Source: Candidatus Eiseniibacteriota bacterium
Lineage (GTDB): Bacteria; Eisenbacteria; RBG-16-71-46; SZUA-252
NCBI GenBank assembly: GCA_005893165.1
Contig: VBOR01000030.1
Span: 354 to 64,353, forward strand
Length of the DNA stretch: 64,000 bases
Direction: 5' to 3'
In this document: one piece after another, positions 1 through 64,000 of the stretch
Layout of the letters: each line of letters opens with the position of its first letter
Numbering within the stretch: the first letter of the stretch is position 1
Notes under the pieces: generated by a model
What the model was told of the DNA's origin: nothing
The model's database searches: none
Seen by the model: only the letters and a program-made list of their open reading frames with translations
Program-made: the position numbers and the translations under genes

Positions 1-884
1 TGAAGGCGTTGCGGGAAGAGGTCTCGGACAAGACCGCGGCGCTCATGCTCACGAACCCGAACACGCTCGGAATCTTCGAGCGCCAGGTCGGGGAGATCGC
101 GCGCATCGTGCACGACGCGGGCGCGCTCCTCTACCTGGACGGAGCGAACCTGAACGCGCTCGTCGGGCTCGCCAGCCCGGGCGCGATGGGATTCGATTTC
201 GCGCACATCAACCTCCACAAGACCTTCTCCACGCCGCACGGCGGCGGGGGTCCCGGAGGGGGCGTGCTCTGCGTCCGCGAGGAGCTGGCGCCCTTCCTTC
301 CGACCCCCGTGCTGGAGCGCACCGGCGAGCGCTACTCTTGGAATTACGACCGGCCGCGATCGATCGGGCGCGTCCACTCGTACTACGGAAATTTCGGCAT
401 GCTGGTGCGGGCGCTCTGTTACGTGAAGAGCCTTGGCGCCTCGGGGCTCGCCGAGGTGAGCCGCGAGGCCATCCTGAACGCCAATTATCTGAAAGCGCGC
501 CTCCGCGAGGCGTACACGCCTTCCCACGAGGGGTACTGCATGCATGAGTTCGTGCTCTCCGCCTCGAAGCAGAAGGCGCGAGGCGTGCGCGCGCTGGACA
601 TCGCGAAGCGCATCCTGGATTTCGGCATGCACGCGCCGACCACCTACTTTCCGCTCATCGTGGACGAGGCGCTGATGGTCGAGCCGACCGAGACGGAGAC
701 GAAGGCGGGTCTCGATGCCTACGCCGACGTGCTGCTCACGATCGACCGGGAGACGAAGAAAGATCCGGAGCGCGTGAAGGAGGCCCCGACCCAGACCCCG
801 GTGCGCCGCCTGGACGAGGCGCGCGCGGCGCGGAAGCTGGTCCTGACGTGGCGGGACCTCGAGGCAGAGGGTGCCGGCGCCTGA
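1..884 (+). CDS. glycine dehydrogenase (decarboxylating), C-terminal (subunit 2 / GcvPB-type) region; 5'-truncated at window edge
   Basis: Frame 3 is open from nt 3 and translates to ...NLHKTFSTPHGGGGPGGG..., the hallmark motif of the glycine-cleavage P-protein PLP domain. Stop at 882-884. Confidence 0.85.
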   Translation, partial: KALREEVSDKTAALMLTNPNTLGIFERQVGEIARIVHDAGALLYLDGANLNALVGLASPGAMGFDFAHINLHKTFSTPHGGGGPGGGVLCVREELAPFLPTPVLERTGERYSWNYDRPRSIGRVHSYYGNFGMLVRALCYVKSLGASGLAEVSREAILNANYLKARLREAYTPSHEGYCMHEFVLSASKQKARGVRALDIAKRILDFGMHAPTTYFPLIVDEALMVEPTETETKAGLDAYADVLLTIDRETKKDPERVKEAPTQTPVRRLDEARAARKLVLTWRDLEAEGAGA

Positions 885-1398
885 GACGACGGTTCCCGCG
901 TCCGCGGAGCCCGCGGCCAGGGAAGCGCTGGAGTGGTCCGTATGGCCGGCGCGCGAGCGGCCCTGGGCCGCCGGCGTGCTGCTCGCCTCGCTCGCGGTGC
1001 TGGCACTCCTGATCGTCCAGGCCACGGGGGACCGGGTGCTGGCCGTGGCGGCGCCGGTGTTTATCCTGATATCGGTCGGCTCGTTCATCTCGAGGACGCA
1101 CTACCGGCTCACGGCCCACGGGATCGAGGTGAAGGCGCTGGGGGTTTCCCGGGCGCGGCCGTGGGGAGAAATGCGCCGGGCGATCGTGGATGAGAACGGC
1201 GTCTTCCTGAGCCCGTTCGAGCAACGCAACTGGCTGGAAGCGTACCGAGGGGTGCGGCTTCCTTTCGGAGGGAATCGAGATCAAGTCCTGGCGTTTGTGG
1301 AATCGAAGCTCCCGGTCGTCGAGGGGCGCGGAGGATCCGGCGCGGGACGAAAGACCCGGCCCCGGCGCTCCGGTTCCTCCCCGGACGGCGGAGGATGA
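871..1398 (+). CDS. hypothetical membrane protein
   Basis: 175-aa ORF overlapping the gcvP stop by 14 nt, with hydrophobic segments (LLASLAVLALLIV, VFILISVGSF). No recognisable family. Confidence 0.45.
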   Translation: MPAPETTVPASAEPAAREALEWSVWPARERPWAAGVLLASLAVLALLIVQATGDRVLAVAAPVFILISVGSFISRTHYRLTAHGIEVKALGVSRARPWGEMRRAIVDENGVFLSPFEQRNWLEAYRGVRLPFGGNRDQVLAFVESKLPVVEGRGGSGAGRKTRPRRSGSSPDGGG

Positions 1399-1441
1399 GG
1401 CGCTCCTGGACAAGCTCGCGGATCTGACGGTGCGCCACCGG

Positions 1442-1717
1442 ATGACGGTGCCCGCGATCTTCTTTCTGGAGTCGGTGAAGCCCCTCTCCTTCGTGGGGAG
1501 TCAGGCCCTTCATTTCTTCGAGCCCATGGTGAACGCCTTCTTCCAGATGCGGGACTACGAGCGCTTCGCGATCTTGATGGAGCGTCGCGAGAATCTGGAA
1601 GTCTTGCTCGTGAAGATCGAGGCCCGGGACGACGCGGCGCGGCAGGAGGAGCGGGCCGTGCGTGAGCGCGAGCGCGCCGAGCGCGCGGCGCGCAAGCGGG
1701 GAAAGGACTCTTCGTGA
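1442..1717 (+). CDS. hypothetical small protein (alternative starts ATG 1295 or GTG 1430)
   Basis: Frame-2 ORF with coding-like C-terminal 92 aa (MTVPAIFFLESVKPLSFVGSQALHFFEPMVNAFFQMRDYERFAILMERRENLEVLLVKIE...). Its stop overlaps the GTG start of the downstream gene (GTGA). The 1295 ATG would overlap the upstream ORF by about 100 nt. Confidence 0.4.
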   Translation: MTVPAIFFLESVKPLSFVGSQALHFFEPMVNAFFQMRDYERFAILMERRENLEVLLVKIEARDDAARQEERAVRERERAERAARKRGKDSS

Positions 1718-3576
1718 GCCCCATCGATCCCGAGAAGCTGAACTCGGTCCTCGCGACCGACTGTGGCAGCACCACGACCAAGGCGATCCTGATCGAGCGC
1801 CGCGGCTCCGAGTATCGGCTCATCGTCCGCGGCGAAGCGCCCACCACGGTGGAGGCGCCGTTCGAGGACGTCACCCGCGGCGTGCTCAACGCGATCATGG
1901 AGGTGGAGGAGCTGGCCGGGCGGAAGATCCTGGACGGCGAGCGCATCATCACGCCCCAGAAGGGAACCGAAGGGGTGGACCTCTACATCTCCACCTCGAG
2001 CGCCGGCGGCGGACTCCAGATGATGGTCTCGGGCGTGGTGAAGAGCATGACCGGCGAGAGCGCGCAGCGCGCGGCGCTCGGCGCGGGCGCGATCGTGATG
2101 GACGTGATCGCGTCGAACGACGGGCGGCTGCCGCACGAGAAGATCAAGCGCATCCGGCACCTCCGCCCCGACATGATCCTCCTCTCCGGGGGCGTGGACG
2201 GCGGCACCACTTCGCACGTGGCGGAGATGGCGGAGCTTCTGGCGGCGGCGGATCCCAAGGCGCGGCTCGGCGCAGGGTACGAGCTGCCGGTGATCTACGC
2301 GGGCAACAAGGACGCGGTCGGGATCGTGAAGGAGCGGCTGGGGAAGAAGGTCGCGCTGGTGATCACGGACAATCTCCGGCCGGTGCTCGAGCGCGAGAAC
2401 CTGGGGCCCGCCCGCGACAAGATCCACGATCTCTTCATGGAGCACGTCATGGCGCACGCTCCCGGATACCGGAAGCTCATGACCTGGAGCCCGGTCCCGA
2501 TCATGCCGACGCCGGGCGCGGTGGGGCTCATCATCGAGACCATCGCCCGCGAGGGAGGGATCCAGGTCATCGGCGTGGACATCGGCGGGGCCACGACCGA
2601 CGTGTTCTCGGTCTTCCAGGGTGTGTTCAACCGCACGGTGAGCGCCAACCTCGGAATGAGCTACAGCGTGAGCAACGTGCTCGCCGAGGCGGGCCTCGCC
2701 AACATCCTCCGCTGGGTTCCGTTCGAGATCGAGGAGCGGGATCTCCGGAACCGGATCAAGAACAAGATGATCCGTCCCACCACGATTCCGCAGTCCCTCG
2801 AGGAGCTCATCATCGAGCAGGCCATCGCGAGGGAAGCGCTGCGGCTCGCCTTCGAGCAGCACAAGTCGCTCGCGGTGGGGCTCAAGGGAGTACAACAAGA
2901 ACGCACCATCTCCGACACGTTCGAGCAGACCCAGAGCGGGGAGACGCTGGTGCGCCTGGATCAGCTGGATCTCCTGGTCGGGAGCGGCGGCGTGCTCTCG
3001 CACGCGCCGCGGCGCGCCCAGGCCGCGCTCATGATGCTGGATGCCTTCCTGCCCGAGCACGTCACGGAGCTCGCCGTGGATTCGATCTTCATGATGCCTC
3101 AGCTCGGCGTGCTCTCCACGGTGCATCCGCGGGCCGCGAAGGAGGTCTTCGAGAAGGACTGCCTCATCCGTCTGGGTTCGGCGGTGGCGCCCGTGGGCCC
3201 GGGAAGGGACGGAGTGACCGCCCTGAGCGTCACCCTCGAGATGCCGGGCGGGAAGCGGGAGGAGCTCTCGGTCCCCTATGGGTATCTCCGCCTCATCCCG
3301 CTGGAGCTGGGGGAAACGGCGAAAGCGACGCTCCGCCCTGAGAAGGGGCTGGACGTCGGCGAGGGCAAGGGGAGGGAGCGCGTGGTCACGCTGAAGGGAG
3401 GCGTGGTCGGCCTGATGTTCGACGCGCGGGGCCGGCAGCCGTTCCGGCTTCCGGAGGATCGCGCGGCGCGCATCGCGAAGCTGAACCAGTGGAACGAAGC
3501 GCTGAGCATCTATCCTCCGCGAGACGCCGCGAAGATCTCGGAGGCGAACCTCCGTCCCGTCGAGGCGGGGGCCTGA
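1714..3576 (+). CDS. glutamate mutase L (MutL/GlmL)-like ASKHA-family ATPase (reactivase-like), 620 aa
   Basis: GTG start. N-terminal DCGSTTTKAILIE is an actin-fold phosphate-1-like motif similar to GlmL/MutL proteins (D-F-G-S-T-Y-T-K). The long ORF has coding-like composition. No glmS/glmE nearby. Confidence 0.6.
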   Translation: MSPIDPEKLNSVLATDCGSTTTKAILIERRGSEYRLIVRGEAPTTVEAPFEDVTRGVLNAIMEVEELAGRKILDGERIITPQKGTEGVDLYISTSSAGGGLQMMVSGVVKSMTGESAQRAALGAGAIVMDVIASNDGRLPHEKIKRIRHLRPDMILLSGGVDGGTTSHVAEMAELLAAADPKARLGAGYELPVIYAGNKDAVGIVKERLGKKVALVITDNLRPVLERENLGPARDKIHDLFMEHVMAHAPGYRKLMTWSPVPIMPTPGAVGLIIETIAREGGIQVIGVDIGGATTDVFSVFQGVFNRTVSANLGMSYSVSNVLAEAGLANILRWVPFEIEERDLRNRIKNKMIRPTTIPQSLEELIIEQAIAREALRLAFEQHKSLAVGLKGVQQERTISDTFEQTQSGETLVRLDQLDLLVGSGGVLSHAPRRAQAALMMLDAFLPEHVTELAVDSIFMMPQLGVLSTVHPRAAKEVFEKDCLIRLGSAVAPVGPGRDGVTALSVTLEMPGGKREELSVPYGYLRLIPLELGETAKATLRPEKGLDVGEGKGRERVVTLKGGVVGLMFDARGRQPFRLPEDRAARIAKLNQWNEALSIYPPRDAAKISEANLRPVEAGA

Positions 3577-3579
3577 GCG

Positions 3580-4707
3580 ATGGCGCACTCCTACACCCCC
3601 GGGCTCAAGGTGACCGGGTCGACGACGCTCCGGCGGGAGCGGAAGCTCCCTCTGCCCGGAGACGTGCTCGTCCAGGTCGGGCAGCGCGTCTCGGCCAGCG
3701 ACATCGTCGCGCGCACCCAGCTGCCCGGCAACGTGCAGGCCGTGAACGTCGCGAATCTTCTCGGCGTCCTTCCCGAGGACGTGGAGGAGTTCCTCACGAA
3801 GCCGGTCGGGAGCCACGTCGAGAAGGGAGAAGTGTTCGCGGAGAGCAAATCCTTCTTCGGCCTCTTCCGGTCCAAGTGCCACGCCCCGGTCCAAGGATCC
3901 ATCGAGAGCGTCTCGAAGGTGACCGGGCAGGTGCTCCTCCGCGAGGAGCCGATTCCGGTGGAGGTGGACGCCTACGTGGACGGGACGATCGTGGAGGTCC
4001 ACCCGCGCTCCGGCGTCACCGTCGAGACGCGGGGTGCCTTCATCCAGGGGATCTTCGGCGTCGGGGGCGAGACGTGCGGCGAGCTCCGCGTGAGCGTCTC
4101 CGGTCCCGAGGCGCCGCTCGAGGAGCGCGCGTTCGACGCCTCCTCGCGCGGGAAGGTCATCGTGGGGGGCGCGTACGTCACGACGGCCGTGCTCCGGAAA
4201 GCGATCGCGCAGGGAGTGAAGGCCGTGGTGGTGGGCGGATTCGACGATCACGATCTTCGCCAGCTCCTGGGGTACGACCTCGGGGTGGCCATCACCGGGT
4301 CCGAGGAGCTGGGCATCACGCTCATCGTGACCGAGGGATTCGGCTCGATTCCCATGGCCTCGAGGACCTTCGAGCTCCTGCGCTCCTGCGAAGGGCGCCA
4401 CGTGTCCGTGAGCGGCGCGACCCAGATCCGGGCCGGCGTGCAGCGCCCGGAGATCGTGGCCCCGGCGGCGGACGGAGCGGGAGCGCGGGAAGGAGCGCAC
4501 GATTCGGTCGAGGGCGGCTTGAAGACCGGGGATATGGTGCGGGTCATCCGCCAGCCCTACTTCGGACGGATCGGTAAGGTCACGGCGCTGCCACCCGAGC
4601 TGATGCCCCTCGAAACGGAAGCCAGGGTTCGCGTGCTGGAGGTGGATTTCGGAAACGGCTCCCGGACCCTTCTGCCCCGGGCGAACGTCGAAATGATCGA
4701 GTCGTGA
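3580..4707 (+). CDS. hypothetical protein with C-terminal KOW-like motif
   Basis: 375-aa ORF 3 nt after the upstream stop. The C-terminus GDMVRVIRQPYFGRIGKVTALP...VRVLEVDF resembles a KOW (NusG/L24-type) motif. Confidence 0.65.
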   Translation: MAHSYTPGLKVTGSTTLRRERKLPLPGDVLVQVGQRVSASDIVARTQLPGNVQAVNVANLLGVLPEDVEEFLTKPVGSHVEKGEVFAESKSFFGLFRSKCHAPVQGSIESVSKVTGQVLLREEPIPVEVDAYVDGTIVEVHPRSGVTVETRGAFIQGIFGVGGETCGELRVSVSGPEAPLEERAFDASSRGKVIVGGAYVTTAVLRKAIAQGVKAVVVGGFDDHDLRQLLGYDLGVAITGSEELGITLIVTEGFGSIPMASRTFELLRSCEGRHVSVSGATQIRAGVQRPEIVAPAADGAGAREGAHDSVEGGLKTGDMVRVIRQPYFGRIGKVTALPPELMPLETEARVRVLEVDFGNGSRTLLPRANVEMIES

Positions 4708-4719
4708 GCCGCTTGCGGC

Positions 4720-4748
4720 TTGACAACACTGCGTTCCGGGCCTACCGT
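4720..4748 (+). promoter_or_regulatory. sigma70-like promoter (TTGACA-17 bp-TACCGT) upstream of the 4796 membrane-protein operon
   Basis: Perfect -35 TTGACA at 4720-4725, a 17-nt spacer, and -10 TACCGT at 4743-4748, about 48 nt before the GTG start at 4796. An AGAGGAA RBS lies 11 nt upstream of the start. Confidence 0.4.
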
Positions 4749-4795
4749 CCGCCTCGAAGCGTCGCCGTTACACCCCCTAGAGGAATCGCCTCGGC

Positions 4796-5908
4796 GTGAA
4801 GAAATTCGCAGCCTGGATCCTCCTGCTGGTCCTCGGCGCTTCCTCCACCCCGGCATTTGGATTTCCCCTCAAGGCCGTCGATACACCCAACGACAAAGGC
4901 AACGACATCACCCTGAGCTGGCCCGCGCCGCCGCATCCTCCGCAGCAGTGGGTGGTGCTGCGCGTCGAGCCGGGCAAGAGCTTCGCGGCCATCGACACGA
5001 TCGGCGGGGAGCTGACCGGTTTCACGGACGAGACCGCGAAGAACGGCGTGAAGTACCGGTACCGGCTCGCAGGCCTCGGCGCGGGGGGTGCCGGTCTCTT
5101 CAGCGACTACTCGCAGGAGGCGGTCGCGGAGCCGAGCTGGTTCGATACCGGAAAGCGGAACGTCTTCATCGTGATCACCCTGTTCCTCGCCCTGGTGCTC
5201 TACTACATCGGGCAGGCCCAGCGCGGGAAGATCTGGAATTTCCGACCCATCGCCGGTCTCGCGGCGATCGAGGAAGCGATCGGCCGCTCCACCGAGATGG
5301 GGAAGGGGGTCCTCTACGTCCCCGGCGTGCAGGACATCGACGACATCCAGACGATCGCGAGCATGATCATCCTGGGCAACGTCGCGCGGATGACCGCGAA
5401 GTACGAGACGCCGCTCATGGTTCCCGCCAACTCTCCCGCCGTGTACACGGTCGCGGACGAGGTGGTGAAGGGAGCGTATTCGGACGTGGGACGCGCCGAC
5501 GCCTACCGCTCCGACCTGGTCCGGTACATCACGAGCGAGCAGTTCGCCTACGTGGCGGCCGTGAACGGCATGATGCTGCGCGAGCGCCCGGCCGCGAACC
5601 TCCTCCTCGGAGCGTTCTTCGCCGAGTCGCTCCTCCTCGCGGAGACGGGGCACGAGACGGGGGCCATCCAGATCGCGGGCACCGCCAACGTCCACCAGCT
5701 GCCCTTCTTCGTCGTCGCCTGCGACTACACGCTGATCGGGGAGGAGTACTACGCCGCCAGCGCCTATCTCTCGAAGGACGCGCGGCTCCTCGGGAGCCTC
5801 AAAGCCTCCGACACGGTCAAGATCCTCTTGATCCTCACGATCGTCCTCGGCTGCGTTCTTCTGACCCTCGGCAGCCCCGGCCTGGCCGAGTTCTTCGCCA
5901 CCCAGTGA
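4796..5908 (+). CDS. exported or membrane-anchored protein with an N-terminal FN3-like domain, two TM segments and a central globular domain
   Basis: GTG start. The signal peptide MKKFAAWILLLVLGASSTPAFG is followed by DITLSW...YRYRL (fibronectin-III-like), a TM segment FIVITLFLALVLYYI and a C-terminal TM segment ILLILTIVLGCVLLTL. Confidence 0.75.
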   Translation: MKKFAAWILLLVLGASSTPAFGFPLKAVDTPNDKGNDITLSWPAPPHPPQQWVVLRVEPGKSFAAIDTIGGELTGFTDETAKNGVKYRYRLAGLGAGGAGLFSDYSQEAVAEPSWFDTGKRNVFIVITLFLALVLYYIGQAQRGKIWNFRPIAGLAAIEEAIGRSTEMGKGVLYVPGVQDIDDIQTIASMIILGNVARMTAKYETPLMVPANSPAVYTVADEVVKGAYSDVGRADAYRSDLVRYITSEQFAYVAAVNGMMLRERPAANLLLGAFFAESLLLAETGHETGAIQIAGTANVHQLPFFVVACDYTLIGEEYYAASAYLSKDARLLGSLKASDTVKILLILTIVLGCVLLTLGSPGLAEFFATQ

Positions 5909-5918
5909 GGCCGAACGC

Positions 5919-6560
5919 ATGAAGCGCGAAATCCCTCTCCTGATCTCGATGGCCGCGGGGATCTTCGTGCTCATCGGCTTCTTCGTGCCCCATCCCGCCA
6001 TCCGGAACACCTACGACGACATCCAGCAGTGGGTGATCATCGTCGTGGCGTTCACCTATGTGCTGGGGATGGCAAATCTCATGCGCATCAACACGGAGCA
6101 GATCCAACGGCGGGCGAAGGACTGGCCGTACAAGCTGGCGCTCGTGCTGAGCCTGGTCGGCACCATGATCGTGGGCTTCTTCTTCTCGCGCGGGAGCCAC
6201 TACCTGGATGACAGAACCGGCTTCTCCTGGATCTATCTCACCTTCTATTCCTCGATGTCCTCGACCATGTTCTCGCTCCTGGCGTTCTTCATCGCCTCGG
6301 CCGCGTTCCGCGCGTTCCGCGTCCGGTCGGTCGAAGCCCTCCTCCTCGCGATCGCGGCGCTCATCCTCATGATCGGCCGCGTGCCGATCGGCAACGCGAT
6401 CCATCCGGCCATTCCGCAAATCGCCGACTGGCTCATGGAAATCCCACAGAACGCCGCCAAGCGCGGGATTCTCATGGGAGCGGCGCTGGGGGTCATCGCC
6501 ACCGGGTTCCGGGTGATCCTCGGGATCGAGCGGACGTACGGCTCGGAGGGCGGCGGGTGA
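5919..6560 (+). CDS. polytopic integral membrane protein, unknown family
   Basis: 213-aa ORF 10 nt downstream of the previous gene, with several hydrophobic helices. Confidence 0.7.
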   Translation: MKREIPLLISMAAGIFVLIGFFVPHPAIRNTYDDIQQWVIIVVAFTYVLGMANLMRINTEQIQRRAKDWPYKLALVLSLVGTMIVGFFFSRGSHYLDDRTGFSWIYLTFYSSMSSTMFSLLAFFIASAAFRAFRVRSVEALLLAIAALILMIGRVPIGNAIHPAIPQIADWLMEIPQNAAKRGILMGAALGVIATGFRVILGIERTYGSEGGG

Positions 6561-7399
6561 TCGCCTTCCTCGCGAATTTGCGCCGGCTCGACCGCCGGTG
6601 GATCTTCCTCATGGTCGGCCTGCTCGTCGTGGCTCCGCTCCTGACCGGCTTCCACATCGCTCCGGTGAAGCCGGGCTCCCGCGCGAAAGGATTCTACGAC
6701 GCGATCGAGAAGCTGAAGCCGGGCTCCACGGTGCTCCTCGCGGGGGATTACGACCCCGGCACCATCGCCGAGAACTACCCCATGCACCTCGCCGCCGCCC
6801 GGCAGCTCATGGCGCGGAACATCAAGATCATCGGGGTGGAGCTGTACCCCGGAGGCCCTCCGCTCGCGGACCAGGTGCTGCACCTCGCCGGAGCCGAATA
6901 CAAAAAGCGCGAGGGCTACGACTACGTGAACCTTGGATACAAGTCCGGGAACGAGGCGGTGATGTCGGCCATGGGAAGCGCGGGGATCCCGCGCACCTAC
7001 CCCGCGGACCGGAGCGGAACCCCCGTCGGACGAATCCCGGTGATGAAGGGAATCGAGAACTTCAGCCAGATCGCGATGATCGTGAGCGTCAGCGCGCGAT
7101 ATCCCGGGACCAAGGAGTGGGTGCAGCAGGTGGTCTCGCGATACCACGTGCCGATGATCGCGGGGGTCACGGCGGTGAGCGCGCCCGAATACTATCCCTA
7201 CCTCCAGGCCGGGCAGCTCCAGGGCCTCCTCGGGGGGATGGCAGGGGCCGCGGAGTACGAGGTCCTCGTGAACCACCCGGCCCTCGCGACGCGCGGGATG
7301 GACGCGCAGTCCCTGGCCCACATCTTCATCGCGCTCATGATCCTCCTCGGCAACCTGGCCGCGCTCCCGCAGCGCTCGCCCGGGGCGAGGCAATCGTAG
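6557..7399 (+). CDS. membrane-anchored protein (N- and C-terminal TM helices flanking a globular domain), unknown family
   Basis: 280-aa ORF with a 4-nt overlap with the upstream gene. It has the TM segments FLMVGLLVVAPLL and IFIALMILLGNLAAL. Confidence 0.7.
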   Translation: MIAFLANLRRLDRRWIFLMVGLLVVAPLLTGFHIAPVKPGSRAKGFYDAIEKLKPGSTVLLAGDYDPGTIAENYPMHLAAARQLMARNIKIIGVELYPGGPPLADQVLHLAGAEYKKREGYDYVNLGYKSGNEAVMSAMGSAGIPRTYPADRSGTPVGRIPVMKGIENFSQIAMIVSVSARYPGTKEWVQQVVSRYHVPMIAGVTAVSAPEYYPYLQAGQLQGLLGGMAGAAEYEVLVNHPALATRGMDAQSLAHIFIALMILLGNLAALPQRSPGARQS

Positions 7400-7400
7400 C

Positions 7401-7922
7401 GTGCACCTGAGCCACGATATCGGGATCTGGATCGCGGCGCTCCTCACGCTCGGGATCTACAGCTTCCTCTACAAGGACAATCCCGCCTACAAACTCTGTG
7501 AGCACCTGTTCGTCGGCGTCTCGGCGGGATATTACGTCGTGCTCATGTATTTCTCGGTCGTGAAGCCCAATCTCCTCGACCCGCTCTTCACCGTCTATCC
7601 GGCGCTGCGCATCACCGGATTCGGCCAGGGAGATCTGGTGGAGCAGATCCACGGAACCATGCTGCCGCTCTGGGTGCGCGGGAACCTGGGCACGACGATC
7701 GGGAACTGGCTCCTGGTGGGCGGGCTGCTGACCACGCTCATTTTTTTCTTCTTCTCGAAGGAGCACAAGGGGGCGCTCGGGGGAGCGGCGAGGATCGGCG
7801 TCTATTTCCTGATGGTGAGCTTCGGGGCTTCGTACGGATACACCGTGATGGCGCGTATCTCGCTCCTGATCGGACGTGTCATGTTTCTTCTTCATGATTG
7901 GCTGGGGGTGCTTCACCTCTAG
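7401..7922 (+). CDS. polytopic integral membrane protein, unknown family
   Basis: 173-aa ORF starting 2 nt after the upstream stop. It is hydrophobic throughout. Confidence 0.7.
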   Translation: MHLSHDIGIWIAALLTLGIYSFLYKDNPAYKLCEHLFVGVSAGYYVVLMYFSVVKPNLLDPLFTVYPALRITGFGQGDLVEQIHGTMLPLWVRGNLGTTIGNWLLVGGLLTTLIFFFFSKEHKGALGGAARIGVYFLMVSFGASYGYTVMARISLLIGRVMFLLHDWLGVLHL

Positions 7923-7939
7923 CGGGAGAGTCACCCGCC

Positions 7940-8788
7940 GTGCGTTCGCCGTCCGCGTTCTACCGCCTCCCGCACCTCGTTGGATCCGGGTCCTGGCACA
8001 TGGCTGCGGACGAGGCACTCTTGTCGTGGGCCTCCCGCGGCCCCACCCGCCTCGTCTTTCGAACCTATGCGTGGAACCGCCCCACGTTGAGCCTGGGGCG
8101 TACCGAGCGCTATCCCGAGGGCTGGGATGAGGGCGCGCTCGAGCGGGAGGGGATCGCGGTGGCGCGGCGGCCCACGGGTGGTGGCGCGGTGCTCCACGCC
8201 GAGGAGGTGACGTTCGCCCTGGCGGCCAGCGTCCCCGGGCCGTGGAGGCTGACGCCCCGGGGGTTCTCGAACAGGGCGGCGGAGGCCCTGTCCGCGGCAC
8301 TTCACGCATGCGGGCTGGCCGGCTCCCGCGTGGCGGAAGAAAGCTCGCGGGCGGTGCTCGATCCGGCCCAGCGTCCCGACGCCTCGAGCGCACGCGAGAG
8401 GACGCTCTGTTTCGCGAGGAGCGATCCGGGCGAGGTCGAGGCCAAAGGCTACAAGGTGGCCGGGCTCGCCTCGCGGTTCGGGCGCGCCGGCGCGCTCTGT
8501 CATGCTTCCGTTCCCCTGACCCGCCGCTCCCGCTCGATCGCCGAATTTCGGACCCGCTCGTTCCGCGAGCGCGAGGCGCTGGAGGGGCACGCGCGCTCCG
8601 TCGGGGAGCTTCTCGGAGCGCATCCGGCGGAGCTCGAGTCCCTGGGCAAGGCGATCGCCGCGGCCCTGGAGGCGGAGATCTCCCGGCGATTCCATGCGCT
8701 TCTCCTGCCCGCGTCCCTTGCGGACGTTGGAATCCTCGAGCATCCCGCCGCCGCGGTGGACGCGATGGCCGTTCCGGTCGCTCCATGA
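7940..8788 (+). CDS. lipoate-protein ligase / octanoyltransferase family protein (BPL/LPL catalytic domain)
   Basis: The RRPTGGGAVLH motif is typical of the LplA/LipB/BirA catalytic fold, and the N-terminus WHMAADEALL resembles LplA. GTG 7940 is chosen as the start; the listed ORF opens at 7898. Confidence 0.7.
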   Translation: MRSPSAFYRLPHLVGSGSWHMAADEALLSWASRGPTRLVFRTYAWNRPTLSLGRTERYPEGWDEGALEREGIAVARRPTGGGAVLHAEEVTFALAASVPGPWRLTPRGFSNRAAEALSAALHACGLAGSRVAEESSRAVLDPAQRPDASSARERTLCFARSDPGEVEAKGYKVAGLASRFGRAGALCHASVPLTRRSRSIAEFRTRSFREREALEGHARSVGELLGAHPAELESLGKAIAAALEAEISRRFHALLLPASLADVGILEHPAAAVDAMAVPVAP

Positions 8789-9249
8789 GCTGGGCGGAGG
8801 GCGGACGCGTGGGTTGGGTCGCGCTCACGGTCTACGCGATCGCGATGGCGTTCGTCGAGGCGGCATGCGTTGTGACGCTGAAGCAGCTCTACGTCCCGGG
8901 GGCCTGGGCTCCCCCCTTTCCGCCCCTTCCCGCGGCGGGACTCCGGCTCGAGCAGGCGCGCGAGATCGCGACCCTGATCATGATCGGCGCCGTGGCCGCG
9001 CTGGGCCGCCCGCCTCTCCGGGTCGTGCTGGCGCGCGGCCTCTGGGTGTTCGGTCTTTGGCTCCTTTTCTATTACGCTTTTCTCGAGATCGTGACGGGGT
9101 TCCCGGGGAGTCTCGCGGATCCCGACCTTGTATTTCTGGTGCCCCGGCCGTGGATCGCGCCTGTGTGGTTCGCGTGCCTGGTCTCGATCGTCTGCGCGGC
9201 GTTCGCGCGGATTCTGTCCCGAAAGGGAGGAGGTCGTACTCATGGCTGA
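8785..9249 (+). CDS. small integral membrane protein
   Basis: ATG at 8785 overlaps the upstream stop (ATGA). The 154-aa product has 4 predicted TM helices. Its 3' end overlaps the cspA start by 8 nt. Confidence 0.55.
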
Positions 9250-9445
9250 GACAGGAAAGGTGAAGTGGTTCAACGAGGCGAAGGGATTCGGGTTCATCGA
9301 GCGCCCGGGCGGACCGGACGTGTTCGTGCATTACAGCGCGATCGTCGGGGACGGATTCAAGAGCCTGAAGGAAGGGGACGAGGTCACGTTCGAGGTGACG
9401 CAGGGACCGAAGGGGCCGCAAGCGGCGAACGTCCAGAAGCGCTGA
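9242..9445 (+). CDS. cspA: cold-shock protein (CspA family, S1-like cold-shock domain)
   Basis: The product [52 protein letters not shown] contains the canonical RNP1/RNP2 motifs. An AAGGGAGGAGG RBS lies 8-10 nt upstream. Confidence 0.9.
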
Positions 9446-9549
9446 CGGCGCCGCAGAGCTCGCTACGCGCGGCTGCGGGGGCTCGCTCCGGTTCGTGTCC
9501 GGGGCCGTCCGTGGGAAGACACTCGTATGCGTGAACGGGGTCGCGGGTC

Positions 9550-11490
9550 CTAGTCGACGTCCGAGGCCCCGGGCGGGAGGTTCTTCCGCATCTCGAGTAT
9601 TGCGGTCATATGTCGGCGCACTGCTTCGGCCTCGGCGTCGCCGGGTCTGAGTCTCTCGACCCTATGCGAAAACCGCAGGGCCACTTCCACGTACCCCATA
9701 CTCACAAACCACCGCATGAGCTCGCGGACTGCAGCGGTGTCCTGGGCTGAAATCCCGAACGCACGCAACCCATGATCATCGAAAACTCGACGCTTAGGCT
9801 GCTCGGCCAGCACCGCCTGAAGGTCGGCAAGCGCAAGTCCCCGGGGCAAAGCGACAGTAGAATCTAAGACTGCCTCTGCCTCTCGATCTCGCCCGTCCGC
9901 GTAGAGGAACATCGCCGCCATGCGACGGTGGACACTCAGCAGCCCCGCGTTGACCTCCGGCAAATGCAGCAGCAGGTGAACAGCGTCATCCGCTTGTCCC
10001 GAGCCCGCCAGACCCATAGCATACGCGCGGACCGCGCCCTCGCACTGATGGTAGTCCGGCTCTGTTCGGCTCGCGGAGCGTGCGTACAGGGTGCGTGGAT
10101 CAATATCCACCACGTCCCGGTCAGGCGTGATCAGAATCAAAATCTCAGGACCGTCCGCCCGCTTTCTGTCCTCTGGTCGAACCGCCCGAAGAGTCCGGTC
10201 GCGGTACCAGATGCGCAGCACCTGGAACGCATACATGTGGATGTAGATGCTTCCTCTACCCCTCGCTTGGACCGAGAGAACGATTTGCGTGTTGGGGGCA
10301 AACCGCGGATAGAGCTGGCGAAAGCCCAATTCCACCTTTTTGAGAGCCGTGTCGACGAGGCGGAAATTCGATTCCGTGGTTTCTTCGGGGTTCTTCAGGT
10401 CGCCCCGGGACCACATGCCGAGTGTGAGGTAGATGCCGAGGACTGCCAGCTGCGTCCGAAGCGGAAGGGAGGCGAGCCCGAGGCCTGCCGCCATGGAGAA
10501 CCCGACTGCCGGGAAGGCGCCATAATAGGGGGCCCAGCCGCGAATCATGGCTGAGGTCAGAATGAGTGGTCCGGCGGCCAACACCGCTGCAAGGACGACG
10601 AACCGTCTTCGGGACACTGCTGGAAGGGAAGGCTCGTCTTCCAGGTCGGTGTTTCGGACGACAAAATACGTTGCGGCACCACCCACAAGAAGAAGAACAA
10701 CACCAAAGGCCGGCCAGGCCGGAAGCGGCCAGAACGCAGGTAGATTGAGCAGGGATATCAGATACCGGATGGCGTGCAGAGGCGATCGTTCCGGATGTTC
10801 GAGGCCCACGTAACCGGTCGCGCCACTTCGAAGGCCGCGCGACACAAGAATCCCAACGGCTGGATGAATCACGCTCCAGATAGCCACGAGTGCGGAATAC
10901 GCGGCAGCATGTATTGCGATTCGATACGGCTTTCGATCCAGAATCCAGTCAAAGAGGACAAGGGCCGGAATCACAGCAAGGGTCGTCTCTTTCGAGAGGA
11001 GCGCGGCGGCTACCGCCGCAAGAGCCGCACCGTTCCGCCGCGATAGGCGGAGATGAAGGGCGGCCAAGGAAAAGAGGATTGCCAGGAGATCCTGATCCAG
11101 GCAGGTCCAGGCGACCAAGGCAGGAGCAGCGCCGAGTCCCGCGAAGATCAGCCCTGCCATGATTCCCGCTTTTCTTCCAGCAAGTCGCGAAACAAAGGAG
11201 CCGAGCAGGATCACAATCGCGAGCAGAAAGCAGAGATTCAGGACGTGTCCCAGAGCGGCACCACCCCTCCCAGCGAGATCAAGCACTGAGAAGTAGACGC
11301 CGCGGGAAATGGGCCGATAGAAGGGATCATCGTGAGAGGGAAACCAATCATGGAGCTGGTAGAAAACAGCGTTGGTGAGAAAGTTGTAGTCGTCCCATAG
11401 GTAGGTGAACCCCACCGCGGGAATCGCGAAGATGGCCGCGACCACGGCCGGGGAATAGGGCAGGTATCGACGCATTTCAGCCCAGGACAT
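9550..11490 (-). CDS. GT-C fold membrane glycosyltransferase (PMT/ArnT-like, GT39/GT83-type) with C-terminal soluble TPR-like domain
   Basis: 646-aa protein with about 11 N-terminal TM helices, loop motifs typical of dolichyl/undecaprenyl-phosphate-sugar transferases, and a hydrophilic C-terminal third. Confidence 0.65.
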   Translation of the reverse strand: MSWAEMRRYLPYSPAVVAAIFAIPAVGFTYLWDDYNFLTNAVFYQLHDWFPSHDDPFYRPISRGVYFSVLDLAGRGGAALGHVLNLCFLLAIVILLGSFVSRLAGRKAGIMAGLIFAGLGAAPALVAWTCLDQDLLAILFSLAALHLRLSRRNGAALAAVAAALLSKETTLAVIPALVLFDWILDRKPYRIAIHAAAYSALVAIWSVIHPAVGILVSRGLRSGATGYVGLEHPERSPLHAIRYLISLLNLPAFWPLPAWPAFGVVLLLVGGAATYFVVRNTDLEDEPSLPAVSRRRFVVLAAVLAAGPLILTSAMIRGWAPYYGAFPAVGFSMAAGLGLASLPLRTQLAVLGIYLTLGMWSRGDLKNPEETTESNFRLVDTALKKVELGFRQLYPRFAPNTQIVLSVQARGRGSIYIHMYAFQVLRIWYRDRTLRAVRPEDRKRADGPEILILITPDRDVVDIDPRTLYARSASRTEPDYHQCEGAVRAYAMGLAGSGQADDAVHLLLHLPEVNAGLLSVHRRMAAMFLYADGRDREAEAVLDSTVALPRGLALADLQAVLAEQPKRRVFDDHGLRAFGISAQDTAAVRELMRWFVSMGYVEVALRFSHRVERLRPGDAEAEAVRRHMTAILEMRKNLPPGASDVD

Positions 11491-11707
11491 TTCAGAGGCA
11501 GCCTAATGTATGCGCACTTTTCCGTGCCATGCATTTTGGGCTGGGGAACTGGCCTGGTTGAGGGGCTACGGCTGGAACGCGTCTGCTTCGCCCCATACGA
11601 GCGGGCGAGAATAGCGAGCGTAGGTTGCGTGTCCGGGGGCTAGGGCGCGATGCGCTCGGCTCCGCGGAGCGAAGCTCCACGGCGGCGCCTATGATACCCT
11701 TCGGGGC

Positions 11708-13276
11708 ATGTCGCCCTCCTCGGTCCCGCTCGCCGGACTGATCGTCCTGGACGGTTGGGGCCTGAATCCCCGCCCGGACGGAAACGCCGTCGCGATGGCG
11801 CGCACGCCCGTCATGGACGCCTTGATGCGCGACTGCCCGCACGCGACGCTGGTCACCTGGGGAGAATCGGTCGGGCTCCCGCCCGGCCAGATGGGGAACT
11901 CCGAGGTCGGCCACCTCAACCTCGGCGCGGGACGGATCGTCTATCAGGACCTGACCAAGATCGACCGCGCCATCGAGGACGGAAGCCTCGCGCGAAATCC
12001 CGTGCTCCGGGACGCTCTGTCCCGGACGAAGAAGCGGAACAAGGCCCTCCACTTCGTCGGACTTCACTCGCCCGGAGGGGTGCACAGCCATCTCCGGCAC
12101 CTCCATGCGCTCCTCCGCATCGCCGCGGAAGCGGGGATCGAGCGGATCCGCGTGCACGCCATCTCGGACGGCAGGGACGTGCCGCCTCGCTCTCAGAGGG
12201 CGGACCTCGAGGCCACCGAGGCGGTGTTCCGCGAGATCGGACGCGGGCGCTTCTCGATCCTCTCCGGCCGCTATTTCGCCATGGACCGGGACAAGCGATG
12301 GGACCGGACGGAGCGGGCCTACCGGGCCCTGGTGGCAGGAGAGGGCCTGAAGGCGAAGAGCGCCTTCGAGGCGCTGGACAGGGCCTACGCCCGGGGCGAG
12401 AGCGACGAGTTCATCCAGCCGACCGTCGTGGAAACGCCGGGGGAGGATGCCTCGATCGCGCGGGGAGACACCGTGATCACGTTCAATTTCCGCCCCGACC
12501 GCATGAGGCAGCTGGTTCGCGCGCTCGCCGACCCGGACTTCGACGCCTTCCCGCGGCCCCGCTGGCCGCTCGATCCCGACCTCGTCTGCATGACCTCCTA
12601 CGAGGAGACCTTTCCCTATCCGGTCCTCTTCGAGGACGCGCCCCTGCGCGACACCATCGGAGAGGTGGTCAGCCGGGAGGGAATTCGCCAAGCGCGCATG
12701 GCGGAGACCGAGAAGTACGCGCACGTCACCTATTTCTTCAACGGGAGCGAAGAGGTCCCGTTCCCGGGTGAGGATCGCGTGCTGGTGCCCTCCCCGAAGG
12801 TCGCCACCTACGACCTGAAGCCGGAGATGAGCGCGGGGGAGCTGACCGAGGAAGCCGTGCGGCGGCTGGCCGAGCCGACCTACGGGTTCTTCGTCCTGAA
12901 TTACGCCAATGCCGACATGGTCGGGCATACCGGTGTGATCGAGGCCGCGGTCAAGGCGGTCGAAACGGTGGATCGATGTCTGGGGCGTCTGATCGAGGTG
13001 GTCCGCCGGCGCTCGGGAACCGTGCTCGTCACCGCGGACCATGGGAACGCGGATCAGATGATCGACTACGCGACCGGGGGTCCCCACACGGCCCACACGA
13101 TGCATCCGGTCCCACTCGTCGTCGTCGGGCCGGGCCGCCACGCGATCCGGAACGGGATTCTGGCGGACGTCGCGCCCACGCTCCTCTCCCTCATGGGCAT
13201 TCCGGCGCCGAAGGAAATGACGGGGAAGTCGCTCGTGCTGTCCGCGCCGGCTGGGGCAATTGCCCCCCGAACCTGA
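11708..13276 (+). CDS. gpmI: 2,3-bisphosphoglycerate-independent phosphoglycerate mutase
   Basis: LIVLDGWG, NSEVGHLNLGAGR and the metal-binding C-terminus ADHGNADQM align with iPGM along the full 522-aa length. Confidence 0.95.
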   Translation: MSPSSVPLAGLIVLDGWGLNPRPDGNAVAMARTPVMDALMRDCPHATLVTWGESVGLPPGQMGNSEVGHLNLGAGRIVYQDLTKIDRAIEDGSLARNPVLRDALSRTKKRNKALHFVGLHSPGGVHSHLRHLHALLRIAAEAGIERIRVHAISDGRDVPPRSQRADLEATEAVFREIGRGRFSILSGRYFAMDRDKRWDRTERAYRALVAGEGLKAKSAFEALDRAYARGESDEFIQPTVVETPGEDASIARGDTVITFNFRPDRMRQLVRALADPDFDAFPRPRWPLDPDLVCMTSYEETFPYPVLFEDAPLRDTIGEVVSREGIRQARMAETEKYAHVTYFFNGSEEVPFPGEDRVLVPSPKVATYDLKPEMSAGELTEEAVRRLAEPTYGFFVLNYANADMVGHTGVIEAAVKAVETVDRCLGRLIEVVRRRSGTVLVTADHGNADQMIDYATGGPHTAHTMHPVPLVVVGPGRHAIRNGILADVAPTLLSLMGIPAPKEMTGKSLVLSAPAGAIAPRT

Positions 13277-13644
13277 GCCATCCTGCCCAGAGAAACGGCG
13301 CGCGCGAGGCCGTCGGCGCGTATTCCGCGACGCAACGCTCTCCCGCGCCCGACTCCTCCACTAGAACATACTTGAAGCGAATCACATAATAGGCTGTGCT
13401 GCAGCTTGTTGTAGACGCTCCAATGTCGCCGCTACTTTGCCTTCTCTCAGCGCTCCTCGAACGCGCCTTCCCGGGTACGACGATTGCTCTTAACTCCGGA
13501 CACATACGCTCTGCCCGCCATGTTCCCTGCGGTGCGCGCGAGGATCGCCTGGTCCTGAGCTGATCCCCTCGACGAGACGATGCAGTTTCACTGGAACCGG
13601 GCGCACGCCACAGGCGGGGAACAGATCTTCGGCCTCACGGCCGC

Positions 13645-13682
13645 GACGGGACGTCCAACCCGGACGTCCCGTTTCGTTTTTC
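13645..13682 (+). terminator. rho-independent terminator (11-bp perfect GC-rich stem, 5-nt loop, TTTCGTTTTT tail)
   Basis: ACGGGACGTCC-AACCC-GGACGTCCCGT followed by a U-rich tract. This is seen directly in the sequence; the tail is present on the + strand only. Confidence 0.6.
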
Positions 13683-13703
13683 GAGGGGGTCCCCCGGCGT
13701 CGA

Positions 13704-13732
13704 TTGAATTCCCCCGGTCCCTTTGTTAGCGT
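13704..13732 (+). promoter_or_regulatory. possible sigma70-like promoter for sppA (TTGAAT-17-TAGCGT)
   Basis: The motif spacing fits; it lies about 50 nt upstream of sppA ATG 13781. The match is weak. Confidence 0.25.
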
Positions 13733-13780
13733 ACTCATCAAATCCCCGCGCGGGTAACCGGAGAGAACGAAAGCGATCGA

Positions 13781-14665
13781 ATGGCCGTCAAGCGCTGGCT
13801 CGTAGGCTGCATCGTGCTCCTCCTCGGCACCCTCGCGACGGTGACCCTTGCCCTCCTCGTCGTCAACCTCTCCCTGGAGCAGGACGGTCTGGCCCTCGGC
13901 ACGTTCAGCAAGCGGGTCGGTCTGATCGAGATCGTCGGGGACATCGAATCCTCCGAGGGGGTCGTCGATCAGCTGGAGCACATGCGCCTGGATTCCACCG
14001 TGCGCGCCGTGGTCCTCCGGCTGGACAGCCCCGGCGGCGGGGTGGGCGCCTCGCAGGAGATCTACGAGGCCGTGCGGAAGGTGCGTGACGCCGACAAGCC
14101 GGTCATCGCCTCGATGGGGGGCGTGGCGGCTTCGGGCGCCTACTACATCGCCTGCGCCGCGGATTCCATCGTGGCCAACCCGGGGACCCTCACCGGCAGC
14201 ATCGGCGTGATCATGAGCTTCCCGAACACGGAGGAGCTCTTCAAGAAGGTGGGGGTGCGCTTCGAGGTCGTGAAGACGGGCAAGTTCAAGGACATCGGAT
14301 CGCTCTCCCGGCCCATGACCCCCGAGGAGAAGGAGCTGCTCCAGACGGTCCTTTCCAACGTCTACGAGCAGTTCGTGAACGCCATCTCCGAGGGGCGCGG
14401 CCTCGAGCGCCGCGACATCCTCCCCTACGCCGACGGGCGGATCTTCTCCGGCGACCAGGCGCAGGCGTACGGGTTCGTGGACCGGCTGGGGGACCTGAAC
14501 GATGCGATCCAGCTCGCCGCCGGCATGGCGGACATCAAGGGCCGTCCGGTGGTCGTGCGCAAAGAGCGGCGCCGCGTTTCCCTGATCGATCTGTTCCAGG
14601 ACAAGCTGCATCTCGTTCCCGGTCTCAGCCAGTCGGGGCCCCGCCTCGAATACCGGCTGCGCTAA
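13781..14665 (+). CDS. sppA: signal peptide peptidase SppA (36K type, ClpP/crotonase fold)
   Basis: N-terminal TM anchor. The conserved motifs SMGGVAASGAYYIA (Ser nucleophile region) and GSIGV...K (Lys dyad) are present. Confidence 0.9.
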   Translation: MAVKRWLVGCIVLLLGTLATVTLALLVVNLSLEQDGLALGTFSKRVGLIEIVGDIESSEGVVDQLEHMRLDSTVRAVVLRLDSPGGGVGASQEIYEAVRKVRDADKPVIASMGGVAASGAYYIACAADSIVANPGTLTGSIGVIMSFPNTEELFKKVGVRFEVVKTGKFKDIGSLSRPMTPEEKELLQTVLSNVYEQFVNAISEGRGLERRDILPYADGRIFSGDQAQAYGFVDRLGDLNDAIQLAAGMADIKGRPVVVRKERRRVSLIDLFQDKLHLVPGLSQSGPRLEYRLR

Positions 14666-14746
14666 ATTGACGGGTGGGGGGACCGGTGCTAGAGTCCCGC
14701 ACTCGATGTACGAGCGGCACGAAGCCGCAAGGCGGAGGAGGAGCCT

Positions 14747-15022
14747 GTGACCAAGGCCGATCTGGTAGACGAGATCTCGGGCAAGACTCGAATCTCGAAG
14801 AGCGAAACAGCCACCATCGTGGATCAGCTGCTGAACGCCATCTCGCGCGCGCTGAGCGAGGGGAAGCACATCGAGATCCGCGGTTTCGGAACCTTCAAGG
14901 TTCGCGAGCGCAAGGCGCGCAAGGCGCGCAATCCGCGAAGCGGGGCGGAGGTCATGGTTCCCGCCAAGCTCGTCCCGGTGTTCAAGGCGTCGAACGAACT
15001 CAAGGGAGCGGTGCGGGGATAG
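14747..15022 (+). CDS. HU/IHF family nucleoid-associated DNA-binding protein
   Basis: GTG start preceded by GGAGGAGGAG. The product contains the GFGTF..R..RKARNPRSGAEV..PA beta-arm motif of HU/IHF. Confidence 0.9.
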   Translation: MTKADLVDEISGKTRISKSETATIVDQLLNAISRALSEGKHIEIRGFGTFKVRERKARKARNPRSGAEVMVPAKLVPVFKASNELKGAVRG

Positions 15023-15043
15023 GCGCCGGCCCAAAGGAGCGCG

Positions 15044-15139
15044 ATGGGAAGCGGAAAGAAGCGCAAGCGGAAGAAGATTGCGACGCACAAACGGAAGAAG
15101 CGTCTTCGCCGCGATCGCCACAAGAAGAAGAACCGCTAG
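15044..15139 (+). CDS. 31-aa highly basic peptide resembling ribosomal protein bS22 (not in the ORF track, which starts at 60 aa)
   Basis: ATG 15044 is preceded by an AAAGGAG RBS. The product MGSGKKRKRKKIATHKRKKRLRRDRHKKKNR resembles bS22 ([30 protein letters not shown]...). It lies between HU and rnr. Confidence 0.45.
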   Translation: MGSGKKRKRKKIATHKRKKRLRRDRHKKKNR

Positions 15140-15163
15140 CAGCCTGATCTCAAGGCCCCACGC

Positions 15164-17200
15164 GTGACGACACGTCCTCGCGTCGGCCGGCTCGAGCGCA
15201 CCCGATTCGGATACGGGTTCGTGAGGGTCGGCGAAGGCGAGGACGATTTATTTGTGCCTCCGTTCGCCATGGGCGGCGCCCTCCACGGCGATCTCGTCGT
15301 GGCGCGATATCTGGAGACCCGGCGGGAAGGGGATGCCCACGAGATCGTCGAGGTCCTCGAGCGCTCCCTGGCCGGCATCGTGGGCCGGCTCGAGCCCCGA
15401 GGGCGCATGACGCTGCTCCTGCCCGAGCGTCCGGAATACCCCCGCGAGATCCTCCTCACCCTCCATGGAAGAAGCTCGGTACCGCGGGGCGGGCGCGTGG
15501 TGGTCCGGCTCGACCTGAAGCCTCCGGAGCCTTTACAGGGGAAGGTCATCGCCGTGCTCGGCACGGACGATGCGCGCGAGGACAGCTGGGTGGTCGCGCT
15601 GGAGGAGGGAATCCGGACCGAATTCGATTCCCAGGCGCTGGCCGAGGCGGCCTCGCACGACGAATCCTCGGTGGCGCGCGCGGCGCACGGGAGAGCGGAT
15701 TTCCGGAACGACATCGTCCTCACCATCGACCCCGAGGACGCCAAGGACCACGACGACGCGCTCTCCGTGCGGCGCTCCGCGCACGGCGCCCACGAGGTCG
15801 GAATCCACATCGCCGACGTGAGCCACTACGTCTCTCCGGGCGGAGCGCTGGACCTGGAAGCTCAGGCGCGGGGGAACAGCGCCTACCTCGCCGACGCGAC
15901 CTATCCCATGCTTCCCGAGGCGCTCTCCGGAGGGCTGTGCAGCCTCGTCGAGGGGAAGGACCGGCTCACCCTGAGCCTGGTGGTCGATCTGGACGAGGAG
16001 GGAACCGTGGGGAAGAGCCGCCTGGTGAGCGGCATCGTCCGGAGCAACGCCTCGCTCTCCTATCCGGAGGCGGCCCGTCTCGGACGCGAGGGCGGAGACG
16101 GGATTCCAGCCTCGCTCGCGCTCCTGGACCGGATCGCGCGGGGGCTCCGGCGTCGCCGCATGGAGGAAGGGGGTCTGGACATGGACCTTCCGGAAATCCG
16201 CGCGCGGCTCGACGAGCGGGGCGAGCCGCACAGGTTCGAGGAGACGAAGCGGCTCCCGACGCACGAGCTCGTGGAGGAATACATGCTGCTCGCGAATCGC
16301 ATCGTGGGAGGCCGCGCGCTCGCGAAGGAGGTCCCGTTTTTCTATAGGGTCCACGAGCGCCCCCGGTATGATAAGCTGCGTGCGTTCTTCGACGCGGCGC
16401 GGTACCTGGGCCGCTCGGGGGCCGTACCCTTCGTGACGGAGGCGAAGCAGCTCCGGCGATGGGCGACGTCCGGGAAGACGACGCGCGACCGCATCGTGAA
16501 CCTGTATCTCTTACGGGCCATGGAGAAGGCGCGCTACGATCTCGTGGACGTCGCCCATTTCGGGCTGGGAATGCGGGGATACGCGCACTTCACGTCTCCG
16601 ATCCGCCGTTACGCAGACCTCGCCAATCATCGAATCGTGAAGCGGTATCTTCTCGACGGCGCAAAGCCCGGAGGGGATCCGTGGGCGTTTGCGGACGGCT
16701 GGATGAGCGCGGGCGTCGCGTCGCACATCTCCTCGACCGAGATGACGGCGGATGACGCGGAGCGGGCGGTCCTGAAACTGAAGGCGGTCCGCTACGCGCA
16801 GCTCCGTCTCGGCGAGGAGGCGCGCGGCACGATCGTCGGGCTCTCCCCGGGAGGTCTGTTCGTGTTCCTCGAGGGATGGTTCATCGAGGGATTCCTCCCG
16901 AAGCGGGCGATCGGCGATCCGTCGCTCACGCTGGCAGAGCACGGCTTCTCGTTCCGCTCCAAGCGCACGCGGCACCGGTTGGGTCTGGGGGATCCGGTGG
17001 ACGTCGTGGTCGCGCGGGCGGACCTGGAGCGCAGGGAAATCGAGCTTGGATTGCGGACGCGCGCGGCGCGACGGCCGAAGCATCCGGGTCGCGCGAAGAC
17101 GAAGGCGCGTGGGGGGCGTCAGGGAAAGCGTCGCTCTCGGCGGGCGGGCTTCAGTTCCAGAGCAAGGTCTCGCTGCCGGCGCTCACGCGGGTCGCGCTGA
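15164..17200 (+). CDS. rnr: ribonuclease R (RNB family 3'-5' exoribonuclease) with C-terminal S1 domain and K/R-rich tail
   Basis: The RNB catalytic motifs (DIVLTIDPEDAKDHDDALS; HFGLG...YAHFTSPIRRYADL), an S1-like domain and a basic tail typical of RNase R are present. Confidence 0.9.
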   Translation: MTTRPRVGRLERTRFGYGFVRVGEGEDDLFVPPFAMGGALHGDLVVARYLETRREGDAHEIVEVLERSLAGIVGRLEPRGRMTLLLPERPEYPREILLTLHGRSSVPRGGRVVVRLDLKPPEPLQGKVIAVLGTDDAREDSWVVALEEGIRTEFDSQALAEAASHDESSVARAAHGRADFRNDIVLTIDPEDAKDHDDALSVRRSAHGAHEVGIHIADVSHYVSPGGALDLEAQARGNSAYLADATYPMLPEALSGGLCSLVEGKDRLTLSLVVDLDEEGTVGKSRLVSGIVRSNASLSYPEAARLGREGGDGIPASLALLDRIARGLRRRRMEEGGLDMDLPEIRARLDERGEPHRFEETKRLPTHELVEEYMLLANRIVGGRALAKEVPFFYRVHERPRYDKLRAFFDAARYLGRSGAVPFVTEAKQLRRWATSGKTTRDRIVNLYLLRAMEKARYDLVDVAHFGLGMRGYAHFTSPIRRYADLANHRIVKRYLLDGAKPGGDPWAFADGWMSAGVASHISSTEMTADDAERAVLKLKAVRYAQLRLGEEARGTIVGLSPGGLFVFLEGWFIEGFLPKRAIGDPSLTLAEHGFSFRSKRTRHRLGLGDPVDVVVARADLERREIELGLRTRAARRPKHPGRAKTKARGGRQGKRRSRRAGFSSRARSRCRRSRGSR

Positions 17201-17544
17201 CGCTGCTCCTGCCGCCCTTCGGCCGAAGGCTCCGGCGCGGGCGCGTGGTCCAGTGCGTCGGCGTGGTCGTGCGATCCGCGGAGATCGAGCACCCGCGCCA
17301 GAAACGGAAATTCGAGCTCGCCTGCTGCTTCACGGACATGTCGGAGGAGGATCGCGAGCTGATCGAGCAGTACGTGGTGTGGCGCTCCATGAGGCGGGTG
17401 GGGGCCTCTCGAGGGGGCGAGGACGAGGCCCCGAAGAGGCGCTCCGCCTCCCGGTGAGCTCTCGGGGAGAGGAACCCCGGCTTCCGGGACGGGGTACTAT
17501 CCCTCGTTCTCACCCATGGCCCTGGAGTCCCTAGGCGGCACCTG

Positions 17545-18579
17545 ATGCGGCGCATCCACGGACCGAAATCCCGTCTGTTCCTCACCCTGGCGCTGGCGTA
17601 CGCGGCAGCCCTCCAGTCCGGCGCCGCCCACGCCACGCGCTACGCGGGGGAATTCCTGCGCATCGGAGTCGGGGCGCGCGCCCTCGGCATGGGCAGCGCC
17701 TTCGTAGGGCTCGCCGACGACGGAACCGCGTCCTACTGGAACCCCGCCGGGCTCGCGACGCTCGCGGAGCGCCAGCTGACGGCGATGCACGCCGAGCAGT
17801 TCGGGTCCATCGTGCAGTACGATTTCCTCTCCTACGTGATGCCTGTGGGCGCTCCGGGGAAGCCGCGCCAGGCGATCTCCCTCTCCCTCGTCCGATTGGG
17901 TGTGAACGACATTCCCGATACCCGCGGCCTGACGCTCGCCTACGACGCGAACGGCAACGGAAAATTCGATTACCCGGAAGATCTGCTCGCCGTGGACGAG
18001 AGCCGGTTCGTCTTCGACAGCGATAACGACGCGGCGCTCCTTTTCAGCTATGCTCGCGACGTCCGCCCGGGGCTTTCGGTAGGCGGGAATTTCAAGTACA
18101 TCCGGCAGTGGCTCGGGGACAGTCTCCGCTCCAACGGCTTCGGGATCGATCTCGGGCTCCTCTATGTCGGGAGCAGCGGCTTGTCCTTGGGGGCGACCCT
18201 CCGTGACGCGACCACCACCCGGATCCTCTGGAACACCGGCACCAGCGAGTTCATCGCGCCGTCGCTGCGCCTCGGTGCCGCGAAGACGCGGGGCTTTCGC
18301 GACCGCCGGCACCTCGTCACCGCCGCGCTCGACGTCCAGGTGGGATTCTCCGACGAGCGGCTCTCCAGCCAGGCGCATCTCGGGGCGGTCACATTCGAGT
18401 TCCATCCCGGGCTCGAGTACTGGTTCGACCGCCGCCTCGCGCTCCGCGCCGGATTCGAAGCGCAGAATTTCACGGCGGGCGCCGGCATCCGCTATCACAA
18501 GTTCGGCCTGGATTACGCCTTCCTCGATCACCGCGATCTCGACGCGAGCCATCGCGTCTCCGGCGCCTACCGCTTCTAG
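17545..18579 (+). CDS. outer-membrane beta-barrel protein, FadL/PorV(LptO)/UPF0164-like
   Basis: Signal peptide followed by GARALGMGSAFVGLADDGTASYWNPAGLA, the signature N-terminal motif of the FadL and PorV families. The C-terminal residue is aromatic (Phe). Confidence 0.7.
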   Translation: MRRIHGPKSRLFLTLALAYAAALQSGAAHATRYAGEFLRIGVGARALGMGSAFVGLADDGTASYWNPAGLATLAERQLTAMHAEQFGSIVQYDFLSYVMPVGAPGKPRQAISLSLVRLGVNDIPDTRGLTLAYDANGNGKFDYPEDLLAVDESRFVFDSDNDAALLFSYARDVRPGLSVGGNFKYIRQWLGDSLRSNGFGIDLGLLYVGSSGLSLGATLRDATTTRILWNTGTSEFIAPSLRLGAAKTRGFRDRRHLVTAALDVQVGFSDERLSSQAHLGAVTFEFHPGLEYWFDRRLALRAGFEAQNFTAGAGIRYHKFGLDYAFLDHRDLDASHRVSGAYRF

Positions 18580-18597
18580 CCGAATCGTCGCGCGGCC

Positions 18598-19896
18598 ATG
18601 ACCGCGATCCCGCCCGTCCTCGTGCTCGTGCTCGCCGGGGGACGGAGCGATGCGCTTCGCGCCCTGGGACGCATCCGCACGGCGTCCGCGCTCCCGTACG
18701 GCGGGAAGTACCGCGTCATCGATTTCACCCTCAGCAACTGCGTCCACTCCGGGCTGAACCGCATCGGCATCCTGACCCAGTACGCGCCGCTCTCCCTGCA
18801 CGGCCACATCGGAATCGGCCGCGCGTGGGACCTGGATCGGCGCGACGGAGGGATCCGCCTGCTCCAGCCCTACGTGCGCCAGCGCGAGACGAACTGGTAC
18901 CGGGGGACGGCGGACGCCCTGCTCCAGAACCGGAACGTGATCGAGGACGCCCAGGCGCGCCACATCCTCGTGCTCTCCGGCGATCTCGTGTACAAGATGG
19001 ACTACGCGGAGCTGATCCGCTTTCACGAGGAGCACGACGCCGCGCTGACGCTCGTCACCGTGACCGCTCCTTCCGACGAGCCTGAGCGCTACGGATACGT
19101 GCACGCGGACCGGAGCGGGCGCGTGTCGGGGCTGGAGGAAAAGCCCAAGCGCGCCGGAGGAGGCGCCGTCTCGGGCGCGATCTACGCCTTCCGCGCGAAG
19201 GAGCTCATGGATCGCCTGCGCCGTCCGGGTGCGGGCCCGGATCTCGTATGCGACGTGATCCAGCCCATGATCGCCGAGAAGACGCGCGTGTTCGCCTACC
19301 CGCACCGCGGATACTGGCGCGACATCGGGACGGTGGAGTCCTACTACGAATCCAACATGGATCTCGTGCGGCCCGCGCCTCCGCTCAACCTCTACGATCC
19401 CGACTGGCTCATCTACACGCCCAGCGAGGACCGCTCTCCCGCCGTATTCGGCGTCGAGGCGGCGGCGAGCCAGAGCCTGGTCTCGCACGGCGCGCGCGTG
19501 GAAGGGACCGTGCGGCGGTCGGTCCTCTTTCCCGGGGTCCACGTGGGACCCGGCGCGGTCGTGGAGGATTCGATCGTCATGCACGACACCCGGATCGGAT
19601 CCGGGGCGCGGCTCCGGCGCGCGATCGTGGACAAGAGGGTCGTCATCGGAGCCGGCGCGCTCGTGGGGCAGGCGGAGGGGAGCGCCGAGGACAGCCGGGG
19701 CGCGGCCGCCCCGGGGCTGTGCGTGATCGGGAAGGGATCGGTGATTCCTGCTTCCACGCGGATCGGCCCCGATGCCCTGATCGAGATCGGAGTCTCGGAG
19801 CGGGATTTCCCGGGGCGGGAGATCGCGGCGGGCTCGGTGGTCCGCCCCACGGGCCGCCTCGCCGCGGCGCGCGGCGTGAACGGGGGCTCCGGGTGA
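18598..19896 (+). CDS. glgC: glucose-1-phosphate adenylyltransferase (ADP-glucose pyrophosphorylase)
   Basis: LAGGRS...PYGGKYRVIDFTLSNCVHSGL..GILTQY and WYRGTADA are canonical GlgC motifs. A C-terminal left-handed beta-helix domain is present. Confidence 0.85.
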   Translation: MTAIPPVLVLVLAGGRSDALRALGRIRTASALPYGGKYRVIDFTLSNCVHSGLNRIGILTQYAPLSLHGHIGIGRAWDLDRRDGGIRLLQPYVRQRETNWYRGTADALLQNRNVIEDAQARHILVLSGDLVYKMDYAELIRFHEEHDAALTLVTVTAPSDEPERYGYVHADRSGRVSGLEEKPKRAGGGAVSGAIYAFRAKELMDRLRRPGAGPDLVCDVIQPMIAEKTRVFAYPHRGYWRDIGTVESYYESNMDLVRPAPPLNLYDPDWLIYTPSEDRSPAVFGVEAAASQSLVSHGARVEGTVRRSVLFPGVHVGPGAVVEDSIVMHDTRIGSGARLRRAIVDKRVVIGAGALVGQAEGSAEDSRGAAAPGLCVIGKGSVIPASTRIGPDALIEIGVSERDFPGREIAAGSVVRPTGRLAAARGVNGGSG

Positions 19897-21170
19897 GCTT
19901 CGTCTCCTACGCCATGATCCTCGCGGGCGGGCTGGGGAGCCGCCTCTGCATCCTCTCCGAGAAGCGCGCGAAGCCCGCCGTTCCGTTCGGGGGAAAGTAC
20001 CGGATCATCGACTTCTCACTCTCCAACTGCGTGAACTCGGGAATCTACGACGTGGGCATCCTCACGCAATACCGCCCGCTGAGCCTGCGCGACCATATTG
20101 GAATTGGACGCCCCTGGGACCTGGACCGAAAGCGCGGCGGCGTGGAGCTCCTGCAGCCCTTTCAGGGATGGGCGGAGACCGACTGGTACCGGGGCACCGC
20201 GGACGCCATCCAGCAGAACTGGATCCGGGTCGAGGAGCGCGAGGCGGAGCACCTGCTCGTGCTCTCGGGGGATCACGTCTACCGCATGGACTACCGGCCG
20301 ATGATCGAGGCGCATCTCGCGAGCGGCGCGGACGCGACCATCGCGATCGCCCAGGTGCCGCGGGAGGAGGCGCGCGGATTCGGCGTTGTGGATCTGGACG
20401 GCGAGGACCGGGTTCAGGGATTTGTCGAGAAGCCCGCGTCGCCCCCGTCGGGAAACATCTCGATGGGGGTCTATGTGTTCCGGACCTCGGCGCTCCACGC
20501 CATGCTTCGGGAAGACGCGGAGCGCGACACGGCCCACGATTTCGGAAGGAACATCCTGCCCGCGATGGTGGGATCGGGGCACGTGCAGGGCTTCCGGCAC
20601 GACGGCTACTGGCAGGACATCGGCACGCTGGATTCGTACTATCGCGCGAACCTGGACCTGCTCCGGCCGGACCCGCCGTTTCCTCTCGAGGATCCCCGCT
20701 GGCCCATCTTCACCCCGAGCACCGAATTCCCGCCGGCGAGGATCGGCATGCGCGCCGAGGTCCGCGCCTCGATCCTCACCCACGGAACCATCGTGAACGG
20801 GATCGTGGAGCGCTCCGTGCTCTTCCCGGGAGCCGTGGTCGAGGAAGGCGCCACGGTGCGGGATTCGATCGTGATGGGGGAGACGTGGGTGGGACCGCTG
20901 GCCGAGATCCGGCACTCCATCCTGGACAAGCGCGTCCACGTGGGCCCGCGGGCGCGCGTCGGGTACGGGACGGATCTCACGCCGAACCGGTCCTGCCCCG
21001 AGCACCTGAGCTCGGGGATCACGATCGTGGGGAAGGAGACGCGCATCCCCGAGGGGGTCACGATCGGGCGGAATTGCCGCGTCTCGGCGAATCTGATCGA
21101 GGAGGATTTTCCCGAGGATACGGTTCCGAGCGGCGGCGTGATGGAGCGCGAGCTGAACGTCGCGCACTAG
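19893..21170 (+). CDS. second glucose-1-phosphate adenylyltransferase paralog (GlgC/GlgD-like; alternative start ATG 19914)
   Basis: [12 protein letters not shown]...[20 protein letters not shown]...WYRGTADA. The GTG at 19893 overlaps the upstream glgC stop (GTGA). Confidence 0.8.
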
Positions 21171-21195
21171 GCCGCCCCCCGGACACGAACGAGAG

Positions 21196-22656
21196 CTACT
21201 GGATGCGGATTCTCTGTCCCGTCCGGAGCTGCCCCTGATCGCTGATCCGGTTCAGACGCGCCAGCGTCGCCGGCGTCTTTCCGTAGCGCTGCCCGATCTC
21301 CGAAAGCGTCTCGCCGCGCCTCACCAGATGCACGTGGCGGCCGCGATGGCGCGGAGCCCGGCGCATCTCCTTCTGCTGGGCGCGTGACGCATCACGAAGC
21401 TCGGCCCTGGTCAGGGGCTTGGGCTTGTAGTAGGTCTGCAGGAGCTCCTGCACTTCGTCCCCCTTGCCCTTCGGCACGCGGATCGAGGTGCCGTCGGCTC
21501 CGGCCGGGGCGCGGTGACGCACGAACATCGGATTCAGGTTCTGGAGCTCGTCGAAGGGAATCGCGGTGATTCCCGAGACCAATTTGAGATCCACCGGTCC
21601 GCGAAGCAAAACCTCGTCGAAACGGAACGGCGAGTTGGGAGGAAGGTCGAAGCCGTAGTGCTCCGGATCGGAGGCGATCTCCATCGCCGCCAGGAACTGA
21701 GGAACGTAGTCGCGCGTCTCGCGAGGGAGACGAAGGGCCCAGTAGTCCTCGGTCTTCTGGCGCCGGATCGCCCGCTTGATGGTGCCTTCGCCGCTGTTGA
21801 ACGCGGCGAGCGCGAGGGGCCAGCTCCCGTCGAACATCTCGTAGAGCTTCCGGAGATATCGCGCCGCGGCGCGGGTCGCGAGCTCCGGATCCCGGCGCTG
21901 GTCCACGTACGGGGTCATCTTCAGACCGAAGATCTTCGCGGTCCCGCGGATGAACTGCCACGGTCCCACGGCGCGCGCCACCGAGCGCGCGTGCATGTTG
22001 AACCCGCTCTCCACGAAGACCAGGTTCGCCAGCTCTTCCGGCACCCCCTCGGCCCTTAGATTATGCGCGAGGAGATCCATGTAAACGCCTGAGCGCGCGA
22101 GATATCGCTGGAAGTCCTCGCGGCCGCGGCCGGTGAAGTACTTGATCCACATGTCCACGCGCTCGTTCCGCTCGGGATTGATCGGGCCGAGCTTCCGGAG
22201 GGGCGTGCCGGAGCCGTCCGCGCCTTCGTCGGTCTCCAGAACCGAAGCGCTCATCCGGTCGCACTGCTCTTTCAGATCGCCCAGTTTCTCGCGAAGCTCC
22301 TTCACGCCGGGCTGCGTATCCGGCAGGCCGTCCAGCCCGAGAAGCGCGGCCTGGATGGCGGGAAGTGCCTCGGAGGGCTTCCCGGCGTCCATCAGCTCCT
22401 CGGCCTTCGCCACGTTCGCGAGCGTCCGCTCGAGCGGATCGTGGACCGGGGCGGTCTCAGCCTTCGGAGACTCCGAAGCCTTGTCGGGCGTGCCGGCAGA
22501 GCCCGGCCGGATCGTCCAGGCGGGCATGTCCGGGCCAAGCGCCGCCGCTCGCGCGGGGGCGAAGGCGAGGAGCGCGATCGCAGGCAGGAACGCGATCGCA
22601 AGCAGAGAAGTGCGAGTTCGGTTCTTCAACGGGGCCTCCGTGGGTTGAATAAGCAT
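21196..22656 (-). CDS. membrane-bound lytic murein transglycosylase D-like (SLT domain plus C-terminal LysM)
   Basis: Signal peptide. The SLT catalytic region (LVFVESGFNMHARSVARAVGPWQF; AAFNSGEG) and a C-terminal LysM (VRRGETLSEIGQRYG...LRTGQRIRI) are present. Confidence 0.85.
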   Translation of the reverse strand: MLIQPTEAPLKNRTRTSLLAIAFLPAIALLAFAPARAAALGPDMPAWTIRPGSAGTPDKASESPKAETAPVHDPLERTLANVAKAEELMDAGKPSEALPAIQAALLGLDGLPDTQPGVKELREKLGDLKEQCDRMSASVLETDEGADGSGTPLRKLGPINPERNERVDMWIKYFTGRGREDFQRYLARSGVYMDLLAHNLRAEGVPEELANLVFVESGFNMHARSVARAVGPWQFIRGTAKIFGLKMTPYVDQRRDPELATRAAARYLRKLYEMFDGSWPLALAAFNSGEGTIKRAIRRQKTEDYWALRLPRETRDYVPQFLAAMEIASDPEHYGFDLPPNSPFRFDEVLLRGPVDLKLVSGITAIPFDELQNLNPMFVRHRAPAGADGTSIRVPKGKGDEVQELLQTYYKPKPLTRAELRDASRAQQKEMRRAPRHRGRHVHLVRRGETLSEIGQRYGKTPATLARLNRISDQGQLRTGQRIRIQ

Positions 22657-22892
22657 TCCGGTCCGCGGACTCGAGGCCTCGTCGCGGAGCTGTCCGCCGG
22701 ACTATTCCGATCGCGTCAATGCGCAAGATTGTTGGGGAAGTTCGCGCACACTACGATCCGGTCATGCAAAATGCAAGCGGCAAGTAGCTGATATTCGGTT
22801 CCTGCGCCCCCCTGCAGGGGACATTGCCTTCCGTGGAACCCAGCGCAGCTTAGTACCTGCAAGTGATATGCCATCAAGGGCTAGAACGGCCG

Positions 22893-22922
22893 TTGACACG
22901 GTCGGATGGAGCCGCCTATTGT
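22893..22922 (+). promoter_or_regulatory. possible sigma70-like promoter (TTGACA-18-TATTGT) giving a leaderless or near-leaderless transcript for the 22931 gene
   Basis: TTGACA at 22893-22898 and TATTGT at 22917-22922. The ATG at 22931 lies 8 nt downstream. Confidence 0.3.
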
Positions 22923-22930
22923 GCGGCTCG

Positions 22931-25024
22931 ATGAAGACGGCAGTCTCGACGCAGGTCCTCATTCAAGGCCTTGTGAGGAGCCCCGATCGGGAGGGAGCGC
23001 TCGCGCACCTCGACACCGAGAGGGGTTTCGCGTTTGTGGGGCGTGGCTCGATGAGCCTCATCGACGTGATCGATCCGACCATCTGGGTGAAGGAGAAGCT
23101 GTCGCTGGCGCTCTCGGGCCACAGTGACGCCCGCGATCCACAGCTTCGCCGGGCGATCGCCATGCTGCGCGCCGTCCACGCCGAGCTGAGGGCGCGCCCC
23201 GAGCGCGAGCGGACCTGGATTTCGGTGCTGGTGGTGCTCTTCCGCGAGGGCGAAGGAATGGCGCTCACGGCGGGAGATTGTCCCTGCTACCGCTTCCGCG
23301 CCGGCGTGCTCTCCCGGCTCGGACGCGCCGCTCCGGGGACCCCGGCGGAGCGCCCCGAAGGCGCCCTGGGATCGGAGTCTCAGGTTCGGCTCGAGATGGT
23401 TCCCCTCAACCCGATCGCGGGGGACTGCTACATCCTGGCGACGCACCCGCTGCGGGAAGGGGAGCTGAGTCTCCTCGCGCGAGACCTCGCTCAGGCGCGG
23501 GACGTGGGCTCGCTGCTCCGCATCGCGACCTCCGGCGATTCGGATACCGGACGTGTGGCGATCGCGGCGCTCGCCGGCGAGCACGAGGTCGAAATCCCGC
23601 CGGCTGCGGCGCTTGATGAGGAGGAGCCGGCCGGATACGGGCCGCTCGAGCTCGATCCCATCGAGCCCGCGGGGAAGGAGGCGGCGGCTCGAGATGCGGA
23701 TGCGGCTCTGGAGGCCTCGGGATTCGAGGCGCCGGGAGCCGGCAAGGTGGCCGAGGATGCCCCTTCGGCGATCGACGAAGAGGCAGGCTCGAACCCTGAG
23801 CACACCGCGGACTCTGAAGACGGCATTGACTCCGAGGGCTCCGCCGATGCGCCGGGGCGAGGGCGCGCGGAGGTCGGTCTGCCGCTACCACCCTCCTTCG
23901 CGGAGCGGCGCCCCTGGTACGAGTGGATCGCACTCTGGGGAGGCGGGGCGCTCGCCATCATCGCGCTCGCGCTCCTCGTGCGCGCGATCATGCCCGGAAT
24001 TCTCGGAACGCAGCGCGCGCCGGTCCAGCAGTCCGCGATGCCGCTCGGCACCGGCGGAAACCTGGACCTCTTCTCGGATCCTCCCGGCGCCGCCGTGAAG
24101 ATCGACGGCGTGCCGATTCCCACGCGCACCCCCGCGACCGACGTCGCGGTCTCGCCGGGTACGCACCGGGTGGACATGGACTGGGGCGTGTACGGGGCGC
24201 GGCGCGACACGGTGCAGGTCCTCTCCGGCGGACGCGTGACGCTGCGTCCGCGTCTTCTGGGCTCGGTGGGATTTCGCTCCTCGGACCCCTCGCGGATTCT
24301 CGACGTCTACGTGGACGGCGCCTATGTGGGCTCGACGCCGGTCGCGCTCGACAGCATCGTCGTGGGCCGGCACCTGGTGCGCTTCGGCGGCCCGGGATTG
24401 AGCTCGACCGCGCAGGAGGTAGAGGTGCTCCAGGGGACGCGCGTGGAGCTGATCGGGAACGCCGGCGCGCTTCCGGACAAAGGGCACGTCACCGTGCGGA
24501 GCGCGCTCCTGAGCGACACGGGCTTCGAGTCGGGGCGCGGCGATCCCATCTGGGTGGACGGCGAGATGCGCGGAGTGACTCCGCTCGCGCTCGATCTCAA
24601 GCCGGGCGCGCACGGCGTTCGCGTCCTCCGCCGCGGATTTCCGCCGCAGATCACCGTCCTCGAGGTGAAGCCTGGGGGCGATCAGTTCATCACGGCGGAA
24701 TTCAGCTCGCGGTCGGAGGATCCACTCCGGTTCACGCCCCCCTCGAAAATCTCGATCTCCAATCCGGTCCCGGTCACGATCTCGCTGCCCGAAGGGGAGT
24801 GGGACGATTCGATGATCCTCTGGGTGTACGCCGCGCCTCCAGGCGGCTCGTTTCAGGCCCGGCGGATGACCCGCCTCGACCCGAGCTCGAAGCTCTTCGC
24901 CGCGCTCATTCCCCCCGAGGTGCTCCGGAACGGCGGGCGCCAGGTTCGGATCTATTTCAAGGCGGTCGGCGCCGCGGGCCGCGAGCTCTACTCCGAGATC
25001 TACACCATCCCCGTTTCGAACTGA
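22931..25024 (+). CDS. bitopic membrane protein: N-terminal cytoplasmic PP2C-like (possibly degenerate) domain, acidic linker, one TM helix, C-terminal triple PEGA-domain ectodomain
   Basis: LTAGDCPCYRFRAG resembles the PP2C GDSRxY motif. The TM helix is WIALWGGGALAIIALALLV. Three PEGA-type repeats follow (AAVKIDGVPIPTRTP, LDVYVDGAYVGSTPVAL, DPIWVDGEMRGVTPLAL). The alternative start ATG 22868 lies upstream of the putative promoter. Confidence 0.7.
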   Translation: MKTAVSTQVLIQGLVRSPDREGALAHLDTERGFAFVGRGSMSLIDVIDPTIWVKEKLSLALSGHSDARDPQLRRAIAMLRAVHAELRARPERERTWISVLVVLFREGEGMALTAGDCPCYRFRAGVLSRLGRAAPGTPAERPEGALGSESQVRLEMVPLNPIAGDCYILATHPLREGELSLLARDLAQARDVGSLLRIATSGDSDTGRVAIAALAGEHEVEIPPAAALDEEEPAGYGPLELDPIEPAGKEAAARDADAALEASGFEAPGAGKVAEDAPSAIDEEAGSNPEHTADSEDGIDSEGSADAPGRGRAEVGLPLPPSFAERRPWYEWIALWGGGALAIIALALLVRAIMPGILGTQRAPVQQSAMPLGTGGNLDLFSDPPGAAVKIDGVPIPTRTPATDVAVSPGTHRVDMDWGVYGARRDTVQVLSGGRVTLRPRLLGSVGFRSSDPSRILDVYVDGAYVGSTPVALDSIVVGRHLVRFGGPGLSSTAQEVEVLQGTRVELIGNAGALPDKGHVTVRSALLSDTGFESGRGDPIWVDGEMRGVTPLALDLKPGAHGVRVLRRGFPPQITVLEVKPGGDQFITAEFSSRSEDPLRFTPPSKISISNPVPVTISLPEGEWDDSMILWVYAAPPGGSFQARRMTRLDPSSKLFAALIPPEVLRNGGRQVRIYFKAVGAAGRELYSEIYTIPVSN

Positions 25025-25081
25025 CGCGGCCGCGCTCCCCCGGCCGCGCGTGCTCCATCTCCTCCCCGCGAGGGCGCGCTC

Positions 25082-27595
25082 GTGCGCCTTCCCGTTCCGG
25101 TTCTCCTGTGGATTTGCCTGCTCGCCGGGCACGCGCTCGCTTCGGCCGCGCCGATTCCCGCCGCCTGGGAAGGAACCCTCCGGGCGGCGGCATTCCTGCT
25201 CGCGCCCGCGTCGCTACTCCTGGGATGGGCGGCGAGCCGCCACCACGCGCGCGTGCGGGCGTGGATCTGGACGCGCCGCGCCGAGATCCTCTGCGGCGTT
25301 TCGGCGCTCGTCGCGGCGGGCGGCGCCCTCGGAGCGGAGGCGGATCGCATTCTGGAACCCCTTCCCGTACACCCGCGCCCCGTGCCGGTCGCCGTGGAAG
25401 GACGGATCCTGGATGCGGTCGCGGCGGACGCGCTGCATCCGGCCGTCACGCTCCGCGCGACCCAAGTGCGCGTGGGCGAAGCCTCCGCGCGATGTGCCTC
25501 CACGCTCCTCGTCCGCTTCGGCGACGACGGACCGCCTCCGGAGTGGGCGGTGCCCGGGCTCTCGATCCGATTCCAGGGCACGTACCGTCCGCTGGAAGAC
25601 GCGCGGAATCCGGGGACGTCCGCGCCGGGAAGATGGCTCGAGCGGCTCGGGATCGCGGGAACGGTGGATGCGGATCCCACGACCGTCGTGGTGCTCGCGG
25701 GCCAGAGGGACGATGCGATCCCCTGGAGCGGTCTCGTACGCCTGCGGCTGGCGCGGCTCTTCTCCCGCGACCTCAGCGCTCCCGTCGCCGCGCTCGCGCG
25801 AGGGATGGCGCTGGGGGACCGCTCCGGCATCGTGCCGTCGATCCGCGATTCCTTCCGCGACGGCGGCACCATCCACATCCTCTCGATCTCGGGACTGCAC
25901 GTGGTCGTGCTCGCGGGCATCGTGGCCGCGGCCGCGATCGCGTTCCGGATTCCCTCCGCGGCCGCGCTCTGGATCGAGCTCTTCGTGCTCTGGGGCTACG
26001 TGCTCCTGGTCGGTGCGCCTGCTTCGGCCGTTCGTTCCGCGATCTTGTGGACCGCGATGCGGGCCGCGCGGGTGCGCGGCTCTGCCGTGCGCCCCTTCGC
26101 GGCGTGGGGGAGCGCCGGGCTCCTCCTTCAGCTCGCCGATCCCGGCGTGCTCTCGGACCCGGGGTTTCAGCTTTCGTTCGCGGCGGTGCTGGGGCTTGGG
26201 GCGTCGGGAGGGCTTCGCCTCGCGCTCCCCGCCGCGCCGGGCGCCCGCGGAATCAAGGCGCGCCTTCGTTCCCTGACCCGGGCGCTTCTTTCGCTGGGAC
26301 AGCAGAGTGCCTTCGCCGAGGCGGGGACGCTCGGGATTCAGGTGATGCAGTTCGGCGCCGTCCCGGTGGCCGGTCTCTTCCTGAACCTCGCCGTCATTCC
26401 GCTCTGCGGGCTCTTCATGGCCGCGATGCTCGTGCACCTCGGCTGCGCCTTCGCGGCGCCGCCGCTCGCCCCGTCGGCCGCCGGAGCGGTGGAGCTGTCG
26501 GGGCTCCTCATGCTCTGGCTCACCGCGACGGTCGCGCGGTGGATGCCGCCCCTGCCCGCGCGGGCGTTGCCACCGGCCGCCGCGATCGTGCTCGGTCTCG
26601 CCCTCCTCCTCGTCGCGGCCGCCGCCTGGGAGAAGGCGCGTGTCGAGCGCCGAGCCCCGGACCGGAGAAACGCGTCTCTATGCGCCGTGGCCGCGCTTCT
26701 CGTCTCCTGGGCGGCGCCGTTCGTCCCGTACCCGCACGGGCCGGACCGTTCCGCCTGGCTCCTGGTGCTCGACGTGGGGCAGGGGGACGCCGCCGTCGCG
26801 CACGCAGAGGGAACGTCGATCCTCGTGGACGCGGGGCCGATCACGGAGACCCGCGACGAAGGGCGCCTCGCGGTCGAGCCCGCGCTGCGCTCCGAGGGAA
26901 TCACGGGGCTCGACGCGGCGATTCTCTCCCACGCGCATCGCGACCACTACGGAGGACTGGCCTGGCTCTTCTCGCGGGGATTCGTGCACCGGCTCTTCGA
27001 GAACGGAAGCGATCCGGAGGGAGCGTGGCGCCGGCCTCTGCTCGCGGGGCTCACCCGCTCGCGCGGCCGCGCGTTCCGGGTCCGGGGCGACACGACGGTG
27101 GCGGCGAGCGCGAGCTTGAGCTTTCGCCTTCTTCGCGCGCCCGACCCCGGCCTCTCGCGTCCCGGGAACGCGGCGGAGAACAACCGCTCCCTGGTCGCCC
27201 TGGTCGAGGTCGGAGAAGCGACGGTCTGCTTCGCCGGAGACGTGGAGCACGAAGCGGAGATGGCGCTCCTCGGGAAGATCGCTCCGGCGCGAATCATGAA
27301 GGTGCCCCACCACGGCAGCAAGACCTCCAGCGATTCGGCCTGGATCGCCGCGACGAGGCCCCGCATCGCGCTCGTTTCGTGTGGCGAGCGGAATCGATTC
27401 GGCCATCCCGACCCCGCCACCGTGGGGCGCTACCTCCTCGCGGGCGCCCGCGTGTTCCGGACCGACCGGGAAGGCGCGATCCGCATCACACCCGTGCCCG
27501 GGGGAGCGCTCGTTTCAACGCGCGCCCACCCCGCCCCGGAATTCCTGGCGTGGGACCCGCCGGCGGCGGTAAGTCCTTCCGGACATTCTCCTTGA
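25082..27595 (+). CDS. comEC: DNA internalization competence protein ComEC/Rec2 (competence domain plus C-terminal metallo-beta-lactamase domain)
   Basis: Polytopic competence domain. VLDVGQGDA...SHAHRDHYGG...KVPHHGSKTS are the ComEC MBL motifs. Confidence 0.88.
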   Translation: MRLPVPVLLWICLLAGHALASAAPIPAAWEGTLRAAAFLLAPASLLLGWAASRHHARVRAWIWTRRAEILCGVSALVAAGGALGAEADRILEPLPVHPRPVPVAVEGRILDAVAADALHPAVTLRATQVRVGEASARCASTLLVRFGDDGPPPEWAVPGLSIRFQGTYRPLEDARNPGTSAPGRWLERLGIAGTVDADPTTVVVLAGQRDDAIPWSGLVRLRLARLFSRDLSAPVAALARGMALGDRSGIVPSIRDSFRDGGTIHILSISGLHVVVLAGIVAAAAIAFRIPSAAALWIELFVLWGYVLLVGAPASAVRSAILWTAMRAARVRGSAVRPFAAWGSAGLLLQLADPGVLSDPGFQLSFAAVLGLGASGGLRLALPAAPGARGIKARLRSLTRALLSLGQQSAFAEAGTLGIQVMQFGAVPVAGLFLNLAVIPLCGLFMAAMLVHLGCAFAAPPLAPSAAGAVELSGLLMLWLTATVARWMPPLPARALPPAAAIVLGLALLLVAAAAWEKARVERRAPDRRNASLCAVAALLVSWAAPFVPYPHGPDRSAWLLVLDVGQGDAAVAHAEGTSILVDAGPITETRDEGRLAVEPALRSEGITGLDAAILSHAHRDHYGGLAWLFSRGFVHRLFENGSDPEGAWRRPLLAGLTRSRGRAFRVRGDTTVAASASLSFRLLRAPDPGLSRPGNAAENNRSLVALVEVGEATVCFAGDVEHEAEMALLGKIAPARIMKVPHHGSKTSSDSAWIAATRPRIALVSCGERNRFGHPDPATVGRYLLAGARVFRTDREGAIRITPVPGGALVSTRAHPAPEFLAWDPPAAVSPSGHSP

Positions 27596-27624
27596 GAAGG
27601 AGGCCCGAGGGTGATATACATGGG

Positions 27625-28299
27625 GTGGTGAAGCCGTTACGGCTGCTCGTCCTGGCTTCGGGCCGTGGGTCCCATGCCGCCAATCTGATCGAGGCCACGA
27701 GAGACGGCAGGATTGCGGGCGAGGTGGTGCGGGTCGTGAGCGACCGGCCCGATGTCTCGGCGCTCGAAACCGCCCGCGCGATGGGAGTCCCGGATCAGGT
27801 GCTCGCGCCGGAGACGAAGGGCGCGCGCCTCGACCCGGAAGCGGAGCGGACGCTCCTGCGTCTGGCGCGCGAGGATCGCGCCGATCTCCTGGCGCTGTGC
27901 GGGTTCCTGCGCCTGCTCAGCTCTGACTTCCTCGAGCGTGTGCCGGCCCCGGTGCTGAACGTGCACCCGTCGCTGCTTCCGGCGTTCCGGGGACTCAACG
28001 CGCAGCGTCAGGCCATCGAGGCGGGCGTGCGCGTCACCGGCGTGACCGTGCACTTCGTGGACTCGGGTATCGATACGGGACCGATCCTGCTCCAGGCGCC
28101 GCTCGAGGTGCTTCCCGGCGACACGGAACAGACGCTTTCGGACCGGCTGCTTCCCCTCGAGCATCGTCTTTACGTCGAAGCCATTCGCCTGATCCAGCGC
28201 GGCGCGGTCCACCGGGAGGGCGGCAGGGTCCGCATCGATCCCGGCCGCGCCCAAGAGCCATCGGCGCCCGCGTGGGCCGAGCGGAGGAACGAACGATGA
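27625..28299 (+). CDS. purN: phosphoribosylglycinamide formyltransferase
   Basis: The GTG start gives VVKPLRLLVLASGRGSHAANL... with NVHPSLLP and the folate-site motifs of PurN. Confidence 0.85.
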   Translation: MVKPLRLLVLASGRGSHAANLIEATRDGRIAGEVVRVVSDRPDVSALETARAMGVPDQVLAPETKGARLDPEAERTLLRLAREDRADLLALCGFLRLLSSDFLERVPAPVLNVHPSLLPAFRGLNAQRQAIEAGVRVTGVTVHFVDSGIDTGPILLQAPLEVLPGDTEQTLSDRLLPLEHRLYVEAIRLIQRGAVHREGGRVRIDPGRAQEPSAPAWAERRNER

Positions 28300-29198
28300 G
28301 AGCCGTGGAGCGCGCGCTGCGCCAGATCGAGATTCCGGGAAGAGAGCCGGACTACGCAGGGAAGGTCCGCGACCTCTACGACCTCGGGGATTCCTTGCTG
28401 ATCGTCGCGACCGACCGCGTCTCCGCCTACGACGTGATCCTGGGGGAAGGGATCCCGGGCAAGGGAAGGGTGCTCACCCAGATCTCCCGCTTCTGGTTCG
28501 AGAAGCTTCGCGGACTCCTGCCGAACCACTACATCACCACCGACGTTGCTTCCTTTCCGGCGCCGTTCTCGCAGCACGGCTCGCTCCTCGAGGGGCGCTC
28601 CATGCGGGTCCGGCGCGCCAAGCGCTACGACGTCGAGTGCGTGGTGCGCGGGTACCTCGCGGGCTCCGGGTGGAAGGAGTACCAGGCGTCCGGCGCGGTC
28701 TGCGGGGTGAAGCTCCCGCCGGGGCTCAAGCTATCCTCCAAGCTCCCCGAGCCGATCTTCACGCCCGCGACCAAAGCCCAGGAAGGACACGACGAGAACA
28801 TCACGTTCGATCGCATGGCCTCGATCGTCGGACGACCCGTCGCCGAGAAGCTCCGCGAAGCGTCCCTCCGGATCTACCGCGCCGCGGCGGAGCACGCGCG
28901 CGAGCGTGGATTCATCCTCGCCGACACGAAGTTCGAATTCGGCGAGCGCGACGGCGCCCCTCTCTGGATCGACGAGGCGCTCTCGCCCGATTCTTCCCGC
29001 TACTGGCCGACGGAGGGCTATCGCGAGGGGGTCGCGCAGGACAGCTTCGACAAGCAGGTGATCCGCGACTATCTCGACTCGATCCGCTGGGATCGAAACC
29101 CTCCGCCGCCTCGCCTCCCCGACGAGGTGATCGAAAAAACAAGCCGCCGTTACGAGGAGGCGCTCGCCGGGATCACGGGGAGCCCTCGGCCGCGGTGA
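28296..29198 (+). CDS. purC: phosphoribosylaminoimidazole-succinocarboxamide synthase (SAICAR synthetase)
   Basis: The ATG overlaps the purN stop (ATGA). YAGKVRDLY...LIVATDRVSAYDVIL...ADTKFEFG is the canonical PurC pattern. Confidence 0.9.
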   Translation: MRAVERALRQIEIPGREPDYAGKVRDLYDLGDSLLIVATDRVSAYDVILGEGIPGKGRVLTQISRFWFEKLRGLLPNHYITTDVASFPAPFSQHGSLLEGRSMRVRRAKRYDVECVVRGYLAGSGWKEYQASGAVCGVKLPPGLKLSSKLPEPIFTPATKAQEGHDENITFDRMASIVGRPVAEKLREASLRIYRAAAEHARERGFILADTKFEFGERDGAPLWIDEALSPDSSRYWPTEGYREGVAQDSFDKQVIRDYLDSIRWDRNPPPPRLPDEVIEKTSRRYEEALAGITGSPRPR

Positions 29199-30799
29199 AC
29201 GAAATCCGGATCGGCCGCGCGCTCCTGTCCGTCTCGGACAAGACCGGGCTGATCGAGCTCGCCAACGGGCTCGCGCGGCACGGAGTCAAGATCGTCTCCA
29301 CCGGAGGCACCGGGGCGGCGCTGAAAGACGCAGGCGTCCCGGTGCGCGATGTCTCCGAGATCACCGGATACCCGGAGCTCTTCGGCGGCCGGGTCAAGAC
29401 GCTTCACCCTGCGGTGCACGGCGGCATCCTCTACCGGCGCGGGAATCGTACGGACGAGGAAGAGCGCCATCATCATGGCGTCGTCTCGATCGAGATGGTC
29501 GTCGTGAACCTCTATCCCTTCGAGAAGACCGTGGCGCGCCCCGGCGTGCCGGAGGCCGAGGCGGTGGAGCAGATCGACGTCGGCGGCCCGGCCCTGATCC
29601 GCGCCGCGGCCAAGAACCACGCACACGTGCTGACGGTGGTGGACCCGGACCAGTACGCCGAGGTGATCGACGCGTTGGACCGGGGCCGAGGCGCTCTGCC
29701 CGTGGCGATGGCGCGCAAGTACGCGCGGCGCGCGTTCGAACGCACCGCCGCCTACGATGCGGCGATCGCCAGCTACCTCGCGGCGCGTTGCCCGGACGGA
29801 GCCAAGGGCGCAGCGCCGGCTGCGCCACCCCCGGCGGGCCGGGGCGGCGCGCTTCCCGAGCGCATCGAGCATCGCTACCGGCTCCTCCAGAGACTTCGCT
29901 ACGGCGAGAATCCGGGGCAGGAGGGAGCCGTGTACGCGAAGGAGGAAGGGGGCGGGATCGAGGCGCTCGCCCAACTCAAGGGGAAGACGCTCTCCTACAA
30001 CAACTATCTCGACATCGAGGCCGCGCTCCATCTGCTGCACGAGTTCGAGGAGCCGGCCGCGGTCGTGGTGAAGCACCGCAATCCCTCGGGGGCCGCGGTC
30101 GCCCCCACCGTCGCCGCGGCGATCCCGCTCGCCCGGGATGCCGATTCGCTTTCGGCCTTCGGCGGGATCCTCGCCGTGAACCGTCCGCTGGACGACGCGG
30201 CGCTCGAGGCGATCGGGAGCCTCTTCCTCGAAGTCGTGGCCGCTCCCTCGATCACGGCTTCTCCCGAACGCCTCGAGCGAACGCGGAAGAACCTCATGGT
30301 GCTCGAGGCGCCGGATCTCCTGCGCGGCGCGACCGACCCCGTCGCGACGCGAAGTCTCCTGGGCGGCCTTCTCGCGGAGACGACGCCGGGACCGCCTCCG
30401 TTCCAGAGCTGGATGGCGGTCACCGCCAGGAAGCCGAGCGAGGCGGAGGCACGGGATCTCCGGTTCGCGTGGCGCGTCACCCGGCACGTGATCTCGAACG
30501 CGATCGTCATCGCCCGCGAGGGACGCACGCTCGGGATCGGGGCGGGGCAATCCTCGCGCGTGGACGCCGTGCGGCTCGCGCTCCTCAAGGCGGAGCGCTC
30601 GGGGCACGACGTGAAGGGCGCCGTGCTCTGCTCGGACGCGTTCTTTCCGTTTCCCGATTCGGTCGAGATGGCGGCGAAAGCCGGAATCGCGGCGATCGCG
30701 CAGCCCGGAGGCTCCGTGCGGGACGAGGAATCCATCGCGGCCGCGGAGGCGTGCGGCGTCGCCATGATGCTGACCGGAGAGAGGTGCTTTCTCCATTGA
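29195..30799 (+). CDS. purH: bifunctional AICAR transformylase / IMP cyclohydrolase
   Basis: The GTG overlaps the purC stop. ALLSVSDKTGL (MGS-like IMPCH domain) and the AICARFT domain are present through the C-terminus. Confidence 0.9.
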   Translation: MNEIRIGRALLSVSDKTGLIELANGLARHGVKIVSTGGTGAALKDAGVPVRDVSEITGYPELFGGRVKTLHPAVHGGILYRRGNRTDEEERHHHGVVSIEMVVVNLYPFEKTVARPGVPEAEAVEQIDVGGPALIRAAAKNHAHVLTVVDPDQYAEVIDALDRGRGALPVAMARKYARRAFERTAAYDAAIASYLAARCPDGAKGAAPAAPPPAGRGGALPERIEHRYRLLQRLRYGENPGQEGAVYAKEEGGGIEALAQLKGKTLSYNNYLDIEAALHLLHEFEEPAAVVVKHRNPSGAAVAPTVAAAIPLARDADSLSAFGGILAVNRPLDDAALEAIGSLFLEVVAAPSITASPERLERTRKNLMVLEAPDLLRGATDPVATRSLLGGLLAETTPGPPPFQSWMAVTARKPSEAEARDLRFAWRVTRHVISNAIVIAREGRTLGIGAGQSSRVDAVRLALLKAERSGHDVKGAVLCSDAFFPFPDSVEMAAKAGIAAIAQPGGSVRDEESIAAAEACGVAMMLTGERCFLH

Positions 30800-32334
30800 G
30801 CCACGAGCTGCTTCTCATCCTGGACTATGGGTCGCAATTCACGCAGCTCATCGCGCGCCGCGCGCGGGAGATGGGGGTGTACGCGGAGATCGTGAGCCCG
30901 CTCCTCTCGCGCAAGGAGATCGAAGGCCGGCGCCCGAAGGGGATCGTTCTCTCGGGCGGACCGAGGAGCGTCCTCGAGGAGGGCGCTCCCGGGCTGGATC
31001 GAGGAGTCCTCGATCTCGGCATTCCCGTGCTCGGGATCTGCTACGGCTTCCAGCTCCTCGCGCGCGACCTCGGTGGACGCGTGACTCCGAGCTCGCGCCG
31101 GGAGTACGGCGAGGCGACGCTCGCGGTCGAGTCCGAGGGACGTTTGCTTGCCGGCGTGGACCCGACGAGCCGGGTGTGGGCCAGCCACGGCGACGTGGTG
31201 GAGTCGATGCCGCGGGGATTCAGGAAGCTCGCGCACACCGAATCGGTCGACGTCGCGGCGGTGGAGGACCCCGAGCGCGGCGTCTACGCCGTGATGTTCC
31301 ATCCCGAGGTCGCGCATTCCACCCAGGGCACCCGCATCCTCCGGAATTTCCTCTTCGAGGTGTGCGGGTTCCACGGCGATTGGACGATGGGGCAGGTGCT
31401 GGACGAATCGGTGGAGAAGGTCCGCGCTCAGGTGGGCGCGCGCCGCGTGCTCTGCGCGCTGAGCGGCGGCGTGGATTCCTCGGTCGTGGCGGCGCTCCTG
31501 CACCGCGCCGTACCCGGGCAGGTTCTCGCGGTCTTCGTGGACCATGGGCTCCTGCGTCTGGGCGAAGCCGAGCAGGTGGGTCGCGCGATGAGGCCCATCC
31601 TGGACCGGGACCTCGTCACCGTGGATGCGCGCGACCGGTTCCTCTCGGCCCTCCACGGGGTCGAGGATCCGGAGCGGAAGCGGAAGATCATCGGCGCGGA
31701 GTTCATCAATGTCTTCGAGCAGGCGGCGCAGGAGCGCGGGGGAGCCGATCTCCTGGCCCAGGGGACCCTCTATCCCGACGTCATCGAGAGCATCTCGACC
31801 CGCGGCCCCTCGGCGAAGATCAAATCCCACCACAACGTGGGGGGGCTCCCGGACCGAATGAAGATGGAACTTGTGGAGCCGTTACGGGAATTATTCAAGG
31901 ACGAGGTCCGGGAGCTTGGGGGGCTGCTGGGCCTCCCCGCCGCCGTCGTCGGTCGCCATCCCTTTCCAGGGCCGGGTCTTGCGGTCCGGATTCTCGGTCC
32001 GGTGACCCCCGAAGCAGTGAAGACCCTGCAGCTCGCGGACGATATATTCATCACCGAGCTTCGCAGGGGCGGGCTCTATGACGACGTGTGGCAAGCATTT
32101 GCGGTGCTTCTTCCCGTCCGCACCGTGGGGGTGATGGGGGACGGGAGGACCTACGACCAGGTCGTCGCTTTGCGGGCGGTCACCTCCAGCGATGGGATGA
32201 CCGCCGACTGGGCGCGGCTTCCGGATTCGTTCCTGGCCCGGGTATCCTCCCGGATCGTGAACGAGGTTCCGGGCGTGAACCGGGTCGTGTACGACATCAG
32301 CTCGAAACCTCCCGCGACGATCGAGTGGGAGTGA
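30796..32334 (+). CDS. guaA: GMP synthase (glutamine-hydrolysing)
   Basis: The TTG overlaps the purH stop. ILILDYGSQFTQLIARR (GATase), the ATP-PPase motif SGGVDSSV and the C-terminal dimerisation domain ending ...IEWE are present. Confidence 0.9.
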   Translation: MSHELLLILDYGSQFTQLIARRAREMGVYAEIVSPLLSRKEIEGRRPKGIVLSGGPRSVLEEGAPGLDRGVLDLGIPVLGICYGFQLLARDLGGRVTPSSRREYGEATLAVESEGRLLAGVDPTSRVWASHGDVVESMPRGFRKLAHTESVDVAAVEDPERGVYAVMFHPEVAHSTQGTRILRNFLFEVCGFHGDWTMGQVLDESVEKVRAQVGARRVLCALSGGVDSSVVAALLHRAVPGQVLAVFVDHGLLRLGEAEQVGRAMRPILDRDLVTVDARDRFLSALHGVEDPERKRKIIGAEFINVFEQAAQERGGADLLAQGTLYPDVIESISTRGPSAKIKSHHNVGGLPDRMKMELVEPLRELFKDEVRELGGLLGLPAAVVGRHPFPGPGLAVRILGPVTPEAVKTLQLADDIFITELRRGGLYDDVWQAFAVLLPVRTVGVMGDGRTYDQVVALRAVTSSDGMTADWARLPDSFLARVSSRIVNEVPGVNRVVYDISSKPPATIEWE

Positions 32335-32363
32335 GTACGGACACTCATATCCGGGAGGTAGTC

Positions 32364-35237
32364 TTGAAGCGATTGGAATGGGCCGCGATTTCCGCGGGTC
32401 TGACGTTGTGCTTGCTCCTGCCCGCGGGGCCACGCCAGGCGCGCGCGGCCGATGTCTCACCCCGGGTCGTGGAGGCCGCCCGCGCCGCGGGGCAGGAAGC
32501 CCTGCTCAGGAAGAACATCGAGCGATACAAGATGAGCCGGGCCTGGGGCGTGGATCAGATCTACCCGTCCTACGGGCTGAACATGGCGAAGTATCCGCGC
32601 GACGGCATTGCCCACCGGAACCTTCTCGTCGTGCTCTGCGACTTTCCCGCCGATGCCTTCGGGCCCGCGGTCCACCACGGAGCGGCCAGCACGCCCGGCT
32701 ACTACAACAGGCTGTTCTTCGGCGACGATCCGAACGACGGGATCATCAGCCTGCGCGAATTCTACCGGACGAACTCGCACGGCCGCCTCATCATCTCCGG
32801 CCGCGTCACGCCCGAGTGGGTGGCCATGCCGCATTCGTATGCGTACTACGCGAACGGAGCCTCGGGGCTGGACTTCGGCTCCTACCCGCGCAGCTCCCAG
32901 AGGGCCGCCGAGGACGCGATGACCGCGGCGTACAACTCCTTCGGCGGGAGCCTGAGCTACTTCGACAACGACGGGCCCGACGGAATTCCCTCGAGCGGCG
33001 ACGACGACGGCTACATCGACGCGACGATCGTGATCCACCCCGGCCAGGGAGCGGAGGTCGCCCTGCCGCAGTACGAGCCCGACTATCTCTGGTCGCACGA
33101 GGCCGGCATCAGCGTCTACCAGGATTGTCCGCAGCCCAGCAGCCCGGATTGCCTTCCCGGGATGCTCCTCGGAAACGTCCGTGGATTCCTCTACACGATG
33201 AACGGCGAATTCAACTACCAGCCGGGCGACAAGGCCAACGGCACCTACTATCACGAATTCGGCCACACCCTGGGGCTGGCCGATCTCTACGAGATCAGCG
33301 CCTGCGGCAATCCGGTCGGGCAGGGCCTCGGCGTCTACTCGCTCATGAGTCTTGGAAACTATCTCCCGCTCTCGCCCCCCGAGGCGCAGGGAACGCGCGC
33401 GGGCGCGATCGATCCCTGGTCGCGCGCGTTTCTCGGGTTTGAGCAGCCCCTGGTGGTGGGTGTGGCGGGGCATTACACCCTGGCGCCCCTGACTCAGGGG
33501 GGCTACGTGCTCAAAGTCTGGAAGAACGGACAACCCGGGACCGAATACTACCTCGTGGAGAACCGGAACCAGGAAGGGCTCGACGCGGCGCTCCCCGGCG
33601 GCGGACTTCTGATCTACCACGCCGACGACACGATGATCGACAACTGCCGTGACTGCGACAACCCGTCGTGCCTCGTTCCCCCGGCGCCTCACGGCCGCGT
33701 GCACGTCGTGCAGGCGGACGGGCGGAACGACATCGAGACGCCGCCTCCCACAAGCCCGGTTCCTCCCCAGTACTACGGCGAGGCCGCGGACTTTTTCCCC
33801 GGCTCGCTGGGGGTGACGTCCTGGACCCAGAGCACGACCCCCAACACGCACGACTACGCCGGCGGCGACACCGGAATCCGGATGACGAACATCGTCCGGG
33901 CCGCGGACGGAAGCGTGTCCTTCGATCTTGGCATCGCGCTGGCCCCCGAGATGGTGGTGTTCCAGGTGAACGTGCAAGATGGAGGCGCGGGGAACGGAAA
34001 CGGCATCCTGGACAACGCCGAGACGGATTCGCTCTCGATGCTGATCCAGAACGTCGGCACCCCTTCCGGCTCGCTCACCTTAACGCTGAGCACCACCGAC
34101 CCCGGCGTCACCGTGGTGAGCGGCGTCTCCGCCTCGACACCCGCCTCGGCCACCGCGATGGGGGTGGTCCAGAACGCGACGCCTTTCGTCGTGACGGTCG
34201 GGACCTATCCGACCCTCCCGCATGCGGTGCCGTTCACACTGGCCTGGACCGACGGAACGACGAGCGGCACCCAGCCGTTCACCCTGACCGTCGGGATGGG
34301 GACAGGGCTCACGGAGGACTTCGAATCGGGACTCGGGAACTGGACCACCGCGGCCATCGCGCCCTCGACCGCGAACGAGTGGCATCTCTCCACCACGCGC
34401 GCCTTCGGAGGATCCGCGACGAGCATGAAGGTGGGGAGCACGCAGGATCCCAACGGGCTGGCCTCCAACGCCGCGAAGACCTACGCGAACAACGAGGACG
34501 CGGTGCTGGTGTCCCCGATGTTCCTTGTCCCGTCGGGATCGCAGCTCGAGTTTTCCTCGTGGATCGATGCCGAGACGAACGGCGGCGTGTCCGCCTTCGA
34601 CGGAGCCAGGGTGGAGATCTCTCTTCGCGGAGGTCCCTGGGAGCCGCTCGGCGTGGACGGAGGCTACGGCCAGCATCTCACCTTCGATTCGGGCGCGGCG
34701 CTCCGGGGACAGGATGTGTTCTCCGGCTCTCCCTCGAGCTGGCGCAGGGTCGTCGCGGACCTCTCGCCGTACTCGGGTGCGGCCCAGATCCGGTTCCGGT
34801 TCGCTTCGAACGAGGTCAATCAGCCATACGACCTCAATCTGGGGTCGCTCGCGAGGTACTACGAAGGCTGGTACGTGGACGCGGTCGCCGTGAAGGCGCG
34901 CGTCCAGCCCGGACCGCCGAGGCGCATTCTCTCCTTCCGGGCCGGTCCGAATCCGTATCGCGTGCAGAACGGCTTCACCTCGGCCATCACGTTCCGGTTC
35001 AGCGCGCCGGACGGCCTGCCGCATCCCGGCCTCGCACCTCAGATAAAGATCTACGACACCCACGGCAGGCTGGTGCGCACGCTCGACGCTTCGGTCGAGC
35101 CGCTCAGCGGGAGTGAATTCCGCGCGAGCTGGAACGCCCACACCGACAAGGGCAGGCTCGCGTCCTCGGGCATCTACTTCGCCAAGGTCGACATCCTGGG
35201 ACAGACACAAGTCTTCCGACTCGTCCTGCTCCGGTAG
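32364..35237 (+). CDS. secreted M6-family (immune inhibitor A-like) zinc metalloprotease with C-terminal T9SS-type sorting domain
   Basis: TTG start with a GGGAGG RBS 7 nt upstream. It has a signal peptide, the HEFGHTLGLADLYE zincin motif, and a C-terminal approximately 90 aa (...IKIYDTHGRLVRTLDA...GIYFAKVDILGQTQVFRLVLLR) matching the Por_Secre_tail / T9SS CTD pattern. Confidence 0.8.
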   Translation: MKRLEWAAISAGLTLCLLLPAGPRQARAADVSPRVVEAARAAGQEALLRKNIERYKMSRAWGVDQIYPSYGLNMAKYPRDGIAHRNLLVVLCDFPADAFGPAVHHGAASTPGYYNRLFFGDDPNDGIISLREFYRTNSHGRLIISGRVTPEWVAMPHSYAYYANGASGLDFGSYPRSSQRAAEDAMTAAYNSFGGSLSYFDNDGPDGIPSSGDDDGYIDATIVIHPGQGAEVALPQYEPDYLWSHEAGISVYQDCPQPSSPDCLPGMLLGNVRGFLYTMNGEFNYQPGDKANGTYYHEFGHTLGLADLYEISACGNPVGQGLGVYSLMSLGNYLPLSPPEAQGTRAGAIDPWSRAFLGFEQPLVVGVAGHYTLAPLTQGGYVLKVWKNGQPGTEYYLVENRNQEGLDAALPGGGLLIYHADDTMIDNCRDCDNPSCLVPPAPHGRVHVVQADGRNDIETPPPTSPVPPQYYGEAADFFPGSLGVTSWTQSTTPNTHDYAGGDTGIRMTNIVRAADGSVSFDLGIALAPEMVVFQVNVQDGGAGNGNGILDNAETDSLSMLIQNVGTPSGSLTLTLSTTDPGVTVVSGVSASTPASATAMGVVQNATPFVVTVGTYPTLPHAVPFTLAWTDGTTSGTQPFTLTVGMGTGLTEDFESGLGNWTTAAIAPSTANEWHLSTTRAFGGSATSMKVGSTQDPNGLASNAAKTYANNEDAVLVSPMFLVPSGSQLEFSSWIDAETNGGVSAFDGARVEISLRGGPWEPLGVDGGYGQHLTFDSGAALRGQDVFSGSPSSWRRVVADLSPYSGAAQIRFRFASNEVNQPYDLNLGSLARYYEGWYVDAVAVKARVQPGPPRRILSFRAGPNPYRVQNGFTSAITFRFSAPDGLPHPGLAPQIKIYDTHGRLVRTLDASVEPLSGSEFRASWNAHTDKGRLASSGIYFAKVDILGQTQVFRLVLLR

Positions 35238-35272
35238 GCGGGTTGATTCGCGGGCGGGGCGTGTGGGTGGGC

Positions 35273-37510
35273 ATGGCGATCGCCGTGCTTCTCTGCGCCC
35301 CGCCGTTTCTTTCCTCCCCCGCGCTCGCCGCGAAGCGCCCGGCCCGCCCCGGTCACGAGATCCTCGCCGCCAAGAGCGCACGCGATTCCGCGCGGGCCGC
35401 ATGGACGCGCGAGCGGTGGAGCGGGACCTTGTCGGGCCTCCGCGCCGCCCAGGCGCGCCTGGACGCGGCGTCCGACCGCTACCGCATCGCGCTCCGTGAC
35501 GCACCTCTTCCCGCGACGATTCCGTCGCGGGAGCGCGAGACCTGGAGCGAGGTCGCGCTGGAGCTCGCGGAGTCCGGGGCCTGGCAGAAGAGCCTCGGCC
35601 TCCTCCGAGGTCCTCTGGGCTCACCCCCGCTGCTGCGTCCCATCGAGGCGCTCGCGGCGGGAACGACCCGGACCCCGAAAGCGGGTCTCGACATGCTCCC
35701 GTGGCCTCCCGACCGGGCGCTCCGATCCGGCCGGGGCTCGGACGAGGCCACCCTCTTCGTCGCGGCGCAGCTCAGCGACTCCGCCGCGCTCGCGCGTTCC
35801 GCGCGCACCGCCCGCTGGTTCCTTCTCGACGAGAGCCGCCCCGCCACGGCGCGCGCCTGGGCCCGGATCTCCCTCGCGCGCTCGCTCGCACGCGGAGGCG
35901 AGCCGCTTCTCGCGCGGGAGCTTCTGGCAAGGGCGCGATCGCGCACGAGCCAGGAGAATCTCCTCCTCGCGGACCTGACCGCGTCCACAGGGGACACGGT
36001 CGCGGCGGCGCACCAGCTCTCGGGAATCGCGGCGCGCACCGACCTGCCGACCGCGGACCGCTACGCGGCCGCGATGCGCGCGGCCGGGTGGGCGCAGGGG
36101 ACCGTGACTCCGGACTCGATGAGCGAGCGCGAGTGGATGGGCCTCCTGCGCTCCCTCAACGACGTGGGGGAGCCTTCCCTCGCCCTCCGCCTGCTCGATG
36201 CGCGGCGGAAGGCGGCCCCCGACGCCGCGGCGTCGGCGGAGCGCGAGGACCTCCGCGCCATGCTCCTCTATCGCGCGCGGCGCTACGAGAACGCGGCGGC
36301 GGAATACCGCCGGCTGCTCACGCGCGCGAAGCGCCCGCAGCCTTCGCGCGCGGACCTGGCGCTGGGGCTGGCGCGCTCCCTGCGATCGCTCCGCCAGTTC
36401 GCGCTCTCCGACAGCGCCTTCGTGCTCGCCTCCGCGCTGGACACCTCGGGAACGACGGGGGAGACCGCCGCGTGGGAGCGGGCGCGGGAGTGGGAGGACC
36501 AGAAATCCCCCCGCGAGGCGGCCCTGGTGCTGCGGTGGGCCCGCGGACGCGTCCGCACCGAGCCCCTGCGCTCGACGGTGCGTTTGCACGAGGCCATCGC
36601 GTGGATCCGCGCCGACTCGCTCGCGCGCGCCGATTCGGCTCTGGCCGCTTCCGGCCCCGAGGGGGACGCCCGGATTCCGTTCTGGCGAGGCTGGGTGGCG
36701 TCGGCCCTGGGGGATTCGGCGCGAGCCCGCGCTTCGTATCGCCGCGCCTGGGAGGCGGACCCCTGGTCCTACGAAGGGGTCCGCGCGCGCGAGCTCTCCT
36801 CGCTCCCCGTGGACGCGACCCAGGGGGTGCCCCTGGCACGCACGAGGCACGCCGTCCGTCACGCGCAGGCCCCTCCGCCTCAGGCGCGCATCCTGAACGC
36901 GGTCGGCTTCCACGACCTCGCCCTCGAGACGCTCCGTGCCTCCGCGATGGGGGACGCCGAGCCGCGGGCGAACGGCTGCATCGATCAGCTCGAGGACGAG
37001 GGAATCTTCCGCGTGGGACGCGCGGACCAGACGCTCGATTTGAGGCTCCGGTTTCCGCCCGCCTTCGCCGGCGCGGTGTTCCGGGCCTCCGGCGAGGAAA
37101 GCCTGAGCGCTGCGTTTCTCTGGTCCATCATGCGGCTGGAAAGCGGATACAATCCCGCCGCGCGGTCGCGCGCGGGAGCGCTGGGGCTCCTGCAGCTCAT
37201 GTCCCCGACCGCGTCGCGCCTCGCGGGACGCAGGGTTCCGGTGGATTCGCTCACGGACCCGGTCCTGAACGTGAAGCTGGGCGCTCGATATCTTCGCCGG
37301 CTCGCGCGGGAGTTCGGGGATCTCCGGCCGGTGGCCGCCGCGTACAACAGCGGCGAGGACGCGGTGAGGCGGTGGATCGCGGCCCATCCGCGGATCGACG
37401 ATCTGTGGGTGGAGCTCATTCCGTACCGGGAGACGAGAGACTACGTGAAGCAGACCTACGCCGCGATGCGGCGCTACGAGGCGGTGTATGAATCGGCGCC
37501 GTCTCGCTGA
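35273..37510 (+). CDS. soluble lytic murein transglycosylase (Slt70-like: superhelical repeat domain plus C-terminal SLT domain)
   Basis: Signal peptide. The C-terminal FLWSIMRLESGYNPAARSRAGALGLLQLM...AAYNSGEDAV is the SLT catalytic motif. The alternative TTG start at 35243 is 30 nt upstream. Confidence 0.8.
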   Translation: MAIAVLLCAPPFLSSPALAAKRPARPGHEILAAKSARDSARAAWTRERWSGTLSGLRAAQARLDAASDRYRIALRDAPLPATIPSRERETWSEVALELAESGAWQKSLGLLRGPLGSPPLLRPIEALAAGTTRTPKAGLDMLPWPPDRALRSGRGSDEATLFVAAQLSDSAALARSARTARWFLLDESRPATARAWARISLARSLARGGEPLLARELLARARSRTSQENLLLADLTASTGDTVAAAHQLSGIAARTDLPTADRYAAAMRAAGWAQGTVTPDSMSEREWMGLLRSLNDVGEPSLALRLLDARRKAAPDAAASAEREDLRAMLLYRARRYENAAAEYRRLLTRAKRPQPSRADLALGLARSLRSLRQFALSDSAFVLASALDTSGTTGETAAWERAREWEDQKSPREAALVLRWARGRVRTEPLRSTVRLHEAIAWIRADSLARADSALAASGPEGDARIPFWRGWVASALGDSARARASYRRAWEADPWSYEGVRARELSSLPVDATQGVPLARTRHAVRHAQAPPPQARILNAVGFHDLALETLRASAMGDAEPRANGCIDQLEDEGIFRVGRADQTLDLRLRFPPAFAGAVFRASGEESLSAAFLWSIMRLESGYNPAARSRAGALGLLQLMSPTASRLAGRRVPVDSLTDPVLNVKLGARYLRRLAREFGDLRPVAAAYNSGEDAVRRWIAAHPRIDDLWVELIPYRETRDYVKQTYAAMRRYEAVYESAPSR

Positions 37511-37519
37511 GGAGCGGGC

Positions 37520-38101
37520 GTGCTCCTGACCTCGGAGCTGAAGCGAAAAGCCATCCACCTCGCCTCGTTCTCGATCCCGATCGCCTACTACCTGAGCCCG
37601 CCCTCCTGGTCGCGCAACTGGCAGCGCGCGCTCCTCGCCCTGGTGATCCTCTCGCTCGCGATCGAGGTGGTCCGGCTCCACAATCCGCGGATCCGGAACG
37701 TGTTTCGCCACTTCTTCGGAGAGCTGCTCCGGAACCACGAGGAGGTCTCGCTCCTCGGCTCCACGTATCTGCTCATCGCGATGCTCCTCACCCTCCACCT
37801 CTTCGAGAAACCGGTGGCGTTCCTGGCCCTGGGGTTTCTCATCCTCGGGGACACGGTGGCCGCGATCGTGGGGAAGTGGATCGGCAAGGTCCGGCTTCTC
37901 GGCGGAAAGACCCTGGAGGGGAGCGCGGCCTGTCTTCTGGTCTGCTTCGGACTCACGTTCTTCATGCCCGACATTCCGTGGTACGTGGGACTGGTCGGCG
38001 CCCTCACCGCGACCGTGTTCGAGCTCCTGCCCATCCCTCTCGACGACAATTTCCGGATTCCCCTCTCGGCGGGCTTCGCGATGGAGCTTCTGCTTCGCTG
38101 A
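37520..38101 (+). CDS. CTP-dependent polyprenol/dolichol kinase-like membrane protein (CdsA/SEC59 superfamily)
   Basis: GTG start. Polytopic 193-aa protein with the C-terminal GKTLEGSAACLL motif resembling the CTP-transferase family signature. Confidence 0.55.
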   Translation: MLLTSELKRKAIHLASFSIPIAYYLSPPSWSRNWQRALLALVILSLAIEVVRLHNPRIRNVFRHFFGELLRNHEEVSLLGSTYLLIAMLLTLHLFEKPVAFLALGFLILGDTVAAIVGKWIGKVRLLGGKTLEGSAACLLVCFGLTFFMPDIPWYVGLVGALTATVFELLPIPLDDNFRIPLSAGFAMELLLR

Positions 38102-38131
38102 GACCGCGGGAACTCCTCCGGGGTTTCTTCT

Positions 38132-38184
38132 ACTATCTAGATAGCTGAATCTGCCTTGACAGGCGCGGCATCCACTTCATAGAC
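38132..38184 (+). promoter_or_regulatory. putative secA promoter region: 12-bp perfect AT-rich palindrome CTATCTAGATAG followed by TTGACA-18-TAGACT
   Basis: Palindrome at 38132-38143, -35 at 38155-38160 and -10 at about 38179-38184, about 200 nt upstream of secA ATG. Confidence 0.3.
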
Positions 38185-38384
38185 TCCGGTCGCGGGCAGA
38201 GGGGGGAGGGGCGTTTTCGGAGGGGATAAGCTCTGCCATACCAATCGATTGCGATGGTCCACCCAAGTCTTGAACCCCGGCGGCTTCGCGCTCCTGGGGT
38301 TTCGCTGTATGGGGTCGTAAGCATACCCGGGGCCCTCCCGTCGAAGGGACGGGGACCGGCGCAAGAACGGCCGGAGAAGGAGTC

Positions 38385-41483
<3,099 letters not shown>

Positions 41484-41498
41484 ACCCGGAGGAAGACC

Positions 41499-41969
41499 AT
41501 GGATGACAACGTTCGCGAAATGATGTTCCTCATCGTGGAACAGCTGAAGGCGTACGTGGACGGAAACGAAGATGCCCTGCTCGAGCTGACCCAGGTGCTG
41601 GATTCGGGCCGGCACGATGCCGACGTGGTGAACCAGGCGTTCGAGATGATCTTCCGGGCGCTCGAGCCCTACTCCCGCGAGGACTATCCGGGGGAGCCGC
41701 GCGCGGAGCGCAAGCACGTCCGTGTGCCGACGGGTCCGGAGCGGGCGCTTCTCAGCTCTCCCGCCTACACGTACTTCTTCCGTCTCAGCGAGTCGGGCCG
41801 CGTGACCCCGGAGCAGTTCGAGGAGATCATGGCGCGCGCTCGCGAGGAGGGTCCTTCGCTGGACAGCGAGGCGAAAGCGGAAGAGCTGGCGACCGAGGTT
41901 CTGATCCATTGGTTCGACGAGGAGCACGGAATCCCGTTCGATCCGGGTTCTCCCCAGACCACACACTGA
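41499..41969 (+). CDS. smg: Smg (DUF494) family protein
   Basis: The 156-aa product aligns in blocks and in length with E. coli Smg (157 aa). It lies immediately upstream of topA, as smg does in the enterobacterial dprA-smg-topA arrangement. Confidence 0.5.
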   Translation: MDDNVREMMFLIVEQLKAYVDGNEDALLELTQVLDSGRHDADVVNQAFEMIFRALEPYSREDYPGEPRAERKHVRVPTGPERALLSSPAYTYFFRLSESGRVTPEQFEEIMARAREEGPSLDSEAKAEELATEVLIHWFDEEHGIPFDPGSPQTTH

Positions 41970-41971
41970 AC

Positions 41972-44395
41972 GTGACCGAGCGAAAGAAAGAGACGAAGAC
42001 GAAGGCCGGGAAAGCGCCGAAGGCGAACGCCGCGGCGGCGCTCAAGACTCCGCCCAAGGTCAAGGCTCATGCCGCGCGCGCCGGGAAGACGCCGGCGCCC
42101 GCGGAGCCCGCGGAGACGCCGCCGGAAGCACGGTCCGCGAAGCGGGGGAGAAGCCTCGTCATCGTAGAATCTCCCGCGAAGGCCCGGACCATCGGCAAAT
42201 ACCTCGGCTCCGGTTTCGAGGTGCGCGCCTCGAACGGGCACGTGCGCGATCTCCCGAAGAGCAAGCTCGGGGTCGACATCGAGCACGGCTTCCAGCCTTC
42301 CTACATCCTGATCAAGGGGAAGGCGAAGATCCTGAAAGAGCTGAAGCAGAGCGCGCGTCAGGCCTCGACGATCTATCTCGCCCCCGATCCCGACCGGGAA
42401 GGGGAGGCCATCGCCTGGCATCTGGCCGAGACGCTGGGGAACGGCTCGGACGGCCGGATCCTCCGGCTGGCCTTCTACGAGATCACCAAGCGCGGAGTCC
42501 TTTCCGCGCTCGAGGCTCCACGCTCCATCGACATGAACAAGGTCCACGCGCAGCAGGCGAGGCGCGTCCTGGACCGGCTGGTGGGGTATCAGGTGAGCCC
42601 CTTCCTCTGGAAGACGGTGCGTTACGGGCTCTCGGCGGGACGGGTGCAGTCGGTCGCCCTGCGGCTCATCTGCGAGCGCGAGGACGAGATCCGCGCGTTC
42701 AAGCCGCGTGAGTACTGGACGCTCGACGCGGATCTGGCCACCGCGAAGGACGAGCGCTTCCGCGCGCGCGTGCAGCGGAAGGCCGGAGAGAAGATCGCCC
42801 TCGAGAACGAGGCGCAGGCCAGGGCCGCCGCCGCGGAGCTCGAGAAGGAATCCTTCCGCGTCACCGGAGTGCGCACGCAGGAGAAGAAGCGGAATCCTCT
42901 GCCCCCCTTCATCACGAGCACGCTGCAGCAAGAATCCTTCCAGAGGCTCCGCTTCAGCGCGCAGAAGACCATGGTGGTCGCGCAGCACCTCTACGAGGGC
43001 ATGGACATCGGCACCGAGGGAGCGACCGGTCTGATCACCTACATGCGCACCGATTCCACGCGGACCTCCCCCGAGGCGCTGGCCGAGGTCCGCGGTTTCA
43101 TCCAGGCCACGTTCGGCGCCAACTATCTCCCGGTGGAGGCGCGGAGCTTCCGCTCGCGCGAGACCTCGCAGGACGCGCACGAGGCGATCCGGCCGACGTC
43201 GGTCGCGAGAACGCCCGCCTCCATGAAGCGCCATCTCGAGCCCGACCAGTACCGTCTCTACGAGCTGATCTGGCAGCGGTTCGTTGCGTCGCAGATGAAT
43301 CCCGCGCTGGTGCTCACGACGACCGCCGACATCACGGCGGGCGCCTACCTCCTGCGCGCCTCCGGGAGCCGGATCAAGTTCGACGGATTCACGCGGGCCT
43401 ACAGCTCCACGCTGATCGAGGAGACGGGGCCGGAAGCCTCGAAGCTTCCCGCGCTCCACGAAGGGGATCCGCTGAAGCAGCTCGGCATCCTTCCCGAGCA
43501 GCACTTCACCGAGCCCCCTCCGCGCTACACCGAAGCCTCGCTCGTGAAGACGCTCGAGGAAAAGGGAATCGGCCGGCCGAGCACCTACGCGACGATCGTG
43601 GGAACGATCCTCACCCGCGACTACGTGCTGCGCGATCGCGGCAAGCTGACCCCGACCGAGCTGGGCATGACGGTCTGGAAGCTCCTGGCCCGCATGTTCG
43701 GCGACGTGTTCGAGGTGGAGTTCACGGCGAAGATGGAGCGGGAGCTGGATCGCGTGGAGAACGGCAAGGACGCCTGGGACCGGGTCGTCGCGGAGTTCTA
43801 CGGGCCCTTCCAGAAGGACCTCACCACGGCCGAGGCGCAGCGCGAGAGCCTGAAAGCCTCCCTGGCGGAGGAGTCGGACCGGGAGTGCCCCCAGTGCGGA
43901 TCGAAGATGGTGAAGCGCTACGGCCGGAACGGCCCCTTCCTCGCGTGCCCTCGCTATCCCGAGTGCAAGACGACGATGCCGCTGGAAGGGGAGGCGGAGA
44001 GCGAAGCCGTGCCCACACAGCTCTGCCCGGTCTGCGAGAGCCCCATGCGCGTGCGCTCGGGACGATTCGGGAAGTTCCTCGCGTGCTCGCGCTATCCCGA
44101 GTGCAAGGGAACGCGCCCGCTCGGTCTGGGCATGCCCTGTCCCGAGTGCGGCACGGGGGAGCTGGTGGAGCGCCGCACCCGGCGCGGAAAATCCTTCTTC
44201 GGCTGCAGCCGCTATCCCGAGTGCACGTTCGCGGTCTGGGACCGGCCGGTGAAGCAGCCCTGTCCGTCCTGCGCCTATCCCATCCTCGTCCAGAAGCACA
44301 CCAAGACCAAAGGCGATTATCTCCAGTGCCCGAAATGCAAGACGCGCGTCGACGCGGAGGCTTCCGAGGCCATGAGTGGAACGCTGGATCGCTGA
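41972..44395 (+). CDS. topA: DNA topoisomerase I with N-terminal Lys/Ala-rich extension and C-terminal C4 zinc-ribbon repeats
   Basis: The TOPRIM motif LVIVESPAKA, the Tyr active-site region and at least three C-x2-C...C-x2-C ribbons are present. The only in-frame start upstream of TOPRIM is GTG 41972, giving an approximately 60-aa K/A/P-rich leader. Confidence 0.9.
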   Translation: MTERKKETKTKAGKAPKANAAAALKTPPKVKAHAARAGKTPAPAEPAETPPEARSAKRGRSLVIVESPAKARTIGKYLGSGFEVRASNGHVRDLPKSKLGVDIEHGFQPSYILIKGKAKILKELKQSARQASTIYLAPDPDREGEAIAWHLAETLGNGSDGRILRLAFYEITKRGVLSALEAPRSIDMNKVHAQQARRVLDRLVGYQVSPFLWKTVRYGLSAGRVQSVALRLICEREDEIRAFKPREYWTLDADLATAKDERFRARVQRKAGEKIALENEAQARAAAAELEKESFRVTGVRTQEKKRNPLPPFITSTLQQESFQRLRFSAQKTMVVAQHLYEGMDIGTEGATGLITYMRTDSTRTSPEALAEVRGFIQATFGANYLPVEARSFRSRETSQDAHEAIRPTSVARTPASMKRHLEPDQYRLYELIWQRFVASQMNPALVLTTTADITAGAYLLRASGSRIKFDGFTRAYSSTLIEETGPEASKLPALHEGDPLKQLGILPEQHFTEPPPRYTEASLVKTLEEKGIGRPSTYATIVGTILTRDYVLRDRGKLTPTELGMTVWKLLARMFGDVFEVEFTAKMERELDRVENGKDAWDRVVAEFYGPFQKDLTTAEAQRESLKASLAEESDRECPQCGSKMVKRYGRNGPFLACPRYPECKTTMPLEGEAESEAVPTQLCPVCESPMRVRSGRFGKFLACSRYPECKGTRPLGLGMPCPECGTGELVERRTRRGKSFFGCSRYPECTFAVWDRPVKQPCPSCAYPILVQKHTKTKGDYLQCPKCKTRVDAEASEAMSGTLDR

Positions 44396-45296
44396 GTTTC
44401 TGGAGTACCTGGGAACCCAACGGCGCTGTGCGCCCGCGACGCTCCGGGCGTATCACGACGACCTCACGCGATTCGCCGAATTCGCGCGGGCGAGGCTCGG
44501 GAGCCGGGCCCGGTTCCCCGAGGATCTGACCCCCGAGCTTCTCGCCGCGTACGCGGCCGCGCGATCGCTCACGAAGGTCCGGCGCAAGAATCGTCCGATC
44601 GCCGCGCGGACGCTCGGACGCTCGCTTGCCGCGCTCCGGTCGTTCTTGCGCTATCTCGAATACCGGGGGAAGACGACGGGCTCCCTGCGGGGCACCCTTC
44701 CGCGCGTCAGCGTGCCTCAGCCTCTGCCCGCCGCGATCTCCGCGACGCCTCTGAACGAGCTCCTGGACCGCGCCGCCTCCTCGCTCCGCGAGGGGGATCG
44801 TCGCGCGTTGCGCGCGCTCGTCGCTGCCGAGTGGCTCTACGGGTCGGGACTCCGCCTGGGCGAGCTGACGGGCCTCACCTGGGCGCGGTTCGACAAGGAT
44901 CGCCGGCTCGCGCGCGTGCTCGGGAAAGGATCGAAGGAGCGCGTGGTCCCCGTCGGGGGGCGCGCCGCCGCCACCCTCGAGCGCTACTGGGCGGAGCTCG
45001 GGCGGAAGCCCACGATCCAGATGCCGCTGATCCCCGGCAGGGGAGGGAAGCCGGTTTCCCCGCGGACGCTGGAGCGGGACATCCGGGCGCTCCTCTGCGG
45101 GCTCGGACCCAACGCGGCGACGCATCCCCACGCCCTGCGCCACAGCTTTGCCACGCACCTCCTCGAGCGGGGCGCCGACCTGCGCGCCGTTCAGGAGCTC
45201 CTGGGTCATCGCAGCCTCAGCACGACTCAGATCTACACCCACGTCACCCGCCGCCGCATGAAACAGGCGTACGCGCAGGCCCACCCGCGCGCGTGA
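44376..45296 (+). CDS. xerC: tyrosine site-specific recombinase, XerC-like
   Basis: The R...HxxR...Y catalytic residues (RHSFATHLLERGADLRAVQELLGHRSLSTTQIYTHV) and the HPRA terminus are present. The position downstream of topA mirrors topA...xerC(codV) synteny. The symbol is tentative. Confidence 0.75.
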   Translation: MERWIAEFLEYLGTQRRCAPATLRAYHDDLTRFAEFARARLGSRARFPEDLTPELLAAYAAARSLTKVRRKNRPIAARTLGRSLAALRSFLRYLEYRGKTTGSLRGTLPRVSVPQPLPAAISATPLNELLDRAASSLREGDRRALRALVAAEWLYGSGLRLGELTGLTWARFDKDRRLARVLGKGSKERVVPVGGRAAATLERYWAELGRKPTIQMPLIPGRGGKPVSPRTLERDIRALLCGLGPNAATHPHALRHSFATHLLERGADLRAVQELLGHRSLSTTQIYTHVTRRRMKQAYAQAHPRA

Positions 45297-45336
45297 GCCC
45301 GGCGCCCCACCCGAACCTGTTCGAGGAGCGATCGGA

Positions 45337-46329
45337 ATGAAGCGCGATCTTCTGTCGTTTGCGGATCTCACGCGGGCCGACGTGGACCGGCTGTTCGCCG
45401 TCGCGGCGCGGCTGAAGGCGGATCGACGCTCGGGGAAGCATCATCGCGAGCTGGATCAGCGGTCGCTCGCGCTCATCTTCCACAAGCCCAGCCTGAGAAC
45501 GAGGCTCTCCTTCGAGGTGGCCATGACGCAGCTCGGGGGCTCCTCGGTGTTCATCACGGAGCGCGAGATCGGAATGGGCTCGAGGGAATCCACGTCGGAC
45601 GTGGCGCGCGTGCTGTCGGGCTACGTGGACGGCATCATGATCCGCACGTTCGCCCACGATCTCGCGGTGGATCTGGCGCGCCACGCGAGCGTCCCCGTGA
45701 TCAACGGGCTCACCGATTGGCTCCACCCCTGCCAGATCCTCGCGGACCTCTTCACGCTCCGGGAACACCGCGTCGACCTGGATCGCGCGATCGTGGCGTA
45801 CATCGGCGACGGCAACAACGTCGCGAACTCCTGGATCGAGGCGGCGCGCCTCTTCGGGCTCGAGGCGCGGATCGCGTGCCCCGAAGGCTACGATCCCGAT
45901 CCCGAGCTCGTGGCGAAGGTGTCGCGCTCGGGCCCCGGGCGCGTCCGGATCGTGCGCTCTCCGATGGAAGCGGCGAAGGGAGCCGACGTGCTCTATACGG
46001 ACGTCTGGGCCAGCATGGGGCAGGAGGCCGAGCGGGAGAAGCGGCTGCCCATCTTCCGAACCTTCCAGATCAACCGCTCCCTCTTGCGCGAAGCCAAGCC
46101 GCGCGCCTTCGTGATGCATTGCCTGCCCGCGCACCGAGGAGAGGAGATCACCGAGGACGTGTTCGAGGGACCTCAGTCCATCGTTTTTCCGCAGGCGGAG
46201 AACCGGATGCATCTGCAGAAGGCGATCCTGTTCGATCTCTTGGCCGGGCGCGCGAAGAGCCGTCCGGCGCGCACGGCGTCGAAAGCACGCGCCTCGAAGC
46301 GCTCCGCTCGCACGCGACGCTCGCGGTGA
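45337..46329 (+). CDS. argF: ornithine carbamoyltransferase with basic C-terminal tail
   Basis: STRTR (carbamoyl-phosphate site), HCLP (the OTCase version; ATCase has HPLP) and the DxxxSMG motif are present. Confidence 0.85.
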   Translation: MKRDLLSFADLTRADVDRLFAVAARLKADRRSGKHHRELDQRSLALIFHKPSLRTRLSFEVAMTQLGGSSVFITEREIGMGSRESTSDVARVLSGYVDGIMIRTFAHDLAVDLARHASVPVINGLTDWLHPCQILADLFTLREHRVDLDRAIVAYIGDGNNVANSWIEAARLFGLEARIACPEGYDPDPELVAKVSRSGPGRVRIVRSPMEAAKGADVLYTDVWASMGQEAEREKRLPIFRTFQINRSLLREAKPRAFVMHCLPAHRGEEITEDVFEGPQSIVFPQAENRMHLQKAILFDLLAGRAKSRPARTASKARASKRSARTRRSR

Positions 46330-47390
46330 CGCGGCACGCGCTCCGCCGCTCGCTCCAGGGGCTCCTGCCGCTCGGAGCGGCGCTGGCCGCAGGGGGGTTC
46401 CTCGGGGGCTGCGCGAAGCCCGACTTTCCCCCCGGCGGTCCGGTGGACACGACTCCACCGCGCGTCCTGGCCACGGCGCCTGCCGACAGCACCACGCGGG
46501 TTCCGGCCGATCTGGAGATCATGTTTCTGTTCTCCGAGCCCATGGACCGCGTGAGCGTGCGCGACGGGTTCCGGCTCTATCCCAACCCCGGCGTTCCCTC
46601 GTATCACTGGAGCGGACGGCGCTTCCGCGTTTCGTGGGAGGGGGGGCTTCGTCCGAACACGACGTATCAGGCGTTCCTGAGCGCCGGCGTGCGCGACGCG
46701 CACCGGGTCACCCTCCGCACTCCGGTGACGATCCGGTTCTCGACGGGAGATTCCCTCGATCCGGGGCGCATCACGGGCATCCTCCGCGCGAAGACGCTTC
46801 CGACGAGGGGAGCCCCGATCTGGGCCTATCCGGAGTCGCTGGGACTCGTCCCGGATTTCGCGAACGCGCTCCCGTCGTACGCGACCGAGACCGACACGGG
46901 CGCCGTGTACGCCCTGACCGGGCTGCCGCTTCGGCAGGGGTTCACGGTCCACGCCGTCTACGACATCAACGGAAACGGCGCGTTCGATTCGCTCACCGAC
47001 GTGGCCGCGAGCTACCCGTCCGTGATCCGGTTGACACCCGAGCGGCCCGTCGCGGATAGTATCAACATCCTCGCGATCGACCCGCACGCGCCGGCGGTGA
47101 TCCGCGGAACGGTGACGTCGCCGGATTCGACCGCGCGCTTCCGTGTCGAAGCGAGGTCGGACTCGGACACGACCTTCGTTCGATTCGCCGAACGCAAGGG
47201 TCCCGGAGACTACGTGCTTCGCGTCCCGCCGGGGAAGTACAGGCTGAGCGCGCGGCGCCTGCCCCGGGCCGTCGGGGAAGTCCCGGAGGAAGTGAGGCGC
47301 GAGGGTCTCTTCGAGGCGCGCCCGGAAGAGGAGTACGAGAACATCGATTTCCGGCTGGAGCGCACCGCGCCGCCTTCGCCCTCGCGATGA
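46326..47390 (+). CDS. lipoprotein with Ig-like (SbsA/BIG-type) domains
   Basis: The GTG overlaps the argF stop. The lipobox LGGC follows a signal peptide. TPPRVLATAPADSTTRVPADLEIMFLFSEPMD is typical of bacterial Ig-like domains. Confidence 0.55.
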   Translation: MTRHALRRSLQGLLPLGAALAAGGFLGGCAKPDFPPGGPVDTTPPRVLATAPADSTTRVPADLEIMFLFSEPMDRVSVRDGFRLYPNPGVPSYHWSGRRFRVSWEGGLRPNTTYQAFLSAGVRDAHRVTLRTPVTIRFSTGDSLDPGRITGILRAKTLPTRGAPIWAYPESLGLVPDFANALPSYATETDTGAVYALTGLPLRQGFTVHAVYDINGNGAFDSLTDVAASYPSVIRLTPERPVADSINILAIDPHAPAVIRGTVTSPDSTARFRVEARSDSDTTFVRFAERKGPGDYVLRVPPGKYRLSARRLPRAVGEVPEEVRREGLFEARPEEEYENIDFRLERTAPPSPSR

Positions 47391-47415
47391 CGGCTTCCTC
47401 CCGCAGGCAGGAGTC

Positions 47416-48324
47416 ATGATGGCGGACCCGAAGACGATGTTCGAAGGGCTGGCCGTCGCGCTCGTGACGCCGTTCCGGAACGGCTCGCTGGACCGCGAAG
47501 CGCTCGCACGCCTCGCGGGGCACCTGGTCGAAGGAGGCGTGCGCGCCCTCTATCCCTGCGGCTGCACGGGCGAGGCGACCTCCCTCTCGCGCGAGGAGCG
47601 CACCCAGGTGATCCGCACCGTGGTCGAGGCGGCGCGCGGACGCGCGGCGGTGATCGCGGGCACGGGGACGGCCCTGACCTCGGAGACGATCGAGCTTTCG
47701 CAGGACGCGATCCGCGCGGGCGCGGACGGCGTCATGGTGATCAGCCCCTATTCCGTCAAGCCCACGCAGGAGGGACTGCTGGCGCACTACCGCGCCGTGG
47801 CCGATCGCGTGGACCGTCCGATGGTCCTCTACAACGTTCCTTCCCGGACGGGGGTGACCATCCAGCCCGAGACCGTGGCGAAGCTGGCGGAGCACCCGCG
47901 CATCGCGGCGATCAAGGAAGCGAGCGGATCGCTGGATCAGGCCAGCGCGATCCGGGCGCGCTGCGATATCGCCGTCCTGGCCGGGGACGATTCGCTCTAC
48001 CTGCCGCTCCTGGCGATCGGAGCGCGCGGCGTCGTGTCGGTGGCGGGTCACGTCGTGCCGGCCGAGCTGAGCGCGATGCACGCCCATGCCGCGTCGGGCC
48101 GTACCGGCGAGGCGGAAGCGATCCACCGGAAGCTCACGCCGCTCTTCCGCGCGCTCTTTCTCGAGACGAACCCCGCGCCGGTGAAGCACGCGCTCTCCCG
48201 GCTGGGCTTCATGACCGGGGAGCTCCGTCTTCCGCTCGTGCCGGTGAAGCCCGACACGGCCGCCGCCGTCGACCAGGCGCTCGAGCGGGTCGGCGCCGCT
48301 TCGCACGCGCGCACCGGCCGCTGA
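47416..48324 (+). CDS. dapA: 4-hydroxy-tetrahydrodipicolinate synthase
   Basis: GCTGE, the catalytic-lysine region IAAIKEASG and the YNVPSRTG motif are present. Confidence 0.9.
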   Translation: MMADPKTMFEGLAVALVTPFRNGSLDREALARLAGHLVEGGVRALYPCGCTGEATSLSREERTQVIRTVVEAARGRAAVIAGTGTALTSETIELSQDAIRAGADGVMVISPYSVKPTQEGLLAHYRAVADRVDRPMVLYNVPSRTGVTIQPETVAKLAEHPRIAAIKEASGSLDQASAIRARCDIAVLAGDDSLYLPLLAIGARGVVSVAGHVVPAELSAMHAHAASGRTGEAEAIHRKLTPLFRALFLETNPAPVKHALSRLGFMTGELRLPLVPVKPDTAAAVDQALERVGAASHARTGR

Positions 48325-48331
48325 CCGAAGC

Positions 48332-49111
48332 GTGTCCCGCACCCGGATCCTCCTCTATGGGGCGACCGGCCGCATGGGCCGCGCCATCCGCGCCGCGCTG
48401 CCGGAATTCCCGGACGTGGAGCTGTCACTCTGCGTGGCTCGAGGACGCGACGAGCAGGGTGCCGGGTCCGGCTCCTGGATGACCCCGGACCAGCTTCTGG
48501 CGAAAGGGAGCGATCTTTCACCCGAGATCGTGGTGATCGACGTGAGCCTCGCGGCGGGCACCGCGCGGCTCCTCGACTGGCTCGAGCGGGCGCCGAGGCC
48601 TCTCGTGAGCGCGACGACCGGCCTCGCGGATTCCGAGGAGGCCAGGATCGGGGCGCTGGCTTCGCGCGCCCCCGTGCTCCGCGCGAGAAACCTGAGCGTG
48701 GGGAACGCCCTCGTGACGCGGATGCTCCGGGCCGTTCCGGAGGGGGCCAGGGCGCTCTTCCAGATCGACCTCGTCGAGCACCATCACGCGGCGAAGCGCG
48801 ACGCCCCCAGCGGCACGGCGCTTCTCTGGGCCTCGCTCCTCGAGGGGGAGCGGCAGGGGAAGGGAAAGGGAAGCGCGGCCCCGTCCACGAAGGAGCGCGC
48901 TCCCGGCGAGGTCCGCATCCACTCGATCCGGTCCGGAAACGCCGTGGGAACCCACCGCGCGATCCTCGCCGGAACGGGGGAGACGATCGAGATCCAGCAC
49001 ACCGTTTCCGACCGTGCGGTCTTCGCGCGGGGCGCGCTCTGCGCCGCGCGCTTTCTCCAGGGAAAGCCGCCCGCCCTGTACACCCTCGAGCACGCGCTCG
49101 GGGAGTTCTGA
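48332..49111 (+). CDS. dapB: 4-hydroxy-tetrahydrodipicolinate reductase
   Basis: GTG start. GATGRMGRAI (NAD(P)-binding) and the E-HH-K...SGTA catalytic block are present. Confidence 0.85.
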   Translation: MSRTRILLYGATGRMGRAIRAALPEFPDVELSLCVARGRDEQGAGSGSWMTPDQLLAKGSDLSPEIVVIDVSLAAGTARLLDWLERAPRPLVSATTGLADSEEARIGALASRAPVLRARNLSVGNALVTRMLRAVPEGARALFQIDLVEHHHAAKRDAPSGTALLWASLLEGERQGKGKGSAAPSTKERAPGEVRIHSIRSGNAVGTHRAILAGTGETIEIQHTVSDRAVFARGALCAARFLQGKPPALYTLEHALGEF

Positions 49112-49134
49112 GCCGAGGAGCCAGGGACGATCGA

Positions 49135-50862
49135 ATGCGCCTTTCACGAGCCTTCCTGCCGACGCTGAAGGAAGATCCTGCCGACGCCGAGCTGGTCAGC
49201 CACAAGCTCATGGTCCGGTCCGGGATGCTTCGCAAGCTCGCGGCCGGGGTCTACACGATCCTGCCCCTCGGGTGGCGCGTGACGCGCAAGGTGGAGCAGA
49301 TCGTCCGCGAGGAGATGGACCGGGCGGGCGGTCAGGAGCTGCGCCTTCCGATCCTCATGCCGGCGGAGCTGTGGCAGGAGACCGGTCGCTGGGAGAAGTA
49401 CGGGAAGGAGCTGTTCCGGGAGCGCGACCGGCACGATCGCGACTACGTGCTGGGTCCGACGCACGAGGAGGCGATCACGGATCTGGTCCGGAACCACATC
49501 CGCTCGTACCGCGACCTGCCCCTGAACCTCTATCAGATCCAGACCAAGTTCCGGGACGAGATCCGCCCCCGCTTCGGCGTCATGCGCGCGCGCGAGTTCC
49601 TCATGAAGGACGGGTACAGCTTCCACACCGACGAAGCCCAGCTCGCGGCGTCCTACGAGGAGATGCGCGACGCCTATGCCGCGGTGTTCCGCAGGTGCGG
49701 GCTCGAGTTCGTCATCGTGGAGGCCGACTCCGGAGCGATCGGGGGCGACGTGAACCACGAATTCATGGTCACCGCGGAATCGGGAGAGTCCCTGATCTTC
49801 TCCTCCGCGTGCGGCTACGCAGCTTCCTCGGAGAGCGCCAAGTTCCGGGTGGAGCCCGCGCCGCCCGAGAAGGAGGCTCCGCTCACGAAACGGGAGACGC
49901 CGGGGCGTAAGACGGTCGAGGAGGTCTCCTCGTTCCTCGGGGTCGAGCCGGGCCGCCTCCTCAAGTCGCTCGTGTTCTTCGCGGGGCCGGATCCGGTGCT
50001 GGCCGTCGTCCCCGGAGACCGGGAGCTGAACGAGGCCAAGCTGGCGCGCGTGCTCGGCCACCCGGCGCCGCGTCTTGCGACGGCGGAGGAGATCGAGAAG
50101 CTCACGGGCGGTCCGCTCGGGTTCACCGGTCCCGTCGGGATCCGCGACGGGCTGCGCACCATCCTGGACGTCTCGGTCCAGGAGAACCGCAACTACGTCA
50201 CGGGGGGAAACGCCCCGGACCTGCATCTCCTCAACGTGCGCCTGGGGCGGGACGTCGAGGCGCGCGAGCGCGCGGACCTCTCCACCGCGCGGGAGGGGGA
50301 CCGCTGCCCGCGCTGCGGCGACGTGATGCGGCTGAGCCGCGGCATCGAGGTGGGGCACATCTTCAAGCTCGGCACGAAGTATTCGGAGGCGATGCGGGCC
50401 ACCTATCTCGACGCCGAGGGGAACGAGCGAATCATCGTCATGGGCACGTACGGGATCGGAATCACGCGCACCGTCGCGGCCGTGATCGAGCAGCTCCACG
50501 ACGAGAACGGAATCGCGTGGCCCTTCTCGGTCGCGCCCTACCACGTGCACGTGGTCCCGGTGAACGTGAGCCATCCGGAGACCCGCGAGGTCGCGGAGTC
50601 GCTCTACGCGGGGCTGGAGAAGGCGGGAATCGAGGTGCTGCTGGACGACCGGGACGAGCGCCCCGGCGCCAAGTTCAAGGACGCGGACCTCATCGGGGTG
50701 CCGCTCCGGGTCACGATCGGGGAGCGGGGGCTCAAGGACGGCGTCGTGGAGCTACGAGACCGGAAGACGGGTCAGGTGGATCGGATACCCGTGGGAAATG
50801 CGGCCGGGGAGGTCCGGAAGCGGGTCGAGGAGGCCCTCAGGAAGCTCTCGCCGTCCGATTGA
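49135..50862 (+). CDS. proS: proline--tRNA ligase (bacterial type with editing insertion)
   Basis: Class II aaRS motifs, the INS editing domain and the C-terminal anticodon-binding domain are present over the full 575-aa length. Confidence 0.95.
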   Translation: MRLSRAFLPTLKEDPADAELVSHKLMVRSGMLRKLAAGVYTILPLGWRVTRKVEQIVREEMDRAGGQELRLPILMPAELWQETGRWEKYGKELFRERDRHDRDYVLGPTHEEAITDLVRNHIRSYRDLPLNLYQIQTKFRDEIRPRFGVMRAREFLMKDGYSFHTDEAQLAASYEEMRDAYAAVFRRCGLEFVIVEADSGAIGGDVNHEFMVTAESGESLIFSSACGYAASSESAKFRVEPAPPEKEAPLTKRETPGRKTVEEVSSFLGVEPGRLLKSLVFFAGPDPVLAVVPGDRELNEAKLARVLGHPAPRLATAEEIEKLTGGPLGFTGPVGIRDGLRTILDVSVQENRNYVTGGNAPDLHLLNVRLGRDVEARERADLSTAREGDRCPRCGDVMRLSRGIEVGHIFKLGTKYSEAMRATYLDAEGNERIIVMGTYGIGITRTVAAVIEQLHDENGIAWPFSVAPYHVHVVPVNVSHPETREVAESLYAGLEKAGIEVLLDDRDERPGAKFKDADLIGVPLRVTIGERGLKDGVVELRDRKTGQVDRIPVGNAAGEVRKRVEEALRKLSPSD

Positions 50863-51091
50863 CCATCCGGGCGAGTCTGGACTTGCGCCGGTTCGCCACC
50901 GTCTTGTGCAGGACGCCCTTCTTCACGGCGCGATCCAGCTTGGACTCCACCGATTTCATAAGTGATGCATTGCCAGGCTCTTGACGCGCTCTCCTGAGAA
51001 GCGTCTTGAGCTCGGATTTCACCGCGAGATTCCGCTTCTGATCCCGTAAGTTCGTATTGACCCGCTTCTCAGCCGATTTGTGACGAGGCAT
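50837..51091 (-). CDS. rpsT: 30S ribosomal protein S20
   Basis: MPRHKSAEKRVNTNLRDQKRNLAVKSELKTLLRRA... matches bS20. Its 3' end converges on and overlaps proS by 26 nt. Confidence 0.9.
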   Translation of the reverse strand: MPRHKSAEKRVNTNLRDQKRNLAVKSELKTLLRRARQEPGNASLMKSVESKLDRAVKKGVLHKTVANRRKSRLARMVNRTARAS

Positions 51092-51136
51092 TCGTTCCTC
51101 CGCGTTTCATCTGACTCCAAGAAAGTGTAAGCCGTT

Positions 51137-51165
51137 AAGATATCGGGAGATTCCAGCCCTGTCAA
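51137..51165 (-). promoter_or_regulatory. sigma70-like promoter for rpsT (minus strand TTGACA-17-TATCTT)
   Basis: The reverse complement of 51137-51165 reads TTGACAGGGCTGGAATCTCCCGATATCTT. Confidence 0.45.
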
Positions 51166-51186
51166 CCCCGGAGCCGGGGGCGGGCC

Positions 51187-51196
51187 GTGTTATACT
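51187..51196 (+). promoter_or_regulatory. extended -10 element TGTTATACT immediately upstream of uvrC ATG (leaderless candidate)
   Basis: The TGnTATACT match ends 7 nt before ATG 51203. There is no -35 match. Confidence 0.3.
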
Positions 51197-51202
51197 CCCT
51201 CG

Positions 51203-52956
51203 ATGGCCCCGCGTCTTCGAAAACGACCGGGCGATTCCCGCCTCGAGTCCCCCGCAGAATCCAACCCGGAAGAGCTGATGCGCAAGGTCGCGTCCCTTCC
51301 CATGCTCCCGGGCGTCTACGTGTTCAAGGGAGCCGGCGGACGGGTGCTCTACGTCGGCAAGGCCAAGCGCCTCGACCAGCGGGTCCGGTCGCACTTCCAG
51401 AGTCCCGACCTCATCGGTCCCAGGCAGGTCGCCCTCGTCTCGAACGTCCGGGATCTCGACTTCATCGCCGTGGATTCGGAGGGGGACGCGCTGCATCTCG
51501 AGGCGACGCTCGTCCGGGAGCACCAGCCTCCCTATAACATCCGCCTCAAGGACGACAAACGCTATCCCTACATCCGGGTCTCCTGGCAGGAGCCCTATCC
51601 GCGCATGTCGCTCGTGCGGAGGATCGAGCGCGACGGGGGCCGCTATTTCGGTCCGTACACCGAGGTGAAGGCGCTGCGGGAGCTCCTGCGCATGACCCAG
51701 ACGATCTTCCCGATGCGCTCGTGCCAGGACATCGATGCGCACATCGCGGCGCGCCGGGAATGTCTGGATGTTCATATCGGACGATGCACGGGACCGTGCA
51801 TCGCGAGGCAGACGCAGGAGGAGTACCGCGCGATGGTGGATCAGTTCTGCGACTTCCTCGTGGGACGGCGCGAGGAGGTGGTCCGGCGGCTTCAACAGTT
51901 CCAGAAGGACGCGGCCGCGCGCCGCGAGTACGAGCGCGCGGGGCGGATCCGCGACCAGGTGCGCGGGATCGAGTCGATCCTGGCGCGGCAGCGGGTCGTG
52001 GACCTGAGCGGCTCCGAAGCCGACGTGATCGGCGTGGCGCGCCAGGGGGAGGCCGCATGCGCGGTGATCTTCAAGATCCGTGAGCGCCGCTCCTCGAGCA
52101 GGTGCTCTCCGCTTCGGCCTCATCCGGCGTGCGCGTCCGGACGCCGCGGGGGACCTCGGAGCGCGCGCTGGTGCGAAACGCGCGTCGGAACGCCGCGCTT
52201 CTCCTGGGCCGCGAATCCGAGGACGGGGAGCGCGAGCGTCCCCTCTCGCGGAACGAATTCGACGAGGCGCTCGAGCTGCAGCGGGAGCTCGGGCTGCCCA
52301 CGCTGCCGCGCCGGATCCGGGCCTTCGATGTGTCCACGATCCAGGGCCGGCACACCGTGGCGTCCATGGTCACTTTCCGCGACGGATCTCCCTTCAAAGG
52401 GGAATACCGGAGGTTTCGGATCGAATCGGTCGCGGGACAGGACGATTTCGCCTCGATGTCGGAGGCGGTGGGACGGCACGCGGCCCGCGTCCAGGAGGGG
52501 GAGATCGAGCCCGCGGACCTGATCGTGATCGACGGAGGTGTGGGACAGCTGGAGGCGGCCCGGAAGGCGGCCGCCGGCACGCCGCTCGAGCGAGTGCCCT
52601 TCATCGGGCTCGCGAAGCGGCTCGAGGAGATCTTCCTCCCCGGCAGGCACGATTCGCTGCTCCTGCCGCGCCGCTCGCCGGCGGTGAAGCTCCTGATGCG
52701 CCTCCGTGACGAAGCACACCGCTTCGCGGTGGGATATCACCGGCTCGTCCGCACCAAGGCGGCCCGCGCCTCGGCGCTGGACAAGGTTCCGGGCCTGGGC
52801 CCGAAGCGGCGCGCGCTCCTGTTGCAGAAGTTCGGGTCGCTCGAGCGGATCCGGAGGCAGCCTCTGGACGCGATCGCTTCGGTGCCGGGAATCGGCGTCC
52901 GCATGGCGGAGCGCATCCTTCGCGAGATCGGAACGGCGAACGGAGTGAACGCGTGA
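51203..52956 (+). CDS. uvrC: excinuclease ABC subunit C, interrupted by an apparent +1 frameshift near 52084-52100 (authentic pseudogene or sequencing/assembly error)
   Basis: The N-terminal GIY-YIG/UvrB-interacting region (PGVYVFKGAGGRVLYVGKAK) is in frame 2 up to ...VIFKIRERR. The C-terminal RNase H-like and HhH region (RIRAFDVSTIQGRHTVASMVTF...GLGPKRRALLL) is in frame 1 from 52084. The frame-2 continuation to 52522 is nonsense. Confidence 0.8.
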
Positions 52957-53522
52957 GCGGAGCGCTGGAAGTCGCCTCGGCCAGCATCGCGACCGACCTG
53001 GGCCCCGTCTGGATCCTCGCGACCCAGGGCGGACTGCGCGGCCTGGGACTGGGGGAGCGCGAGGCGCCCTCCGCGCGCGAGGCGCGCGCGCTGGGAATCG
53101 CCTACGTGAAGCGGCCGCGGTGGACCGATCCCGCGCGGCGCGCGCTGGAGGATTACTTCGAGGGACGCGAGCCCGCGCTGGATTTGAAGCTGGATCTCGC
53201 CGTGGGCTCACGCTTCGAGCGGCGCGTCTGGGAAGCCACGCGACGGGTGGCGTACGGAACCCTCACGTCCTACGGCGCGCTGGCCGTCCGCCTCGGCGTT
53301 CCGGGCGGCGCGCGCGCGGTGGGGAACGCGCTCGGGAGAAATCCCGTGCCCATCGTCGTGCCGTGCCACCGCGTGATCCATGGGGATTCCTCGATCGGCG
53401 GGTTTTCGAGCGGACTCCGCTGGAAGCGCTTCCTGCTCGAGCTGGAGCGCGGGCAGCTGGAGCTCGACTGGGTTCCCGACCGGACGGCCGGGAACGCCGA
53501 GCGGCGGTCCCGGCGCCCATGA
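52953..53522 (+). CDS. ogt: methylated-DNA--protein-cysteine S-methyltransferase
   Basis: The GTG overlaps the uvrC stop. The active site IVVPCHRVI and the HTH motif are present. Confidence 0.85.
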   Translation: MSGALEVASASIATDLGPVWILATQGGLRGLGLGEREAPSAREARALGIAYVKRPRWTDPARRALEDYFEGREPALDLKLDLAVGSRFERRVWEATRRVAYGTLTSYGALAVRLGVPGGARAVGNALGRNPVPIVVPCHRVIHGDSSIGGFSSGLRWKRFLLELERGQLELDWVPDRTAGNAERRSRRP

Positions 53523-54451
53523 AGAAGCCCTCCACGAAGGCGCGGCGCGGGGGAGGCGCGGAACCGGGCGTGTTCGGGGAACGGATCCGGCAGTTCCGCG
53601 AGCATCTGAGCCTGGAGCGGCGGCTCGGCGACCACACGGTCCGCTCCTACGTCCTGGACCTCGCGCAGTACGAGCGATTCCTCGCGGCGCGGGGCAAGGA
53701 ACGCGGAGCCGCGGTGCAGCCCGAGGACGTGGAAGCCTACGTCACGGGGCGCGCCTGGGCGGCGTCCACCGTGGCGCGAAAGATCGCGTCGCTCCGCGCC
53801 TTTCACGAGTTCTTGCGGCGGCGAGGGTACGCCGACGACAATCCCGCGCTCCAGATCCGCCCCCCGCGGCAGAGCCGGCCCTTGCCCGACGTGCTGGCGG
53901 TGGCCGAGGTGGAGGCGCTGGTGCAGGCGCCCCGAGGGGAGGAGCCCGCGGCCGTCCGGGACCGGGCGATGCTGGAGCTCGCCTACGCGGCCGGGCTTCG
54001 CGTGAGCGAGCTGGTGCGCCTCACGCTGGAGGAGGTGGACCTGGACGAGGACCTCGTGCGGTGCTTCGGAAAGCGGTCGCGGGAGCGGTTGGTCCCCTTC
54101 GGAGGGAAGGCCAAGGCCGCGCTCGTCCGCTATCTGGATTTCGCGCGCGCGCACTTCATTCGAGATAGGAGCGAGCGTTCGCTCTTCCTGACCCGGCTGG
54201 GCCGGAGGTTCACGCGCATGGGCTACTGGAAGCTGCTCGAAGGATACCGGCGCGCGGCGGGAATCGAGCGTCCCATCTCGCCTCACACGCTGCGCCACAC
54301 GTGCGCCACGCATCTCCTGGAGGGAGGATGTGATCTGCGCGTCGTCCAGGAGTTCCTGGGTCACCGCTCCATCGAGACGACGCGGATCTACACGCATCTG
54401 GACCGGAACTACCTGCGCGCGGAATACAAGCAGTTCCACCCGCGCGCGTGA
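53519..54451 (+). CDS. tyrosine site-specific recombinase, XerD-like
   Basis: The ATG overlaps the ogt stop. RHTCATHLLEGGCDLRVVQEFLGHRSIETTRIYTHL and the HPRA terminus are present. Confidence 0.8.
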   Translation: MKKPSTKARRGGGAEPGVFGERIRQFREHLSLERRLGDHTVRSYVLDLAQYERFLAARGKERGAAVQPEDVEAYVTGRAWAASTVARKIASLRAFHEFLRRRGYADDNPALQIRPPRQSRPLPDVLAVAEVEALVQAPRGEEPAAVRDRAMLELAYAAGLRVSELVRLTLEEVDLDEDLVRCFGKRSRERLVPFGGKAKAALVRYLDFARAHFIRDRSERSLFLTRLGRRFTRMGYWKLLEGYRRAAGIERPISPHTLRHTCATHLLEGGCDLRVVQEFLGHRSIETTRIYTHLDRNYLRAEYKQFHPRA

Positions 54452-54481
54452 CGTGACGTTGGCCGGGCCCGGGAGGAATGG

Positions 54482-55201
54482 ATGAACGTACGCGGGATGG
54501 GCATTGCCGCGCTGCTCGCGGTCTCCGTGGTGGGAGCCCCACCGGGGGCGGAGCCGGCGCGCGCAGGGAACGAACGGGAGACGTTCTGGAATGGATCCTC
54601 GGGGGCGCGCTCGGCGGAAACCTGGATGCGGCGGCAGCCCGCGCCCGTCACGCCGCGAGCGCTCCCGCCGTTGCGGCGGCTCCGGAAGGGAACCATCAGC
54701 CTGGGAGGGCAGGTCGGCTACGGGGTGGTGCGCGGCTCCTCGGAGCTGAACGACCACTTCGACAACGGACCCTCGTACGCCTTCCGGTTCCGGTACATGC
54801 TGAGCGCGCGCGCGGCGCTCGGCTTCTCGTTCGAGAACCACCGCTACAACACGCGCGCCGGCCTGCCGCTGGACACCAGTCCCTTCGCGGCGGCGGACAG
54901 CCATGCCGTCGTCACGACGGTCGGGACCGAGATCGTGTTGTTCGTCCACCGCGAGCGCGAGACCACGCCATACTTCCTCACGGGGTTCGGGTTCGCGAGC
55001 CCGAACGTCATCTACGAGAGGAAGGAGTCGCGCCGCGTGGACGAGGGCCCGTTCCTCACCGCCGGGGTGGGACTGGAGCGGTTCGTGAGGCAGAGGCTCT
55101 CGATCGACGTCTCGCTGCGCGGGTATGGTGTGGTGGGGAATTCGGAGCTGTCCCTGTTCTCGCAATTGACCGTGGGACTCCATCTGTACCCGGGAGACTG
55201 A
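54482..55201 (+). CDS. outer-membrane beta-barrel protein (OmpA-like/opacity-porin type)
   Basis: Signal peptide followed by alternating amphipathic beta-strands. The C-terminal residue is aromatic-adjacent (..LYPGD). Confidence 0.6.
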   Translation: MNVRGMGIAALLAVSVVGAPPGAEPARAGNERETFWNGSSGARSAETWMRRQPAPVTPRALPPLRRLRKGTISLGGQVGYGVVRGSSELNDHFDNGPSYAFRFRYMLSARAALGFSFENHRYNTRAGLPLDTSPFAAADSHAVVTTVGTEIVLFVHRERETTPYFLTGFGFASPNVIYERKESRRVDEGPFLTAGVGLERFVRQRLSIDVSLRGYGVVGNSELSLFSQLTVGLHLYPGD

Positions 55202-55205
55202 CCGC

Positions 55206-56581
55206 GTGCGGGTGACCTTCTGGGGCGCCGCGCGGACCGTCACCGGATCGAAACATCTGCTCACGGGCCGGTCGGGGACGATGCTCCTCGATTGCGGTCT
55301 CTTTCAAGGGAGGCGGGCCGAGTCGGAAGCGCGGAACCGTTCCCTTCCGTTCGACGCAGCCTCGGTGGATTGCATGGTTCTATCGCACGCCCACATCGAT
55401 CATTCGGGAGCGATCCCGTTTCTCTGCAAACAGGGATTCCGGGGTCCCATCCACGCCACGGCCGCGACCGCGGACCTCTGCCGCGCCATGCTCCTGGACG
55501 CCGCCCACATCCAGGTCAAGGACGCCGAGTTCCTGAACCGGCACCACCGCGGCAAGGCTCCGGTCCTCCCGCTCTACACCCCCGAGGACGCCGAGCGCTC
55601 CCTGGATCGCTTCGTGGAGCACGCCTACGAGGAGCCCTTCGAGCCGCTCGAGCGAACGCGCGTGGTGCTCCATGAAGCGGGGCACATCCCGGGCTCGGCT
55701 TCGCTGGAGATCCAGTGGAAGGAGAACGGTCACGCGGGGTCGCTCGTCTTCTCGGGGGATCTGGGACGGCCGGACCGGCCCATCCTGAAAGACCCGGCTC
55801 CTCTGCCGAAGGCGGATTATCTCGTCACGGAGGGGACCTACGGCGGCAAGAAGCACCCCGACGAGATCTCGCTTTACGAGGCGCTCGAGCGGGTCGTGCA
55901 CCGGGCGATCGAGCGCGGGGGGAGGATCGTGATCCCCGCCTTCGCCGTGGGAAGAACTCAGGAGGTCGTGCACGCGCTCGACCGGCTGTTCGTGGAAGGT
56001 CGAATTCCAGAATTACCGATCTACGTGGACAGCCCGCTCGCGGCGGAGATCCTGGTCGCCGTGGGGCGTCACCCCGAGGTCTTCGACGAGGAGACCATGG
56101 AGGCGATCCGCCACGGCGAGGATCCCCTGGGGATGCGCCGCATCACGCTCGTGCGCGACGCGGAGGATTCCAAGAAGCTGAATGAGAAGCCGGGCACCTT
56201 CATCACGATCGCCGCGTCGGGAATGTGCGAGGCCGGAAGGATCCTGCACCACCTGAAACACACCGTGTCCGATCCGCGCCACACCATCGTCATCGTCGGC
56301 TATCAGGCCGAAGGGACCCTGGGCCGCCGCCTCGTCGAGCGCCAGCCCGAGGTGCGCATCTTCGGAGAGCCCTATGCGCTCCAGGCCACGGTCGAGGTTC
56401 TGAACGGATTCAGCGCACACGCGGATCACGAGGCGCTCGTGGCTCAGGTGAAATCGTGCGGCGCGCCGAAGGGCTGCGCCGTGGTCCACGCGGATCTGGA
56501 GCGCGCCGAGGCCCTGCGCGCCGCGCTCGTTCCCTCGATCCCGACGCGCATTCCCTCCGAGGGGGACGTGTGGGAGCTCCG

Positions 56582-56585
<4 letters not shown>
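55206..56585 (+). CDS. beta-CASP family metallo-beta-lactamase nuclease (RNase J / CPSF73 / Artemis-like fold)
   Basis: GTG start. SHAHIDHSG (HxHxDH), the downstream His/Asp metal ligands, the beta-CASP insertion and the C-terminal RMMBL-like block GFSAHAD are present. Confidence 0.85.
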
Positions 56586-58580
<1,995 letters not shown>

Positions 58581-58594
<14 letters not shown>

Positions 58595-59381
58595 ATCGGA
58601 CCGCCGGCGGGCGGAGCTGCCCGAGATCCTGGCCTCGGTGCTGGAGTACCGCGGGGCCACGGTCTCGCGCAACGGAATGATCTGGGAAGCGGATCTGACG
58701 CCCGAGCTGACCACGTCGCTGGGCGTGAACCGGGTCCGTCTGGTCGCGGCTCCGGCGGGACGCGCGGCACGCGGGGCCGAGATGGATGCGGCCATGACGG
58801 AGCGAATTCTCCTCCTGGGCCGCTCGCACGGGCAGGTCGCGATGCTCGTCGCTCCGGTGTCCCCCTCGAGGGAGGCTTCCGCGGTCCCTCGGATCTGGGC
58901 CCGTCTCCACTGGCGCATCCGGTACGGGAGCGACGAGATCCCCGAGGAGCTCCTGGTCCAGGAGCTTCCGGTGGGGAGCGTGGGCGGAATGCGCCTGCCG
59001 CGAGAGTCGCTGTTCCGGGCCGCGACGCCCGAGGAGATCGAGCGGCTGCCGCGTCCCGCCCAGGACGCTCTGGGAGCGACCTGGACCCGGGCGCTCCGGC
59101 TCCTCGAGGGACGCGCGCGGCGAAAGCTCCGGCCTCACGAGGACCGCGCGCGCCGTGAGCTCCACCGGGAGATGCGCACGCTCAGCAGCCACTACCGCTC
59201 GCTCATCGCGGAGGAGCGGGCGGGGCGCGCCCGGCGCCCGGAGGACCGGGAAGCGGGGCGCATGCTGCAGCTCAAGGAGGACTGGGAGCGGAAGCTGGTT
59301 CAGGTGATCCGCCAGCGCGCCTTCGAAACGGAGGCGACGCTCGTGGCCGCGGCGCTCCTCTACGGAGTTCCGGAAGACTGA
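58581..59381 (+). CDS. hypothetical Arg-rich protein, probable partner of the SNF2 ATPase
   Basis: 266-aa ORF overlapping the SNF2 gene by 14 nt. The C-terminal half is predicted coiled-coil and R/E-rich. No recognisable family. Confidence 0.55.
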
Positions 59382-59478
59382 GGTTCACGATTTCGGCGCG
59401 TCCTTAGGGGGCGCGTCGTTGACAGAGCACGGTGGAGCGGGGTAGACTCCTCCGCTCGTCCTTCCCACGGAGAGATTC

Positions 59479-60216
59479 ATGACGACTCGTCTCGTGAAGC
59501 ACCAGAAGCTGACCAAACGCCAGATCAAGGAAGATCCGCTCGTGACCGCGGCCTTTCGCGGAACGCAGGTATGGGAACAGCACGGAAACCGGATTCTCCT
59601 CGGGGTCGGGGCGGTCGTCCTGGTGGTCCTGCTCGTGTTCTTCGTCTCGCGCACCCGCGCCCAGTCGGAGGAGCGTGCGGAAGGGGACCTGTTCCGCGCG
59701 GAGATCTCGGTGGCGCAGACCGATTACGCCACCGCCACGCAGATGCTGAAGGAGATCGTGGACTCGGCGCCCGGAACCAAGGCCGCGGCGAAAGCCATGG
59801 TGTACCTCGGCGACGTCACCGCGGCGCAGGGGAAGGCGGCCGAAGCGGTGAGCTGGTACCGCCGCGCCCTCGCGAAGGCGGGACGCGACGAAGACCTCAA
59901 GGTCGCCGGCCTCCACGGCCTGGCCGCCGCGCTCGAGGACCGTGGGGATTTCACTCAAGCCGCCGCGAGCTACGCGGACCTCGCAAAGCTGGGCGAGAAC
60001 GACAACCAGCGGGGTCGCGCCATGCTGGCCGAGGCACGCTCCCTGGCGAAAGCGGGGCAGACGCAGAAGGCGATCGCGGTGTACAAGGAAGTTCAGCGGC
60101 TCCCCGTGGTGGACCAGACGCTCATCAACACCGCGGGCGTGGGAATCGGGGAGCTCTCCGCTTCGAGCCCGGGTCCGGGCGAGACCCAACACCCGGCTTC
60201 GAGCCCGACCCCCTAG
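59479..60216 (+). CDS. TPR-repeat protein with N-terminal membrane anchor (YfgM-like)
   Basis: N-terminal TM helix LLGVGAVVLVVLLVFFV followed by TPR-like repeats. Confidence 0.65.
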   Translation: MTTRLVKHQKLTKRQIKEDPLVTAAFRGTQVWEQHGNRILLGVGAVVLVVLLVFFVSRTRAQSEERAEGDLFRAEISVAQTDYATATQMLKEIVDSAPGTKAAAKAMVYLGDVTAAQGKAAEAVSWYRRALAKAGRDEDLKVAGLHGLAAALEDRGDFTQAAASYADLAKLGENDNQRGRAMLAEARSLAKAGQTQKAIAVYKEVQRLPVVDQTLINTAGVGIGELSASSPGPGETQHPASSPTP

Positions 60217-60229
60217 ATCCCCCGCCGTC

Positions 60230-62398
60230 ATGGCGGATTCCGTCCTGCTCGCGCTGGTGTGGCACATGCACCAGCCTTCCTATCGCGACGCGCTCACGGG
60301 ACGGGTCCTCCTTCCGTGGACCCGCCTCCACGCCACGAAGGATTACGGCGACATGGTGTCGGTGCTCCGGCGCCACCCGCGCGTCCACGCGACGTTCAAT
60401 CTGACCCCCGTGCTCCTGGATCAGCTCGAGGCGATCGCCTCGGGGGAGTCGGACACGTTTCTCGATCTGGCGCGAACGCGCGCCGAAGAGCTCACCCCCG
60501 AGGAGCAGCGGTTTCTCTCTCGCCATTTCTTCAGCGTGAACCCCGCGAGGATGCTCGAGCCCTATCCCCGCTACCGCGAGCTCCGGACGCGCGCGGCCGC
60601 GGTGATCGGAGGGCCGCGCCTGCCGCGCGAGCAGCCGCTGACTCCCGAGGAGATCCGGGATCTCCAGACCTGGTTCCATCTCGTCTGGGTGGATCCGGAG
60701 TACCGGGACCAGGAGCCCATCCGGTCGCTCTTCAAGAAGGGCAGGGGATTCACGGAGGAGGAGAAGCGTTCCCTCCTGGACTGGGGCGTGGCCCTCGCGT
60801 CGCGCGTGGTCGAGGTCTATCGCGATGCGATGGGATCGGGGCAGATCGAGATCTCCACCTCGGCCTACCACCATCCCATCCTGCCCCTGCTCGTCACCAC
60901 CGATGCGCCGCGCGAGGTCTCGCCCACGATCGCGCTCCCGCAGCCCTCCTACAGCGCACCCGAAGACGCCGCGGCTCAGCTGAGCCGCGCGAGCGCGAGC
61001 CACGCGCTCCGCTTCGGCGCTCCGCCTCGAGGCACGTGGCCGCCGGAGGGCTCGGTCAGCCAGCAGGCGCTCACCCTGGTGCGCGAGGCCGGATTCTCCT
61101 GGTGCGCCTCCGACGAGACGGTGCTTGCCCGCGCGCTCGGGCGGTCCGAGCCGGGGGGCGACGGCTGGGCGGCCGCGCTCTGCCGCCCGTACCGGGTGGA
61201 GACCGGGAAGGGAGCGATCTCGATTCTCTTTCGCGAGCGCCCGCTCTCGGACCGGATCGGGTTCCTGTATGCGGCGTGGGAGCCCGAGCGGGCGGCGGAG
61301 GACTTCGTGACCCGCGTCCGTGAGTACGGAGCGCGCGCCCGCCGGGAAGGACGGAACGATCCGGTCGTCACCGTGATCCTGGACGGCGAGAACTGCTGGG
61401 AATCCTACCAGGACGACGGACGGCCGTTCCTCGAGGCGCTGTATCGCCGTCTGGAGGAGGGAAACGGCGTCGAAGCGGTCACGGTGGGGGAGGCGCTCGA
61501 GCGCGTCCCCCCGAGCGACACGCTCCCCCACGTCCCCGTCGGATCCTGGATCGCGCCCGACCTCTCGGTCTGGGTCGGGCACGCGGAGAAAAACCGCGCG
61601 TGGTCGGAGATCCGCCGCTTGCGCGAGCGTTTCCAGGAGGCCGACCGGAGCGGATCCGCGGCGCCGGCGCGGCTCAAGAACGCGTACGAGGAGATCCTGC
61701 TCGCGGAGGCGAGCGACTGGTTCTGGTGGTACGGCGACGATCATCAGAGCGCGCACAAGGACGAGTTCGACGCGCTCTTCCGCTCGCACCTGATCCGCGG
61801 CTACAACCTGCTCGGTCTTCCGGCGCCCGCGACCGTGAGGCGCAGCCTGCGGGGCGCGGCGCCGTATTCCGAGGACGTCGAGCACGTGCCCTACATCACC
61901 CCCACGGTGGACGGGCGGGATACCCACTTCTACGAGTGGAGAAACGCCGAGCTCTTCGATGCGATCTCGGTACAGGGGGCGGACCACAAGTCGACGCTCT
62001 TCATGCGGCGCGTGCTCTTCGGACTGAATGTGCGCGATCTCTTCGTGCGCGTGGACGGGCTCAGCACGGCCACCGGAGGATCTCGCGCGGTTCGGCTCCG
62101 GTTCACCGAGCCGCTGCGCGCGGAGGCACGGATCCCGCTGGAGCTCGGCTCCCGTGGAGCGCTCGCGTGGACGGGCGAAGGTGCTTCCGCGGGGGACGCC
62201 GGGGAGTATGCGATCGGAAGGGTGATCGAGATCCGCGCTCCGCTCGCGCGCCTGGGAGCGGGGCCGGGGGCGCTGCTCCGCTGGCGCGTGGAGCTGGAGG
62301 ACGGGGGGGAGATCGCGGAGGTGATCCCGAGGACCGGCGAGCTGACGACGCCCACGCTCGAGCCGGACTTCGAAGCCCGAAACTGGTCCGCCACCTAG
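60230..62398 (+). CDS. glycoside hydrolase family 57 protein (alpha-glucan branching/amylase type)
   Basis: WHMHQP near the N-terminus is the GH57 signature. Catalytic-region blocks (ILDGENCWE; WFWWYGDDH) and a C-terminal beta-sandwich domain are present. Confidence 0.85.
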   Translation: MADSVLLALVWHMHQPSYRDALTGRVLLPWTRLHATKDYGDMVSVLRRHPRVHATFNLTPVLLDQLEAIASGESDTFLDLARTRAEELTPEEQRFLSRHFFSVNPARMLEPYPRYRELRTRAAAVIGGPRLPREQPLTPEEIRDLQTWFHLVWVDPEYRDQEPIRSLFKKGRGFTEEEKRSLLDWGVALASRVVEVYRDAMGSGQIEISTSAYHHPILPLLVTTDAPREVSPTIALPQPSYSAPEDAAAQLSRASASHALRFGAPPRGTWPPEGSVSQQALTLVREAGFSWCASDETVLARALGRSEPGGDGWAAALCRPYRVETGKGAISILFRERPLSDRIGFLYAAWEPERAAEDFVTRVREYGARARREGRNDPVVTVILDGENCWESYQDDGRPFLEALYRRLEEGNGVEAVTVGEALERVPPSDTLPHVPVGSWIAPDLSVWVGHAEKNRAWSEIRRLRERFQEADRSGSAAPARLKNAYEEILLAEASDWFWWYGDDHQSAHKDEFDALFRSHLIRGYNLLGLPAPATVRRSLRGAAPYSEDVEHVPYITPTVDGRDTHFYEWRNAELFDAISVQGADHKSTLFMRRVLFGLNVRDLFVRVDGLSTATGGSRAVRLRFTEPLRAEARIPLELGSRGALAWTGEGASAGDAGEYAIGRVIEIRAPLARLGAGPGALLRWRVELEDGGEIAEVIPRTGELTTPTLEPDFEARNWSAT

Positions 62399-62455
62399 CA
62401 CCGGCGGGGGGCGCGGCTCCTTGACGCTCCCGGCCACGCGTGCTATTCCTGCCTC

Positions 62456-62833
62456 GTGTCGTCCGCGTCGCCATACGATTCGATCGCCCCGGAGGACGTC
62501 CAGCGCGGGCGCCTGCTCGCCGCGGTCGCCTACCTTCCCGGTCTCTGTCTCCTGGGGCTCCTCGGCGCTCCCGAGAACGCGTTCATCGGATTCCACGCCC
62601 GCCAGGGATTCCTGCTCTTCATGATCGAGATCGTGTTCGTGGTCTTCTTCTGGATCTACGACGTGACGCTGGGACGGATCCCGTACGTGGGGCCGTTCGT
62701 CGGATACCTGGTCAAGTTCCTCGTCTGGACCTCGATCCTGTGCGTGACCGCGTACAGCGCGGCCAAGGCGGCGAACGGTGAGGTGATGCGGCTGCCGTAC
62801 CTCGGCACCCAGATCGAGCGGGTTCCGTTCTGA
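62456..62833 (+). CDS. small membrane protein (DUF4870-like)
   Basis: GTG start. Two or three TM helices with the pattern LAAVAYLPGL...FH.RQG typical of DUF4870/YIP-type small membrane proteins. Confidence 0.55.
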   Translation: MSSASPYDSIAPEDVQRGRLLAAVAYLPGLCLLGLLGAPENAFIGFHARQGFLLFMIEIVFVVFFWIYDVTLGRIPYVGPFVGYLVKFLVWTSILCVTAYSAAKAANGEVMRLPYLGTQIERVPF

Positions 62834-63192
62834 TGTCTCCCGCGACGGAAAAGCGGTTCTGGCTGCTGCGGCGGCTCTCGAAGGTGATGAGCGTCCTGGC
62901 GTGGATTGTTCTCGTCATCGTGCTGCTCGTCGTGCCGGTCGGATTCGCGCGGGCGATCATCGCGCGGTCGCCGGAGGATTTCACCCAGACCCTGGCGTAC
63001 GGAGTCTCGGGCGGGTTCATCTTCATCTATCTGCTCTACACGGCCCAATGGATCCAGGTGATCCTGGCGGTCGAGGAAAATACCAAGCAAGCGACGTATG
63101 TCCTGGAGAAGCTCACCACGCTGACGCAGCAGGTCCGCGACCGTCTGGGCGAGACCGCCGACCGCAGGGAATCAGGCGACCTTCCGGGCTGA
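62833..63192 (+). CDS. hypothetical small membrane protein
   Basis: The ATG overlaps the upstream stop. It has two TM helices. Confidence 0.5.
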   Translation: MSPATEKRFWLLRRLSKVMSVLAWIVLVIVLLVVPVGFARAIIARSPEDFTQTLAYGVSGGFIFIYLLYTAQWIQVILAVEENTKQATYVLEKLTTLTQQVRDRLGETADRRESGDLPG

Positions 63193-63247
63193 TCCAATCC
63201 AACGAGCGTTCCCAGGCCCGAGGGCGTACGGCGTTTGTCGTAGAAGA

Positions 63248-63328
63248 GATATTATGTCAACTACGATCCGGGGGAAGCTTGGCGTCCAAAGGTCAACGCT
63301 GAGGCCGGATCGCAGTTGTCATAATATC
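63248..63328. repeat. imperfect inverted repeat (24-bp arms, 22/24 complementary, 33-nt spacer) forming a potential 81-nt hairpin at a GC-content break
   Basis: GATATTATGTCAACTACGATCCGG ...33 nt... CCGGATCGCAGTTGTCATAATATC. The arms are AT-rich, unlike the flanking genome. Confidence 0.6.
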
Positions 63329-63591
63329 CTGTGGTTCCCCACCATGAGCCGGAACGGGATCAGTTACAGCTGATCGTGAGCACTTCCAGTCACCATCACC
63401 AAGTTCTTCTCGTTGCAACGTTGGTTGCGCTGACCATTTTCGGTTGCCCTCATCGTCCCCAGCCGGATTCTGTGCGGAAATCTTCCGAGCTGGGTGCTCC
63501 GTACTCCTTGGTAACCTACTATAGAGCCGCTCCATATGGACCACTCGCCGGCTCATTTGTTGGCTCCGTAGGTGGCAGGCGAGGGAAGGTG

Positions 63592-63906
63592 ATGAGATTC
63601 TACGTGCTAAGGAAAGTGCGTCCGCGGTCGTTGCCGGAAGACTCGTTAGGTTTTCAAGCCTGGATGGCTGCGTCCAGGCGCGTCTATCTAGGCAGTGATG
63701 TTCCCGGTGATCCTGCTGCCCGGGCTCTCAGAATCGGAAGCCCTGAGGAGAGCGAGTTTACAGAGGTGCTGCGTCGGGCGGCAGCGCGGGACACTTCTGC
63801 GGCTACACCGTCGCATCTCAGGGCTCTAGCTATGCTCGCAATGGGTACAGTCCGTCTCCTCGAATTCAACAGGCCGGACAGCGCGTTCTGGTTCGATATG
63901 CCGTGA
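63592..63906 (+). CDS. hypothetical protein in lower-GC region
   Basis: The ATG is preceded by an AGGGAAGG RBS. The 104-aa product has no recognisable family. Confidence 0.3.
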   Translation: MRFYVLRKVRPRSLPEDSLGFQAWMAASRRVYLGSDVPGDPAARALRIGSPEESEFTEVLRRAAARDTSAATPSHLRALAMLAMGTVRLLEFNRPDSAFWFDMP

Positions 63907-63927
63907 GCCTAGGAAGGGCCACGCATT

Positions 63928-64000
63928 GAACTCGAGATTCGTCATCATGGCCGCGCTCACGGTCGGATCCGTGGTCGGAAGCTACTTGCCGACGCTGTGG
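63928..64000 (+). CDS. hypothetical protein, 3'-truncated at window end
   Basis: TTG 63928 (or ATG 63946) is preceded by an AGGAAGGG RBS. The hydrophobic N-terminus MAALTVGSVVGSYLP suggests a signal peptide or TM. Confidence 0.25.

Follow-up and report, generated by a model that had tools for sequence, protein, structure and literature searches.

A conserved four-gene membrane cassette in several bacterial phyla and its genomic linkage to an actin/Hsp70-fold ATPase

In the window, that is, the whole 64,000-nucleotide stretch of DNA that was analysed, four open reading frames (g1 to g4) lie on the + strand between 4796 and 7922, exactly where the original prediction placed an operon of four uncharacterised membrane proteins. 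g1 and g2 are separated by a 10-nt gap, g2 and g3 overlap by 4 nt, and a 1-nt gap separates g3 from g4. GC3 of the four frames is 0.84–0.91, which is the signature of real genes in a window of 68% GC, so that the predicted set of tightly spaced or overlapping genes is confirmed. They are indeed coupled, but the view of a self-contained four-gene unit is too narrow, because four upstream genes (871–4707), which accompany the cassette in several arrangements, belong to it as well. The features of the locus are as follows.

871–1398, + strand: u871, small membrane protein with a hairpin of two transmembrane (TM) helices and a cytoplasmic tail of about 75 aa (hydropathy)
1295–1717, + strand: u1295, small conserved protein with a conserved core of about 70 aa from about nt 1400
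1714–3576, + strand: GlmL/MutL-like ASKHA ATPase, 620 aa (Pfam PF13941, MutL)
3580–4707, + strand: BSH-KOW protein, 375 aa (weak Pfam matches to RnfC_N and KOW)
4720–4748, + strand: putative sigma-70-type promoter inside the module (read from the sequence; conservation)
4780–4785, + strand: Shine-Dalgarno sequence GAGGAA, 10 nt 5' of the g1 GTG start
4796–5908, + strand: g1, 370 aa, GTG start; signal peptide, FN3, TM helix, DUF6754, TM helix (Pfam, AlphaFold, Foldseek, hydropathy)
5919–6560, + strand: g2, 213 aa, ATG start; six-TM membrane protein, predicted N-in/C-in (hydropathy and K/R distribution)
6557–7399, + strand: g3, 280 aa, GTG start; TM helix, Rossmann-like alpha/beta domain, TM helix (AlphaFold)
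7401–7922, + strand: g4, 173 aa, GTG start; polytopic membrane protein with an in-frame deletion in the present genome
7940–8788, + strand: lplA/lipB-like lipoate-protein ligase gene (Pfam LplA-B_cat, E 2.5e-15)

The putative internal promoter consists of a perfect -35 element TTGACA at 4720–4725, a 17-nt spacer and a -10 element TACCGT of the TAnnnT class at 4743–4748. A generic scanner with a strict sigma-70 consensus reports 0 sites at TTGACA-17-TACCGT because TACCGT agrees with TATAAT at only three of six positions (T1, A2 and T6). Of 33 related loci, 29, with Zixibacteria among them, contain the pattern TTGAC[AT]-N16-18-TAnnnT within 150 nt downstream of the stop codon of the upstream gene; shuffled sequences give an expectation of 0.03. 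This conservation supports the predicted promoter at the head of the four genes. Aligned g1 leaders keep GAGGAA/GGAGG together with a GCGTGA start context. An Rfam search of positions 1–10000 reveals no leader RNA or riboswitch 5' of g1. At the other end of the cassette, the GTG of the lplA-like gene at 7940 lies 17 nt past the g4 stop codon, with GGGAGAG at 7924–7930, and no terminator-like site has been found across 3500–9500. The transcript probably continues from g4 into this gene. The lplA-like gene accompanies the cassette in the Eisenbacteria-type lineage alone; it is a neighbour outside the conserved module.

The g1 protein begins with a hydrophobic signal, and its residues 26–111 form a beta-sandwich in the AlphaFold model (pLDDT about 90). 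Foldseek matches this beta-sandwich to FN3 structures with TM-scores to the target of 0.6–0.76 and a probability of 1.00; the Pfam fn3 profile leaves g1 of the window unmatched. TM helices are located at about residues 121–141 and 341–359, and Pfam DUF6754 (PF20539) covers residues 112–364 (E 2.6e-110; 368 bits against a gathering cut-off of 27). AlphaFold, Foldseek, Pfam and hydropathy thus confirm the anticipated order of signal peptide, FN3-like module, TM helix, domain of about 200 aa and second TM helix. According to the predicted topology, FN3 is periplasmic and the DUF6754 domain, about 200 aa long and strongly conserved, is cytoplasmic. The fold of the latter is unresolved in the AlphaFold model (pLDDT 30–60), which rests on a shallow alignment of sequences at least 63% identical; FN3 and the TM helices are confident in the same model. 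Residues of g1 that are invariant across phyla include R150, R164, E167, E283, Q292, C309, D310, E316 and E317. More than 8,000 g1 homologues, taken as clusters at 90% identity, were scored. Close homologues carry the database names 'DUF6754 domain-containing protein' or 'fibronectin type III domain-containing protein'. g1 is a clear member of DUF6754, but the Pfam entry is a catalogue entry without a function, and it includes neither the four-gene cassette nor the eight-gene context. No mention of DUF6754 or PF13941 was found in the literature searched.

The FN3 head is present here as originally predicted, but it does not characterise the operon at large: Planctomycetota, Armatimonadota and Bacillota lack it, and an ectodomain of about 740 aa takes its place in Cloacimonadota. 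It is an accessory that varies between lineages and no defining part of the cassette.

The three other proteins also have the architecture first proposed for them. g2 possesses six hydrophobic helices and conserved motifs MFSLLAFYIASAAYRAFRxRS and PNxAAKRGI; hhalign recognises an Armatimonadota-type divergent g2 copy with a probability of 100%. g2 matches no model in Pfam or other family collections and no PDB entry, and the only ABC-related hit within the module is its sub-threshold one to TMD0_ABC (E 0.05; 14 bits against 27). g4 remains polytopic even in the shortened form found here and carries the conserved motifs SFLYKDNPxYRFxEHLFVG, YFFFSxEH and FGAxFGxTVMARxSLLIGR. In both g2 and g4, conserved charges are scarce at mid-membrane positions, which speaks against the reading favoured below. 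g3 is modelled by AlphaFold at a pLDDT of 94.3, with terminal TM helices around a globular domain, and the Rossmann-like domain is inferred to sit on the periplasmic side. The four proteins are unrelated, and paralogy within the cassette was rejected (g1 against g3 and g2 against g4, hhalign probability less than 1%).

A TM helix–periplasmic domain–TM helix topology is typical of envelope assembly factors. The resemblance of g3 to them, together with a g1 ectodomain that ranges from none through FN3 to about 740 aa, and with the large IPT/TIG, FG-GAP and CARDB proteins that adjoin the module in some lineages, can be explained by an envelope-biogenesis or surface-anchoring scaffold that is no transporter, in which the variable ectodomain of g1 positions or assembles periplasmic or surface structures. 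We consider this improbable: the adhesin-like neighbours are lineage-specific and lie outside the conserved core, and many cassettes lack any ectodomain.

The order of the four genes is highly conserved. Among the 52 GTDB loci that could be tested, tblastn detects the order g1-g2-g3-g4 in 42, and nine further loci (51 of 52 in total) contain g3 and g4 plus an open reading frame in the position of g2; in L061, the only one of these nine that was tested, this frame is a divergent g2. The order is kept in Eisenbacteria, Zixibacteria, Cloacimonadota, Marinimicrobia, Planctomycetota, Armatimonadota and one Bacillota metagenome-assembled genome, so that lack of conservation, which would have refuted the operon as first described, is not observed. 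The four genes duplicate solely as a whole cassette: tandem arrays of two to three [g1-g2-g3-g4] units behind one MutL-BSH pair are observed in 11 of 112 loci. Because the array paralogues are 37–64% identical in all four proteins, these duplications are old and all four proteins have co-diverged. The evidence for a stoichiometric complex of g1 to g4 is indirect only. It comprises the translational coupling of the genes, their invariant order, and strong indirect support from the duplication of whole cassettes whose proteins diverge together.

Upstream of the cassette, u871 (GC3 0.82) has two hydrophobic helices at residues 33–74, and its homologues adjoin the module in Eisenbacteria, Planctomycetota, Armatimonadota and metagenome loci. 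Its tail may be a bacterial PH-like domain; this assignment is tentative because a weak match to Pfam bPH_6 is limited to 2 of 17 family members (best E 2e-4). The true start of u1295 is uncertain because its maximal open reading frame overlaps u871. Its core, LLxRxA...PAxLFLESxKPLxFxGSQAL...ERFAxLLExRENxExLL, occurs directly 5' of either the ATPase or g1 in 39 genome loci and in numerous loci from metagenomes, and has no family match in Pfam or NCBIfam.

The start codon of the ATPase gene overlaps the u1295 stop codon by 4 nt. The ATPase matches PF13941 over residues 12–483, which is the domain from end to end (E 2.4e-126), and shares with GlmL/MutL and Or-4 (PF13941, NF040745, NF040744) an ASKHA domain whose nucleotide-binding motifs are intact: D16-C-G-S-T-T-T-K23, D289-I-G-G-A-T-T-D296 and G423-S-G-G426 are invariant. 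It differs from them in a C-terminal extension of about 140 aa, in failing to reach any of the three NCBIfam cut-offs (GlmL, 229 bits against 475; Or-4, 208 against 600; glmL_fam, 162 against 204), and in being paired or fused with BSH-KOW and linked to membrane genes. The mean column identity across phyla is 67% for the ATPase and 64% for BSH-KOW. The latter consists of an N-terminal barrel-sandwich hybrid, a central alpha/beta region and a C-terminal KOW/SH3-like motif. Its Pfam matches in the window are weak (RnfC_N, E 3e-4, 21.1 bits against a gathering score of 25.6; KOW, E 4.5e-3), and another family member, P0489, exceeds the gathering scores of both. In P0384 (995 aa) and P0486 (1003 aa), the ATPase and BSH-KOW are joined in one polypeptide chain. 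Thousands of BSH-KOW relatives were scored.

The barrel-sandwich hybrid is the lipoyl/biotinyl fold, and the eight genes of the Eisenbacteria-type lineage are flanked by gcvT-gcvH-gcvP1-gcvP2 on one side and by the lplA-like ligase gene on the other. The module could accordingly be an accessory of the glycine cleavage or protein lipoylation pathway with the BSH protein as a lipoyl-type carrier. We give this very little credence: the gcv and lplA neighbours are missing from all other phyla, and no conserved Lys is present in the expected hairpin stretch, which reads SFFGLF and which we take to be the lipoyl/biotinyl position from the sequence pattern, without a structure. As a general explanation, the pathway was rejected because its context is confined to one lineage.

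u871, u1295, the MutL-like ATPase and BSH-KOW keep their linkage to the cassette through at least four gene orders and orientations; of the 26 genome loci with wide flanks, 18 contain them. In the other 8 of 26, the ATPase pair is absent within 8–10 kb of the cassette, and about 12 of 42 long metagenome loci show BSH-KOW by itself amid housekeeping genes. Given such pair-less cassettes and lone BSH-KOW loci, coupling of the ATPase pair to the cassette is no requirement at the level of the operon. Neighbours beyond the eight genes vary from phylum to phylum, and clustering of the open reading frames of loci of at least 6 kb reveals no additional widely shared family.

An autonomous membrane complex, such as a secondary transporter, channel or sensor, may therefore be considered, with the ATPase/BSH-KOW pair as a separate, often co-located cytoplasmic enzyme or chaperone that acts, for example, on a compound handled by the cassette. 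The absence of the pair within 8 kb of several cassettes (L037, L039, L042-44, L046, L060, L067 and L069), the lone BSH-KOW genes beside accA, era, dnaK-grpE and topA, and the internal promoter, which would allow separate expression of g1 to g4, all speak for it. So does PMC4682846, where the characterised GlmL/MutL is described as soluble and as a chaperone for the reactivation of glutamate mutase. Nothing relevant beyond this chaperone description was found in the literature searched on Eisenbacteria and GlmL. However, the linkage of pair and cassette survives several rearrangements in distant phyla, and multi-cassette arrays always adjoin one pair. Furthermore, the ATPase falls under every GlmL and Or-4 cut-off, no B12-dependent mutase (glmS/glmE, oraS/oraE) is encoded by the flanking genes of the window, and neither a B12 mutase nor another soluble enzyme recurs in the clustered neighbourhoods of at least 6 kb. 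On balance, separate roles for cassette and pair seem rather unlikely to us.

Searches of Pfam, NCBIfam and PDB, by sequence and by fold, agree with the original statement that no transporter, secretion or respiratory family is recognisable. PDB sequence and profile searches with g1 to g4, BSH-KOW and the MutL-like ATPase give nothing significant (best E 0.03). A defence system was rejected for want of a PADLOC match, the only one within the module being a marginal hit to u1295 (E 0.009), and a mobile element was rejected as no copy matched on plasmids. The module resembles Rnf/Nqr in having an RnfC_N/NQRA_N-type peripheral cytoplasmic BSH protein beside several small membrane subunits. Unlike Rnf/Nqr, it lacks Fe-S (Fer4), flavin and NADH domains as well as homologues of RnfD/G/E/A or NqrB-F; the resemblance is limited to one domain. 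In ECF/ABC transporters, one energising module is common to several membrane components. The presence of several divergent membrane cassettes beside a single ATPase unit may be regarded as analogous genetic logic. However, none of the eight proteins matches the ABC ATPase (PF00005) or known permease families at threshold, EcfT/S and ABC permease homology is lacking, and the ATPase fold is different. The system appears to be of a new kind; distant kinship with a known superfamily remains possible.

The reading that we favour, with a probability of about 45%, is that g1 to g4 constitute one membrane cassette of a modular, ATPase-driven envelope system of eight genes. The cassette would be a four-subunit complex of the cytoplasmic membrane, an assembly inferred from the observed gene order and cassette duplication. 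g2 and g4 would form its polytopic core, g1 would display a variable domain (FN3 in this genome) on the periplasmic side and the DUF6754 domain in the cytoplasm, and two TM helices would hold the Rossmann-like domain of g3 on the periplasmic face. The ASKHA ATPase and BSH-KOW, which are fused in some organisms, may act as one cytoplasmic partner of the cassette, with u871 and u1295 as two small accessory proteins. The pair would dock on the cytoplasmic face, most plausibly at the DUF6754 domain; this coupling is likewise inferred. ATP binding and hydrolysis may power a cycle of conformational changes through which something is moved or assembled across the membrane, although the cargo is unknown. 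Each cassette would confer specificity, and several cassettes would share one energiser. Translocation is the most likely function, by inference and without substrate evidence; there is no direct evidence for protein–protein contacts or a transported substrate, which limits this explanation. The unresolved fold of DUF6754, the loci without the ATPase pair and the shortened g4 of this genome also weigh against it, and so does the background that no known ASKHA ATPase energises a membrane transporter.

The stronger proposal, a new class of membrane translocation machine composed of interchangeable four-protein cassettes, an actin/Hsp70-fold ATPase and a BSH-KOW adaptor, widespread in FCB-group candidate phyla, Planctomycetota and Armatimonadota but missing from model organisms, is possible but doubtful. 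If it holds, a whole type of envelope machinery has been overlooked because only phyla poorly represented in culture possess it, and ATP would be coupled to the membrane in a new manner, through an ASKHA-fold ATPase rather than through ABC, P-type, AAA+ or rotary ones. Four anonymous open reading frames have become a defined eight-part system with a predicted topology, one high-confidence subunit model, invariant residues, fusions and arrays.

The cassette of the present genome has one peculiarity. Compared with every relative, its g4 as assembled misses 41 aa (123 nt, in frame) after about residue 64 (nt ~7592), and the deleted segment is a two-helix hairpin. This copy is therefore possibly impaired. 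Relatives of g4 are 200–280 aa long, and the closest, at locus L001, has 214 aa and is 98% identical outside the gap.

The four genes g1–g4 make up the membrane half of an uncharacterised envelope system that is widespread and extends beyond them. The original prediction had described them as an operon of unrecognised membrane proteins behind its own promoter, and its observation is confirmed overall. All four ORFs were found on the + strand exactly at the predicted coordinates, and they are marked as true genes because their third-position GC is 0.84–0.91 in a window of 68% GC. The observed spacing is tight, with gaps of 10 nt between g1 and g2 and 1 nt between g3 and g4 and a 4-nt overlap (GTGA) between g2 and g3. 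The idea of a four-gene unit is supported but incomplete, since four upstream genes co-travel with this cassette to form an eight-gene module.

871–1398, + strand: u871, a two-TM hairpin with a short tail and weak similarity to bacterial PH domains
Core about 1400–1717, + strand: u1295, which co-travels with the cassette
1714–3576, + strand: GlmL/MutL-like ASKHA ATPase (PF13941, E 2e-126)
3580–4707, + strand: BSH-KOW, 375 aa, with an RnfC/NqrA-type barrel-sandwich-hybrid domain and a KOW motif
4720–4725, + strand: −35 element TTGACA, 17-nt spacer to the −10 element
4743–4748, + strand: −10 element TACCGT, read from the sequence
4780–4785, + strand: GAGGAA, 10 nt 5' of the GTG start of g1
4796–5908, 5919–6560, 6557–7399 and 7401–7922, + strand: g1, g2, g3 and g4
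7940 (probable GTG start), + strand: lplA-like gene, 17 nt past the g4 stop, with GGGAGAG 9 nt 5'

The consensus promoter predicted ahead of g1 has its −35 and −10 elements as claimed. A generic promoter scanner reported zero sites in 3500–9500, being silent at TACCGT because only T1, A2 and T6 of TATAAT are retained. The motif TTGAC[AT]-N16-18-TAnnnT is observed in 29 of 33 related loci, including distant Eisenbacteria and two Zixibacteria, at most 150 nt past the stop of the upstream gene and with TACCGT, TACGGT, TAGCTT, TAGGGT, TAGCGT or TATCGT as the −10 element, compared with 0.03 loci in shuffled sequences. The putative promoter is thus supported by phylogenetic footprinting, without transcript data. 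No terminator-like site was found in 3500–9500, and the cassette transcript probably continues into the lplA-like gene.

A search with g1 against one genome per GTDB species gave 69 loci, mostly from Candidatus Eisenbacteria and otherwise from Zixibacteria, Cloacimonadota, Neomarinimicrobiota, Planctomycetota, Armatimonadota, one Bacillota MAG and unclassified bacteria. Loss of gene order would have refuted the original prediction, and it did not occur: among the 52 loci with enough sequence downstream of g1, tblastn found g2, g3 and g4 directly 3' of g1 in the same order in 42, and in nine others g3 and g4 are present and an ORF separates g1 from g3. This ORF is a divergent g2 in locus L061 (hhalign, probability 100%), the only one of the nine for which this was shown. 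The remaining locus carries a lone second g1 copy. The position of the upstream four relative to the cassette varies by lineage, from u871-u1295-ATPase-BSH-[promoter]-g1..g4 in Eisenbacteria to ATPase-BSH-u1295-g1..g4 in Marinimicrobia and (u871)-u1295-g1..g4-ATPase-BSH in a Planctomycetota MAG and an unclassified lineage, and the orientation is divergent in one metagenome contig. Such linkage outlasting rearrangement is a classical sign of functional coupling. All remaining neighbours vary from phylum to phylum: gcvT-H-P1-P2 and lplA in Eisenbacteria, pyrD, cdsA and a lipid kinase in Marinimicrobia, truB in Planctomycetales, fpg, rpsA and coaE in another lineage, and peptidases in the Bacillota MAG. 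A glycine-cleavage or lipoylation accessory, which would match the first of these settings and none of the others, is very improbable. Clustering of all ORFs in loci of at least 6 kb revealed no further widely shared family.

The predicted layout of g1 (370 aa), a signal peptide, a fibronectin-III-like module, a TM helix, a domain of ~200 aa and a second TM helix, is borne out. A signal-like helix and TM helices at ~121–141 and 341–359 are evident from hydropathy, residues 26–111 form a confident beta-sandwich in the AlphaFold model (Foldseek TM-score to fibronectin type III targets 0.6–0.76), and residues 112–364 match Pfam DUF6754 (E 2.6e-110). The DUF6754 domain is placed in the cytoplasm, given that the FN3 module is exported and that Arg and Lys abound in the stretch that follows TM1 in every homologue (ARxGxxxFIRxIxG). 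Its residues R150, R164, E167, E283, Q292, C309-D310 and E316-E317 are invariant across phyla; its fold is not resolved (pLDDT 30–60, shallow alignment). The extracytoplasmic head of g1 is the most variable part: Planctomycetota, Armatimonadota and the Bacillota MAG lack it, in the window it is FN3, and in Cloacimonadota it spans ~740 aa. The Eisenbacteria MAG GFS_6454 has two DUF6754 genes (L002 367–1470 and L004 8001–9116); the additional copy is 85% identical to the window g1 and is not followed by g2–g4 on its 5.6-kb contig.

The other three proteins also agree with their predicted architectures. g2 (213 aa) has six hydrophobic helices with a charge distribution consistent with N-in/C-in, and g4 is likewise polytopic. 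The AlphaFold model of g3 (280 aa, pLDDT 94.3) places a three-layer alpha/beta domain between two TM helices. The g3 tails, both short, carry a strong basic charge (DRRW... and ...RRRxR), which by the positive-inside rule puts the domain outside the cytoplasm. Compared with all relatives, the window g4 (173 aa) has lost 123 nt (41 aa) in frame, a deletion that removes a two-helix hairpin and has its junction near nt 7592; its closest relative (L001 10604–11245) is 98% identical outside the gap, and the deletion is either recent and genuine or an assembly artefact. The original prediction had recognised no transporter, secretion or respiratory family, and Pfam, NCBIfam, PDB sequence and PADLOC searches gave none: g2, g3 and g4 match neither Pfam nor NCBIfam, g1–g4 have no sequence relative in the PDB and no PADLOC match, and g1 belongs to DUF6754, a mere catalogue entry. 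Neither DUF6754 nor PF13941 is mentioned in the literature searched. Paralogy among the four proteins was ruled out.

The three ASKHA nucleotide-binding motifs of the ATPase are all invariant, and across phyla the ATPase averages 67% column identity and BSH-KOW 64%, far more than the 36–45% of the membrane proteins. The ATPase can be assigned to PF13941, a broad family, but not to GlmL or Or-4; orthology to either was rejected, as it falls below every NCBIfam cut-off, has a ~140-aa C-terminal extension and lacks an accompanying B12 mutase. Residues ~490–572 of the extension faintly match (profile E about 1) a part of ribosomal protein L2 that we take to be an SH3-like barrel, so both cytoplasmic proteins may end in small beta-barrels. 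The BSH domain is like that of RnfC/NqrA at the domain level only. It is unlikely to be a lipoyl/biotinyl carrier because the expected hairpin, whose position we presume from sequence pattern and not from structure, is a hydrophobic SFFGLF stretch without a conserved Lys. Among 1.8 billion representative proteins, BSH-KOW has 2,669 relatives (580 at E < 1e-30). Two relatives (995 and 1,003 aa) are fusions of an N-terminal MutL-like ATPase with a C-terminal BSH-KOW, and from these sequences the pair almost certainly acts as one unit.

HMMs built from our own alignments detected tandem arrays of two or three complete g1-g2-g3-g4 cassettes beside a single ATPase-BSH pair in 11 of 112 loci, including Zixibacteria (L047, L065) and metagenome contigs (L087, L094, L099, L113, L131). 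All four proteins come in a separate version in each cassette, and identities of 46–64% (g1), 42–51% (g2), 37–47% (g3) and 39–54% (g4) indicate old paralogues. Such tandem cassettes and variable heads are expected of a specificity-setting stoichiometric complex with a shared energiser. ECF/ABC systems follow a similar logic of one energiser and many cassettes, by analogy only. The module is rated as a new kind of system that fits no known kind, without HHpred-grade comparison or multimer modelling.

We propose that g1–g4 assemble into a four-subunit membrane complex, an inference that we consider likely. The ATPase-BSH pair, present in 18 of the 26 genome loci whose flanks are wide, would dock at the cytoplasmic side of the membrane. 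Its most plausible docking site would be the DUF6754 domain; the cassette has no other large part in the cytoplasm and is nowhere more conserved. ATP turnover would drive cargo movement or assembly across the membrane. The probability of the whole model, with its inferred ATP coupling, is about 0.45, and a true translocation function, also inferred, is doubtful. The pair is not always beside the cassette, BSH-KOW at times stands alone among housekeeping genes, and g2 and g4 have few conserved charges at mid-membrane positions, all of which points against the model. It also counts against it that ASKHA ATPases are not known to power transport. The inconstant adjacency leaves room for an autonomous cassette, with the pair being an unrelated soluble enzyme or chaperone; set against the linkage that survives rearrangement, this is unlikely, though it is the strongest alternative. 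An envelope scaffold or anchoring device is less probable still.

Behind the solitary BSH-KOW gene, a 280–314-aa ORF of no known family lies directly 3', often overlapping the stop, and recurs in nine loci (L115 11070–12014, L111 11126–12007, L149 11128–11964 and six other metagenome loci). Planctomycetota-type loci have one or two ~1,200-aa proteins just 5' of the cassette (L043 3067–6666, L042 85–7087, L052 304–3834, L068 3328–7146), one with IPT/TIG domains, and L042–L044 also have a ~190-aa upstream protein of no known family; all of these may represent partners specific to the lineage. Loci of the Eisenbacteria-type lineage carry the module as an insert between gcvT-gcvH-gcvP1-gcvP2 and the lplA-like lipoate ligase (window 9–884 and 7940–8788; L070 1765–14043), where it splits an otherwise glycine-cleavage/lipoylation gene string, and the more distant contigs L105 and L124 have the same layout. 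Between lplA and the iPGM gene (window 8789–11707) lies ~2.1 kb of DNA that is extra relative to every related locus, with 57–63% GC versus about 70% in the flanks. One ORF in it (9550–11490, − strand) encodes a 646-aa polytopic membrane protein that lacks both a Pfam match and any homologue among the 150 retrieved loci, and the extra DNA looks like a lineage-specific insertion.
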